NCBI GenBank assembly: GCA_046546105.1
Contig: JBKGYN010000005.1
Location: 1 to 51,118, forward strand
Direction of reading: 5' to 3'
DNA from: Candidatus Woesearchaeota archaeon
GTDB lineage: Archaea > Nanobdellota > Nanobdellia > Woesearchaeales > SKGA01
Length of the DNA: 51,118 nucleotides
Under the pieces are notes generated by a model that saw nothing but the letters and a program-made list of their open reading frames with translations, was not told the DNA's origin and ran no database searches. This document shows positions 1 through 51,118 of this stretch, piece after piece. The first letter of the stretch is position 1; the number at the start of each line of letters is the position of its first letter. Both the position numbers and the translations under genes were made by a program.

Positions 1-80
1 GGCATCATTCACTTCGATCATGACATCATTTTCTGCATAGTTTGGGTACGAAGTAGCCGAACTAAAAAAAGCGAATGCAA

Positions 81-1451
81 CTAGAATTTCATCTTCTTGG
101 AACCCATCTTCTGCATGAGCTTTTGCATATCCTTTTCCGATCCTGATGATCCTTTCATCATCTTCATCATCTTCTTGGATTGCTTGTACTGTTTCGTGAG
201 AAGCCGCAAGTCCTTGATATCCTTGCCAGCACCTTGTGCGATCCGATCGAGCCGCGATCCCTTGATCAGATCCGGATTCTCCAGCTCTTCTCTGGTCATG
301 GAGTCCATGAGGATCTTCCAATCCTCCATCTTCTCCTCCTGTCCTTGGAGCGCTTCTTTCGGGATGTTCATATTATTGAAACCAGGGATCATGTCCATGA
401 GTTTTGTCATCGAGCCCATCTTTTTCATCGATTTCATCTGCTGGTAGAGGTCGATCAGGTTGAACTCTCCCTTGAGGAATTTCCGGCCCATATCCTTGGC
501 CTCATCCTCATCGACTGCCACTTGTGCTTTTTCAAGCAGTGATTCGAGGTCTCCCATGCCAAGGAGTCGTCCGACAAAGCCTTCGGGCTTGAACTCTTCA
601 AAGGCATCGAGTTTCTCCCCGACGCCGATGAATCGGATCGGTGTTCCGGTCACCGCGCAGGCTGCCAGTGCGCCTCCTCCTCGCGCCGTACCATCGAGTT
701 TCGTGAGGATGACCCCCGTCACTTGGCAGCTCTCGTGAAACGCCCGCGCTTGCTTCTCTGCGCTCTGTCCGATGTCCGCGTTGATGACCAGGAAGGTCTG
801 ATCCGCATCCACCGCCTCGTTGATGCCGTTGAGCTCTTCGATGAGCTCGTCATTCAGAGCATCGCGTCCCGCCGTATCGACGATGACCAGGTCGTAAGGA
901 TCGAGCTGTTCCTCGAAATGAGTATAGATTTTTTCCGGATTGCCGAGTTCCGGATCGCCATAGACATCAACCTTGATGGACTCGCCCAACTGCTTGAGCT
1001 GGTCATACGCTGCCGGTCTCCACGTGTCGATGGAAAGCAGCGCCACCTTCTTGCCGCGCTTCTTGTAATAGTTGGCGAGCTTTCCGGCCGTGGTTGTCTT
1101 ACCGTTTCCGAAGAGTCCCACGAGCATGAGCGTGTAAGGCTTCTCACGCTCCTTCCGTGGCGGTATCTCGAGTTTCTCCATGCCCCTGCCGACGAGGTTT
1201 GCCAACTCTTCATAGACGATGTTGATGAGAAATTCTTTTTTGGAAAGCGTTCCTGGCACGTCCTCATTGAGTGCCCGTTCCTTGATCTTCTTGCCCAGTG
1301 AGAAGACGAGCTTGACATTCACATCCGATTGGATGAGCGTGCGCTGGATGTCTCGCACCAGCTCGTTGATGAGCTTCTCATCTACAAAGAGTGATTTCGA
1401 GACTTTCTGCAGGCTGTTTCTGAGTCCTTCACCAAGGCGATCGAGAACCAT
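81..1451 (-). CDS. srp54: Signal recognition particle protein SRP54
   Basis: NG domain with GLFGNGKTT, DTWRPAA, DTAGR and TKLDGTARGG motifs; Met-rich M domain. Confidence 0.97.
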   Translation of the reverse strand: MVLDRLGEGLRNSLQKVSKSLFVDEKLINELVRDIQRTLIQSDVNVKLVFSLGKKIKERALNEDVPGTLSKKEFLINIVYEELANLVGRGMEKLEIPPRKEREKPYTLMLVGLFGNGKTTTAGKLANYYKKRGKKVALLSIDTWRPAAYDQLKQLGESIKVDVYGDPELGNPEKIYTHFEEQLDPYDLVIVDTAGRDALNDELIEELNGINEAVDADQTFLVINADIGQSAEKQARAFHESCQVTGVILTKLDGTARGGGALAACAVTGTPIRFIGVGEKLDAFEEFKPEGFVGRLLGMGDLESLLEKAQVAVDEDEAKDMGRKFLKGEFNLIDLYQQMKSMKKMGSMTKLMDMIPGFNNMNIPKEALQGQEEKMEDWKILMDSMTREELENPDLIKGSRLDRIAQGAGKDIKDLRLLTKQYKQSKKMMKMMKGSSGSEKDMQKLMQKMGSKKMKF

Positions 1452-1575
1452 GATAGGGGGTGTAAACCGATGAATGTTTATAAAGCTAATCCCTTAGAAA
1501 TGATGCCTGACTGCAACTTTCGGACAAAAAAACAACACATAAATAACCACTTATTGAAAGTGACAAATGGAAATC

Positions 1576-1583
1576 TTTATATA
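1576..1583 (+). promoter_or_regulatory. Archaeal TATA box, probably driving a leaderless transcript of the 1609 ORF
   Basis: TTTATATA ending 26 nt before ATG 1609, preceded by purine-rich BRE-like GGAAA. Confidence 0.6.
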
Positions 1584-1608
1584 GTTTTCATACCTTGTGT
1601 GTTATGAT

Positions 1609-2238
1609 ATGAAGGATTCCTTTGCTCTCTCCTACAAGGGGCGTACCTGGCGTCGTCCTATTTACGAGCCTGACGAGACTGTCCGTTACGAGCTCATCGA
1701 GGTTGACGGCGTGCCAGATGATATGGATATGATGATAAGGGACATTTTCAGCGATACGATCTTCCGGCTCACCGAATATGCGACAAGGCGTGATTATAGT
1801 AGGGCTGCTGATGATTGTTCTCTTGCCTTGTATCAGAACCTGCCTTTCAACCTCTTCAGATCGGCCCAGGAATTCGATGAAAACTTTCGTGAGGAGAACG
1901 AGACCTTGTTCTATGACTCTTATCTCTTTTCCAACCCCAACAAGAACCCACACAAGCTTACCGATCTCTGTGTTGAAGACGCGCTCAACTGTGTCGGTCA
2001 CAGTCTTTTGATAAAAGAAGTCCTTGCTTCAGAGAAGTGGGGGATTTTCGCATTGTATTCTGAGAATCAGATCGGCAGCCATCACACTGTTGCCCGCGCA
2101 TATGATGAATTCATCATCCGCATCGATCCTGTTGCCGGTTCTCGCAAGACCATCCAGGGGATGGATCCCGAGCAGGTCTATCTCTTTGATAAGAACGCTT
2201 TTTGCAAGCGTTACACACCCACTCCCTATATGGAGTGA
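1609..2238 (+). CDS. Hypothetical protein, possible transglutaminase/papain-like fold
   Basis: ORF with TATA-positioned ATG; Cys-His-Asp order in LNCVGHS...HHTV...RIDP. Confidence 0.6.
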   Translation: MKDSFALSYKGRTWRRPIYEPDETVRYELIEVDGVPDDMDMMIRDIFSDTIFRLTEYATRRDYSRAADDCSLALYQNLPFNLFRSAQEFDENFREENETLFYDSYLFSNPNKNPHKLTDLCVEDALNCVGHSLLIKEVLASEKWGIFALYSENQIGSHHTVARAYDEFIIRIDPVAGSRKTIQGMDPEQVYLFDKNAFCKRYTPTPYME

Positions 2239-2252
2239 GAACAAGAGAGGAG

Positions 2253-2783
2253 TCACTTGCGTGACTTGCGCGATCTCGTGTTCTTGGACCGTGATTTCTT
2301 CGGGCTCTTGCCCCCGTTGTAGGTGAACAGGTCTTCTTTCGTGATCTCATGGAAGAAATCGACTTCTTCAAGCAAGTATTTCGAAGTGGTCTTTTTTACT
2401 GCTGCAATCTCGACTCTGACCCCCTCGTTTTTCAGGTACCTGACCAGATCGACATAATCGCTGTCTCCTGACATGATAATGAGCGTGTCGACTTTACTTG
2501 CCAGCTGGGTCGCCTTGATTGTCAGGGGAATGTCCGCTGACTTGTGACAGGGCATGACTGACCCGTAGAATTGCGTATAGAGACGCTCAGCAAGCTTATC
2601 GGAAATCCGATAGCCTTCCCTGAAATAGATCATCCTATTGAGTCCGCGTCCGTTGAGGAGTTTCGGGATGAGCGTGTCGAAATTCACCATCGTATTTGAA
2701 GGTGCCGTTTCTTGTATTGATCGTTCGATGTTGTTCCCATCGCAGAGGATGGCCACTGATTGATTGATAAGTATATCTGCCAT
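2253..2783 (-). CDS. NYN domain (LabA/DUF88) PIN-like nuclease
   Basis: CDGNN, KSADI, SGDSDYVDLV, GVRVEIAA and S..L.EEVD motifs. Confidence 0.9.
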   Translation of the reverse strand: MADILINQSVAILCDGNNIERSIQETAPSNTMVNFDTLIPKLLNGRGLNRMIYFREGYRISDKLAERLYTQFYGSVMPCHKSADIPLTIKATQLASKVDTLIIMSGDSDYVDLVRYLKNEGVRVEIAAVKKTTSKYLLEEVDFFHEITKEDLFTYNGGKSPKKSRSKNTRSRKSRK

Positions 2784-2894
2784 GAATATTACCTTTTATC
2801 GATACTTGATTCTTGTTTCTATCGTATTTAAACTTTGCCTTGAAGGCTAGAACAACGGCGAATGAAAAAACAGAGAGAAAAAGGCCGATGCCTC

Positions 2895-4892
<1,998 letters not shown>

Positions 4893-5218
4893 TCAAAGAG
4901 TATCGGGAAAAAAATGCGTGCTCTTGAAATTACACCTTCCTCTGTAACATGGTTTTGCGAGTCACTGTTCGTGCGTAATAGAATGCCGAGCGCCGTTTCA
5001 GGCAGTCATCCCCACCCGGCTTTCACCACGGAAAATAGCAATATCACGGCTTATTTAAACATTGCGATTATGAATTCATTTAAAAAGCCCCTTTTTAAGA
5101 GAAGCATCGCTTCATTTATAAGCGAAATTCTTATTCCCGGCTGTTTCATGCTCTGCAAACCTTTAAAAAGCAACGTGCCATCTCCTTCTTTATTGGAAAC
5201 CTTCGATGAAGTGAGATT

Positions 5219-6370
5219 ATGCCCACGCAAGAAGAACTCGAGAACATGTCTCCAGAGGAAATCGCTGAATTGCAGCGTCAGAACTGTCCTTTCTGCAAAA
5301 TAATCGCTGGCGAAATCCCTTCCCAGAAGGTCTATGAGGATGAACACATCCTCGCGATCCTTGACATCAATCCGTCACGCAAGGGTCATGTCCTGGTCCT
5401 TCCTAAAGAGCATCAGCCCATCCTGCCTCTCATCCCGCCGGAGACGTTCAAGCAGATGTTTCGCATGACAAAGCTGATCAGCGAGGGAATGAAAAAAGCG
5501 ACTCTGACAGACCGCGTTTCGATGTTCATCGCAAACGGTGCGGTGGCTGGTCAACAATCCCCTCATTTCCTATTCCATCTGATGCCTCGCGAGAAAGGCG
5601 ACGGTCTTGATCATCTCGATCTTGAGGGCGATGAATCCTTGCTCTCACAGCAGAAAGAGATCCACAGTTCCCTCAAGCATAACATGACGCGCATGATGCA
5701 AGGTCACCTGCAGCGGGAAGGTCAGAGCCCTGGCGAGAGCAGTGGCTCGCAGCAACAGCAACCCTCTCAGGAGCAGCTTGATGACAAGCGTCAGAAGATC
5801 GGTAAGATAATCGAGGATAATCCCCAGGTTCGCGAGATGCTCATGAACGATCTTGATCAGTTCAAGGAGCTCATCGAGAAGAATGATGAGCTCAAGAATC
5901 TCTTCTACGGCGTCGATCTCAAGGCATTGTCTGATAATCTCAAGCAGATGGTCGGCCAGGGCGCATTCAGCCAAGGCTCAGGAACCGACGAGCAGCAAGG
6001 CATGGCAAGCGATGAACAGGAAACAAAAAACAGTACCGCCAACCAGCAGCCCACAGACCGCAGACCCCAGACCCCAGTACAGCAGGCCCCAGAACCCAGC
6101 ACCCAGGTCCCAGAGCAGCAGTCCCCCGCTCCCAGTACAGCAGAACATCGTCGTCCTGAAGTCTTTCTCGGCGACAACCCGTACGGACAACGTGATCGCG
6201 TCATGAAATATTTTGAGGAGAAGCCTAAGGCCAAGGAGCTTCTCAAGCACGACCCTGGAACCTTCAAGGAACTCCTCTCCAAGCGTGATGACATCAAGCC
6301 GCTCTTCGAGAAAGTGGATGTTGAGAAGCTCTCTGAAAAGCTTCGACAGCTTGAAGGAGGTGATTCCTGA
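5219..6370 (+). CDS. HIT-family protein with degenerate triad and duplicated C-terminal helical domain
   Basis: CPFCKII, VYEDE, LDINP, GHVLVLPK; triad reads HFLFH; two ~55-aa helical repeats separated by a Q/P-rich linker. Confidence 0.85.
   Translation: MPTQEELENMSPEEIAELQRQNCPFCKIIAGEIPSQKVYEDEHILAILDINPSRKGHVLVLPKEHQPILPLIPPETFKQMFRMTKLISEGMKKATLTDRVSMFIANGAVAGQQSPHFLFHLMPREKGDGLDHLDLEGDESLLSQQKEIHSSLKHNMTRMMQGHLQREGQSPGESSGSQQQQPSQEQLDDKRQKIGKIIEDNPQVREMLMNDLDQFKELIEKNDELKNLFYGVDLKALSDNLKQMVGQGAFSQGSGTDEQQGMASDEQETKNSTANQQPTDRRPQTPVQQAPEPSTQVPEQQSPAPSTAEHRRPEVFLGDNPYGQRDRVMKYFEEKPKAKELLKHDPGTFKELLSKRDDIKPLFEKVDVEKLSEKLRQLEGGDS
6044..6143 (+). repeat. Degenerate heptamer tandem repeat, in frame inside the HIT gene
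   Basis: CCCACAG ACCGCAG ACCCCAG ACCCCAG ... GCCCCAG AACCCAG CACCCAG GTCCCAG. Confidence 0.75.
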
Positions 6371-6894
6371 TGCCTGAGAATCTCCCGCTCTACACTGATG
6401 ATTATACGACTATCGTCCTCTCCGGCAAGCCTGTTTCCAAAGGTCATATGATTGTCTCGCCCACTGACGGTGATAAGAAGGCCCTTAGTGAGCTCAGCGA
6501 TAAGGAGTGTGACATGCTCTTTTACGGCGCATCTTATGGTGCAACAGCGATTTTTGAGTTCTTGAAAGCCCAGGGGTCTAACATCATCCTCACTGAAGAT
6601 GACGGTCCGTTGAAGGTGAATGTCATCGCTCGTGACGAGAGTGACGGCCTTGACCTCATGTGGCAGGGTAAGCAGGCGGATCCTAACGAGCTCCAAGAGA
6701 TTGCCACGAAGATGAAAGATGCTATCGACTACGAAGTCTGGGCTTATCGCAATCCCGAGGAAGCCGCTAAAGCAGGCAAGCCTACAGAACCTGAGAAAGC
6801 CGGGACTCTTAATGCTGACGAGGAAGAATCTGAAGACAGTGATGGCGAGAAGAAAATCAATTATCTGCTTCGCAGCCTCCGCCGCATGCCATGA
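6370..6894 (+). CDS. Degenerate HIT-like protein
   Basis: LYTDDY...KPVSKGHMIVSP resembles a HIT N-terminus; no His triad; TGATG coupling with the upstream gene. Confidence 0.7.
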   Translation: MPENLPLYTDDYTTIVLSGKPVSKGHMIVSPTDGDKKALSELSDKECDMLFYGASYGATAIFEFLKAQGSNIILTEDDGPLKVNVIARDESDGLDLMWQGKQADPNELQEIATKMKDAIDYEVWAYRNPEEAAKAGKPTEPEKAGTLNADEEESEDSDGEKKINYLLRSLRRMP

Positions 6895-7004
6895 TCATCT
6901 CGTTTCTTTCGGAAATCTTCCGGTGAATTCTCCAAAGTACATATATTCACTCCGCCGCATTGTATTCTCTGCATCAAGTTGATGTGAAAAGAGGTGAGTG
7001 AACT

Positions 7005-8000
7005 ATGGTCAATGATAAGACACTCCTTTCTGACGAGGAGATTGACAACCCGTCCCAATACCAACAACAACCCGCGTCCGACAAGCAGGATTCCGGATCA
7101 AAGAGCGATATCTCAAGCGAGTATGCAACTCGCGCCAGAGAGCTTATCGACAATCTCAAGACCAGCCAATTCACAGGCGCCGGTTCGATCCCTGATGTCA
7201 ATCAGCGTTCTATCGACACCCTCATTGAAAAGATCGAGACCCTTGATAAGAAAGAGGCCAAAGGGTTTTTCGGACAACTGGTCAACTCCCTGGAAAAAGG
7301 CTTGGCAGCCTTGACCGGTCAGGACTATTTCGACACGCGCACGGGCAAGGAACTTTCCCGGACCAAGACCGAGCTCTCAAGCTACATCTCTCATGCGGAG
7401 CAGAAAGTCGGTGAGACCGAAGGGTTCATCGCAGAGTATGAGGATACGCACAGTTCTTACACGGTGGAGATCAACTCAGCCCTCAACCAGTACAAGCAGC
7501 ACGAGCACACCGTCAAGGATAAGGAAGAGCTTCTCAAGGCGATGGAGCATGAAGTCGCTAACGATCCTGCTGATGACACGCTCGAGGTCTCCATGGAGAT
7601 CGAGAACATGCGATGTGATCTTGAGATTGAACGTGACAACCTCTACAACCTTGAAGAGCATCTTGATTCCCTGCGTTACGAGCGTGATTCCTGCACGAGC
7701 GAGCTCCAGGATCTGCGCGTTGCCAAGCGTATGCTCGAGTATTCTTCACGTCTTGCAAGCCTCACTGTTAAGCGTATCGAGACATACCTCGCCCAGGAAA
7801 AGACAAGGTCTCCGTATGTCACGCTCGGGATCGGCAAGCAGCTCGACCATTCTGCTTACGAATCACAGAAGCTGCAGATTGATATCGATTCCAAGCGTAA
7901 ACAGTATTTCAACCAGATCACCGAGAAGATCCCGAAAGGTAGCGATCGTCGCAAGCACCTTCGCGACCTGCAGAAAAACTCTCCTAAAGTGAAGAGGTGA
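7005..8000 (+). CDS. Hypothetical long coiled-coil protein
   Basis: 331-aa ORF with SD GAGGTG; heptad-rich E/K/L composition. Confidence 0.8.
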   Translation: MVNDKTLLSDEEIDNPSQYQQQPASDKQDSGSKSDISSEYATRARELIDNLKTSQFTGAGSIPDVNQRSIDTLIEKIETLDKKEAKGFFGQLVNSLEKGLAALTGQDYFDTRTGKELSRTKTELSSYISHAEQKVGETEGFIAEYEDTHSSYTVEINSALNQYKQHEHTVKDKEELLKAMEHEVANDPADDTLEVSMEIENMRCDLEIERDNLYNLEEHLDSLRYERDSCTSELQDLRVAKRMLEYSSRLASLTVKRIETYLAQEKTRSPYVTLGIGKQLDHSAYESQKLQIDIDSKRKQYFNQITEKIPKGSDRRKHLRDLQKNSPKVKR

Positions 8001-8006
8001 ATCGAC

Positions 8007-8777
8007 GTGTCAAGCGACAGTCTTTCTCTTGATGATGTTGCGGGTCTTGAGTATCAGAAGAGTGTTCTCTATAACGCTCTCATCCTCCCTGAAAAATTCC
8101 CTGACACGTATGCATCCCTTGTCAGACGGCCTGAGATGGTTCGTGAACGTAACGTCTTTCTCTTTCACGGACCTCCGGGTTCTGGCAAGACCCTTCTTGC
8201 AAGAGCGGCAGCTCGTGAGAGCGGAGTTCCGTATAGGGAAGCTCAAGCCACACAATTCATCAACGAGCTTGCTGGTAAGGGAGCTGCCGCTATCCGACAT
8301 TTATACAATCAAGAGGGGCCGGGACTTCTTTTCATTGACGAAGTTGATGCTATCGCCCGTAGCCGATCCCAGCACAGGCACTATGTGACTGATGATCTTC
8401 TCATGCAGCTGCTCATGGCCGTTGACGGTCCGGGCAGTGATGATGAGAAAGTCACGGTATTGTGCACGAATCGCTATGACGTTCTTGACAACGCCCTTCT
8501 CTCGCGTGTTCCCGAGGACCACCAGTTGCACTTTCCGATGCCCGATCAGGCGCAACGTTACAAGATCATCGAGAAGCACTTGAGCTATCACAATCATCAT
8601 ATTGATGAGTACCAGCAGCTGGTTTCTTTCACGGAAGGTTTTGATGGTCGCCAGATTGAAGCATTGTTCAAGCGGGCGAGAACGAATGCTCTCCTTGATG
8701 ACAGGCCTTACTTGCACCTTGATGACTTCTTTGCGAAACACGCGTATAAATCCTTCGGAGAGGTTCATGATGACTGA
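8007..8777 (+). CDS. Stand-alone classic-clade AAA+ ATPase
   Basis: DDVAGL, Walker A GPPGSGKT, Walker B FIDEVD, sensor-1 CTNR, ALLSR, TEGFDGRQI. Confidence 0.9.
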   Translation: MSSDSLSLDDVAGLEYQKSVLYNALILPEKFPDTYASLVRRPEMVRERNVFLFHGPPGSGKTLLARAAARESGVPYREAQATQFINELAGKGAAAIRHLYNQEGPGLLFIDEVDAIARSRSQHRHYVTDDLLMQLLMAVDGPGSDDEKVTVLCTNRYDVLDNALLSRVPEDHQLHFPMPDQAQRYKIIEKHLSYHNHHIDEYQQLVSFTEGFDGRQIEALFKRARTNALLDDRPYLHLDDFFAKHAYKSFGEVHDD

Positions 8778-9762
8778 TGATAACTATTATGTCGGTGGAT
8801 ATGTCGATTCTGGCCGGTTGCTTCGTGACCGTCTCTTTCTTGAGAACCTCTCGAAACTCAACCTCTCCCCATCAGATGCACCAGAAACGATTGAGATGCT
8901 GATTCGTTATGAGGGTATCAAGAATCATCTTCTCGCTCTTGAAAACGATGGTTTTTCCAAAGAGCTTCATTCGCTCTCAAAGTGTGTTCGAAAGACTGAT
9001 GAGCACCTGTCAAGAACGATCGGACGGCGCGCCAGCGAGCTTGAACAACAAGTGAATGATCATAAGCGCCTCGATAAACGATCCTTTGTCAGCGTCATGG
9101 ACTCGCTCGATGCGCTTTCGAAGTACAGCAATTACCTATCTTTTCCCACCGAATCTCTTGATCATCATCTTGATAGTGTTCGTGAACAAGCACACCGCAA
9201 GCTTGACCGGAGGCAGGTTTCTTACAGGAAAAGCAGTGTTGATGACAAGACTATCAATGTGTATACCTTGAAAGACAGTGTCTTCCCAAAGCTCGATTTC
9301 AGGTTGGAAGCGAGGCAATTCACCTCCCGTCCAGCTATCGCAGCATACATGATTACAGGTGCAGCAGCACTGCTCTTTTTCGTTGCAACGACACGCCAAC
9401 ATGCTGACCCGGAAGAACCATCAAAGACCGAAACGACACTGCCTGTAACGCAACCCTCTCACCCTGCTGGAATCTCATATCATCTTGCTCTTTCTGGGTA
9501 TGATCCAAAACCAGGTTCCAAACCCTTCGGTAAGGATTACAGTGCAAACAGCCGTGAGAGGTCAGATACTAATTCGTCCCATCAACGCGCAACAGTCCCC
9601 ACCTCTTCAGGGCAGGACCTTCCTGAGTACACCTCAAGGGCGAAAGATCATCTTGACAGGTTCTTCGGGGACAGCAACGTCTCGCTTTCCCGTATCGTTG
9701 ATAGTATCGAAGCTAATGACGGTCTGGTAACCACTGCTTATGCAAGAGGTGCAAACCGATGA
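8767..9762 (+). CDS. Hypothetical single-pass membrane protein
   Basis: SD GGAGAGG before ATG 8767, overlapping the AAA stop; one hydrophobic segment AIAAYMITGAAALLFFVA. Confidence 0.7.
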   Translation: MMTDDNYYVGGYVDSGRLLRDRLFLENLSKLNLSPSDAPETIEMLIRYEGIKNHLLALENDGFSKELHSLSKCVRKTDEHLSRTIGRRASELEQQVNDHKRLDKRSFVSVMDSLDALSKYSNYLSFPTESLDHHLDSVREQAHRKLDRRQVSYRKSSVDDKTINVYTLKDSVFPKLDFRLEARQFTSRPAIAAYMITGAAALLFFVATTRQHADPEEPSKTETTLPVTQPSHPAGISYHLALSGYDPKPGSKPFGKDYSANSRERSDTNSSHQRATVPTSSGQDLPEYTSRAKDHLDRFFGDSNVSLSRIVDSIEANDGLVTTAYARGANR

Positions 9763-11006
9763 GATCTCGCTTCAGAAAAGCTTTCTTGACCACTGTCGCT
9801 ATCGCTAGTTGCGGTCTTTCTTCTCTTTTTGCCCAGAGCGGGTCTTACCATCTTCCCTCGTCAAGTACCGATGATAGCCTGGAAGCGCTCGTTCGCGAGA
9901 CTGCTGAATCCTACGATCTCAAAAGTGAAAAAAAGGATTCTCTTATCTCCTTCTGGCTGCCGCTCTATAAGCGTACGGCTGGGATAAGCCGTAGCTGCGA
10001 ATCAAGACCTGAAATCCTCATGTCTGACACCACAACGATCCATAGGCGCGGTTCTCACGGTTCTGTCTCTACAATGTATACTAGAGAGGATGTTCTCACA
10101 TTAAGTTCGCAGTCTAGAGTCGCTGTCACTGCCTTTGACCTTGGCTCGTTCAGCTCGTGGAGTGAAGCGCACGAGGTTCCGGAGTATGCGCAGACAATGC
10201 TTTTCGAATCCCTTCAGAATTATTTTAATGACGTGCATAGCCCTGATTCCTCATCACAGGACACATCTTCGGCGAATGAAACGAACGTTTCATCTGAGAA
10301 CAGACGTAGTGCGACATCCGTGCAACCAGCCGTGACTGTAGGATCATATGAGGAGTTAGAAAAAAGATTCGAATCAGCGCATGCCCCTAAAGACTTGCGA
10401 AAGCCCCGTCCTTGGACTCTTGATGTGTTGATGGGAGTGTCAAACGGCGAGGCTTCATCGGTTGAATTAGGTCTTGCCCGAGACCTCTTGTCCTTCTCTT
10501 CCGATCATGATGCTAGTGCGTTTCGTCTGAAAGCAAGTTATACGTACTGTTCTGAAACGATAAATGATTATCTTGCAAAGCGCACTATTCAAGAGTCAGA
10601 ACTGCCTCTTGGACAAAGCCCTGATCTGTATGAGAAAACCGTAGAGACTGCAGTAGTGGAAGGAACAAGGCGCGAGAACGATCTTGGCCGTCTCCTTGCA
10701 GGTGTGAGATTCGGTGCTTCAGACAGGTTGAACTTCTCGGTGTATGCTGGTGCGATGCTTGAGAGGGCAAGCTACCACGACTTGCGGGAATACACGATAA
10801 CAAGCACCTACCGCATCTCATCAGGTGGCAGTGCTGAAAAGACCGACTTTTCACACACACCTGAAACCCCTGCTTCAAAGCCAGATTCTTACAGTCTTGA
10901 AGAAAGTCTTCAGGTCACCTTGAGCTATCATGCCCTTGGCATCACCGCATCAATGCATGATCTTGAAAGCCCTGGATTCAGCATTGGTTGTAGCTTGAAC
11001 TTCTAG
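9759..11006 (+). CDS. Secreted hypothetical protein with amphipathic beta-strand C-terminal half
   Basis: Sec-type signal MRSRFRKAFLTTVAIASCGLSSLFA; ATGA overlap with the upstream gene; ends FSIGCSLNF. Confidence 0.7.
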   Translation: MRSRFRKAFLTTVAIASCGLSSLFAQSGSYHLPSSSTDDSLEALVRETAESYDLKSEKKDSLISFWLPLYKRTAGISRSCESRPEILMSDTTTIHRRGSHGSVSTMYTREDVLTLSSQSRVAVTAFDLGSFSSWSEAHEVPEYAQTMLFESLQNYFNDVHSPDSSSQDTSSANETNVSSENRRSATSVQPAVTVGSYEELEKRFESAHAPKDLRKPRPWTLDVLMGVSNGEASSVELGLARDLLSFSSDHDASAFRLKASYTYCSETINDYLAKRTIQESELPLGQSPDLYEKTVETAVVEGTRRENDLGRLLAGVRFGASDRLNFSVYAGAMLERASYHDLREYTITSTYRISSGGSAEKTDFSHTPETPASKPDSYSLEESLQVTLSYHALGITASMHDLESPGFSIGCSLNF

Positions 11007-11014
11007 AGAACGGA

Positions 11015-11899
11015 TTACAGGAGAGTGAGCAATTGTACGATCCAGTTGCCGAAGATCAGTATGAGCGCGTAACCGAGAAGGAATCCTGGTATGAAAGGAA
11101 TCCCATATTTTACTTTTACGGCCTTGACCTTATGCTTTTTGAGTTCCCCTAGCTGTTTCTCGGAGATGCCCAGATCCTTCGGACCGCAGACCCGCTTTCC
11201 CCTTATGTGGATGTCTTCGACGATCCAGTCACCGACAGTCACCTTGTTCAGCGGTACTGTTTGTATCATGCAGGTTTTCTCCACGACTCGCCCGAGGATG
11301 AGAAGATAATAGCCCACGACCAGGAATGTTGTTACCAATCCTATGAAGATGCTGATTATCTGCGCCTGGATAAGCAGTGCTACTACCAACCCTACCACAC
11401 CCACGCCCAGCACTATGTTGCGCGCCATTGCAGCCTGTCCTTGCGAGTGGAATTTCGAGACTTCTGCCATGACCGTCTTGAACCTTCGAAGCATAAGAAC
11501 CAATGCGTATATCAACCCGTACAACGCTCCTGCTAGCATGAATGAGACAAATGTGGTGAAAAAGAGCGGAAACTCTCCAGCCAGTAGTTGCGAGATTGAG
11601 ATCCCGTGGAAAGCCCCTACTGCCATGAGCATCTTCGCATCGCCGCCACCCCATTGCCCTGTGTAGAACATGAGCGCTCCGAGCAGGTATCCTCCGAGAA
11701 GACCGAGGATCGAATGTAGGACGGGCAGGAACGTTTCTTGCAGGATGCTTGCTGTTCCGGCGAGGATGACTCCGAGAGCCATGAGTGAATAGTTGAGGAT
11801 ATCAGGGACTTCTCGCGTCTTCAGATCCGTGTATGAGGCATAGAACAGTCCTGCTAGGATGATGGCATGTGACAACCAGGTAGGCACTCCCTCTATCAT
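11015..11899 (-). CDS. Type IV prepilin peptidase (A24, FlaK/PibD-like)
   Basis: Two catalytic Asp in DLKTREVPD and GGGDAK; multiple TM helices; C-terminal IPFIP. Confidence 0.9.
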   Translation of the reverse strand: MIEGVPTWLSHAIILAGLFYASYTDLKTREVPDILNYSLMALGVILAGTASILQETFLPVLHSILGLLGGYLLGALMFYTGQWGGGDAKMLMAVGAFHGISISQLLAGEFPLFFTTFVSFMLAGALYGLIYALVLMLRRFKTVMAEVSKFHSQGQAAMARNIVLGVGVVGLVVALLIQAQIISIFIGLVTTFLVVGYYLLILGRVVEKTCMIQTVPLNKVTVGDWIVEDIHIRGKRVCGPKDLGISEKQLGELKKHKVKAVKVKYGIPFIPGFLLGYALILIFGNWIVQLLTLL

Positions 11900-12015
11900 A
11901 ACAGTATTGGGTTGAAAGGAGTTTCTTTATAAATATATTCATGCATTTGAACGGTGAAACCACATCTTTTATAAATAAGCGATCGTTCCTGTTCAAGTGA
12001 CACAGTTACCTGTGA

Positions 12016-12055
12016 TAGATGATGATGATCATCGCATGCGATGGTTGTCTGATTG
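12016..12055 (+). promoter_or_regulatory. Box C/D-type K-turn in the rpl7ae leader (putative L7Ae autoregulatory site)
   Basis: ATGATGA at 12019-12025 and CTGA at 12049-12052 joined by a continuous ~10-bp stem; TATA TTTATAAA at 11968-11975. Confidence 0.65.
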
Positions 12056-12186
12056 AGGGATTGTGGGATAATTCTTCTCGCAATTCTATTAGGGACGAGC
12101 TTACGATACGAGCATCGTCTCGACATGGAAAAACCCCTTTTGGTGGGGAGATCCAACCAGTTTGAATTACGTTGGAGGTAAATACG

Positions 12187-12507
12187 ATGAGTGAGAAAGC
12201 ATATGAATTTATAGAAGCTGCGAAAAAATCGGGTTCCCTGAAAAAAGGGACTAACGAAGTTACTAAAGCTATCGAGCGTGGAAAGGCTCAATTCGTTGCA
12301 GTGGCTGAAGATGTCAGTCCTAAAGAGATCACCATGCACATCCCGCTTCTTGCAAAGGAGAAAGGAGTGCCTTGCGTGACTGTTCCGTCCCGTGAAGAAC
12401 TTGGTACTGCTGCAGGTCTTGCTGTTCCTAGTGTCGCTATCGCTGTTGTTGACGCTGGAAATGCTAAGGACATGCTCAAAGAGCTCAAGGAAGAGAAAAG
12501 CGAGTGA
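12187..12507 (+). CDS. rpl7ae: 50S ribosomal protein L7Ae
   Basis: KKGTNEVTKAIERG, AEDVSPKEI, LGTAAGL; SD GGAGGT. Confidence 0.97.
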   Translation: MSEKAYEFIEAAKKSGSLKKGTNEVTKAIERGKAQFVAVAEDVSPKEITMHIPLLAKEKGVPCVTVPSREELGTAAGLAVPSVAIAVVDAGNAKDMLKELKEEKSE

Positions 12508-12553
12508 GACTGACTGGCATAGAGCTTGTTATATCACTTGATGATGGAGGGAA

Positions 12554-12835
12554 ATGATCATGGCAAAAGATGCTAAAGGTGGCAAGAAAGGAGATAAGGC
12601 TGCCAGCGGTTCACTTTTCACTGAAGCTGTTCCTGCGACCGTCGAAGAGATTGTCGGACGTACGGGTACACGTGGAGAGGCTATCCAGGTACGGTGTAAA
12701 GTCCTGGAAGGACGAGATAAGAACAAGATCCTCAGACGTAACGTCAAGGGTCCTGTCCAGATCGGCGATACGCTGATGCTGAGAGAGACTGAGATTGAAG
12801 CACGACCTCTTAACAAGGCTGGACGTGGAATCTAG
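12554..12835 (+). CDS. rps28e: 30S ribosomal protein S28e (N-terminally extended; start may be 12560)
   Basis: [19 protein letters not shown] and [11 protein letters not shown] motifs. Confidence 0.95.
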
Positions 12836-12866
12836 ATGTCACGAACAATCACGAAGGTGAAATATC

Positions 12867-13067
12867 ATGGTAGATTGTGATTTTTGCGGGAAAGTAATCC
12901 CTAGCGGCACCGGCAAGATGTTTGTCAAAAAAGACGGTGCTGTAATCAACTTTTGTTCATCTAAGTGCGAGAAGAGCATGAACAATCGCCGGTTCAAGGC
13001 ACGTATCACGCCTTGGACCAAGGAGTTCGCTCAGATCAAGAAGATGAGAAAGGAGAAACAACAATAG
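12867..13067 (+). CDS. rpl24e: 50S ribosomal protein L24e
   Basis: CDFCG...GTGKMFVKKDG...FCSSKC...WT. Confidence 0.95.
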   Translation: MVDCDFCGKVIPSGTGKMFVKKDGAVINFCSSKCEKSMNNRRFKARITPWTKEFAQIKKMRKEKQQ

Positions 13068-13091
13068 ACTCTTGAAGTTGTGAGGGAGATT

Positions 13092-13652
13092 ATGATGGAA
13101 CAGACTTTGGTTTTGCTCAAGCCTGACGCGGTCCAGCGCGGCCTTGTCGGCGAGATTTTGAACCGTTTCGAACGATGTGGTATGAAGATTGTCGCTATGA
13201 AGATGGTGTACGCTTCTGAAGCTATCGCTCTCGAGCATTACGATATGGATGATGACTGGTTCGAGAAAGTGGGTGCTCGTTTGAAGGAGAAGCAGGGATC
13301 TGACAAGGATCCTGTTGAGATAGGTAAGGAAGTGCAGCGGCAGCTTGCAAGCTATATCGCTCACAGTCCGATTATCGCCATGGTTCTCGAGAGCCATAAC
13401 GCGGTCAAGCACGTGCGTAAGCTTGTTGGCGAGACGAGTCCTGAAGAATCTCTGCCTGGCACGATCCGAGGGGATTACAGCTTCGACACCTACGGGCTTG
13501 CTAACGAGTCCAACCGACCTGTGATGAATATCATTCACGCATCCGGGGAAGTCGAAGAGGCAAAAAGGGAGATTAAGGTCTGGTTCAACGATGATGAGAT
13601 CCACAGCTGGAAACGGCTGGAAGAGGATTTCCTTTACATGAAAGATTTGTAA
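13092..13652 (+). CDS. ndk: Nucleoside diphosphate kinase
   Basis: EQTLVLLKPDAVQRGLVGEI, PGTIRGD and NIIHAS motifs. Confidence 0.95.
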   Translation: MMEQTLVLLKPDAVQRGLVGEILNRFERCGMKIVAMKMVYASEAIALEHYDMDDDWFEKVGARLKEKQGSDKDPVEIGKEVQRQLASYIAHSPIIAMVLESHNAVKHVRKLVGETSPEESLPGTIRGDYSFDTYGLANESNRPVMNIIHASGEVEEAKREIKVWFNDDEIHSWKRLEEDFLYMKDL

Positions 13653-13683
13653 AATAAACTAGTAAGTAAGAGGGAGATATACT

Positions 13684-15873
13684 ATGGCAAAAATGGTTGA
13701 CAGGGTCATGACAGTAATGAAAAACCCTGAACGTATTCGAAATATCGCTATTGCAGCTCACATCGATCACGGTAAGACGACACTTTCAGACAACCTGCTC
13801 GCGGGTGCTGGTATGATGAGTGACGAGCTTGCCGGTGACGCGCGTGCGCTTGATTTTCACGAGGACGAGTCCGAACGTGGTATCACTATCGATTCCGCAG
13901 CTGTATCTATGGTTCACGCTATCACTGACAGCGAGGGTCAGGAAGGTAAGGATCACCTTATCAACCTTATCGACACCCCTGGTCACGTTGACTTCGGAGG
14001 AGACGTCAGTCGCGCTATGCGTGCAGTCGATGGGGCCGTTGTTGTCTGCTGTGCTGTCGAGGGCATCATGCCCCAGACAGAAACAGTTCTCAGGCAGGCT
14101 TTGAAAGAGCGTGTCAAGCCGGTTCTGTTCATCAACAAGGCTGACCGTCTTATCAAGGAGCTCAAGTTGTCACCTGAAGCTATGATGGAGCGGTTCACGA
14201 AGATTATCGCTAGTGTCAACAAGTTGATAAGAGAAATCGCTGAGAAAGAGTACGGTGATAAATGGCAGGTTAACGTCCAGGATGGTAGTGTCTGCTTCGG
14301 TAGTGCGTTTCACAACTGGGCTTTGAGCCTTCCGTTCATGAAAAAGCGTGACGTCTCTTTCAAGGAGATCATCGACGCGTATGAGAACGATGATTTCAAG
14401 ACTCTCGGAAAGAAGGCTCCGCTTCACGAGGTTCTTCTTGACGCTAGTATCAAGCACCACCCTGACCCTGTCAACGCTGCTGAGTACAGGATTCCTAAGT
14501 TCTGGCATGGCGATCTTGAATCCCAGACCGGTAAGGATCTGATAGCTGCAAACCCGAAAGGTAACGTGATGTTCGTGGTGACCAAAGTCGTTGTCGATCC
14601 TCAAGCTGGTGAGATTGCGATGGGGCGTTTGTATTCCGGTACGATGAAAAAAGGTCTTTCTGTACGCATGCACAATGCTAAGGCTGATGTGCGGACCCAG
14701 CAGATCTACATCTATAACGGTGCGAAAAAAGAGATTGTCGAGAACGTCCCTGCAGGTAACATCATCGGTGTCGGCGGTTTGAAAGGCGCGTTCCCTGGTG
14801 AGACTGTCTCGCTTCAGGGTGTTGAGTGCGAACCGTTCGAGAAGATCGGTCATATCTTTGACCCCGTCATCACGAAGGCTATCGAAGCTAAAAAGCCAAG
14901 CGACCTTCCTAAACTCGTCGATGTTCTTGTCGAGATATCCAAAGAGGATCCTTCCATCGAGGTCCAGCTCAATCAGGAGACTGGCGAGCACTTGATCAGC
15001 GGCATGGGAGAGCTTCACCTTGAGATTACCGAGAACCGTATCATCAAGGAGAAGGGTGTCGAGATCACAACCACCCCTCCCGTTGTTGTCTACAGGGAAT
15101 CCGTCCAGGATAAGAACGAGAATCCTGCTGAAGGTAAATCCCCTAACAAGCATAACAAGCTTTATTTCACTGTCGAGCCTCTCGGTCAGGAGTTCATTGA
15201 TCGCATGAAAGATGGTCGTATCCCTGAAGGTCGTGTCAAGAAAAAGGACATGGAATTCCGGCAGCAGTTCATCGACGCCGGCATGGATACGAAAGAAGCT
15301 GACAAGGTCAAGGATGTCTTTGAAGGCAACATCTTCGTTGATGGTACTCGTGGTATCGTGCAGATCAACGAGATCATGGGTCTCGTTCTTGATATGTTCG
15401 AGGATGTCATGAATAATGGAAGTCTTGCTGGAGAGCCTTGCTTCGGAGTCAAGGTGACTCTTAATGATGCAAAACTTCACGAAGACGCCATCCACCGTGG
15501 TCCTGCACAGATGTATCCTGCTGTCCGTGAGGGTATCAGGGAAGCTATGCGTAACGCTAAGCCTTTCCTTCTCGAGCCTGTCCAGACGCTTCGTTTCGAA
15601 GCTCCAAGCGAGCATACTGGTGAGATCTCCAAGCTCATCAGCAACAAGCGTGGCCAGCTTCTTGACATGGATGACGACGGCGCTACCGCTACAGTCAAAG
15701 GTAAACTTCCTGTAGGAGAGATGTTTGGTTTGTCAAGCGACCTCCGAAGCGCTACAGGTGGTCGCGGAAGTTCATCTCTTGTCTCTCAGGAATTCGAGAA
15801 ACTTCCTGATGAGCTCCAGGATAAGATCAAGAACCAGATCCGTAGTCGTAAAGGACTCGGCGAGAACGATTAG
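13684..15873 (+). CDS. fusA: Archaeal elongation factor 2
   Basis: AHIDHGKTT, RGITI, DTPGHVDF, NKAD and diphthamide loop HEDAIHRGPAQ. Confidence 0.98.
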   Translation: MAKMVDRVMTVMKNPERIRNIAIAAHIDHGKTTLSDNLLAGAGMMSDELAGDARALDFHEDESERGITIDSAAVSMVHAITDSEGQEGKDHLINLIDTPGHVDFGGDVSRAMRAVDGAVVVCCAVEGIMPQTETVLRQALKERVKPVLFINKADRLIKELKLSPEAMMERFTKIIASVNKLIREIAEKEYGDKWQVNVQDGSVCFGSAFHNWALSLPFMKKRDVSFKEIIDAYENDDFKTLGKKAPLHEVLLDASIKHHPDPVNAAEYRIPKFWHGDLESQTGKDLIAANPKGNVMFVVTKVVVDPQAGEIAMGRLYSGTMKKGLSVRMHNAKADVRTQQIYIYNGAKKEIVENVPAGNIIGVGGLKGAFPGETVSLQGVECEPFEKIGHIFDPVITKAIEAKKPSDLPKLVDVLVEISKEDPSIEVQLNQETGEHLISGMGELHLEITENRIIKEKGVEITTTPPVVVYRESVQDKNENPAEGKSPNKHNKLYFTVEPLGQEFIDRMKDGRIPEGRVKKKDMEFRQQFIDAGMDTKEADKVKDVFEGNIFVDGTRGIVQINEIMGLVLDMFEDVMNNGSLAGEPCFGVKVTLNDAKLHEDAIHRGPAQMYPAVREGIREAMRNAKPFLLEPVQTLRFEAPSEHTGEISKLISNKRGQLLDMDDDGATATVKGKLPVGEMFGLSSDLRSATGGRGSSSLVSQEFEKLPDELQDKIKNQIRSRKGLGEND

Positions 15874-15877
15874 ACCG

Positions 15878-15925
15878 TTCTTCCTTTTTTTCTTTCTTCT
15901 TTCTCTTTTCTGCTCATTTCTTCTT
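15878..15925 (+). terminator. Pyrimidine/T-rich archaeal terminator after the ribosomal protein-EF2 operon
   Basis: TTCTTCCTTTTTTCTTTCTTCTTTCTCTTTTC directly after the stop codon. Confidence 0.55.
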
Positions 15926-15972
15926 CACACGACTTCATTCACAGTTTTTTTAAACCCGGTGTTGTTCTTTTT

Positions 15973-16677
15973 ATGTTGATGGTGTCATCTCAAGATCCTA
16001 TTCTTAAGCAGGCGTTTATAGGCCTCTATCCTGACGCTAAGCGGCTTCCTGAGATGTCGCTCTCCTATTCTGCTCGGTTCAACGAGTATAATGGCAATGT
16101 TCGCATCACAAGTGGCAGGGGTTTCAGGAGGATCGTCTTCCGCCTCTCCCGTTCTTTTGAGGATTGTGATGACGACATCAAAATAGGGATTATCCAGCAT
16201 CTCCTTAACAGAGTTTACAAGACTAGTGTCAAGACTCTCGAGCAGGAGTTCTACGATTCCTTTCTCAAGCACGTCACACGGTATGCCTCGCGTAGCGACA
16301 GCGATCCCTACCTCAAAGCGATGTTTGATGAGCTTAATAAGGAGTATTTCAACGACCTTCTTGAAGAGCCGACCATGGTCTTTGGAACTGACGCGACCAC
16401 CACTCTCGGTCATTATAACTTCACGAAAGATCGGGTGACGATAAGCACTGCCTTGAAACCCCGCCCTGACCTTGTGCGTTACGTCTTGTACCACGAGCTT
16501 CTTCACAAGAAACATTCTTACAAGACAAGTAACGGTCGCGCCAGGTATCACACTCGTGAATTTCGTGTTGATGAGAGAAATTATGCTGATAAGGATATCG
16601 AGAGAAAGCTAGAGAACTTCTTGAAGAACAAGAAGCGCAATCGCATCATGAAAACGCTTCTTGACTGGAAGAGATGA
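15973..16677 (+). CDS. SprT/YgjP-like zinc metallopeptidase-fold protein
   Basis: YVLYHELLH (HExxH) plus downstream HTREF; LGHY motif. Confidence 0.8.
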   Translation: MLMVSSQDPILKQAFIGLYPDAKRLPEMSLSYSARFNEYNGNVRITSGRGFRRIVFRLSRSFEDCDDDIKIGIIQHLLNRVYKTSVKTLEQEFYDSFLKHVTRYASRSDSDPYLKAMFDELNKEYFNDLLEEPTMVFGTDATTTLGHYNFTKDRVTISTALKPRPDLVRYVLYHELLHKKHSYKTSNGRARYHTREFRVDERNYADKDIERKLENFLKNKKRNRIMKTLLDWKR

Positions 16678-16689
16678 TACATCTACCGC

Positions 16690-16911
16690 CAACCCGAACA
16701 CCGTTCCCTACTTCTGTGCCCAGCGCAGCAGACCTAAGACCTCCGTGCATTGAAAAGCTGATCGCAGACTGATCGCTGTCCCCCGAAAACTGTACAGCAG
16801 ACCAAGAACCCTGTAAAGCCAATCCCTGAATAGCCGACCACAGCACCCAGTTCTCTGTTCCCCGCAACCCTGAAATTCGCCGCTCCCTGTCTCCTGTATA
16901 GCTGTTCGCTG
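16690..16911 (+). repeat. Degenerate heptamer tandem repeat filling the gap between convergent genes
   Basis: 6-8-nt units ending in C(A/T/C)G, e.g. ACCACAG CACCCAG TTCTCTG TTCCCCG ... CTCCCTG TCTCCTG. Confidence 0.7.
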
Positions 16912-18105
16912 TTAAAAGAGCGCTTGTAGCATCGGGAAGAATATCAGGAAGAGCACTATGATAAAGAGTAACAACCCCATCTTCGCCCAATACTTGTTTC
17001 CTTTTTCATCGCCGTAGATCCGCCGTAGCGACAGTCTCATCATCTGGCCGCCATCCACCGGTCCGAGAGGTAGGAGGTTGAACGCTCCAAGCCCCAAGCT
17101 CAATATGTGGATCCAGAAAAAGAATTCTCCGAAGAAATGAACCGTATGATACTTCCATGTCGCGATGTCATCCCTTATTCTAGTCTCTAGCCGTGGCTTG
17201 AGTACACCGAGGTATCCTTGTCCTGGTTGTTCAGGGCTTTCCGTAGGTACGACAGTGACTGTTGAGCCGTTTCTCGCTGTGAACGTGACATTCTCTTCGG
17301 GTTCTAGGCTGTTGAGAAACGTTGAGAATGATTGTGTAGAGTTAAGCTCTTTCCCATTCACGTGCGTGTACACCACCCCTGCTTCCAACCCGTATTCTGC
17401 TGCTGGCACGGTCTCATTCTGTAGTTCTGCAAATGAGAAGCCGTCTGGTGTGACCATCGATCCTGTGTTGTTCATGAACGGTATGGGAACGAGTTGTGCG
17501 AATACGAACACGACAAGCAGTCCTGCTACTATCGCTGTCAGCGCGTTGGCAAACGGCCCTGCTGCAAAGATGGAGTACTGTGTGGTATCCGCTGATTTCT
17601 CCACTTTTTTTTCGTCAGGTTCGACGAATGCTCCTGCCAATGGTCCGAAGAACGCGATTCCTGTATTCTTTATAGGGATCTTATGCGCTTTAGCTACAAG
17701 TCCATGGCCTGCTTCGTGGATGACAACGACGATAAAAAGCGGTATGATGACCCATAGCGGTATGGTCAGAGGACTTCCAGGTACATTGACTCCTGGCAGG
17801 ACAAGCGAAACGGCCGCTGGTGCTTTTGGTTGCGTGAATAGTTTGATAAAACCCCGGATGACAAAGATCGATATGTAGATCATTCCCGCGTAACCGATGC
17901 CGATGCCGATATAACCGAGAAGCTTTATGAACTCCCTATATTTCTTTGCATACTTGTTGATAAATCTGATGCCGAATTTCGTTCGGCGGAGCGCTATGAT
18001 GCGCGCCTGGAATTCGAATTTCTTACGATAGACGATTAGAAGTGTTATTATCAGTACATAGAATGATAGTGTCAGCCAGTGATTAGCTAGAAATTCCGAT
18101 ACCAT
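16912..18105 (-). CDS. Site-2 protease (M50) with PDZ-like domain
   Basis: HEAGH, GAFVEP, AGPFAN and NLLPLGPVDGG motifs. Confidence 0.92.
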   Translation of the reverse strand: MVSEFLANHWLTLSFYVLIITLLIVYRKKFEFQARIIALRRTKFGIRFINKYAKKYREFIKLLGYIGIGIGYAGMIYISIFVIRGFIKLFTQPKAPAAVSLVLPGVNVPGSPLTIPLWVIIPLFIVVVIHEAGHGLVAKAHKIPIKNTGIAFFGPLAGAFVEPDEKKVEKSADTTQYSIFAAGPFANALTAIVAGLLVVFVFAQLVPIPFMNNTGSMVTPDGFSFAELQNETVPAAEYGLEAGVVYTHVNGKELNSTQSFSTFLNSLEPEENVTFTARNGSTVTVVPTESPEQPGQGYLGVLKPRLETRIRDDIATWKYHTVHFFGEFFFWIHILSLGLGAFNLLPLGPVDGGQMMRLSLRRIYGDEKGNKYWAKMGLLLFIIVLFLIFFPMLQALF

Positions 18106-18223
18106 GTGTGTCTTTAGCACAAAGGCTTATTTAAAAAACTTCCTAAGGATTTCTTTTGCAAGCGTGACATCTTCCTGAAAGCAACAAAAAGGTTTTTAAA
18201 ACACTATCCTCTTGAGATTTTCC

Positions 18224-18913
18224 ATGGCTTCTCGAAAGAAGAGATTTTCAATAAAAGATTGGTTCAGGAGTGTCTGGCGGTTCTTATGGAAGGATGATTC
18301 TCTGGCTAGCTGGCTTGCTAATATAGTTCTCGCCTTTCTCATCATTAAGTTCATCGTCTATCCAGTACTTTCTGCAATGTTCGGGACGAGCCTTCCGTTA
18401 GTGGCAGTCGTCTCCTGTTCCATGGAGCATCGGTTCACTGACTGTGGTGCTGAAATCTCCCCGGAAGTTCTTTGCTCGTCTCAAGGAGAAGGTGCTGTAA
18501 CCTTTAAGGAATATTGGGAGCATTGCGGCAATTTTTATGAGAAAAACAACATCTCTTACGAGCGTTTCGAATCGTTTCCTTTTGAGGATGGATTCAATAA
18601 AGGCGATGTGATTTTTCTCAAGGGTGAAGAGCCCGTGGATATCCATGTCGGTGACGTCCTCGTATTCGAGGCAGAAATGGAAAATTCCTATCCCATCATC
18701 CATCGTGTGGTCGAGAAGCAAGAGACAGAAGCAGGAGAGTTTGTTTTTGAGACCAAGGGCGATCATAATGCCAAGCAAATCAATAACAGCCGTATCAATG
18801 AGTTTGATATCCGCAAGGACGATATCATCGGCGTTGGTGTTGCCAGGGTCCCTTATGTAGGGTATCTGAAGATCTGGTTTGTCAAGTTCCTATCACTTTT
18901 CGGGTTGGCTTGA
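18224..18913 (+). CDS. Signal peptidase I (Sec11/S26B type)
   Basis: VVSCSMEH (Ser), IIHRVV (His), TKGDHN, VPYVGY. Confidence 0.9.
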   Translation: MASRKKRFSIKDWFRSVWRFLWKDDSLASWLANIVLAFLIIKFIVYPVLSAMFGTSLPLVAVVSCSMEHRFTDCGAEISPEVLCSSQGEGAVTFKEYWEHCGNFYEKNNISYERFESFPFEDGFNKGDVIFLKGEEPVDIHVGDVLVFEAEMENSYPIIHRVVEKQETEAGEFVFETKGDHNAKQINNSRINEFDIRKDDIIGVGVARVPYVGYLKIWFVKFLSLFGLA

Positions 18914-18914
18914 A

Positions 18915-19820
18915 ATGGTTCAGACAACGCTTGTTTACCAAGGAGTCTCGCTTTCTGCACTCGATAGTCTTCCCGCTCACGGTTTCCTAGAGCAAGAGAT
19001 AAAGAGTGAATACGAGCGTTATCGTCTGAAAAAAGGTAAGACCACTCTTGTCTTGTATTCTTCGGGCAAGCTTGTCGTATCAGTTCCTGAAAACAAGGCT
19101 TCTTCTCTTGATATGTTGCTTTCCGGTCAGCTCGGTCTTCGTTTGAAATCTTCTGAAAAAAGCGCAAGAAAGACGTCTGAAAAAACGCTTGCCTCTCCTT
19201 CATCCCTTATTCCTGATGCCAAGTGCCTCATCGGCAGTGATGAGACGCTCAAAGGCGATACTTTTGGCGGTCTTATCGTGTGCGCTTGTCTCCTGTGCGA
19301 TGATGACGAGCCCTCTTTCAGGGAGCTTGGTGTTCGTGATTCCAAGCTTCTTTCTGAGAACGAGATCAGGCGAGTGGCCACCTCCCTTCTTGACAAGTAT
19401 CCTGATAGTTTCACCTGTATCGAGCTTCTCCCTGAAGAGTATAATGCTGAACTCTCTGGAGAACCCCGAAGCACTAAGCTCCTTGATAAGCTTCATGAAT
19501 CTGTCACGAGCGAACTGCATAAATCTCCTGGCGGAAAAGATGTTCCTGTCATTGTTGATAAGTATCCTGGTTGTAGCGTGGGCGATGTCATTCTCGAGCG
19601 TGCTGAATCTCATTGCACTGCCGTTGCTGCAGCTAGTATCGTGGCACGGTTTCATGGTGTGAAGCAGTTCGATCGCTTGTCAGTCCTGGCTGGCTTCAAG
19701 CTTCCCTTCGGCTCTACACATGTCAAAGATGCCTTGCAAGAGTTGAAACGAAAGGGTCTCCCTCCTCAGAAGTTCTGCAAACTGCATTTTTCCAACGTCA
19801 AGAAAGAATTCGGAATGTGA
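18915..19820 (+). CDS. rnhC: Ribonuclease HIII (RNase HII/HIII family with TBP-like N-domain)
   Basis: N-domain YERYRLKKGKTTLVLYSSGKLVV; IGSDETLKGDTFG, GVRDSKLL, VAAASIVAR, KLHFSN. Confidence 0.8.
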   Translation: MVQTTLVYQGVSLSALDSLPAHGFLEQEIKSEYERYRLKKGKTTLVLYSSGKLVVSVPENKASSLDMLLSGQLGLRLKSSEKSARKTSEKTLASPSSLIPDAKCLIGSDETLKGDTFGGLIVCACLLCDDDEPSFRELGVRDSKLLSENEIRRVATSLLDKYPDSFTCIELLPEEYNAELSGEPRSTKLLDKLHESVTSELHKSPGGKDVPVIVDKYPGCSVGDVILERAESHCTAVAAASIVARFHGVKQFDRLSVLAGFKLPFGSTHVKDALQELKRKGLPPQKFCKLHFSNVKKEFGM

Positions 19821-19835
19821 AAAGAAAAAGGATGT

Positions 19836-20804
19836 TCACTCGTTTTCCCTGTCTATATCGAGGATCAGTCTTGCTAGGAGGGCTTCGAGTTGTATGAATT
19901 CATCGCTCCCCTCATTCAGCCGGTGTTCTCCTTCCCCGCATGCATTGACGAATGAGAGTTTGGTCATATTGCTGATGCCCTCAACATTCCAGACCTCTTT
20001 CTGGAGTTGTATGATTATATCAAGACCGCTGAGTCCGTACTCGAGCATGATGTCCAGCAGTGTTTTTTTCGCTTCTTTGAAGTTTTTCCCCTTGCACTGT
20101 TCAAAGACTGTTGTGATCTCTTGTGGTCGTGCCAGTGAGGCTATGGACAGGATTGTCTCTTCTGTTATTGTATCGCCGATGCTCGCTGAACTTTGGAGGA
20201 TGTTCTCTACACGTCTGAGATCGCCGTTGCTTGCCTTGTAGATTGTCTCTTTGGTCTTCTCGTCGATAGAGAGCCCTTCATTTTTTGCGATCGTGTCGAT
20301 GACAGTATAGATGTCTTCTTTTGATAATGGTTTGAATTTGAACACCGCGCATCGTGATTGTATAGGGTCGATAATCTTCGAAGAATAGTTGCATGAGAGT
20401 ATGAATCGGCAGGTGCTCGTGTAGTTTTCCATCGTCCGTCGCAGCGCTTGCTGCGCTTCTTTTGTCAGTGAATCGCACTCATCCAGGTAGATGATCTTGA
20501 ACGGTACATTGCCTAGTGCTTTGGTCCGTGCAAAATCCTTGACCTTCACCCTAACAACATCGATTCCGCGCTCGTCACTCGCGTTGAGTTCGAGAAAGTT
20601 ATCCTTCCAGTTCTCGCCGAAAAGCTGTTTTGCGACCACTAGAGAAAGCGTTGTCTTACCCACCCCTGCAGGTCCCGCGAAGAGTATATGTGGCATGTTC
20701 CCTTTCTTGACAAACGCCTCAAGTTTTCCCACCACATGGGTTTGTCCCTTGACCTCTTCAAACGTGTCAGGACGATATTTTTCCGTCCAGATTGTCGATT
20801 CCAT
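19836..20804 (-). CDS. rfcS: Replication factor C small subunit
   Basis: WTEKYRP, GPAGVGKTT, ELNASDERGID, LDECD, QQALRRTME, SRC; no intein. Confidence 0.96.
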   Translation of the reverse strand: MESTIWTEKYRPDTFEEVKGQTHVVGKLEAFVKKGNMPHILFAGPAGVGKTTLSLVVAKQLFGENWKDNFLELNASDERGIDVVRVKVKDFARTKALGNVPFKIIYLDECDSLTKEAQQALRRTMENYTSTCRFILSCNYSSKIIDPIQSRCAVFKFKPLSKEDIYTVIDTIAKNEGLSIDEKTKETIYKASNGDLRRVENILQSSASIGDTITEETILSIASLARPQEITTVFEQCKGKNFKEAKKTLLDIMLEYGLSGLDIIIQLQKEVWNVEGISNMTKLSFVNACGEGEHRLNEGSDEFIQLEALLARLILDIDRENE

Positions 20805-20835
20805 CACTACCCCCATAACCCCGACCGTTTTATAA

Positions 20836-21002
20836 TACTTTTGGATTACGAAGTAAACCAAAAGTTACGAACGCAGTGAGTGCAGTTTTGATTTGCAAAG
20901 CAAGCCAGAAGTCACGAGCGAAGTAAGTACACTTTTGGATTCGAGTGAATGCAATGAAACGAGAAGCAAAAGTTACGAACGCAGTGAGTATACTTTTGGA
21001 TT
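20836..21002. repeat. Array of alternating inverted repeats with GNA mini-hairpins (REP/BIME-like)
   Basis: ACTTTTGGATT x3, plus a 23-bp exact repeat CAAAAGTTACGAACGCAGTGAGT at 20859-20881 and 20967-20989. Confidence 0.75.
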
Positions 21003-21081
21003 GGTTGGTGGAATTGAGAACCAGCACTTGTTAAATTTCAAGGACCTGAAAGATAAAGTGAAAAGGAAAAGACAGGAGCGC

Positions 21082-21345
21082 TTATATGATGTCTTCTTCG
21101 GAGACCACCATGAAATCTCCCATTGCGATGACCGCGCTGAAAGGAATCAGAGGATCTCCTTCTTTTGTTTTCTCGAGTTCAAGTTTTTTCGTATACACGG
21201 TCGGTTCTTTCAACACTATGTGGATGAGTTCCCCAGATGATGTTTCGAATATGATGTCGCCTACTTCTCCGAATCGTTTCCCTGTTTTTGAAACGACTGT
21301 CTTATTGATGAGTTGTTTGGAAAATTTCTTCTCGTCATCAGCCAT
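21082..21345 (-). CDS. PRC-barrel protein (CdpB-like)
   Basis: LINKTVVSKTGKRFGEVGDIIFETSSGEL...IPFSAVIAMGDFMVV. Confidence 0.85.
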   Translation of the reverse strand: MADDEKKFSKQLINKTVVSKTGKRFGEVGDIIFETSSGELIHIVLKEPTVYTKKLELEKTKEGDPLIPFSAVIAMGDFMVVSEEDII

Positions 21346-21559
21346 TTTGCTCAAAACCCCTCACGTGTATAACCGCTTGTGAAATGGATTAATATGCAGA
21401 AGTGATGCGTTTAGTATCCTCTTACGCGTCACCCTACTACCTATCTGTGTATCAACATCAAAGAGTATTTAAATGTTTCGCATTCGAGCGGTATATTTTC
21501 GCATCATCACGCTAATAGAGAGAAAAGGCAAATGGAAAAAAAAGAAAATAAACAGGGTT

Positions 21560-22600
21560 TTATTCGTCCGAGGAACCGACGTCCTTGATGGTTATTGTCT
21601 TTCGCTCGTTCTGGCTGTATCTGTACTTGAGATCGATTGACAGGGACTCGTCATAAACTACCGTGCCGCCTGCGTCGGATTCGATGATGCAATTGACGGT
21701 TGTTGATTGCCGACCGCCGTCCTCATCGTCCGACTCTGAACCAAGAAGCGTTATCGCTCCGGAGACTTCGTTTGAACCATCATTCTCCCATGAACGTCCG
21801 CAGCTGATAGAAGCCGGTGTTGATTCCGGCAGGCTTGCAGTCACATCGACCTTGCCTTTATTTTTCCTGTTATTGAGGGAAGGATCGCACTCTGCCTCTC
21901 CGAATTCATAGACAGCACCATTTCCGACATGCACTACGTCAAACATCACGCTGACTTTGTTGCCGCCGGCAGTGTTTTGCCTGACGTTCTGTACGTGCAC
22001 CGGCCCTCCTGAATTATAAGTGGTCTTCGGTGCCGTGATGTCGCAGATGTCTTTGCTTTGCTTGTCGAAAAGTGCTGATGAAGAATCATCTGAAAGGCAT
22101 ATCCTGCTTGTCGATTTCGTCATATAATCATAACACAAGTTGACCAGGAAAGATTTTTCGTCGTTGCCCTGTAAATCTGAAGGGTAAGAGAGTCCATCCC
22201 ATGAAAGGATTGTTGAGGAGCCTGGGTTGACTGTTCCATCAGGATATTTCTTGCCGCCTTGAAGATCATCTTGGAGTTCTAGCTTCAGATCATCGTCCGC
22301 CGGTAGTCCGAATTGTTGCGGAACGATACCTTCAACAGATACTTCCAGGTAGTTCACATCCCCATCCATCTCGATATTCTGCTCGCCTTCGTTTGTCAGG
22401 CGAGTCTGGATAGAAAAGGTTGTCTGGCCCGCGTCAAGAATACTTTGAGGTGGCGCTCCTTCAACGAACTCCATCGAAATCCCTCGTGTTCCTCCGATGA
22501 AGGGCTTGACTTTATCTTCGTTTGAACCGGTATCGTCGTTACATGCGGTCAGTGTGATGGCTATCAGGACAATAAATAAGGGTAATAGCAATTTTCTCAT
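21560..22600 (-). CDS. Lipobox-bearing surface protein, paralog 1
   Basis: Signal ending LTAC; GGTRGISMEFVEGAPP, LCYDYMT, NSGGPV and LKYRY motifs. Confidence 0.8.
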   Translation of the reverse strand: MRKLLLPLFIVLIAITLTACNDDTGSNEDKVKPFIGGTRGISMEFVEGAPPQSILDAGQTTFSIQTRLTNEGEQNIEMDGDVNYLEVSVEGIVPQQFGLPADDDLKLELQDDLQGGKKYPDGTVNPGSSTILSWDGLSYPSDLQGNDEKSFLVNLCYDYMTKSTSRICLSDDSSSALFDKQSKDICDITAPKTTYNSGGPVHVQNVRQNTAGGNKVSVMFDVVHVGNGAVYEFGEAECDPSLNNRKNKGKVDVTASLPESTPASISCGRSWENDGSNEVSGAITLLGSESDDEDGGRQSTTVNCIIESDAGGTVVYDESLSIDLKYRYSQNERKTITIKDVGSSDE

Positions 22601-22661
22601 CGTGTTTCAAACCTCCATTGATCATAGTGTTTTTTGTTATGATTACAGACATGTGCTTTTT

Positions 22662-23984
22662 TCAAACTCGTTTGACCGTGGTTCGAGCATTCATGGTATT
22701 GGAATAGCCGTATCCTACTTCAACGACCAGAGGTGTCTCATAAGCTGATTTTGAGGTGACATATTCCAAGTCGTATCGGCATCTGACGTGTCCTTCTTTG
22801 CCCGACACTAATCGCACACCTTCGAACTTATCAGGGTTGCATTCAAGATGTTGCCCCCCGATTCGTACGTCAATCAGATAGACCTTGTCTTTATAGCGCG
22901 TTGACAAGTCTCCCGGATAGTATGGGCTGCACTTCTCGATCTGTCCCATGTCAAAGACCGTTCCGCTGCCGATGTTTTTGATGTAGATATCAAAGTATAC
23001 GCTTCGTCTCGTGTTCTCTTGTTCTATTCTCGTGATTGCGACTGGAGCTCCGTTCCCACCGTTGTACGTGATTTCTCGTGGGCTGCAGACTTTACGTCCT
23101 TCGCTCATTGGTGCTGGATCAATGCAGACCATCGGGGATGCATATGTTGAATAGAGATAGCAGTTGGTCACCATGAACGTGACATCGCGCTTATCGACTC
23201 CTTTCGTCCAATGATCGAGTTTTCCGTTGAAAACGAAGGTCTCACGCTCTCCACCCGGGTAGGACGGGTTGTCTGGCGCTAGCATGAATTCCTTGCCATT
23301 ATATCGGTCGAAAGAGAGTCCTGAGAGCATGAGTATCAAGCCTTTACCGTGGTTGAAGGCATCGAAGTTGAAGTCATCCCCAAGGTTGAAGCTCAAATCC
23401 CCTCCTTGTCTCTTCTTATCATAGCTCAACCCCACGTCATCTAGGATGTCTGTTTCCAGACCGAGCTTTTCTACAAGCGGTCCGAGGCTTTCAGCGCGGA
23501 ACCCCCAGCTTTCCGGACCTTCGAAATAACCACCAGTGCTGACTCCTTGGCAATTGACAGTTGCAGCGACATTTTCCCAGAAATTTCCGGAAGCTATTCC
23601 GCCGATGTCGAAATCGAAATCGCAATCACCCCACCCTTGATCCATCCTGGGAATGTCGATTCCTTCGATATGAACAAGGTACGGGTCATAGCCTGACACA
23701 TACAGGCCTCCTCTGGTGTAAGAAGCGCCTACGTTGTGAAGATCGACTGAAATACCGAACTCATGATCTTCTGGGCGTCCATTATCAGAATAATAGTACA
23801 TGCGGTTTGGAGGATCTGTAGGATTTGAAAATTGCATTCGCACCCCTTCACTGCCTTTATAGTATTCTTTGTCTGGATTGTCATCGGTGCCTGTTCCGAA
23901 TCGTCCACCGGTACATCCTGTGAGACTGATGAGAACTACTATCAAAAGCAGAGTCAAAACAGCTCGTGTCGCCCTTTTAGCCAT
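22662..23984 (-). CDS. Lipobox-bearing surface protein, paralog 2
   Basis: Signal ending LTGC; KGSEGVRMQF, NCYLYST...VCIDP, GNGAPVAITRIE and VGYGY motifs. Confidence 0.8.
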   Translation of the reverse strand: MAKRATRAVLTLLLIVVLISLTGCTGGRFGTGTDDNPDKEYYKGSEGVRMQFSNPTDPPNRMYYYSDNGRPEDHEFGISVDLHNVGASYTRGGLYVSGYDPYLVHIEGIDIPRMDQGWGDCDFDFDIGGIASGNFWENVAATVNCQGVSTGGYFEGPESWGFRAESLGPLVEKLGLETDILDDVGLSYDKKRQGGDLSFNLGDDFNFDAFNHGKGLILMLSGLSFDRYNGKEFMLAPDNPSYPGGERETFVFNGKLDHWTKGVDKRDVTFMVTNCYLYSTYASPMVCIDPAPMSEGRKVCSPREITYNGGNGAPVAITRIEQENTRRSVYFDIYIKNIGSGTVFDMGQIEKCSPYYPGDLSTRYKDKVYLIDVRIGGQHLECNPDKFEGVRLVSGKEGHVRCRYDLEYVTSKSAYETPLVVEVGYGYSNTMNARTTVKRV

Positions 23985-24050
23985 AGTCTATCACCATCAC
24001 TCTATTGAAGGTCATTTAAATAATTTTAGTTTATCATCACGACCTTATCT

Positions 24051-25739
24051 TCAGTGCTTGAAACGGAAATTCGTAATGCTTCGTTCTTGGAGCTTGTCTT
24101 CGACCATGATGCAGATCGTATCATCTTCCGAATCTTTTTTCGGTAAATCGACCTCAAAATTCATACCATAGACTTCAGAGAAGCTTCCTTCAACTTCCTC
24201 ATACTGGTCTTTTGGTATGTTCTTGCACCTGCTGCTCTTGTTGAGCAGATCATGATTCGTGAACGTGTAATAAGCCTTCTCTGCACAGCCGCAGGTTCTC
24301 TGGACATCCCTATCGCTATCCGGGTCGCTGCATTGCCATTTGATCGAATCTCCTACTTGTTGTATCGCTACTGCTCGTGGTCGATTGTTTGAATCCATGC
24401 AACTCGGCCAACCGCAATATGATCCTGGAAAACACAAGCCGTTCGTGGGAATGCAATTGCCACCTGCCCTTCGGCATTCGCGCAGATCCCCGTACATGCA
24501 GCCCATCGCATTATAGACGGCATCCTGTTCTTCCTCGCTTTTCTTCTCGGCATAGGCTAGTGGCGAGTATTCCACTTTCCAGTCAGTCGATGTCTGTTCT
24601 AATTGTTCTGAAATGTTCTGGAACTCTTCATAAGCGTGATTCTCAGCGTAGTATTCGCATTTCGAGATGCACTCGCCGTCATGTTCCTTTTCCCAAGGCA
24701 TGCAATTATCTTTTATCTCCTGTTGGCTGTGGAAGGTCGGATCGCCTGAACGTTTCACGGCAACTTCTTTCGAGACCCTGTCATTGTAAAGATATGATAG
24801 CTCGACAAATAGTTCTGTATAATAACTTGCTTTCACGCCGAGGATGTCTGTGTCATCGAGTTGGCATTGGACTTCGGCCTTACCGTCTTCAAGGCGTACT
24901 TTTTCCGGTAGGCAGTTGAGCGTGTCGTTTCCGATTCTCGCATTCACTCTCACGAGATTGATTGTCGTCTCATTGATCGTTCCGCAGCGCCTGTTAGCAT
25001 CAGCGTCGGGCCCGCGTGCATTCGATCCGAGGATGAAATCTGAGACATATCCGTCTCCGTGCTGCTTGATATGGAGTGTGAATTGTGGTCGGACATAGTT
25101 TCCGACAGGGACCATTTGGCTCTCCACCTCCGTTACAGAGACAGGCGCTCCTTGTCCATCGGAATATTTCTTGTCGCTGGCTTCGCAGACTTGCTGTCTT
25201 GAATCAGTTTTTTGTACATCGGTATCGATACAGACCATGTCTGAAAACATCGTTTTGTATGGATAGCAATAGTTGAGAACGAACAGTGCCATGTCTTTCT
25301 CGTAATTGCTTTGTATATCTCTCGCTTCAAAACGCCCTATAGCGACATCATTTTTCTCTCCGTCAGGAAATGATTGTGAACGTCCCTCAAGTTGTATTCC
25401 TTCAAGAGACTCATATCTATCATTGGTAGTAGCATCATCGGTCTTGTGGACTGATGAGCTGTCGTACTTCAGCGACATGGTCATCGTGTAATTAGGATAG
25501 AGGTTGAACGCCCCCTTATTGTGCATATTCGCCTGGAGGTCGAAAGTCGATCCTTCGAACACGACAGGTGGTGGCGCTTGTTCCATGATCGAGACGGCGA
25601 TACCTTCCGTCCCCTCATGATAATCATCGGACTCTGAACCTGGATTTTCGTATCGACCGCCCTGGCATCCTGTAAGCAGAATCGTTGTCACAATAATGAA
25701 CGTGAGTGCCAATATCCAAAGTGGTCTTTCTTGCCTCAT
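24051..25739 (-). CDS. Lipobox-bearing surface protein, paralog 3, with Cys-rich C-terminal extension
   Basis: Signal ending LTGC; EGTEGIAVSIMEQAPP, YCYPYKT...VCID, GQGAPVSVTEVE and LSYLY motifs. Confidence 0.8.
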   Translation of the reverse strand: MRQERPLWILALTFIIVTTILLTGCQGGRYENPGSESDDYHEGTEGIAVSIMEQAPPPVVFEGSTFDLQANMHNKGAFNLYPNYTMTMSLKYDSSSVHKTDDATTNDRYESLEGIQLEGRSQSFPDGEKNDVAIGRFEARDIQSNYEKDMALFVLNYCYPYKTMFSDMVCIDTDVQKTDSRQQVCEASDKKYSDGQGAPVSVTEVESQMVPVGNYVRPQFTLHIKQHGDGYVSDFILGSNARGPDADANRRCGTINETTINLVRVNARIGNDTLNCLPEKVRLEDGKAEVQCQLDDTDILGVKASYYTELFVELSYLYNDRVSKEVAVKRSGDPTFHSQQEIKDNCMPWEKEHDGECISKCEYYAENHAYEEFQNISEQLEQTSTDWKVEYSPLAYAEKKSEEEQDAVYNAMGCMYGDLRECRRAGGNCIPTNGLCFPGSYCGWPSCMDSNNRPRAVAIQQVGDSIKWQCSDPDSDRDVQRTCGCAEKAYYTFTNHDLLNKSSRCKNIPKDQYEEVEGSFSEVYGMNFEVDLPKKDSEDDTICIMVEDKLQERSITNFRFKH

Positions 25740-28009
25740 GCTTCCACCTGTACGGTTGTCGCTTTTTCTATCTTGTAATTATAGTCTAACGTGAAAAATA
25801 TCTTGTCAAAGAACCAGCCATCATCTTCGAATCGATCATCGATTATTTTCGGATAGAAGTTGAGGTCGCAGCTTATCGTATCGAACACATCCCAAGTGCT
25901 GAACTCCTGATCGAATTCATAATGCCATCTTTCGCCTTTATCTTCGTATGGGAGTTCGCCTCTGGTATTCATGAAATCACAGTTCTTCAACCCTACTCCT
26001 GAGGGCATGTCGATGACCGCTTTGTTGATAGATGATATCTTGCTGCTTTCAGTATTACCCGTATTATCGAGTTGGAATTTGAAGTTGACCCTGCGATGGT
26101 CATTAGGATTTTCAGCGTCTACCACAATCGGCATTTCGAGGACATGCTCATTTTCCTTTTTCATATTACCCACTCTTATCTGAATAGGTCCTGACGAGGA
26201 GATCGCTTTATCACCGCCTCCAATGAATTCACTCGGCGAATAGTCATCCCCCGCATCTTTTGCCAAGGTATGCATCGTTCTCTCCTTCTCTCCAGTCATT
26301 ACCTTGAGCGGTATCTTGACCGATGAACGGTATCTGAACGTCTGCTCTACATCAACTACATGACTTCCTTTTGGAAGGCTGTCAAAGGAGCATCTGATCC
26401 GCGCTGCTTTCGACCCCGTCACTTCCGTGTAGCGAGGGCTGACTTCATCAGCCACCTTATTATCGACCCTGCACATTGTCATGAGACCTATCGGATGGAA
26501 GGAGTTTGCCACCGTATCGATATCCAAGGCTACTTCTTGTCCTGTGAAAAAATAATCCCTTAACGGTGTCACCCCCTCGATCTTCGCCCCGAGGTATTCT
26601 TCAGTTTTCTCGTTTTCTCCTCCTTTGACTGTAGATGCGTTTCCATAGCCGTATTGTCTTTGGATCGTGTCGAGGAAACTTTCTATAGGATTGAGGTTTT
26701 TCATCCCTGCCTCTATATCTGCCTGGTTCGCATCGAGATCCGATGAGACTTCTCCGCTTTGCACATAAGCTAACAATTGCGGTGCCACGTAAATGAGTGC
26801 TATCACCAGAGCGAAGAAGAACACGAACGAAGAGAGCTTTTCAGGGTCATACGCCCAGACTATATCGATCACGACAACGAATGCCAGAACGAGATATACC
26901 ATGAAGGTGCTGTTTCCGAATAGGCTTCCTGCAAGAGTCGGGCTTGTGAGGAAGACATCTGCCAAGAACATGATGACCATGAATCCGATAACGCTGAATA
27001 TCTTTCGCTCACCCATCGCATTGAGCTTGTAAAAGAATGCGAGCAGAAACCCGTAAACGATTATGACGCCGAAAGTGATTCCTTTGAAGTCTGCTGAAAT
27101 CCAGCCCGCACCAAGCGGTCCTATGAAAAAAGTGATCGTGAGCAGGATAAGATAATACACATCACCGCTTCCGAGGAAGTTGACTTTGAGTTTTTTCTTC
27201 TTGACACCATTGACCAGTCGCTTGATCCGTTCTCGAGCATCATCATTGACAGAGGCGATTTTCTTGTTATAGCGCGAGCGCACCTTTGCCTTGAGATCTT
27301 CCTTGCGATCCTCATAACTTTGCTTGATGACATGCGGAGGGAGGAAGTTCTTGATTCCCACTCCGACAACGAATTCAAAGCCTGCGTCGATAAAGTCTCC
27401 TACGACAGGAATAAATGATGCGACAGCATCAAAGAGATAGAAAAGCACGATCTTGACAAATGCAGATATGTCTCCTAGAAAGAAGATTGTGGGAATCGCA
27501 TAGAATACGATAAGCCCTATACAAACAAAGAATTCCAGCCCGTCAAGCCCCACACTCAACGCTCCCCCCAGAAACGGTATGAAACCAGCCATCCCTGAAG
27601 CGAGGTTGACGATAGCGTCAAGTATTGCCACGAGCCAGAAGATGACAACGCCCAGTCCTGAGGTGAAGAATGCTAATGTCCCATGGGGGCCACTTTCGAT
27701 CCGATCGATTTTTTCATCGCGTTTCTGGACAAGTCTCTGGATCTTGTTTTCCTTGTCCTGCTCTATTTGTTCCTTGCCTTGCTCAATCTGCTGCTTGTCG
27801 TCTTGTTGTTGTGCCTGGCGTTGTTGTTCTTGTTGCTGTTGTTGTGCCTGGCGTTGTTGCATGTCGAGATTGCGTTGGCGTTGTTGTTCTGCCTGCTTCT
27901 GCTGTTCTTTCTGTTGCTTTTTATACTCGTCAAGTGATGAGAAAGCTGTGTTTCGAAGGTTTTCTTCGAATTTCTCCGATGCCATGTCTTGCAGGTCAAC
28001 CATTTTCAC
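25736..28009 (-). CDS. Multi-pass membrane protein with Gln-rich N-terminus and extracellular beta domain
   Basis: Poly-Q coiled coil, about 8 hydrophobic segments, C-terminal SSGPIQI and LDYNY motifs like the adjacent paralogs; ATGA overlap with the next gene. Confidence 0.8.
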   Translation of the reverse strand: MKMVDLQDMASEKFEENLRNTAFSSLDEYKKQQKEQQKQAEQQRQRNLDMQQRQAQQQQQEQQRQAQQQDDKQQIEQGKEQIEQDKENKIQRLVQKRDEKIDRIESGPHGTLAFFTSGLGVVIFWLVAILDAIVNLASGMAGFIPFLGGALSVGLDGLEFFVCIGLIVFYAIPTIFFLGDISAFVKIVLFYLFDAVASFIPVVGDFIDAGFEFVVGVGIKNFLPPHVIKQSYEDRKEDLKAKVRSRYNKKIASVNDDARERIKRLVNGVKKKKLKVNFLGSGDVYYLILLTITFFIGPLGAGWISADFKGITFGVIIVYGFLLAFFYKLNAMGERKIFSVIGFMVIMFLADVFLTSPTLAGSLFGNSTFMVYLVLAFVVVIDIVWAYDPEKLSSFVFFFALVIALIYVAPQLLAYVQSGEVSSDLDANQADIEAGMKNLNPIESFLDTIQRQYGYGNASTVKGGENEKTEEYLGAKIEGVTPLRDYFFTGQEVALDIDTVANSFHPIGLMTMCRVDNKVADEVSPRYTEVTGSKAARIRCSFDSLPKGSHVVDVEQTFRYRSSVKIPLKVMTGEKERTMHTLAKDAGDDYSPSEFIGGGDKAISSSGPIQIRVGNMKKENEHVLEMPIVVDAENPNDHRRVNFKFQLDNTGNTESSKISSINKAVIDMPSGVGLKNCDFMNTRGELPYEDKGERWHYEFDQEFSTWDVFDTISCDLNFYPKIIDDRFEDDGWFFDKIFFTLDYNYKIEKATTVQVEA

Positions 28010-28076
28010 TGTTCACTATATTAGTATCGTTGAGAAGAGAGCCCTGATGTACCTCACACACCTCTTCTTGATAATC

Positions 28077-29771
28077 TTATTCGATGCGCACATCCATTTG
28101 TGCGATTGTTACATCCCGTTGCGGTTTGATGACAATCGAGTTCGTTCCGTAACGGACGAATTGGTCTATTGAACGTGTTATTGAACGGCTGTGGGTGGCT
28201 ACAGGCAGTTCCATGCCGTTTATGACAAAAGTAACATCCTTATAGCTCCTGTCAACAAAATCCACTCGCAATAGTACATCCGCCCCTGCTTTGAGTTGCG
28301 GTTCATCCTCGTATTCGATGCTTTCATCCCGTGGCGGACAGTTCGGCCTTTCACCGTCTTCATTCTCATAACCGTCAGGGCACGCGTTACATTCGGAGAC
28401 CGTCACATACGGTGTGCACACATCATCTCGTCCGGTAAAAGGAACATCATCGCACCAGAAATTTTCAGGATCGTCTTCAAAGCAACAGTCCTTGTCCTGA
28501 TCAGCATCGCAGCCTGGTGGACATATACCATCCGTATCATCCCCGCAGGTCTTTTCAGCATCTTCATGTGGATTACCGGAGTAATCTTCATAACCGCTTG
28601 GGCACCTGTCAGCGTATTCTGCCAATATCATATTAGCGCATCGGTCTCGTGGATTGTTCGTCTTGACGTCGCACCAGTAATTCTTTCGCGACTCTTCAAA
28701 GCAGCAGTCCTTATCCTCGTAAGGCAAGCAGTTGTCAGGGCACACGCCATCTATCTTGCCACAGTAATTGGACTTGTCTTTCTTGAATCTGAATAGATCT
28801 TCTTCCAAATCAAAGTAATAAATTGGATGCTCTACATCGGTGAGTTCCACTTCAAGCATCGGTTGGTCGATGATGTATTCCCCTTCGTTTGAGATAAAGC
28901 TGATGTTGTTCTCGCCGTCTTGGAGGAGTTTCTTGTGGATCTTGATGAAATTCTTCATGTGACAGTCGGGAATGCCGTGGAACGCTTTCTCGCCATTGAT
29001 GGCGATGTCTATAGGCCCTACATTTTCCGCTTCGCAGTCCGGATAGAAGCTCAACGTCGCTTTATCGAAGTATTCAAGTTCTTCCGGAGACAAGTAGAGG
29101 AGCTGTTCATTGAGACTATCACTTTTATCCTGCACATCTGCTGTTAGCTGGATACTTTCGAGTCTGTAGATGTTCGTGCTCCAGAATGCTATTCCCGGAC
29201 TTGATACTGACATGTGAAGCACGTTTTCATGCTTGAGAAGATGTTTGGGCAATTTGATCGGTTCTATCGAACCGTAGTCTTTCTCATGATCATAGATTGG
29301 CACGCCATTGAGATGGATCTTGAGCTGTCCGTCGCCAAAGAGTACGTTGTAGGAGAGGTATACATCGCTTGTGCTTTTTGGATCGATGGAGAATTCCATC
29401 GTGTGAGTTGACTTGTCGAATGCAGAGTTCTTGACAGACACTCGCGGCGTTTCTGAAAGGATTGCCGCTTCGGTTTCTGTGTGCAATCTGAAACTCGTTA
29501 GTTCATGTCTGATCTCCTCATCATTTATGGCGCTTATCTTTCCTATCCGGTCTTCAAGTGCTGAGGTTCCGATCAGATGGGAATAGCCGCTTGATGATGA
29601 AGGCGGTGTGCCCGGAATGTCTTGTTCTTCAAGCAGCGCATTCTTCTCATCAGCCGGAAGAAAAGCAACATACAGCACTAGCAGCGCTGCTATAATCAAT
29701 ACTAGAATCGCGGCTCCTGCGCCGCTTGTTGGCGAATCACCGCCTCGTCGTGATCTGAAAAGCTGCCCCAC
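28077..29771 (-). CDS. Membrane-anchored surface protein with duplicated Cys/Asp-rich module
   Basis: GTG start with SD GGAGG; RSRRG followed by a hydrophobic helix; CGKIDGVCPDNC..DKDCC..NYWCD repeated as CGDDTDGICPPGC..DKDCC..NFWCD. Confidence 0.8.
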   Translation of the reverse strand: MGQLFRSRRGGDSPTSGAGAAILVLIIAALLVLYVAFLPADEKNALLEEQDIPGTPPSSSSGYSHLIGTSALEDRIGKISAINDEEIRHELTSFRLHTETEAAILSETPRVSVKNSAFDKSTHTMEFSIDPKSTSDVYLSYNVLFGDGQLKIHLNGVPIYDHEKDYGSIEPIKLPKHLLKHENVLHMSVSSPGIAFWSTNIYRLESIQLTADVQDKSDSLNEQLLYLSPEELEYFDKATLSFYPDCEAENVGPIDIAINGEKAFHGIPDCHMKNFIKIHKKLLQDGENNISFISNEGEYIIDQPMLEVELTDVEHPIYYFDLEEDLFRFKKDKSNYCGKIDGVCPDNCLPYEDKDCCFEESRKNYWCDVKTNNPRDRCANMILAEYADRCPSGYEDYSGNPHEDAEKTCGDDTDGICPPGCDADQDKDCCFEDDPENFWCDDVPFTGRDDVCTPYVTVSECNACPDGYENEDGERPNCPPRDESIEYEDEPQLKAGADVLLRVDFVDRSYKDVTFVINGMELPVATHSRSITRSIDQFVRYGTNSIVIKPQRDVTIAQMDVRIE

Positions 29772-29913
29772 AATCGTCAACCTCCATGAATATAGGAATG
29801 TCTTACGTGCAGCAGTATTTAAAGCTTTTTGTCGGAATAGGCATTCACAGGCATTTCCAAACGGTATCTGAAACGACACGACGGGATCTTGAGAGCGAGA
29901 TCAAGAAGATGAT

Positions 29914-31008
29914 TTATGGTAACCAGCTCTTTTGGTCCCTGACTTTTCCGGGCAGGTACGTGTTCATGACATAATTGAGTCCGTGCGCTGCAAACGCCTG
30001 CTGTTCGACTCGCTCCTTGGTTTTTGCCATTTTCTGCAGTGCTTGCTGCCATTCTTTATGATCCTTGATGAAAGGATCGTTTTTGACCATGTCCTTGATC
30101 TTCTTTATATCAACTTCCTTGAGCGGGTGTGTCGGCAGGTCGAACTTCTCGATATCATCAGGTGTGACGCCAATGAATTTTGCTTGAGGAACGCAGAAGT
30201 ATTCGTTGATATGCGCCGCGTTTCCGCTCCCTACTTTCAAGGTCCTGTAGATGTTCCCGTATCCGTACGGATCGCCATCTGTGAAAACATAGACCGGCAG
30301 GTTTTTCTCATCGGAGAGTTTTCTGATGAAGCGTCTACATGCTCTTGTTGGCACTCCGCTCATGGCCACGAGGATACAATTCTCTTTTTTCCAGAATTTG
30401 TGCTTGTTAAGCCGTTCGAACGCGCCTTGTGTCTCAATGGCAAGGATGAATTTCGCTTCGGTCTCGAAACCCAGATGCTCCACTGACGAGGGGATTGAAT
30501 AAGCTCCCGAACCGAATTGCGTGCAGTCGATCTTGATCTTTTCTTTGGTCTCCGAATCCTCATCAACGACCTTGAGAGCTCCGGCCACCGCTCCTCCGTG
30601 TTCTCCTGGTACGAACCCCATCTGTTCACGGTTTACGCGCAGCATCGCTTCGATATCATCCATGGCGCTGTCAGATTCAGTCTGTTCTCCAAAGCGTGCA
30701 TCCCCCCAGTTTTTCGAGACGTAATATGCTTCCCTTTTTGTTGCCGAATCATCTTCTGACAGGAGTTGACTGGATAGTGCCATCATCCGTAGTGTTTGGG
30801 CGAATGACTTTATCGTTGAAGCTGTAAGGGTTCGTTTTTTCACCTTTTCCTTGATGCTGAAAAATCCTTGTGCCTTATCGAATTGGACGTTTGAAAGGGA
30901 TCGTACTGGCGTCTCGAGCTTCGGCGCCTCCCCTTTCATGATCGCACCATATATTTCGGTCGCTATATCCTTGATCTTGCCCTGTACAATTTGATGCTCT
31001 GCCATCAT
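29914..31008 (-). CDS. top6A: DNA topoisomerase VI subunit A
   Basis: TKREAYY catalytic Tyr region, AIETQG, FTDGDPYG and EQQAFA motifs. Confidence 0.95.
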   Translation of the reverse strand: MMAEHQIVQGKIKDIATEIYGAIMKGEAPKLETPVRSLSNVQFDKAQGFFSIKEKVKKRTLTASTIKSFAQTLRMMALSSQLLSEDDSATKREAYYVSKNWGDARFGEQTESDSAMDDIEAMLRVNREQMGFVPGEHGGAVAGALKVVDEDSETKEKIKIDCTQFGSGAYSIPSSVEHLGFETEAKFILAIETQGAFERLNKHKFWKKENCILVAMSGVPTRACRRFIRKLSDEKNLPVYVFTDGDPYGYGNIYRTLKVGSGNAAHINEYFCVPQAKFIGVTPDDIEKFDLPTHPLKEVDIKKIKDMVKNDPFIKDHKEWQQALQKMAKTKERVEQQAFAAHGLNYVMNTYLPGKVRDQKSWLP

Positions 31009-31030
31009 ATTACCTCAATTAATCGTGATT

Positions 31031-32776
31031 TTACTCTGACGACGCCGATTGTTTTTCCGACTCTTGATCAGCCTCTTCTTTCTCTTCAGAGGACTCGTCC
31101 TTTCCGATTTTCGCCCACTGCTCGTCATATTCAGTGTTCTTTGTCGGATCGAATTCCATATTATCGATCTTACCTCGTTTCTTTTCGAGGATGACTTCAA
31201 GGTTCTGGAGCACTTTCTCCTCATCTGCCTTGTCAAAATCGATGATTTCTTTCAAGCCCGTAGCTACGTGCGACATATATTTCTTGATATAGCTGCGTTT
31301 CTTGAGCTCTTGTTTCACTCGTGCTTTCTTGCCGGTATATTTGGCCAGCGCCCTTCCGGCCTCTTGGAGTGCCAGTTTTATCTCGTTGATGATCTCAGGA
31401 TAGTGCGCCATCGCTTCCTTGCTTTCGCTTGTGAACGGCACCCATACCGAAGATATGTGCACTACTACGGTAAGCGGTCCGATAGGGAGTGCCCCGTTTG
31501 ACTGGTTGAGCCCGTATGACTTCCAATTGATGCTTGAGATTGCCTTTGTTACCGCACAGCCTCCTTGCTGGAATAACAGCGGCACCCTGTTTGCGAATCG
31601 CATGACTCTGACTGTCTTGTCCTTAGGCTGGTAACCCCCATACGCGAGCGCTACTTCAATCTGGAACGGATTTCCTTTGTAGACCGCTGGAGTTCTTGAT
31701 ATTGACGTGTAGAACTCTGCGTTGACTTCTTTTTTCACCCCTTTCTCGAGAAGTTCTGACGTGATCGGGGAGAGGCATTCCGGTGATGGCGTCTGGATCT
31801 TGACTTCCTTGAAACCTTTGACAATCTTTTCCGCTTGTTCGTGGCTTACTTTTGACGGTTTTTCAGTCGGTAGTATGCGAGCTAGTTCGCAGACTTCCTT
31901 TGCGACCTTCGGGCTGACTTTGCTGAACTCCGTTGTGAGGAATTGCTGGATGGTCTTTGCTTTCGTACCTTCCACCATCTTCATGAACACGCCGACTTCC
32001 ACCCCGTACGGGTGTGGTTTGATCTCTTCCGCTTCAGCCGGTTTTTGTTCTGTAGCCCTTGGGAAGACGAGCTGTTCAGCTTTCGGATTCGTATAGATGA
32101 TAGTGACGTGAGGGTTGACGACTGCTGTTTCTTTGAGGTATTCGTCAACGCTTTGCGAGCCGCGCTGGTAATAGCCTTCGAGATCGATCTGGATTCTCGT
32201 GCCGTGCTCCTTGTTCCAGTTTTTCAGATCCTCTTTCAGGATCTCGGGCTTGTTGGTTTTCGTATCGATTCTCAATTCGTAATAATGAGCTTGTTCTTCG
32301 CCTTCGACTTTTGACATGACTTTCGCTGGTCGTCCGGTAGTGAGCTGACCATACATCACACTCGCGCTGATCCCAATACCCTGTTGCCCCCTGCTTTGCT
32401 TGAGGCTGTGGAACTTGCTTCCGTAAAGGAGTTTTGCGAAGATGTTCGGTATCTGTTTCTTGACGATTCCCGGACCGTTATCTTCTATGACGACCCTGTA
32501 TCGATCACCCCCCATCTCAATGATCTCCACTCCTATTTCGGGCAGTATACCTCCTTCTTCACATGCATCGATAGAGTTATCGACTGCTTCCTTGACAGTA
32601 GTGAGCAGCGCTTTTCGTTTGTTGTCGAAACCGAGAAGATGCCTGTTTCTCGCGAAGAACTCGGCAACGCCGATGTCCCTTTGTTTCGAGGCCATCTGCT
32701 CTGCTTTGCTTGGTTCTTTCATCTGTGTTTTTGTTGCTGAAGAAAGCGTTTGTTGTGTTTGGTTGTCAGAAGCCAT
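31031..32776 (-). CDS. top6B: DNA topoisomerase VI subunit B
   Basis: [41 protein letters not shown] and PFTSESKEA motifs. Confidence 0.96.
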
Positions 32777-32854
32777 CAGAAACGGGTCAGTCGGCGATCG
32801 CTTTTAAAGATTTCTATGGATATTCAGATGCGCACTCACCACCATCGCCTGCGC

Positions 32855-34108
32855 TTATCCGAGACTCTCTTGCCCTATTTCCTCAGAACTTCCTTTGAGA
32901 AGTTCTAATTCCTTGCAGAATTGTTTGTTTTGAGGTATTTCGATTTCGTTGCACAGTTCTTGTTTTCCGTCAAGCACTAGATCTATATAACAATCTTCTT
33001 TGAGTTCTCTTGATGAAGTGAGTTCGCACACACCCTCATCATCATGGTTGCGTGCTACCGCCACGAAACATTCATAGCGCGATGTTTCCCCCTCCATCTG
33101 TTTGCAATGGGTGATTGCCGTCTCTTTTGATGATGATTTGAGTGCTCGTTGGAAAAGTATCTTATCGCTTCGCGAGTATGTGTTCTCATCCGTTGCAAAG
33201 GCATATTCATCCTGTCGAGGATTTCTTTCAGGCGGATCTTGCGAGGATGTCGTGTTGGTCTCTTCCTGCTGCCCCCCCGACATTGGCTCATCATCTTGTT
33301 GGTCTGTGCGGTTATTCGTTTCCTTTGATGTTTCTACCCTGAATCGGGTCGTATCCGTGAACACCCCGCTTGCATGCGTCATGGTCGCTTTGACAGTGTA
33401 TGTACCGTTTCCAAGGTCTGAAGGGAGTTGCGCAGTCATCTCTTTGCTTGTTGTTCCTGAAAAATACAATGATTCTCGTGATTCTGTCACATGACGACCG
33501 TCTCCAGTCATTATCCTCAGCGAGACCTCGATCAGCTCTTCTTTTGGCTGTTCTTGAGCGTCCGCCGTGACAGTGACCTCCAGAGCTTCTCCTGGCGGGA
33601 TTGATCGGGAGACTGATGAAACTTCTGCATTGTTGAGCGTGTACTCGCCAGCGCCATCATTCCCTTGCATCACGGGGATGAGAAATACCCCTGCAGCGAT
33701 GAGCATTGCCAAGAGAATGATTCCGAGACCGATCGCTTTCAGATTCTGATTGGAGCTTTTGCGGATGTCATCAAGCTCAAGACTTCCTTGATAGTAATCC
33801 TTGTTTATATGCCTGAACACGTCCCGGACCACTTTCTTGTCATATCCTTGGTCGATGAGTGTTCCATATACTTGTCGCGCCTGATACCCTCTATTGAGCA
33901 TCGAATAGATATATGTGTATAGTTGTTGGTAGAGATTCGATTGCTGCCTTGCATGGTGGTGGGCTTTTCTCTCGTTCTTCTTTGCCTCGTGCATGCCGGA
34001 ATCTATTGTGACAGCATCATATCCTCGTGACTTGAGAAATGATATGATATCCTGCTCCTCATAGCCTTGTTCGAGAAGTTGCCGGATATATTCTGATAAT
34101 GCTGTCAT
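32855..34108 (-). CDS. Hypothetical membrane protein: two cytoplasmic helical repeats, TM, Ig-like domain, Cys repeats
   Basis: L..YI...L..GY....I...L...GY occurs twice; TM; beta-rich GNGTYTVKA; C-terminal periodic Cys. Confidence 0.8.
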   Translation of the reverse strand: MTALSEYIRQLLEQGYEEQDIISFLKSRGYDAVTIDSGMHEAKKNERKAHHHARQQSNLYQQLYTYIYSMLNRGYQARQVYGTLIDQGYDKKVVRDVFRHINKDYYQGSLELDDIRKSSNQNLKAIGLGIILLAMLIAAGVFLIPVMQGNDGAGEYTLNNAEVSSVSRSIPPGEALEVTVTADAQEQPKEELIEVSLRIMTGDGRHVTESRESLYFSGTTSKEMTAQLPSDLGNGTYTVKATMTHASGVFTDTTRFRVETSKETNNRTDQQDDEPMSGGQQEETNTTSSQDPPERNPRQDEYAFATDENTYSRSDKILFQRALKSSSKETAITHCKQMEGETSRYECFVAVARNHDDEGVCELTSSRELKEDCYIDLVLDGKQELCNEIEIPQNKQFCKELELLKGSSEEIGQESLG

Positions 34109-34356
34109 TGTCGTTCACTGGATTCTTCCCATTGCACGTCATCGACTCCTCGGAGTTCGTGATTCTCCTTACCAGTAAGAGCGTTCTCTTTGGTTGAGGG
34201 GTTTCCACGTGTCATTTGAGTCAATCGAATGGTGAGAGAATACGTCTGCACTCACCCCTTACAGTGGTGATCTGCAGTAGAGTAGTATTTAAACGTTTTG
34301 TATGGTTGCGAAGTCTTGGACCGATCATGCATGGAAAGAGGATTTTGAGAAAACCC

Positions 34357-34899
34357 TTATATGTCGGTTTTCTCTTCTATTTTCCATTGCTTTTGCTGTT
34401 TTTCCAGCATCTTGAACACTGAAGAATGCGGGCTTCCGCTGAGAAGTGATTCGAGAGCTCGTTTGCACACGGCGACCTTATCGCAGAATCCTATGATACC
34501 GATGGTCTTTCCGTAGACGCTGATGTTCGTATCTGTGAGCTGCTCGAGCGTCTCTCGTGCTTTTCCTGCTTTTCCGATGACTCTTCCTTTGAGTCTGATC
34601 ATATGGTTTTTTGATTTGACGAAGTCTGTCATCGTGATCATTTCAAGAATGAAATCTTGTTTGAAGAGTCTCATGGCGATTTCAGGGTTGAACCCTCGCC
34701 CTACTGCCTTGACGACATCCTTGAGTTGGAAAAGCATTATAGAATCAGACCCTCTTAGCTTGACATCGCCGTCTTCAGAATCCACTTCTATCGTGGCGTG
34801 CGCATGGCTTTCCAGTTCTTCCTTGACTGCGCCATCCGTGCCTATCAGCACTGCGATGCGTTCTTTTGGTATCTTGAGCTCGTAGGAGTATTCTTCCAT
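34357..34899 (-). CDS. KH-domain rRNA processing protein (Dim2/Pno1 family)
   Basis: IPKERIAVLIG, AVGRGFNPE, KGRVIGKAGK and GSPHSSV motifs. Confidence 0.92.
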   Translation of the reverse strand: MEEYSYELKIPKERIAVLIGTDGAVKEELESHAHATIEVDSEDGDVKLRGSDSIMLFQLKDVVKAVGRGFNPEIAMRLFKQDFILEMITMTDFVKSKNHMIRLKGRVIGKAGKARETLEQLTDTNISVYGKTIGIIGFCDKVAVCKRALESLLSGSPHSSVFKMLEKQQKQWKIEEKTDI

Positions 34900-35074
34900 A
34901 TTGCGTGGAAACGACCAGTGCTTTTTAAAGGTTGTCCTGTATGAGCGGATAAGACCTCTATTATTTGTTGACAGGCTGATTCTCGTCACTGACGGGGATA
35001 GAAGAGAGATAAATGAAGATCAGGGGAACGAAACCTTTAAATACTCACTGGTGTGAGTGTTAGAGTGAGTACTC

Positions 35075-35650
35075 ATGGCGGGAACTGTTCTGGGCAACAC
35101 AGTGGAATTTCTGGCACACATCGGTATCTATGATATCGTTCTGCCGTTCTTGCTTGTGTTCACCCTGATGTTCGCGTTCCTTGAGAAGACAAGGGTGCTC
35201 GGTGTCGAGGTCATTTCCGATAGTTCGGGTAATGAACATACATTCACGAGAAAGAATCTTAATAGTATTGTTGCCTTCACGGTAGCGTTTTTCGTGATTG
35301 CCTCAAGCCAATTGGTCCGTATCATAAGCGAAGTCCTTGCTAACACGATCATACTCGTGGTTGCAGGTCTTAGTTTCATGCTCGCATCCGGCGTCATCTA
35401 TCAGGGTGACGAGCCGATGCAACTCAGCGGTAAATGGGAGAAAGGGTATAAGATCTTCAGCCTTGTCGGCATCGTGCTCATCCTCTTCAACGCTCTTGGC
35501 TGGCTCGATAAGATTTATGCTTTTTTGGTAAGCAATTGGAATAACGGCCATGTGGCAACGGTCATCATGATCGGTCTGTTCATCTGGTTCATGTATTGGA
35601 TCACCACTCCGAAAGGCAGCGGTAAGAAATCAGAGGATTCCGATGATTGA
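35075..35650 (+). CDS. Multi-pass membrane protein, tandem paralog 1
   Basis: YDIVLPFLLVFTLMFAFLEKT; about 5 TM segments; TATA upstream. Confidence 0.8.
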   Translation: MAGTVLGNTVEFLAHIGIYDIVLPFLLVFTLMFAFLEKTRVLGVEVISDSSGNEHTFTRKNLNSIVAFTVAFFVIASSQLVRIISEVLANTIILVVAGLSFMLASGVIYQGDEPMQLSGKWEKGYKIFSLVGIVLILFNALGWLDKIYAFLVSNWNNGHVATVIMIGLFIWFMYWITTPKGSGKKSEDSDD

Positions 35651-35715
35651 TTTTTTTTCATCGGCAAAACAAGTTCGATAAAATAAGAATATGAAATGTG
35701 TGTGAGGCGGTACAA

Positions 35716-36327
35716 ATGTTTTACGGTGCACAAGGTTTGATTCATTCATTGCAACAGTGGGGTGTCATTGACGTCATCCTTCCATTCATCCTTATCTTTA
35801 CGATAGTCTTCGCGGTCCTGGAAAAGATCCAGCTTCTTTCAAAAGATGAAGGACAGAACAGGAAATATTCGGCGATCATCGCCATTGTCATGGCTTTCGC
35901 CGTTGTCGTGCCTCATGTCACAGGCAGTTATTATTATGGCTTTGATGTTGTCGAGATCATCAACAAGGCATTACCGCAGGTAGGTCTTCTTCTTGTCGCT
36001 ATTGTCATGATGCTTCTTACCATCGGACTCTGGACCGGTAAGACTCCAAGCGGCGACAAGGGTGCTGGTGTCTGGTTCACTATGATCTCTGCTGCGATTG
36101 TCATCATCATCTTCGTCGCATCGATCGGCTGGTGGCAGGCTCCTTACTGGCTTATGAGACTTCTGAACAGCGATATCATCGCGCTTGTCATAGCCATTCT
36201 TGTCTTCGGGCTGGTTATCAAGTGGATCAGTTCCCCGGGTAAGAAAAGCGAAGATAACAAGAAGAATTCTGCCATGAAGAACTTTGCAGAATTCCTAGGT
36301 AGTGCTGATGATAAGAAGAACAAATGA
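35716..36327 (+). CDS. Multi-pass membrane protein, tandem paralog 2
   Basis: IDVILPFILIFTIVFAVLEKI; about 5 TM segments. Confidence 0.8.
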   Translation: MFYGAQGLIHSLQQWGVIDVILPFILIFTIVFAVLEKIQLLSKDEGQNRKYSAIIAIVMAFAVVVPHVTGSYYYGFDVVEIINKALPQVGLLLVAIVMMLLTIGLWTGKTPSGDKGAGVWFTMISAAIVIIIFVASIGWWQAPYWLMRLLNSDIIALVIAILVFGLVIKWISSPGKKSEDNKKNSAMKNFAEFLGSADDKKNK

Positions 36328-36358
36328 CTGAAGCTGATAGGGGTGTGTGTATTAGACG

Positions 36359-37006
36359 ATGACAAGCTTTGCTGACTTGACGATCATGCAACACTTCTCT
36401 GGAGTGTTCGTCTTCTTTTTGGTCTTTATCATAGTCTATGCCTTCCTCCAGTTCACGAACATGTTCAAGGATACTGAAGGTGCCAAGGGGATTTATGCGA
36501 TCCTCTCCGTGATTGTCGCTTTTATCGTCTCCCTGTCCAAGGGCGCATTTACTGCTATCACCTCGATGACCCCGTGGTTTGCCACACTCATCGTGTTCTT
36601 GTTTCTTGTCATGTTTGTCCTCAAGGTCTTCACAGGTCCTGAGGATGAGATGTTTCCTAAGCTTATCAAGGAAAAGCCTGTTGTTTACTGGACCCTTATC
36701 GCGGTTTTTATCATCATCCTGATTACCTCATTCACTCCTGCTATCGATCAGGAGCGTGTGGATCGTCGTATCGCTTCAGAAGACCGGGCTGATTCGCTTG
36801 AAGAGAACACTTCAAGTAACGGCACGGAGGTTCTCCAGCGCACAGGTCCGATAGCTCACGATGAGAAAAAAGCTGAATCTCCAGAATCTCTCGGGAATCA
36901 GATCCTGCAGACCATCCTCCATCCTCAGATGTTAGGTGTGTTGCTCCTTATTTTCATTGCAGGATTTGCCATCCTGCTTCTCACCCGCTCAACAGGCGGT
37001 GATTGA
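36359..37006 (+). CDS. Multi-pass membrane protein, tandem paralog 3
   Basis: FSGVFVFFLVFIIVYAFLQFT; about 5 TM segments. Confidence 0.8.
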   Translation: MTSFADLTIMQHFSGVFVFFLVFIIVYAFLQFTNMFKDTEGAKGIYAILSVIVAFIVSLSKGAFTAITSMTPWFATLIVFLFLVMFVLKVFTGPEDEMFPKLIKEKPVVYWTLIAVFIIILITSFTPAIDQERVDRRIASEDRADSLEENTSSNGTEVLQRTGPIAHDEKKAESPESLGNQILQTILHPQMLGVLLLIFIAGFAILLLTRSTGGD

Positions 37007-37049
37007 ATCCGGCATGCGAATAGTTTAGCCAAAAGAGGTGTTATACGTA

Positions 37050-37571
37050 ATGAACGATCAACAACATGATTCTTCTCAAAAATCCCTTCAGGGGCAGATG
37101 CCCCCTCCTCCTGGCGATCAGCAAGGCCAGGTGCCTCCTGCGCAGGGCGGGCAGGGCTCTCCTGTCGATGAAGGCGTCTCTAATGAGGAGCTTATTGAAG
37201 CGATTATCGATGAGAAGTGGAACGAGCTTGAAAAGGATATCAACAAGATTGTCGAGTGGAAGAATAATGCCGAAAGTCGCTTGACGACCATGGAGGAGAA
37301 GGTTAAGGGTATCAAGGAGGATTTTGACAAGCTCCATGAGAATATCCTTGGGAAAGTCGGCGAGTATGATAAGCATATCCAGGACGTCAGTGCTGAAATT
37401 CATGCTATGGAGAAAGTCTTTGCAAAAGTGCTTCCCGTCTTTACAGAGAAAGTCGATGAGTTATCCCGCATTTCAGATGATTTCAAAAGCGCTGTCGGGA
37501 AGGACTCTTCTTACCGGAACAATCCAGGCTCACAGCCACTTGAGAAAAAGCGCAGTTCTGATGAGGATTAG
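37050..37571 (+). CDS. Coiled-coil protein with Pro/Gln-rich N-terminus
   Basis: EELIEAIIDEKWNEL followed by heptad repeats; SD GAGGTG. Confidence 0.8.
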   Translation: MNDQQHDSSQKSLQGQMPPPPGDQQGQVPPAQGGQGSPVDEGVSNEELIEAIIDEKWNELEKDINKIVEWKNNAESRLTTMEEKVKGIKEDFDKLHENILGKVGEYDKHIQDVSAEIHAMEKVFAKVLPVFTEKVDELSRISDDFKSAVGKDSSYRNNPGSQPLEKKRSSDED

Positions 37572-37596
37572 TGAAAAGCGTTCGAGAACATGGTTT

Positions 37597-38037
37597 TTAT
37601 TTTTCTTCTTCGAACTTCTTTCTCAGGAAATCATTCACTTCTTTTCTCGTGACAAAATCCATCGGATTCCAGAATCCCACGTATTTCTTGAGCTTGGTGA
37701 ATTCAGGTTTTTCGACAAAGTTTTCCACCTCGTCACTTAGAAGCGATAGTTTCTCACGCACATCCTTGACAGTCTTCTTGAGCTCGAGGATGTCATCGTT
37801 GACAAGCCGCATCTCTTCTGCAGATTCCTTCTCGAGATTGATGATGCTATGCTCGGCCAATTGTGTCTTCTTCCTGATGATGCTGTATCGTTCCTCCAGT
37901 ATCTTGAGACGTGTCGCTATATCATTGACAGTCTCTTTCACGGGAGCAAACGCCGATTCCTGACTTTCTTTGTGTTGTTTCACGTGTTCTTCCGGATTCG
38001 GCTGGTTGGGAAATAGTGTTGGCTCTTCATCGGCCAT
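37597..38037 (-). CDS. Coiled-coil hypothetical protein
   Basis: Heptad pattern; C-terminal KYVGFWNPMDFVT. Confidence 0.75.
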   Translation of the reverse strand: MADEEPTLFPNQPNPEEHVKQHKESQESAFAPVKETVNDIATRLKILEERYSIIRKKTQLAEHSIINLEKESAEEMRLVNDDILELKKTVKDVREKLSLLSDEVENFVEKPEFTKLKKYVGFWNPMDFVTRKEVNDFLRKKFEEEK

Positions 38038-38131
38038 GTATCAGGCACCCCTCTTTGTATATCAGTTGTATGGACGAGCTTGTTTTATAAATATTTCCTG
38101 TGCCTTGTATGCTGGCTATCATCCGGAGTTA

Positions 38132-39817
38132 TCACTTTGTCTTGATACCTAACTCTTCAAGCTGTGTCTTCGAAACCTCGCTCGGCGCCTTGAGCATGAG
38201 ATCTTCAGCATCCTTGTTTTTAGGGAATGCTATGACCTCCCTGATATTCGGCATGCCTGCAAGCAGCATCACCATCCTGTCAAGACCGAAAGCTATTCCG
38301 CCATGCGGCGGTGCTCCGTATTGGAAGGCATTGATCATGAATCCGAATTTCTCCTGCTGCTCCTTATCATTGACACCTAGTGCTGTAAAGACATCTTCCT
38401 GGAGTTTCTTGTCATGGATTCGTATGCTGCCACCACCGAGCTCGAAACCGTTGAGCGTGAGGTCATACGCTCTTGCCATGACTTCTTTCGGGTTCGTTTT
38501 GAGCTTGTCAAGCTGATCGTGGCGTGGGCTTGTGAATGGATGGTGCATCGCCACGTAGCGTTGGTCCTCTTCGCTCCATTCCAGAAGCGGGAAGTCTGTG
38601 ATCCAGACGAACCTCCATTGTTTCTTATCGATAAGACTGCATTCTTCTCCCAAGTGGAGCCTGAGTGCCCCCAGGCTTTCTGCGACCGTGTGCTCGTCAT
38701 CCGCTACAAAGAACAGGTGATCGCCCTCCTCCAGTTCCATCGGCGGTTTCTCGACGAACTTCGCTATCGCCCCTGCAAGTTCTCCGTTCTCTTGTTTGAG
38801 CCATGCAAGGCCTTTCGCCCCGTAGATCTTGACCTTTTCGGTGAAAGCATCAATTTCTTTTCTTGAGAATGCTCCGTTGATCCTGATTGCCCGTACGCAT
38901 GCTGCGTTCCGGAATATCTTGAAATTCGTTTCCTTCGCCCAGGCAGTCACATCAGTTATAGGCAGATCGAATCTCAAGTCAGGCTTATCGCTTCCGTACT
39001 TGAGCATCGCTTCATGGTATGTCATTCGTGAAAATGGTGTTGTGATCTCTTTTCCGAGGACTTCTTTCCAGACATGTTTTATCATCCCTTCCATAAGCCC
39101 ATATATATCCTCTTCATCGACAAAACTCATCTCAAGGTCTATCTGGGTGAATTCCGGTTGTCTGTCTGCCCTGAGATCCTCATCCCTGAAGCACTTGACG
39201 ATCTGCATATAGCGGTCCAGGCCTGAAATCTGGAAGAGTTGTTTGAATATCTGCGGACTTTGGGGTAGTGCGAAGAACTTTCCTTGATTGACCCTGCTTG
39301 GCACGAGATAATCCCGCGCTCCTTCGGGCGTGCTCTTCCCCAATACTGGCGTTTCGATCTCGAGAAACTGGTGCTTATCCAGATAATCGCGCACCGCTTT
39401 TGTCGTCCGGTGTCGTATCTCGATGTTGTCTCTCATCCGTTTCGTCCTGAGATCAAGATACCTGTACTTGAGCCTTGTCTCTTCAGTCGTCTCCTCATTG
39501 TTGAGGTCAAGCGGCAATGGTTTGGCTTCGCTTAGCATCGTGTAGTTCTCTGCCTTGATCTCCACATCACCGGTAGCCAGTGCCTTATTCGGTTCCGGCT
39601 TGACAGTAACTTCTCCTTCGACCTGGATGACTGACTCCTTGGTCGGCAGCGTTTCAGGTTTTTGCGTGATCGTTACTTGTGTGATACCGTAACGGTCTCG
39701 CAAATCGAGAAATACGAGCGAACCATGGGTTCGTATCTTGTGCACCCATCCCGCCAACGTCACGGTCTCTCCTTCATTTTCTTTCCGTAGTTCTCCGCAT
39801 GTGTGTGTTCTGTGCAT
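38132..39817 (-). CDS. aspS: Aspartyl-tRNA synthetase, bacterial type
   Basis: MHRTHTCGEL, FLDLRD, STPEGARDYLVP, LPQSPQ, FRDEDLRADRQPEFTQ, GAD insert, HHPFT and PPHGGIAFGLDR. Confidence 0.95.
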   Translation of the reverse strand: MHRTHTCGELRKENEGETVTLAGWVHKIRTHGSLVFLDLRDRYGITQVTITQKPETLPTKESVIQVEGEVTVKPEPNKALATGDVEIKAENYTMLSEAKPLPLDLNNEETTEETRLKYRYLDLRTKRMRDNIEIRHRTTKAVRDYLDKHQFLEIETPVLGKSTPEGARDYLVPSRVNQGKFFALPQSPQIFKQLFQISGLDRYMQIVKCFRDEDLRADRQPEFTQIDLEMSFVDEEDIYGLMEGMIKHVWKEVLGKEITTPFSRMTYHEAMLKYGSDKPDLRFDLPITDVTAWAKETNFKIFRNAACVRAIRINGAFSRKEIDAFTEKVKIYGAKGLAWLKQENGELAGAIAKFVEKPPMELEEGDHLFFVADDEHTVAESLGALRLHLGEECSLIDKKQWRFVWITDFPLLEWSEEDQRYVAMHHPFTSPRHDQLDKLKTNPKEVMARAYDLTLNGFELGGGSIRIHDKKLQEDVFTALGVNDKEQQEKFGFMINAFQYGAPPHGGIAFGLDRMVMLLAGMPNIREVIAFPKNKDAEDLMLKAPSEVSKTQLEELGIKTK

Positions 39818-39835
39818 CGTAAACCCTCTTATCAA

Positions 39836-40453
39836 TCATGATGATTTCATATGCATATCATAGAGTATGTCCTGGACTTTTGTCAGTTGGTATTTAACAC
39901 TCTCGATCTTTTTCCTGTACTCTCCGGTCCTGAAGTCGAACTGGAGCAGCGCCTCGACGAGTTGTTCGATGATCGAGTGGATTTCAGAAACCCCTTCGCG
40001 ATTATCGTCTATGGCATAGAGCACTGCTTTTCTTGCTAATTCTCCCGGCAGGTCGCACAGCCCCAGTAGAAACTTATCGTGCGGCACTTCAAATGATAAG
40101 CCTAGGCCTGCCCGTGAAGGCAATCTTTGTTCTGTCAGGAACAAATAATAGGATGTTGCCTCGATATACTCTTCCAGACCTGCGCCAAAGGCCCCTACCG
40201 TGTTGAATTGTGATCTGTCGATGAGCTTGTACGCTTCTTCGATCGATTCTTTAGCCTTTTCAAGCTGGCTTTTCGCTTTCTCGTATTCATTCCTGTGCAG
40301 CGAGTGGATTGCATGCTTGGCCGGTCTCACGATGTCCCGTGATATCTTTATTATCTTCTCCCTGTTCTCATCATCGGCCTCAATGGTGTTTTTGATTTCC
40401 GATAACTCGTTTTTGAGCGTATCAAGCCCTTTGATCTGCTGTTCATGAGTCAT
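39836..40453 (-). CDS. Translin/TRAX (C3PO-like) family protein
   Basis: REKIIKISRDI, GLEEYIEA, LGLCDLPGELAR and RKK motifs. Confidence 0.88.
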   Translation of the reverse strand: MTHEQQIKGLDTLKNELSEIKNTIEADDENREKIIKISRDIVRPAKHAIHSLHRNEYEKAKSQLEKAKESIEEAYKLIDRSQFNTVGAFGAGLEEYIEATSYYLFLTEQRLPSRAGLGLSFEVPHDKFLLGLCDLPGELARKAVLYAIDDNREGVSEIHSIIEQLVEALLQFDFRTGEYRKKIESVKYQLTKVQDILYDMHMKSS

Positions 40454-40489
40454 TGTAATCCTCCGTTTTAGTCATTGGCAAAAGTTGGT

Positions 40490-41221
40490 TTATAAATCCT
40501 CGTGTGGCGGCATCTTGCCGGTGATTTCCGTGTAGAGTTCTTTCGGATTCCTGTTCACTCCTTTTTTTGAAAAAAAAGCGGTGATGTTGTTAAGATCCCG
40601 TATCAACAGTTCCGGTGCTTGATGCGATGTTGTCATTGTCGTTTGGGAGAAATCGATGAATATAGGTTGGTGACCGTCTACCAGTATGTTGAATGAGGAG
40701 AGGTCTCCATGTACCAGCCCTTTCTTGTAAAGCAGTTTTATATTCTCGATTATCTGATCGCAAAACGCTTTCGGATCCTCAAGATCCACATTCTTGAGTT
40801 GGGGGGCTGGCCTGTGCTCATCTCCGATGTACTCCATCACGATGATATTATCACGAAACGCATGGGGTGTGGGTACCTTGATACATTCTCGTGCGTTTTG
40901 CAGGTTTCGGTATTCTCGTCTCGTCCATTCGAAGATGATCCGTCTGCGGTTTCCTTTGAGCGAGTCGTAACGAGGATCTTGTGCGATATAAGAGTACATC
41001 TTGTTGAAGTCGCAGTTCTCAAGACGATAGATCTTGAGGATAACAAGTTCTCCGCTGGTTTTTCTGGCGATAAAGATATTCGCTTCCTTGCCAAGCGCGA
41101 GTGTTGTCCTGATCTCTTCGAAGTGTCCTTGCGCGGAAAGCTTTCGCAAGTTTGCGATCGTATGATTGTCAAAGACTCCGCCGTACGTCTTCCATTCTTC
41201 CTTGCTCTGTTTACGTGCCAT
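40490..41221 (-). CDS. rio1: RIO1 family atypical kinase
   Basis: GKEANIF, KIYR, W..REY.NL, VHGDLSSFNIL and IDFSQ motifs. Confidence 0.93.
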   Translation of the reverse strand: MARKQSKEEWKTYGGVFDNHTIANLRKLSAQGHFEEIRTTLALGKEANIFIARKTSGELVILKIYRLENCDFNKMYSYIAQDPRYDSLKGNRRRIIFEWTRREYRNLQNARECIKVPTPHAFRDNIIVMEYIGDEHRPAPQLKNVDLEDPKAFCDQIIENIKLLYKKGLVHGDLSSFNILVDGHQPIFIDFSQTTMTTSHQAPELLIRDLNNITAFFSKKGVNRNPKELYTEITGKMPPHEDL

Positions 41222-41357
41222 GCTCTCTTAGTGCGTGAAGAAGCAGTGTGTCCTTTTAAAAATTTGCTTGGAAACGCTAAACCAAGTGTTTTCGGAGAAA
41301 AAAGAATGGGGTGGGTGGGAGACAACAGGAAAAAATCCTGTCGACCAACCCGTCCAA

Positions 41358-41600
41358 TAGGCCGGGTGGTAGCGAAGAACTTTGTTCTTCTGACAATCTC
41401 TCGAATCGTTATTCGAGAGCTTGGATTTGAACGTTTGAAACTTGCTTTCAAACCCAGGAACGTCAGTAACTATGCCACGAAGTGGGTGAAGAATCCCACA
41501 TAACCAATTTTTTGAAGAAAAAATGTGGGCCGGGTGGGATTCCTTTGAACGTAGTGAGAAGGTGCCGACATGAAATGTCGAGCATGTTCAAAGCCCACCT
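41358..41600 (-). repeat. Two degenerate copies of the tRNA-Phe 3' end interrupted by short palindromes
   Basis: 41522-41541 is identical to 41617-41636 (20 bp); GGCCGGGTGG at 41359-41369 and GGATTTGAAC at 41423-41432 match the acceptor/T arm; several perfect hairpins. Confidence 0.7.
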
Positions 41601-41620
41601 TCTAGAATATGATAATAATG

Positions 41621-41728
41621 TGGGCCGGGTGGGATTTGAACCCACGACTTCACCGTTTCGATGTGGTGAACCCGACAAAAGTTCTCCCGCCTTCAGCGGT
41701 GCGCTCTGCCAGTCTGAGCTACCAGCCC
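41621..41728 (-). tRNA. tRNA-Phe(GAA) with a 34-nt intron at 37/38 (41657-41690)
   Basis: Acceptor GGGCTGG/CCGGCCC, D arm GCTC..GAGC, anticodon stem CACCG/CGGTG with loop CT-GAA-G|A, T arm GTGGG TTCAAAT CCCAC; no encoded CCA. Confidence 0.88.
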
Positions 41729-41786
41729 ATGAAGGATCTCTTTAGAGTGTTGCTGGTGCGTTTATAAGGTTTTCGTCCGGCTCATT

Positions 41787-44027
41787 CTATGCGAGGTTTC
41801 CGATGATATTTCCCGCAACGATGTTGAAAAGCAGTATGATGATAAAGGCAAGTGTGCAGTAAAGACCGGTCGCTTTTGTCATGTTCTGTCCCAGAAGATG
41901 CTCTTTCTGGATCCTGTCAGGTCCATTTTCTATGCCATTGGCGATGACCGAGAGGATAAATGATAATTCCACCACATAGAGTCCTACGACTATCTGGAAC
42001 GGGTACGTTGGAATCCCTGTTCCGAACATCTGGAGCATACCGCCCCCTGCAACGCCTGCGCCGGCTGCTCCGCTTCCGAGCTCGCCGAGCTTGTTGCCGA
42101 GTTTTCCCAGGATCTTGGTGATCATGCTCGTGATTCCGATGACAACTCCTGAAATGACGGGTGTGAGGAATTTCACCTGGCTTTTCATGCTTGAGATGAC
42201 ATCACCCATAAGATCGTCGAGTCGTTCATCGACACGGTGCATCTGCTTGATGTATTCCGAGACATTGATAAGCGCTTGGCTTGCTACTCTAGGACCTTTC
42301 TTCGTCGATTCCACAAGTACTTTCATTGAACTTTCTATGAGATCCGACGGATAGAATTTCAGCGCTCCTTTCTCAGGGTCGAAAATTGCTTTCTCGACAT
42401 TCATTCCCAGCCTTGTGATGTTCATATGTGCTAGGTGAAAGAATTTGCCTGAAGTGGTCCCTTCCATCATCGCCGAGACTTTGCCGAATGACATCTCCGC
42501 AGGGATGCCATCGCCGATCCTGTTTCCGAGTTGGAAGAGTGCTGATGAGAACTCCAGTTCGAGCTTCTTTGATTGGTTTCTCACCTTGATTATCTTTCTT
42601 GATCTGAGCTTATAATAGAGTCCCATGCTATAACCGATGCCTAAAGGTATGAGTATGCCCAAGAGCACTGCTCCCATCCCGAATGGACCTACCATCTCGC
42701 CCTCGTGCCCTTCTTCACTCCGTTCCCTGTAGTCGAGAAAATAATATAGGACATCAGATTCGTCATCATATTGGAGATTCTTGAATTGTGGTCCTGTCTC
42801 TGTCTGCACGATTCCGAAGTCTGTTTGCGGGTTTATGGCGTGGAATGCCAGTGGAAAGATCCCTATGAGAAAGAGTACAATGGCAAAGAGTGCTGCCAGT
42901 GATGCTGGGTTGAGATAGAGTTTCTGACCGCCTAGATTCAGCGGTATTTTCTGGTATTTCTTGAGTTCAGGATTCTTTTCAGTGATATCTTCTCCCCCTG
43001 ATCCTCCTGGTCGTGTCGAGAGTATCTTTGTCCCGAGATAATAGACCATTGCAGGTAGTGCGATGTTGTAGATGACAAAGAGATGATACCATCTGAATCC
43101 CTCCATGAAACTGACAACCAATGGGAGAATGACTAGAGTGAGGATCGGCAGGACGACACCGAGCATGTTAAGCGTAGTGAGGGGTCCTTTGAGGTTATGT
43201 GCATAGTGAAGCATCTTCTCATACGTCTCATCTAGCATGACATTGAGCGCTTTATCAAGACTACCCAGACGCCGTTCATTGACTGATTCGAGAAGCGATG
43301 ATTGGATGAGGTTCATGCTCTCGACGAACTCCTGATTCCATTTCCTCCATCTTTCCAGATAATCATCAAGCGATACTTTTATCGATTCGTACTTTCCTGT
43401 TTCCACATCCCAGACCACTTTGCGCAGATCAAGTGATAGGGGCGGGTTCAAGTGTTCTGACGCGAAGTTTATAGCTAGTTCCAGATTTGACGTGTGTCTC
43501 ATGTACGTGACGATGTAGAAGATAGAGAGAACCATCTGGTTTGACGCTCTCATCCGCCATTGATTGGCAAGTGTTGATGGCAATCCTTGTAATGCGATCA
43601 TGATCGCCAGACCACCCACTACAGAAACGATCACGAAAAACATATTCCCTTCACCGCCCATCATTACAGGCATCATGAAGAACATGATCATGGAAACGAG
43701 AATGAGAAGGAGGGGTATGAGAATCGAAGCGCTGTACACACCCGTTGCGGTGGTGTTGAGATGGCATGTTCTGATTGCATCCTCGTAGCTTTTCTGCTTT
43801 CCCTTGTCCGGCTGGATGTTCAGCGTCTTTTCCGCTGTCTGGCAGATTTTTTCATAGATCGAGAGGTGTTTCGGGATGTATTGCTGTTTGAACTCTTCGT
43901 ACTCTCTCGTGTTCACTTCTTTTTCGAGCTTTTCCTGATCGCTTGCTGAGGAGTTTCCTGAAAGCTCTGATTCTAGCCGCTGCTTGTACATCTTTGATAC
44001 TTGGCTGAAATCAGAATCGTCACTCAT
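41787..44027 (-). CDS. Type II/IV secretion membrane platform protein (TadC/PilC/ArlJ-like, two T2SSF-like halves)
   Basis: Multi-TM; two cytoplasmic domains (YMRHTSNLELA; LGNRIGDGIPAE); follows the secretion ATPase. Confidence 0.8.
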   Translation of the reverse strand: MSDDSDFSQVSKMYKQRLESELSGNSSASDQEKLEKEVNTREYEEFKQQYIPKHLSIYEKICQTAEKTLNIQPDKGKQKSYEDAIRTCHLNTTATGVYSASILIPLLLILVSMIMFFMMPVMMGGEGNMFFVIVSVVGGLAIMIALQGLPSTLANQWRMRASNQMVLSIFYIVTYMRHTSNLELAINFASEHLNPPLSLDLRKVVWDVETGKYESIKVSLDDYLERWRKWNQEFVESMNLIQSSLLESVNERRLGSLDKALNVMLDETYEKMLHYAHNLKGPLTTLNMLGVVLPILTLVILPLVVSFMEGFRWYHLFVIYNIALPAMVYYLGTKILSTRPGGSGGEDITEKNPELKKYQKIPLNLGGQKLYLNPASLAALFAIVLFLIGIFPLAFHAINPQTDFGIVQTETGPQFKNLQYDDESDVLYYFLDYRERSEEGHEGEMVGPFGMGAVLLGILIPLGIGYSMGLYYKLRSRKIIKVRNQSKKLELEFSSALFQLGNRIGDGIPAEMSFGKVSAMMEGTTSGKFFHLAHMNITRLGMNVEKAIFDPEKGALKFYPSDLIESSMKVLVESTKKGPRVASQALINVSEYIKQMHRVDERLDDLMGDVISSMKSQVKFLTPVISGVVIGITSMITKILGKLGNKLGELGSGAAGAGVAGGGMLQMFGTGIPTYPFQIVVGLYVVELSFILSVIANGIENGPDRIQKEHLLGQNMTKATGLYCTLAFIIILLFNIVAGNIIGNLA

Positions 44028-44031
44028 CGTA

Positions 44032-46344
44032 TTATGCCCGTATATTTTCGCGTTGTTGTTTTTTCATCTGTCTTCGCTTGACCTCTCGTTCAAGCCAGGA
44101 ATTCCATTCGAAATAAATCTGGTCGTTATCGGGTTTTCCTTTTCTCTTGATGATTTTTTCCACTGTCTTGTGGAACTTATCATTTGCCAGGATGACAAAG
44201 TCCGCTTCCAGGAGTTCTGGCATCTCGTATTCTTCGCTTATCTCATAGACTCGTTGCTTGGTCTTCGCCCGTAATTCGATGTTCTCCCACATAGCATCCC
44301 AGTTGCCGGTGTATTCCTTGACCTTTCCGGCGATTTCTTTTAGGATGTCGCTTTCTCCGTTGAGCAGTTCTTGTGTCGGCTCGAGCTCGTCAGTTTCGGC
44401 ATTGTATTTCATGAGATCGACAAAACCGTTTTCCGTATTCGGATCATCCTCCCATGATTTTCTCACTTCGGTAATCTGAAGTACTCGTCGCATCTTGTGC
44501 AGCCCGTCTGCTGACTTGATAGGGTTTGCTATCACCACGATGTCGGTCGCTTTGAATGATGTTTTTGGAATCCCTATATCGTTGACTAGCCGGTCGAAGA
44601 TGCCATAAGGGCTATCACCGTGGATCGTACCGGCAACGACATTCGCTGCCGCTCCTACTCGCATCGCTTCATAGAGTGCCTTCGCTTCCCCGCTTCTCAC
44701 CTCGCCGACGATAAGAGCTGAATCTCCTAATCGTAGCGTGCTTCTGATACCATCATCCGCGTTGAACTCACCGCCTCCTTTCGAGAGTGCGCTTGCTACT
44801 TTCATTGGTTGTATATTGAAGCCCAGCTTTCTCATGGCTCCTGTTGGAAGCTCTAAAGTGTCCTCTATGGTAATGATCCTATGTCTTCTCATGATTTCTA
44901 TGAGCAGTGACGAGAGAAAGCTGCTCTTCCCGCTGCTTCGGGTTCCACACACTAGCATCGTTCTTGTTCCGTCAATGAGAAAGGAGAGAAGTCCTGCAGC
45001 CAGTGGCGATATCATCTTGTACTTGAGAAAGAGTGGTAGCGTCCACGGCTTGTCACGGTGGCGTCTGAACGAGAATGCAAGTCCTGAAGGGTCAAGCGGC
45101 CTGGTGATTGTTGATGTTCTCACACTCGCCCCAGGGAGTTCTATTTCAGTATCCAGAATAGGGTTCGCCTCGTCAAGCGGTCGTCCTGATACCATCCGCA
45201 GTTTCGTCGCCCAGCTTTCCGTATCACTGACTGTCGGATAGATGTTCGTGACACAATCATCATAAACGGCGTGCACTACAAAAATCGGGATCTCTCCGGC
45301 TGGACTATTGACAGAAATATCCTGTATCTTCTCATCAGAGAGGAGTACTTCTATAAGTCCGAATCCAACCGTATACCTGACCAGTATTCTCGCGAGTTCT
45401 TCCACCTTATCATCAGAGAGTGTCATCTTGCGATAGCTGGCCAACTCCTCGATAAGGTCCTTGCCGACATCGTAGAAGACTTCTCGCATCCGCATCGGAT
45501 CGGTGAATTCCTCCTTGTCCGGCTTGTGCTCGCTCATGATCTTTCGGGCCGTGTCAAGCAGGTCATAGACATCTTCTGAAAGCTTGAACTCTGGCGGCAT
45601 GACGTGATAGATATACTGGACCGATTCCGGAGTCTCGAAAACGACCACTTCCGTTTCTCCGATTGAATAATTATCCAGTTCCACAGCGTTTTTCGGATAC
45701 GTCGCCATGAGCTTCGTGAACATGAAATCTGGCTTGATCGTCGGGCTGAAAATGCGCCTGTATACATCCCTGTTTCCGATTTCATAACCTTCAACATATG
45801 GTTTTACAAGCGCAAAGAACTTCGTCGCTTCAAGCATCTTGAGCAGGTGTTCGAGAATCGAGATATAGTGCTTGTGTCCTTTGATGAGATTCTCTTCAAT
45901 CTCCTTGTCAAGGCGCACCATCTCGCGTCGCCTAATCCGTTTGATCTTGACATAACAGGCCAGAGGATCTTTTTTCAGTTCTGCAAATAGTACATTGTGC
46001 AGTTCGTTGTACTTGTTCGCCAGTTGGGCTGAAGCCACTGATTGTGCGAGTGACCCGTAGCTGAACAGTTCCTTGTGGTGCACGAGCTTGTTATAGAGCC
46101 TTGCGATCTCTGCCAACACCGATACTTGGTCGAAGTCGTATTCGTACTCGTGCTTTTGCATGAAGATGAGTTTTGTCGTTGCCGGATTCTCGATGAGTAG
46201 CGTGATCGCCTCTGACATCGTGACCTCATCATCCTCTATGGATGGAATCCTTCCTCGCGTGGTGTAATCGACGTTGAGAATGACATCATCTCCTTCCCTG
46301 ATGACTTCATAGTTGAGTTTCTTGTTCTGGGAACTGGTTGGCAT
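44032..46344 (-). CDS. Type IV pilus/VirB11-like secretion ATPase with long N-terminal extension
   Basis: GTRSSGKSS, TIEDTLEL, LRLGDSALIVGEVR and GTIHG motifs. Confidence 0.9.
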   Translation of the reverse strand: MPTSSQNKKLNYEVIREGDDVILNVDYTTRGRIPSIEDDEVTMSEAITLLIENPATTKLIFMQKHEYEYDFDQVSVLAEIARLYNKLVHHKELFSYGSLAQSVASAQLANKYNELHNVLFAELKKDPLACYVKIKRIRRREMVRLDKEIEENLIKGHKHYISILEHLLKMLEATKFFALVKPYVEGYEIGNRDVYRRIFSPTIKPDFMFTKLMATYPKNAVELDNYSIGETEVVVFETPESVQYIYHVMPPEFKLSEDVYDLLDTARKIMSEHKPDKEEFTDPMRMREVFYDVGKDLIEELASYRKMTLSDDKVEELARILVRYTVGFGLIEVLLSDEKIQDISVNSPAGEIPIFVVHAVYDDCVTNIYPTVSDTESWATKLRMVSGRPLDEANPILDTEIELPGASVRTSTITRPLDPSGLAFSFRRHRDKPWTLPLFLKYKMISPLAAGLLSFLIDGTRTMLVCGTRSSGKSSFLSSLLIEIMRRHRIITIEDTLELPTGAMRKLGFNIQPMKVASALSKGGGEFNADDGIRSTLRLGDSALIVGEVRSGEAKALYEAMRVGAAANVVAGTIHGDSPYGIFDRLVNDIGIPKTSFKATDIVVIANPIKSADGLHKMRRVLQITEVRKSWEDDPNTENGFVDLMKYNAETDELEPTQELLNGESDILKEIAGKVKEYTGNWDAMWENIELRAKTKQRVYEISEEYEMPELLEADFVILANDKFHKTVEKIIKRKGKPDNDQIYFEWNSWLEREVKRRQMKKQQRENIRA

Positions 46345-46524
46345 TCTCTCACGCTCTTTTCATTTTCGGGGTATTGCTCGTGGAGAAGTGGTCGTGTTCA
46401 GAAAAGCAGGCGTTCCAGCCTTGCCAGTATGTACTGATAGTATTATCACGTAGATTTTTTTCCGCGGACACCACACCTCTCACGGGTATTTAGCCATGAC
46501 CGTTTTATAAAGCTTGTCCTTTGC

Positions 46525-46705
46525 TCAGCATACAGTGCCCTGACCTCAGTAAGGCAAAATACTATCCACCGTATCCTGTTCACCGCGCAGCGGATCCCAG
46601 ATTTCGGAACCCTGTTCCCGGTTCCCTGTTTCCGGTACCCTGCATAGCAGCTCATTGTCCCCTATTCTCTGGTCCCTGTAACGCCGTTCACCGTTCCGTG
46701 TGCCC
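46525..46705 (+). repeat. Degenerate heptamer tandem repeat (intergenic)
   Basis: ATCCCAG ATTTCGG AACCCTG TTCCCGG TTCCCTG TTTCCGG TACCCTG ... TTCTCTG GTCCCTG. Confidence 0.75.
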
Positions 46706-46707
46706 TC

Positions 46708-47916
46708 TCAAGGTTTGTACGGTAGCAGGTACGGCGTCTTTTTCGCTTCTTCAGCTTCCTTGTATTTCTGCTGGATGTGGTAGAACATCTCTTTTCGCTC
46801 TTGTTTCGAGTAATACGTTTCCAGGAACTCGTTGACGAACTCTTCAAAATCCCCTTTGTTGATCGCTTCCCTGATGTCGTTCATGAATGTTGTCATGAAG
46901 TGCAGGTTGTGGATGGTAGCGAGCTTGTAGCCGAGCAGCTCGTGCTCTCGCAGGAGGTGGTGCAAGTATGCCTTGCTGTAATTCCTGCACGTGTGGCATT
47001 GGCAACCGTCCTCGATGGGTCCGTAGTCATGCTTGTACTTGACTTTCTTGACCGCTAATCGCCCTTCTCTTGTAAGCATCGATCCGTGCCTGGCGTTCGC
47101 TGTCGGATATATCGAGTCAAAACAGTCCACCCCCATCGCTACCGCTTGTATGATCTCTGCTGGCGAACCCAATCCCATGAGGTATTTGACCTTGTGCTTG
47201 TCGATGGTGTCCACGGCTACCTTGATGTTGCCGAGCAGTTCGTGGCGTTTCTCGCCGATGACAAGTCCCCCGAGCGCTATGCCGTCAAAGTCCAGTTCGT
47301 TGATCTTGTTTGTTGAGAATCGTCTGTATTCGGGTCGCACCCCTCCCTGGCTGATGCCGAACAACAATTGCTTGCTGTCAGTTTCTTTTTTGAGCTTCTT
47401 GTGGTGGAGCAGTGACCTGCGCGCCCACGAGTGTGTTCGTTTGATCGCATCGACGAATTCCTTTCCTGACTGGCCATAGTGCGTCACGTCATCGAGTGTC
47501 ATGGCAACGTCTGAACCCAGTCGCATCTGTGTCTCCACAGAGTTTTCGGGCGTGTAGTTCATCTTCTTGCCGCGCTTGTCCTTGAACAGCACCCCTTCTT
47601 CCGATTTCTTGAGCAGGAAATCCTTTGAGAGCACTTGGAAACCGCCGCTGTCGGTAAAGATCGTTTTCTTGAAGTTCATGAAATCATGGATCCCGCCGAT
47701 TCCCTCGACTACATCGGTGCCTGGCACGAGCGAGAGCAAGAACGCGTTTGAGATGATACTTTCAAAGCCGATGTCTTCCAGCTCGTCTCCTCGCATCGCC
47801 TTGACGGATCCTTTTGATGCTACTGGCATGAAAAAAGGTGTTTGGACCTTGCCGTGTGCTGTGTGCAAGAGTCCTGTCCGTGCTTGGCCGTCTTCTGCCA
47901 TGATCTCGAATGTCAT
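46708..47916 (-). CDS. tgt: tRNA-guanine transglycosylase, bacterial (queuosine-type)-like
   Basis: TPFFMPV, FTDSGGFQ, SQGG, YLMGLG, DCFD.YPT.NARHG and Zn site CQCHTC..H; no PUA domain. Confidence 0.88.
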   Translation of the reverse strand: MTFEIMAEDGQARTGLLHTAHGKVQTPFFMPVASKGSVKAMRGDELEDIGFESIISNAFLLSLVPGTDVVEGIGGIHDFMNFKKTIFTDSGGFQVLSKDFLLKKSEEGVLFKDKRGKKMNYTPENSVETQMRLGSDVAMTLDDVTHYGQSGKEFVDAIKRTHSWARRSLLHHKKLKKETDSKQLLFGISQGGVRPEYRRFSTNKINELDFDGIALGGLVIGEKRHELLGNIKVAVDTIDKHKVKYLMGLGSPAEIIQAVAMGVDCFDSIYPTANARHGSMLTREGRLAVKKVKYKHDYGPIEDGCQCHTCRNYSKAYLHHLLREHELLGYKLATIHNLHFMTTFMNDIREAINKGDFEEFVNEFLETYYSKQERKEMFYHIQQKYKEAEEAKKTPYLLPYKP

Positions 47917-48039
47917 AACAGTGGCGGGAATGCGCACGTGTTTAAAAAAGATTGTGCGCACCAGCAACCGTGTGCATTGTTGAGTGGTGTCAGAACCATA
48001 ATCATTATAAAGAGAAGCGAGAATTCTCCTCCTGATACA

Positions 48040-48570
48040 ATGAGAAATCGTTCTTGGTTGGCAAAAGCGGTCTTGTTTACTGGCACAGCAGTAACGCTTC
48101 TAGGTAGTTATAGTTGTCAACGGATCAATCCGCCAAGTCAATATGCTGATATCACTTCTGAAATCCGATTATCGGAAGAACCGGTTGATTCTGTGTTACG
48201 AGCGTATGAAGGGAATGCTGTTTCGATCGAAGGAACGTATGTCGGGCAATCTTATGAGTCCAGATTTCTCGGTGATGAATTATCGGTGCGGCTTGCTGTC
48301 GGCAGTGATACGATTGATGTTGAGGCGAGGGGCATTCCTGGTGATTACATGCGGTTGAAAAGAGGTCTTTCTCTCGATCAATCATCAGTGTCGACCGTAC
48401 AGTCCTGGCTTGCTGAGAAGAATTCGTTGGATGTGACCTTGTCAGGGATTGTTGACAATAACAAGTTTTACATGCACCGGATCAAGCATAACGGGTTGAG
48501 TTTCAACCTGTTGAAAAATGAGGAGTTCGCCGAAGGTAACCTTGTGGAATACCGGACATCAAAAAAATAA
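48040..48570 (+). CDS. Secreted/lipoprotein-like hypothetical protein
   Basis: Basic N-terminus, hydrophobic stretch, then GSYSC; TATA ATTATAAA about 30 nt upstream. Confidence 0.7.
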   Translation: MRNRSWLAKAVLFTGTAVTLLGSYSCQRINPPSQYADITSEIRLSEEPVDSVLRAYEGNAVSIEGTYVGQSYESRFLGDELSVRLAVGSDTIDVEARGIPGDYMRLKRGLSLDQSSVSTVQSWLAEKNSLDVTLSGIVDNNKFYMHRIKHNGLSFNLLKNEEFAEGNLVEYRTSKK

Positions 48571-48592
48571 CTCCTGCGAGTGTAAATTGACC

Positions 48593-49036
48593 ATGTTAAC
48601 TAAGAACGAACGTAAGGGAACAGTCGAGTATATTATCGATAAGGTTATCGAGAAAGGAACTCTTGTCAACAATACAGGCACTATCAAAAAGTACGAGGCT
48701 CATCTGCTGTATTGCTCGCTTGGCATCTTGAAGCCTGCTAATAAGAAATATTCTGCCGTCGTCGAGATTGCAGAAAGTTTCGGTAAACCTGACTTCAAAC
48801 CGGAAAGCTGGCAGGATGAATCCTTTGATGGCGTGCGAACGCTGTATCGTGGCGGCACTAATGGTTTGAACAGGGTCGTCTTGCAAGGCTTGTATTATCC
48901 TGAAGCTGACGGTCGGGTTCTTCCACCATCGGAACGGTTGCAGAGGTCTGTCAATCATGATGATGAGAGAAAATTAGCTCCTGAAGATATTGACCGTTTC
49001 GATGCGTTTCTGTCTTATGCTCGCAGGGAGTTATGA
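48593..49036 (+). CDS. Hypothetical protein
   Basis: 147-aa ORF directly downstream on the same strand. Confidence 0.6.
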   Translation: MLTKNERKGTVEYIIDKVIEKGTLVNNTGTIKKYEAHLLYCSLGILKPANKKYSAVVEIAESFGKPDFKPESWQDESFDGVRTLYRGGTNGLNRVVLQGLYYPEADGRVLPPSERLQRSVNHDDERKLAPEDIDRFDAFLSYARREL

Positions 49037-49082
49037 AGTGTTTTCGTGAGAAAAGCTATTGCAAGGATAGGAGATACGACGT

Positions 49083-49244
49083 TCAAACATCGCTTTTACC
49101 GCTTGCTTTCCTGATCTTATCCATTATCGCTTGTCCGAACCCTTCATCGTTGATTGCCTTGAGAAGTATGAGATCATGACCTTGATGGTCTGATTCCCTG
49201 AAATCCTTGAATAAGTTCTTTCCCATATCAGTTTCGTTCTCGCC
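49083..49244 (-). pseudogene. sua5: 3' remnant of sua5 (threonylcarbamoyl-AMP synthase C-terminal SUA5 domain)
   Basis: Translates GENETDMGKNLFKDFRESDHQGHDLILLKAINDEGFGQAIMDKIRKASGKSDV*, resembling the SUA5 C-terminal pattern NLF..LRE.D..G.D.I......G.G.AIM.R..KA; no upstream domain in frame. Confidence 0.6.
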
Positions 49245-49318
49245 CGAGCCGATAGGCGAAAGCGCAGCGGGGGTCGAGGCGAAGCCGAAGAAGTTTGAGA
49301 TTTGGGCGTATCAAGGAC

Positions 49319-49937
49319 GAAGTCTGAGCATTATTGAGTGTAATCACTGTTATGCGACCCGAGAGGGCGAAAAACACTGAAGAGAGAACGAGCAATTAAC
49401 TTGCGAGAGAACGAAGAAGATCGTTTTTCGGGTATGACGCAGGACTGAAAAGGACGAGTAATATCTCAGCATAATCCTTGTTATGTGTTTTTTCTGCAAG
49501 AAAAAATGCCGGAGCGAAGCGTAGGCACAGTATGGCGGAAGACAAATATTTATTGTTACTTGGAAAACAACGTGGTAATTGCTGCATAAATTAATGCTCC
49601 CATAATCATTGCTATGATTGCAATAATAATACCTGTGGGAAGTGATTCAAGAGACCAGCTCGTAGTAACACTTGCAATCATGACATCCGCAAGCGTCCCT
49701 AAAGCAATTACTATTGTTAACATTATCATTAATCGATTAGTTGTTTTATTATCCATATTATTTAGTTAATTAAACATGTATATAAATATTTGTCTGAGTA
49801 ATATTGCACATAATCACTGTTATACTCTCCGCAGGACAAGAATTTCAAGAGTGGCTTGCTCACTCGACAGAAATTCGCAGAGTAAGGCGCAAGAAGAAGT
49901 CTGAGCATTATTGAGTGTAACACATTGTATGCGTGAA
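49319..49937 (+). mobile_element. Array of four directly repeated dif-like recombination sites delimiting three cassettes (131, 339 and 107 bp)
   Basis: 11-6-11 sites at 49333-49360, 49464-49491, 49803-49830 and 49910-49937, each preceded by or overlapping a GAGYAWTAT motif; adjacent tyrosine recombinase. Confidence 0.75.
49556..49756 (-). CDS. Small two-TM membrane protein (cassette cargo)
   Basis: 66 aa, two hydrophobic helices, AT-rich, own TATA (TTTATATA at 49786-49779). Confidence 0.7.
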   Translation of the reverse strand: MDNKTTNRLMIMLTIVIALGTLADVMIASVTTSWSLESLPTGIIIAIIAMIMGALIYAAITTLFSK

Positions 49938-50118
49938 ACGCTGAATTCCTTCGTTTGGATGTGTTCATCCGCTCGTTTTTGTTGTTTCACTCAGAAAAAA
50001 CTGTTGTGTCTGGTAAGTGAGTGTCAACATCTATCATTCGCTTGTTTTCGCAATATTTCCGGATGTTATGCAGAAATCGTTTTTAAAGATGTTTGTGGCA
50101 AGGTGTTTTGATGTTCTT

Positions 50119-51059
50119 ATGACTGTTGATGTGCTGTATAATATGAAACGCGAGATGCTTCGGCGTAAGATGAGCCGGAAAACGATCTCCACATATCTGC
50201 AGTACGTTAGGCAGTTCCTTGAGTTCTGTAAGGATAATGATGTCAGACAGTTCTCGAAAAGGGATGTTCGCGCGTTTCTCATATCCCTTCAGGAGAAGGG
50301 CGTGGCTGGCTCGACTCTTAATGTCGCTCATAATGCTCTTCGTTTTCTCATGATCGATATCCTTCATAAGTCGATGTATCTCAAGCTCAAGTTCGCAAAG
50401 ACTCCTAAGCGTGCTCCTGCTCATCTTTCTAAAGAGCAGGTCGCTGCCATCCTTCGTGCTATAGTCAACCCTAAGCACTGGCTTCTGGTCGCTCTCATGT
50501 ACGGTGCGGGTCTTCGTGTGAGCGAGGTTGTCAGCTTGAAAGCATCAGATCTTGATTTTGATCGTTCCATAGGCCGGGTTCGCCATGGCAAGGGTGATAA
50601 GGAGCGCCCGTTCATTATTCCTGACATCTTGATCGGCGAGTTGAAAACCGCTTTTGTGAAAGAAATGAGAAGTGGTTGTTTTCTGGTCGGAAAGGACATT
50701 TATCAGTGAAATCAGTACGAGAGATCGTGCAACAAGCTGCTGATAAAGCAAGAAAACAACACAATCGTGAAGCAGAAACCAAATCACAGTACCCTAACAA
50801 CAGTTCCCCGAAATTAGACTACCGTCTGCAAAACCCAGAAGACCGCTCCCAGGGCCCTGTTCACAGCCCCCAGATCCCTGATAACGTCCATCCTCACATG
50901 TTCCGCCATTCCTTTACTACCCATCTATTGGAAGCGAAGTATGACGTCTCGACCGTCCAATCGCTTCTCGGTCACGTGCATCCTGCAACGACATTAGGCT
51001 ATTCTCACACGAGGCGACCGAAACTGTTGACTGCAAAGAGCCCGTTGGATGAATTTTAA
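50119..51059 (+). pseudogene. Tyrosine recombinase (Xer/integron-integrase-like) split by a -1 frameshift at about 50644-50650
   Basis: N-terminal SAM-like domain (S.KT..TY), GLRVSE, GKGDK, HMFRH, LGH, TTLGY and C-terminal KSPLD; ORFs 50119-50709 and 50676-51059 join as ELK-RFCERNEKWLFSGRKG; TATA at 50080-50087. Confidence 0.88.
50780..50880 (+). repeat. Heptamer-type tract inserted in frame in the recombinase
   Basis: AACCCAG AAGACCG CTCCCAG GGCCCTG TTCACAG CCCCCAG ATCCCTG. Confidence 0.6.
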
Positions 51060-51118
51060 GAACGAGTCAAGATAAAGAGAGAAAACAAAAAAATATCGCT
51101 CATCACTTGAACTGCTTC

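Follow-up and report, generated by a model that had tools for sequence, protein, structure and literature searches.

The end of a woesearchaeal contig carries what is, with a probability of about 0.8, an integron-like cassette platform built on double-stranded sites of the Xer/dif type. The window analysed here, 51,118 nucleotides long, is the entire contig C5 of a Candidatus Woesearchaeota genome of 960 kb in 29 contigs (G000), and within that genome the sites in question are confined to it. Four of them, A to D, lie in direct orientation immediately upstream of a frameshifted gene for a XerA-like tyrosine recombinase (Table 1). Direct support for this reading comes from the sites themselves, from the covariation between the two ends of a cassette, from an exact core-to-core deletion in natural populations, from a cassette found in two families and from the constant arrangement of recombinase and array. 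Integrons are the textbook prokaryotic device for the capture and shuffling of single genes and are defined by a special integrase and a folded attC site. Here, an integron-like outcome, i.e., an ordered array of mobile single-gene cassettes loaded with defence, toxin-antitoxin and small-enzyme genes, would be reached from the simplest parts, a Xer-type recombinase and double-strand dif-type sites. The hosts are tiny-genome DPANN archaea, for which little is known of how genes are exchanged.

In the general plan of a site, the left arm reads ATTG-N4-TAA and the right arm TTA-N4', with 6 bp (nnnYTG) between them as the spacer. Among the sites of the window, site D is off-consensus in both its spacer and its right arm. 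In the mechanism proposed here, tandem direct core sites lie upstream of the gene of a XerA paralogue, and each stretch between two cores would be a cassette, usually of one gene and with a median of about 700 bp, that exists or existed as a circle with one symmetric site. The 8-bp inner arms of this circle site, G-N4-TAA and TTA-N4'-C, would be reverse complements of each other. The tyrosine recombinase, presumably the adjacent XerA paralogue, would exchange strands between the circle site and a resident site in the TAA-spacer-TTA core, with the crossover probably within the spacer. Because the exchange takes place in the core, integration would split the site of the circle, leaving its right arm at the start of the cassette and its left arm at the end. 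Each resident site would then be a hybrid of two neighbouring cassettes, and recombination between two resident sites would delete the intervening cassettes and rebuild a symmetric site on the excised product.

Table 1. Core sites, cassettes and neighbouring genes at the end of the window (window coordinates).
Feature	Coordinates	Strand	Description
Sua5 gene remnant	49083..49283	-	last part of the Sua5_C domain only
Site A	49333..49356	+	ATTG AGTG TAA / TCACTG / TTA TGCG; outermost of the array
Cassette A-B	49350..49474	+	125 bp from TTA to TAA; ORF-free; ends TTATGCGA / CAGCATAA
Site B	49464..49487	+	TCTC AGCA TAA / TCCTTG / TTA TGTG; outer ATTG degenerate
Cassette B-C	49481..49813	+	333 bp; opens with the conserved TTTTTTCTGCAAGAAAAAA module; end ATTGCACATAA
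ORF in cassette B-C	49556..49756	-	66 aa; hydrophobic by eye; no Pfam match
Site C	49803..49826	+	ATTG CACA TAA / TCACTG / TTA TACT
Cassette C-D	49820..49920	+	101 bp; ORF-free; start TTATACTC, end GAGTGTAA
Site D	49910..49933	+	ATTG AGTG TAA / CACATT / GTA TGCG; nearest to the recombinase
XerA-like tyrosine recombinase gene	50101..51059	+	frameshift near 50665-50680; points away from the array

The original prediction held that the two ends of each cassette in the window are complementary to each other and match better than the two arms of any one site. The strings on which it rested are all present at the cassette boundaries given in Table 1: TTATGC opens and GCATAA closes cassette A-B, TTATGTG and CACATAA do so for cassette B-C, and the start and end of cassette C-D pair with one mismatch. 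Counted over 8-nt arms, the reverse-complement match between the ends of the same cassette is 6/8 (A-B), 7/8 (B-C) and 7/8 (C-D), versus 4/8, 5/8, 5/8 and 3/8 for the two arms inside sites A, B, C and D, respectively, which bears the prediction out. With the invariant TAA/TTA left out, 11 of 15 variable positions match across cassettes, as opposed to 6 of 20 within sites. Since the three cassettes of the window are too few to exclude chance, the pattern was tested in other arrays.

In addition to locus L017, 20 array regions were retrieved, and the headline test was carried out on 18 arrays that belong to other genomes within the order, leaving out the window, duplicate cassettes and unpublished genomes. 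Sites were called by their fixed letters alone, requiring 11 or 12 matches over the 12 letters of ATTG, TAA and TGTTA, and N4 was never used. Perfect 4/4 reverse complements of N4 were found in 52 of the 102 adjacent site pairs, versus 7.2 +/- 2.5 (maximum 16) after shuffling of the cassette ends; none of 10,000 shuffles reached 52. This comparison of larger homologous arrays with shuffled pairs is the very check that had been proposed for the pattern of the window, and its outcome favours the prediction. In the set that contains the window, 52 pairs out of 103 are perfect, and the controls run on this set gave perfect matches for the two arms of one site in 16/122 cases and for site i versus site i+2 in 11/84. 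The mean of their own within-array shuffles is exceeded in 14 of the 18 arrays, and L038 ties with it; perfect pairs are absent from L033 (0/9), L022 (0/4) and L029 (0/2). Missed sites or rearrangements may lie behind these arrays and behind the imperfect adjacent pairs in general (50/102). An early by-eye look and one tally over all arrays included L018 and L007, from the unpublished genomes G002 and G003, both of which are excluded from the headline numbers.

Covariation is found at positions 4-8, counted outwards from the core, i.e., N4 and the neighbouring G/C, and at positions 9-16 complementarity is no better than in shuffles. N4 is diverse, with about 30 types, and cassettes with the same conserved end modules (TTTTTTCTGCAAGAAAAAA at the start, GAGTAAT-ATTG at the end) carry either TGTG/CACA or TACG/CGTA, as read from the listing. 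Judged from these sequences, such two-sided change in cassettes with common end modules suggests selection or conversion. Tetranucleotides that vary this widely, change on both sides and stay complementary within a cassette would also be expected under structure-specific recombination as in integrons, in which the recombinase reads a single-strand hairpin and thereby keeps the arms symmetric, their sequence being free to drift while paired; the rank of IntI4 (2a3v) as second-best solved relative of the recombinase points the same way. However, the pairing amounts to only 8 bp around a 6-nt loop, which is too short for two recombinase-binding boxes, and it does not extend into positions 9-16. 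Hybrid resident sites with non-pairing arms still recombine, as in the joint between sites B and D described below, and the recombinase, at 271 aa and with integron-integrase matches in two sub-cut-off stretches, appears to lack the extra domain of IntI. Hairpin recognition is thus very unlikely as the cause of the symmetry. Under the preferred reading, a platform on double-stranded sites, the lasting symmetry of the arms may be due to selection or conversion of the kind suggested above. In the 35 nt that follow the right arm, the mean predicted MFE is -6.3, versus -2.3 and -2.7 in control stretches, with a median z against shuffles of just -0.27, i.e., a tendency to form a small hairpin rather than a demonstrated structure. 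A search at gathering thresholds of four arrays and the end of the window found no Rfam family.

The presence of inverted 8-bp ends on each unit, with exactly 6 bp between units, also brings to mind non-autonomous transposons with short terminal inverted repeats and a 6-bp target duplication. Yet the 6-bp spacers that flank a cassette usually differ (TCACTG / TCCTTG at cassette A-B; TCCTTG / CCCTTG at cassette 6 of L017), and no transposase is linked to the arrays, the one IS200-like Y1 gene among 91 cassette ORFs lying within a single cassette. Moreover, the sites follow the archaeal dif plan, and deletion leaves one intact hybrid site behind. Transposition is therefore a highly implausible origin for these units, and the integron-like reading is retained in what follows.

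Recombination at the sites can be seen in natural populations. The read-derived data consist of Logan contigs from one study, in which five public runs contain part of the window; runs X1-X4 were examined, with X1 as a possible source sample. In X2 (depth 9.0) and X3 (depth 13.8), position 49471 is joined to position 49918, which places the left arm of site B in front of the spacer and right arm of site D, with the common TAA as the point of fusion. This joint corresponds to the exact loss of cassettes B-C and C-D, with one hybrid site left behind. Between 49524 and 49860, depth falls to 4.9 in X2 and nearly to 0 in X3, from 11-14 in the flanks. Contigs depart from the sequence of the window exactly at sites A, B and C, beyond which other cassette ends or starts are found, and in X3 site A has alternative left and right neighbours, with loose ends at 49333 and 49353. 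Additionally, contigs of X2 and X3 (83-84 nt, with 3 differences) connect the end of cassette A-B, by way of TAA TCCTTG TTATG, to the start of the same cassette, CGACCCGAGAGGGCG (loose end at 49485). This junction fits a circle or a tandem copy, both of which give the identical contig.

A search for junction sequences had been put forward as a further check, and both the joint of sites B and D and the end-to-start junction of cassette A-B turned up in X2 and X3, the latter as a circle junction or a tandem copy. Together with the covariation, these contigs support the proposal that the present sites are recombinant hybrids and that excision would rebuild a near-palindromic site. The B x D deletion in X2 and X3 and the covariation also agree with the proposal that the complementarity of the ends reflects real cassette mobility, in which free circles would be the presumed intermediate. 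For gene-sized cassettes, the contigs of X1-X4 showed no free circle, and the sole circle-like junction there is that of the 125-bp cassette A-B. In X1, depth is ten-fold over the opening 50-60 nt of cassette B-C, after which the contigs diverge, indicating that this start module is common to many cassettes. Runs X4 and X5 contain just small shares of the window, and X4, in which 10 of 30 bins are covered at a depth of about 2, added nothing to this picture. A separate observation in X1 is a joint that goes back from 49836 to 49450, with TTGG in between, possibly a related mini-cassette from another strain.

Cassettes also behave as units across genomes. Their lengths (n = 117) range from 73 to 7284 bp, with a median of 697, and 19 of the 117 are mini-cassettes of 73-150 bp that may be too small for circularising by themselves. 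A 640-bp NUDIX cassette is common to two families, occurring at 12571-13243 of L017 (genome G001, family f32) and at 7061-7734 of L021 (genome G026, family f22); the two copies are 90.8% identical over 674 nt, their homology begins and ends exactly at the cores, and their downstream neighbours differ. In 58 of the 78 single-gene-sized cassettes, one ORF spans at least half of the length. These ORFs are oriented away from the recombinase in 36 cases (minus) and towards it in 21 (plus), and since cassette genes face both ways, a single promoter of the Pc type is unlikely. A Pfam match was obtained for 51 of 91 cassette ORFs. The cargo includes the restriction enzymes AlwI and TdeIII with methylases, PIN, HEPN/nucleotidyltransferase and Fic proteins, as well as many NUDIX proteins, MFS transporters, hydrolases, a phosphotransferase and queuosine salvage, which is typical of cassette platforms. 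No match to the tyrosine recombinase family (PF00589) was found among the 91 cassette ORFs or among the cassette ORFs of L019.

The gene next to the array encodes a recombinase with relatives in genome bins of Woesearchaeota and Nanoarchaeota (58-64% identity over the best tblastn segment), often at contig ends, and upstream of these relatives lies the same kind of site array. Compared with an intact relative of 271 aa in L012, the recombinase of the window has an insert of about 40 aa ahead of the HxxR box; contigs of X1-X3 contain no indel variants of its gene. Among solved structures, the best relative of the intact recombinase is XerA of P. abyssi (4a8e, E 9.5e-35), followed by IntI4 (2a3v) in two stretches. 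Among NCBIfam models, the best match is NF040815 XerA_Arch, at 192.9 bits (cut-off 220, not reached), and the second-best is TIGR02249 'integron integrase', at 187.3 bits in two stretches (cut-off 265, not reached); NF011946 gives 124.6 bits (cut-off 435, not reached). A further recombinase of the same genome as the window, on contig C6, scores 240.9 bits on NF040815, above the cut-off of 220, and shares 40-50% identity in tblastn segments with the array-linked recombinase genes. Judging by family scores and tblastn identity, the array-linked enzyme is a diverged XerA paralogue that probably lacks the extra domain of IntI. We read the absence of this domain from the two-stretch sub-cut-off match and the length of 271 aa.

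A cassette array adjoining a tyrosine recombinase gene, whose intact product has TIGR02249 as its second-best match at 187.3 bits, could in principle be a classical integron (IntI with folded attC) of the type already reported in Archaea, all the more so because integrons have been reported in Nanoarchaeota (PMC9668308). The TIGR02249 score, however, lies below the cut-off of 265 bits and comes in two stretches of a protein of just 271 aa, and the sites show no R''-L''...L'-R' hairpin, which leaves this explanation with next to no probability. The likeness to R''/R' complementarity that had been drawn from the cassette ends of the window consequently stands as a matter of logic but not of parts: the sites are double-strand dif-type cores of 20-28 bp with a 6-bp spacer and not folded attC, and the recombinase is XerA-like and not IntI.

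The arrangement of gene and array is constant. In all eight loci whose retrieved stretch contains the recombinase gene, this gene is found on the array's TTA side and on the strand of the sites (8/8; 6/6 without the unpublished L018 and L007), and G396 has the same arrangement across its contig origin. This constancy bears on a reading in which the array would be the chromosome's own dif region, where small circles that mimic dif, in the manner of the bacterial integrative elements that use Xer, pile up through the housekeeping Xer enzyme and no dedicated platform exists. In agreement with such a reading, the single-contig genomes G102 and G396 each have one strong Xer-like gene, the array-adjacent one, and palindromic candidates of the form ATTG..TAA-N6-TTA elsewhere in G102 or in G000 are limited to AT-rich chance matches. 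The array of G102 (1,041-1,056 kb) is on the terminus side of the chromosome; cumulative GC skew is lowest at about 405 kb, near cdc6 (441 kb), and peaks at about 932 kb. Furthermore, the adjacent recombinase of the window is broken while an intact canonical XerA is present on C6, and the Pfam matches of cassette ORFs include no recombinase family. Against it, G000, G001 and G366 each possess a second Xer-like gene that is away from the array and higher-scoring (PF00589), the copy on C6 of G000 reaching 240.9 bits on NF040815 (cut-off 220) versus 192.9 for the diverged array-linked paralogue. Also, the order and orientation of recombinase and array are constant, unlike those of the housekeeping xerA and dif in Thermococcales (PMC2958812), and in G102 some 110 kb, or roughly 10% of the chromosome, separate the array from the skew maximum. 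A host dif region is on balance an unlikely explanation, if the foremost of the alternatives, and a platform with a linked recombinase remains the preferred one. As the recombinase of the window is broken and its cassettes are nonetheless polymorphic, the canonical XerA encoded on contig C6 may be the one that acts instead, or the polymorphism may be old.

Among known systems, the arrays can first be compared with archaeal XerA/dif, which serves chromosome dimer resolution. The dif oligonucleotide of P. abyssi is given as ATTGGATATAA TCGGCC TTATATCTAAA by Cortez et al. (2010; PMC2958812), and the array sites have the plan of this dif, ATTG-N4-TAA / 6 bp / TTA-N4', with N4' complementary to N4. 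The best solved relative of the array recombinase is the XerA of the same species. In the array sites, conservation does not extend to the outermost 3 bases of the right arm. In addition, dif is single, near the terminus and not beside xerA (PMC2958812), whereas the array sites are many, stand in a row beside the recombinase gene and bound variable genes. Instead of one site per chromosome at the terminus, the arrays comprise many tandem sites, in G102 about 110 kb from the skew maximum.

Published archaeal integrons combine an IntI that has the extra domain with attC hairpins detected by HattCI and IntegronFinder (Ghaly et al. 2022; PMC9668308). Like integrons, the arrays consist of tandem, mostly single-gene cassettes beside a tyrosine recombinase gene, their resident sites are hybrids, so that the first bases of a cassette pair with a motif at the far end of that cassette, their cargo is accessory, toxin-antitoxin and defence-related, and ORF-less cassettes occur. 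Unlike integrons, they have double-strand cores of 20-28 bp with a 6-bp spacer in place of attC sites that fold into hairpins of 55-140 nt, a XerA-like recombinase of 271 aa apparently without the IntI extra domain, and cassette genes in both directions. Thus, cassettes beside an integrase gene and hybrid sites were found in the arrays, whereas an IntI with extra domain and folding attC sites were not.

The pdif modules of Acinetobacter rely on XerC/XerD and on dif-like 11-6-11 sites that alternate in orientation, which delimit C and D modules (PMC13141974); because of this alternation, a single module is not excisable. Shared features are the Xer-type shuffling of gene modules, module-facing half-sites that are inverted copies of each other, the occurrence of ORF-less modules and the frequency of toxin-antitoxin modules. 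The woesearchaeal sites, by contrast, have one orientation, imply one type of recombinase and are chromosomal in archaeal hosts. The matching of the ends differs as well, being achieved by a cassette-specific variable tetranucleotide in the arrays and by C-type versus D-type arms in pdif modules. Alternating sites with two recombinases are not what the arrays display, and their hosts have XerA-type enzymes only.

Elements that exploit Xer at bacterial dif (of the CTX, TLC and gonococcal island type) bear a dif-like site on a circle, integrate at a dif-type site of the chromosome, do not encode a recombinase and can stack in tandem; they are phages or islands of several kb, present in small numbers. 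In common with these elements, the cassettes have a dif-like site but do not encode a recombinase, and their integration would be of the same kind. They differ in that up to 12 array sites occur per contig, in that the cassettes are mostly single-gene and in that a recombinase paralogue is constantly linked to the array.

Going beyond the integron-like platform as such, it can tentatively be proposed, as a possibility that is still doubtful, that Nanoarchaeia (DPANN) have a dedicated 'Xer-integron', in which a XerA paralogue works on ordinary double-stranded dif-type sites in place of folded attC. This would be a second platform for gene capture, independently built or ancestral, in which each cassette has a private symmetric tetranucleotide kept by compensatory change. 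Given that the closest kin of Xer recombinases are the integron integrases, these arrays could, if the proposal is true, be a living intermediate between chromosome-dimer resolution and integrons. Open-access papers and bioRxiv preprints, searched without supplements, did not turn up Xer/dif cassette arrays described for Woesearchaeota or DPANN, and a prior report is possible. The arrays provide a testable model for the origin of integrons from Xer/dif, for the tolerance of a recombinase towards variable symmetric arms and for the movement of accessory genes between archaeal lineages, and their short, well-defined site may be useful as a recombination tool.

Within the order, such sites are widespread. 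In a scan for the exact pattern ATTGNNNNTAANNNYTGTTA, with the reversed pattern as control, at least one match was obtained in 152 of the 401 sampled genomes, many of which have 3-9 matches clustered on one strand; the reversed pattern was rare in the same 401 genomes. Site clusters are present in other (sister) orders of the same class too, and the tallies for order and class include the unpublished genomes G117, G211, G380 and G509. Sites are one-stranded within each retrieved array, as are the pattern matches within the contig of each array, and a single contig holds up to 12 sites.

Lastly, both flanks of the array in the window have features of their own. On the recombinase side, contig C5 stops 59 nt past the gene and overlaps by 55 nt with the end of contig C19; arrays may also account for the poor assembly of these genomes at the array locus. 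On the other side, the Sua5 remnant adjoins the left flank of site A. Positions 49078-49242 are homologous to the intact Sua5 of a genome of the same genus (G349), with homology that stops near 49243, as read from the alignment, and is followed by sequence resembling a cassette start. Additionally, the last 25 nt of cassette C-D (49896-49920) are an exact repeat of 49319-49343 (family D1).

In one array of the relatives, L033 (G262:C2), none of the nine adjacent pairs is perfect, yet several arms match those of non-adjacent sites (for instance, right arm at 7049 and left arm at 13601), which suggests that the array may have undergone internal rearrangement or that some of its sites were missed. 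On contigs C26 and C11 of G512, the arrays represent a variant with uniform arms: almost every left arm is identical (ATTG AACA/CACA TAA), and the spacer is CGACTG. Sites often lie 30-130 nt from contig ends (G433, G332, G419, G487). Assemblies seem to break at core sites, as is expected if cassette neighbours vary within populations.

Directly 3' of the right arm, many cassettes share conserved start modules (window 49481-49534; L017, L020, L021, L023 and others). One such module, TTTTTTCTGCAAGAAAAAA, is a putative hairpin with the loop GCA, and other start-module families carry an AGYGCARCG-like motif 25-35 nt into the cassette (e.g., TTTAGTGCAACG or GAGCGCAGCGGGG). In the metagenome run X1, depth is ten-fold at the start of cassette B-C. 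Candidate roles for these modules are an accessory protein site, a terminator or an RNA. Mini-cassettes of 73-150 bp that lack an ORF make up 19 of the 117 cassettes measured (L024, L025, L028, L038, and A-B and C-D in the window); some are present more than once in one array. Their small size may prevent mini-cassettes from forming circles by themselves. One cassette contains an IS200-like Y1 transposase gene (L027:7316-7777).

Upstream of site A, only the end of a Sua5 gene is left, and the YrdC/Sua5 N-domain was not found anywhere in the window's genome (97.7% complete). In the same-genus genome G349, Sua5 is intact and adjoins tgtA. Homology to Sua5 stops near 49243, from where cassette-start-like sequence follows (cf. 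L024 site 6312), suggesting that the array's recombinase could have caused the truncation by rearranging DNA at a secondary site. Between tgtA and the remnant, the window holds a stretch with two ORFs (47912-49077), whereas G349 has only ~118 nt at the corresponding place; no Xer-type sites were seen at the borders of these ORFs.

Features flanking the array and the canonical xerA-like gene
Feature	Location	Pfam match	Remark
ORF, tgtA-to-Sua5-remnant stretch	window 47842-48570	none	
ORF, tgtA-to-Sua5-remnant stretch	window 48518-49036	none	
Sua5 remnant, end of Sua5_C domain only	window 49083-49283 (-); L041		adjoins site A
Perfect 24-nt palindrome TTCGCACAATGTATATTGTGCGAA	G000 C6, L001 1096-1119		~35 nt upstream of canonical xerA-like gene

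The array-linked recombinase gene (window 50101-51059) carries a frameshift near 50665-50680 and encodes a low-complexity insert of ~40 aa ahead of the HxxR box. Since the contigs of three runs contain no indel variants there, the gene is probably either a genuine pseudogene or expressed in some unusual way. The palindrome upstream of its canonical paralogue does not follow the dif layout; it may serve as an operator.

Follow-up and report, generated by a model that had tools for sequence, protein, structure and literature searches.

A probable integron-like gene-capture platform assembled from dif-like sites and a XerA-related recombinase in Woesearchaeota

Integrons are the textbook device by which genes are stockpiled and shuffled and, to our knowledge, every known integron, archaeal ones included, combines the integrase IntI with folded attC sites. 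The attC hairpins measure 57–141 bp, and recombination of attI with attC proceeds through the exchange of a single strand followed by replication, a route that is also taken by the CTX phage. Xer-type recombination provides further points of comparison. IMEX elements rely on the Xer proteins of the host and integrate as whole elements, XerS and XerH resolve dimers at a single site, and the sites that bound Acinetobacter dif modules alternate in orientation. In the dif site itself, as described in PMC8371274, a 6-nt spacer separates two inverted repeats of 11 nt each.

Here we analyze a window of 51,118 nucleotides, which is the entire contig C5 of a Woesearchaeota genome (959,909 bases in 29 contigs, rated 97.7% complete). 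Four short sites lie upstream of a tyrosine recombinase gene in this window (Table 1). The explanation that we favour for them, and regard as likely, is an integron-like platform for gene capture that occurs across Woesearchaeota and of which this chromosome carries a copy.

A first-pass annotation, made from the letters of the window, had described four directly repeated 28-bp sites with an 11-6-11 layout, and re-reading the window letters recovers all of them in place and on the plus strand. The TAA-N6-TTA core attributed to these sites holds for A, B, and C, while D reads TAA-N6-GTA. Similarly, the GAGYAWTAT box does stand to the left of all four window sites, but it is only a local feature, as GAGYAWT is found at 15 of 109 sites of the wider family. 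The exact 25-nt repeat reported for A and D is also present (49319–49343 and 49896–49920), and the identity breaks off exactly at the junction of left arm and centre, i.e. right after the TAA. The distance from the end of D to the ATG of the recombinase (50119) is 181 bp, against the ∼180 bp first given.

Table 1. Features of the array and its flanks in the window (positions count from its first letter). The matrix scores of A, C, and D are circular, because the weight matrices were built from sites of relatives with these three also included.
Feature	Position	Strand	Remarks
Sua5 remnant, last 47 aa	49083..49226	−	Sua5_C domain (Pfam PF03481, E 1.7e-9); adjoins the array on its left
Hairpin-rich 3′ remnant of a cassette	49236..49332	+	No left-hand site of its own; abuts the truncated Sua5
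Site A, S type	49333–49360	+	Left arm 49333–49343, centre 49344–49349, right arm 49350–49360; matrix score 38.4
Cassette 1	49344..49474	+	131 bp, no ORF; centre of A to left arm of B
Site B, S type	49464–49491	+	Outer left arm atypical (TCTC, not ATTG)
Cassette 2	49475..49813	+	339 bp, one ORF; arms pair at 4/5
Cassette 2 ORF	49556–49756	−	66 aa, hydrophobic, no family; sole ORF between sites
Site C, S type	49803–49830	+	Matrix score 38.7
Cassette 3	49814..49920	+	107 bp, no ORF; right arm of C and left arm of D pair at 4/5
Site D, attI-like platform	49910–49937	+	Matrix score 33.8 as D type
Leader, platform to recombinase start	49938..50118	+	Short motifs common to orthologous loci (upstream regions compared by eye)
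Tyrosine recombinase, XerA-paralog clade	50119..51059	+	Read in two frames, one shift between 50644 and 50655

The four sites are the sole ones of their kind in the 960-kb genome. Specifically, the pattern RYATAA-N6-TTATRY occurs in the 959,909 bases only as B and C, and a weight-matrix scan of the genome returns just two weak matches outside the array, scoring 11.5 and 14.7. A shuffled-genome control run with the same matrices yields 3 matches of at least 10 and 1 of at least 14. A matrix scan of this genome and of other Woesearchaeota had been proposed as a check in the first-pass annotation, and its outcome is an array that is unique in its genome and recurs across the lineage.

Relatives were drawn from 61 related genomes and a species-level genome collection, which gave 148 relatives and 80 loci that were kept. 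Of the latter, 55 archaeal loci (L026–L079 and L081) are used here, 56 with the window; L080 and L082–L105 were dropped as bacterial records with 29–35% identity. The prospect that homologous recombinases would have no such sites nearby is not borne out: a D-type site (ATTG-NNNN-TAA, centre C-N4-T, and a right arm like ATATGCGAA) is found at 35 of the 56 loci, a count made with matrices trained on the same family. It lies 177–225 bp before the ATG in 25 of these 35 loci, and at 284–1529 bp in the remaining 10. The number of S-type sites upstream (ATTG-NNNN-TAA, centre TY-NY-TG, TTA-NNNN-CCC) ranges from 0 to 6, and these sites are separated by segments that are either of single-gene size or ∼100 bp long and devoid of ORFs. 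All S and D matches scoring at least 14 are upstream and on the strand of the gene, with none found downstream (∼4 kb included) or on the opposite strand. For 10 of the 21 loci with no D match, the sequence available upstream is shorter than 400 bp. It reaches 400 bp or more at the other 11 (L033, L046, L047, L061, L062, L063, L074, L075, L077, L078, and L079), two of which, L078 and L079, encode a XerA-like C-terminal motif.

Larger arrays have the same organization. For example, a complete genome of 1.13 Mb carries 10 S sites and D in one place beside the paralog, in an array of 13.6 kb. Every one of the 5 exact matches to a site pattern in that genome falls within this array, as do 4 of its 8 matches with one mismatch. 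Another array has 11 S sites and D across 17 kb. A metagenome set of 80 contigs, found independently through one site variant, adds 190 sites. In each of these 80 contigs the sites are confined to one strand, and at all 7 metagenome loci that show D it closes the array. The recombinase, present in 6 of the 80 contigs, invariably follows on the right-hand side. Contig ends also cluster on the array side of the gene: they fall within 500 bp of it upstream in 17 of 55 loci and downstream in 2, and within 1500 bp in 28 and 4, respectively. Such upstream assembly breaks fit heterogeneous or repeated arrays. Judged from these comparisons, the system is conserved across Woesearchaeota, with a putative platform ∼200 bp before the ATG and 1 to more than 10 co-oriented S sites upstream of it.

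A mobile unit that is opened at one point of its own palindromic site should leave the right arm of site n complementary to the left arm of site n + 1, and not to that of site n. We scored, at the five variable positions, how well the right arm of each site complements the left arm of the site that follows. Across 168 unique cassettes from 61 arrays (6 of the 168 come from the L034/L109 array of the unpublished genome G061), the arms pair at 3.74 of 5 positions cassette-wise, against 2.48 within the same site and 2.41 when one site is skipped. Shuffles give 2.37 ± 0.08 and reach 3.74 in 0 of 10,000 cases, and shuffles within arrays give 2.58, with 0 of 5,000 reaching the observed value. Both subsets agree, with 4.19 against 2.45 for 48 cassettes from genome loci and 3.74 against 2.63 for 111 cassettes from metagenomes. 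Each variable position shows 2–4 types of Watson–Crick pair, and in a subset with 36 fully paired cassettes these use 19 distinct 5-nt arm words. Pairing is imperfect, as 67 of the 141 cassettes of up to 1400 bp are fully paired; segments longer than 1400 bp pair at 3.26 of 5 and probably hide missed sites.

From the cassette-wise pairing of the arms we infer that every segment represents a cassette whose own palindromic site is split on insertion at the left-arm/centre junction. The same pairing places the exchange point at that junction, as does the A/D identity, which ends there. The left arm of D pairs with the right arm of the preceding cassette (mean 4.35 of 5 over 20 D rows), and the centre and right arm of D are conserved between genomes. 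Since the left arm follows the preceding cassette and the rest is fixed, D appears to be the point where cassettes enter, beside the recombinase gene. The window fits this pattern: site D combines a cassette-derived left arm with the centre and right arm of the conserved D type. That D might be an attI-like platform had been suggested in the first-pass annotation, and its spacing (177–225 bp in 25 of 35 loci), its last place in 7 of 7 loci, and its cassette-derived left arm all speak for this assignment. In addition, the arms stay complementary through at least 19 words, which a reading in which protein contacts each arm separately would not demand. This suggests that the two arms of each cassette site are under a base-pairing constraint and that recombination may include a hairpin or cruciform step. 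The idea that the sites work as simple double-stranded sites rather than as hairpins is accordingly tentative, in that arm covariation hints at a folded form. A transposon reading was also considered and set aside, given that the centres flanking a cassette are, by eye, not identical, unlike a target duplication.

Cassettes 1, 2, and 3 of the window have 3, 4, and 4 of the 5 variable positions paired, against self-pairing of 1/5, 2/5, and 2/5 within sites A, B, and C. For cassette 1, whose arms belong to A (right) and B (left), the TAA pairs in addition to these 3 of 5 positions. The 66-aa product of cassette 2 is an orphan membrane protein; a look-up in the Atlas returned a best score of 0.86 and assigned it to no family. 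To the left of site A, the cassette remnant resembles the stretch before D (family D1), and it abuts a Sua5 gene of which the C-terminal end is left. No Sua5 N-domain is found in the whole genome, the syntenic Sua5 gene of the closest relative (G009) is intact with 338 aa, and one contig of the public run X2 departs from the window sequence at 49235. The left edge of the array is read as a deletion that took most of Sua5, with a putative boundary where the cassette remnant abuts this gene. At the syntenic place, G009 has one lone S site and no array in the next 8 kb.

An Rfam scan of 48500–51118 returned chance-level matches only. To the right of the recombinase, contig C5 shares its last 55 bases with contig C19. 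An aldolase-like gene in convergent orientation and a sugar-kinase-like gene come next there, so a large mobile element is absent from this side.

Evidence for variation in the population comes from assembled contigs of four public runs, all from one study; the genome itself may derive from one of these runs. Contigs of both X2 and X3 connect 49471 directly to 49918, i.e. the left arm of B to the centre of D, leaving 3 letters ambiguous at the joint. They do so at a depth of 9.0 and 13.8, respectively, and on a short side of 27 letters that is below the 31-letter bridging rule. The joined form lacks exactly cassettes 2 and 3, skipping 446 bp. Homologous recombination does not explain this joint because its two sides share TAA only. 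In X3, positions 49608–49859 are uncovered, while X2 has both forms, as a 503-nt contig that carries the cassettes (depth 4.9) is found next to the joint (depth 9.0). Comparing cassette content across reads was another check proposed at the outset, and the content indeed differs between as well as within these samples.

In run X1, the end module of B (49440–49523) reaches a depth of 243 against ∼20, and many contigs depart from the window sequence at 49471–49534; together, these two features indicate that this module is common to many cassettes in the X1 community. Separately, X1 contains a joint that goes back from 49836 to 49450, with four letters between and a depth of 4.9, which could belong to another array of the community.

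The recombinase of the window retains all of its catalytic residues and has a 40-aa insertion (50751–50870) immediately before the HxxR motif. Its two halves match the IntI model TIGR02249 only at model positions 2–176 and 251–314, and the intact ortholog, matched in two stretches, attains 192.2 bits where 265 would be needed, which agrees with the earlier view that the enzyme is not an IntI. Against the XerA equivalog NF040815, the intact ortholog reaches 194.9 bits and remains under the cut-off of 220, and the canonical XerA of the genome, encoded by an intact gene on contig C6, scores 240.9. In a tree of 55 full-length proteins, a clade of 7 rows that includes this XerA is separated from a clade of 48 rows with 100/100 support. 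All 31 site-linked genes fall in the 48-row clade, where most rows scored as having no sites have upstream sequence too short to judge them. No S or D site was found near XerA genes at the 8 loci scanned, nor in the 10 kb around the XerA gene on C6.

The contigs of X1, X2, and X3 have no indel listed over the window recombinase gene, in which these same contigs show four base differences. We therefore take the frameshift to be real and common to strains that differ in cassette content. The window recombinase is probably inactive in this genome, and because its gene is frameshifted the platform is probably inactive as well or served in trans. The variation of cassettes next to a frameshifted recombinase would either be of older date or be the work of a different enzyme supplied in trans. 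Disruption within the contig affects 7 of the 56 genes (those of the window, L037, L039, L042, L067, L074, and L077). Among these are two of the closest orthologs of the window gene, L037 (in G009) and L039 (in G037), each broken elsewhere in the gene. Programmed frameshifting was considered and is unlikely, as the breaks in these three close orthologs are at different places; for the same reason, we read the three genes as decaying copies. Most relatives retain the system intact, and the array of the window is a copy of it in decay.

Cassettes vary in length and content. Among the 168 cassettes, 107 are 200–1400 bp long, 34 are shorter than 200 bp, and 27 are longer. The mid-sized ones usually have one ORF, which may be on either strand even within one array, and those of <200 bp have none. 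A Pfam match of any kind was obtained for 12 of the 20 cargo proteins scanned, and includes peptidases (two S51, one S66, and one M48), an MFS transporter, a small kinase, LemA, a 2′-5′ RNA ligase-like protein, a methyltransferase, an HD protein, and a UvrA-like ATPase. None of these 20 proteins is associated with replication, capsids, or transfer. Movement of cassettes between genomes is hypothetical, as an all-against-all protein search found no cargo common to different arrays. The only element that recurs between cassettes is an end module of 40–120 nt just right of the right arm. It is richer in G+C than the sequence left of the sites (47% vs 35%), folds more strongly (mean z −1.12 vs −0.24), contains short hairpins with GNA-type loops, and makes up the bulk of the ORF-less cassettes of ∼100 bp.

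Taken together, the arm pairing, the variant lacking two cassettes, and a recombinase clade that stands apart from XerA favour the central claim of the first-pass annotation, namely mobile cassettes at dif-like sites served by a dedicated non-IntI recombinase. In the mechanism we propose, a recombinase descended from XerA would act on the 28-bp dif-like sites. A cassette would exist as a circle with one site, consisting of G-NNNN-TAA, a 6-bp centre, and TTA-NNNN-C, followed by the GC-richer hairpin module. The paralog recombinase would pair this site with D and exchange strands at the left-arm/centre junction, so that the cassette enters at D, beside the recombinase gene. Each chromosomal site would then be a hybrid, with its left arm from the cassette on the left and its centre and right arm from the cassette on the right. 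Cassettes would be excised when two S sites, which have similar centres (TY-NY-TG), recombine with each other. Because the centres of S and D share no homology, insertion may halt once a single pair of strands has been exchanged, with replication finishing the process. Within this scheme, the circular form of the cassette and the order of strand exchange are predicted from the layout of the sites, and it is the linkage of sites and gene that points to the adjacent recombinase as the probable catalyst.

Several other explanations for the array have to be weighed. The sites could be dif-like targets of the housekeeping XerA encoded on C6, with segments that are small elements exploiting the host Xer system, in the manner of IMEX elements or Acinetobacter dif modules, and a neighbouring recombinase that is a bystander or a relic. 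The genome does possess an intact XerA (240.9 bits vs 220), the 11-6-11 layout is the one described for archaeal dif in PMC8371274 and PMC2958812, and cassettes vary in a population whose local recombinase is frameshifted. Yet one dif site suffices per chromosome, and the complete 1.13-Mb genome has 10 S sites and D in one place, by the paralog. D also keeps a fixed distance to the paralog gene at 25 of 35 loci, the 8 XerA loci are free of S and D sites, and the paralogs form a clade apart from XerA with 100/100 support, which together make targeting by the housekeeping enzyme improbable.

The array might otherwise be a graveyard of plasmids or viruses that integrated serially at one attachment site and decayed, without any cassette system. 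Tyrosine integrases often adjoin their own att sites, and the 25-nt direct repeat of A and D does resemble an attL/attR pair, but the segments are of single-gene size or ∼100 bp, and every one of them retains both halves of its own palindromic site. Moreover, replication, capsid, and transfer genes are missing from the 20 cargo proteins, and a search of viral contigs with one common S-site variant gave no matches; we consider this origin very unlikely. We give almost no credence to the view that the repeats are protein-binding or regulatory sites of the recombinase promoter, or a chance likeness, with no recombination at all. It would agree with their location upstream of the gene and with the GAGYAWTAT box common to all four; it is at odds with arrays that reach 13.6 kb, with arms that pair cassette-wise, and with a variant deleted exactly between two sites.

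The integron-like capture platform is consequently the reading we retain. A bolder form of it would be a second kind of integron, independent of IntI and derived from XerA, in which arm pairing is obligate, sites are recognized in a folded or cruciform state as attC is, and a single-strand exchange is followed by replication at the non-homologous centre of the platform. We regard this version as conceivable, and rather doubtful at present. If the platform itself is real, it would be a second, independently built cassette platform, meaning that the strategy evolved more than once. It would derive from a chromosome-resolution enzyme and dif-like sites in the tiny genomes of DPANN archaea, in which such arrays take up as much as over 1% of the genome. 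It would also account for the recurrent assembly break in these MAGs, and provide both a compact recombinase system with 28-bp sites and an entry point for studying the acquisition of accessory genes by episymbiotic archaea.

Our search of the literature, which took in PMC9668308, PMC8138268, PMC8371274, and PMC2958812, found no description of such an arrangement, and overlap with the archaeal attC clusters in data S3 of PMC9668308 is possible. The similarities to integrons, including the archaeal ones of Ghaly et al. (2022; PMC9668308), are extensive: the recombinase gene adjoins a fixed platform site, cassettes mostly hold a single gene with some lacking ORFs, the cargo is diverse and mostly unknown, the arrays break assemblies, and the cassette site is split on insertion so that its halves end up at the two ends of the cassette. 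By contrast, the enzyme scores under the IntI cut-off, has no match to the IntI-specific additional domain, and branches with XerA-like proteins. The sites are 28-bp dif-like palindromes with a hairpin module instead of attC hairpins, cassette genes are found in both orientations, and exchange would take place at the left-arm/centre junction of a Xer-type site.

The closest protein family is that of archaeal XerA (194.9 bits), and the 11-6-11 sites have the TAA/TTA inner arms of dif. The probable exchange point is likewise at the end of the spacer, where XerA cleavage has been placed in review (PMC8371274/PMC2958812). Unlike in the XerA/dif system, the enzyme is below the XerA cut-off with the true XerA elsewhere in the genome, and the sites are many, co-oriented, and beside the gene rather than single, with arm sequences that vary freely between cassettes. 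Acinetobacter dif modules are likewise discrete gene modules flanked by Xer-type sites of 28 bp, with site-specific recombination as the presumed means of their movement (PMC12907356, PMC7399989, 10.1101/2024.04.09.588662). They differ in using the XerCD of the host, in having no platform and no dedicated recombinase, and in being mostly plasmid-borne; moreover, all sites here point one way. IMEX, XerS/difSL, and XerH/difH share with our system the dif-like integration points and a recombinase gene by its site (see also PMC3325230). Given that the enzyme fails the IntI test, that the sites are not of attC size, and that the genes are not co-oriented, the system is not an integron, and is integron-like in how it works. 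Its parts are those of Xer/dif, but it is distinct from the dimer-resolution system, which the genome has in addition.

Within cassette 2 (window 49475-49813), the 66-aa ORF is enclosed by a perfect 14-nt inverted repeat, and the sequence lying outside this repeat looks like an ORF-less cassette cut in two, as though a gene had been placed inside it. The end module of this cassette is common to many other sequences of the community: in the public metagenome run X1, contig depth reaches 243 at window 49440-49534 vs ~20 in the surroundings, with many contigs diverging on both sides. The short ORF-less cassettes (examples in the table) carry short hairpins, rich in G+C, in which a C-G pair closes a loop of GAA, GTA, or GCA; a GMAGAGT-like motif follows these hairpins. 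In single-stranded DNA, such loops are known for their high stability.

At the left edge of the array, Sua5 is reduced to its C-terminal 47 aa (window 49083-49235). A Sua5/YrdC N-domain is found nowhere in the whole genome (97.7% completeness), and is present in 8 of the 14 genomes of the genus. One contig from run X2, of the same study as X1, departs from the window sequence at 49235 and, read by eye, continues the Sua5 frame past this point, so a strain living alongside may have an intact Sua5. In the nearest relative, G009, TGT and an intact Sua5 are syntenic with the window (L230, contig C11). This G009 contig also holds a lone S-type site, i.e. a site of the cassette type, and the 8 kb that follow it are without further sites. 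The G009 recombinase and its attI-like D site are found at the start of a different contig.

Features of the array, the recombinase gene, and related loci
Feature	Sequence	Position	Strand	Remark
Two large ORFs (746 and 770 aa)	window	41787-46344	minus	upstream of locus
Short ORF-less cassette	window	49361-49463		
Perfect 14-nt inverted repeat	window	49540-49553 / 49782-49795		flanks 66-aa ORF within cassette 2
Short ORF-less cassette	window	49831-49909		
40-aa low-complexity insertion in recombinase	window	50751-50870		directly before HxxR motif
Short ORF-less cassette	L110	4659-4775		
S-type site	L161 (metagenome contig)	12743	same as recombinase gene	~3.7 kb downstream of gene
Lone S-type site with GAGCATT box	L230 (G009 contig C11)	1279		

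The second of the two large ORFs upstream of the locus looks, by eye, like a secretion or pilus-type ATPase. The last 55 bases of the window (51064-51118) are the end of another contig of the same genome, C19, reversed; overlaps of 55 bases also link five further pairs of its contigs, and one more pair overlaps by 50 bases, so contigs could be joined through these ends.

Only at L161 was a site observed past the recombinase gene, which in this locus is 45% identical. As for the recombinase itself, the same-genus ortholog in G009 has a different insertion of ~27 aa at the identical position before HxxR, and the orthologs other than these two have none there. In a sister genus, two genomes (L010 and L011) have an insert of ~550 bp, holding two small opposite-strand genes, that separates the platform region from the start of the recombinase gene. 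This agrees with those loci at which the distance from D to the ATG is 428-1529 bp.
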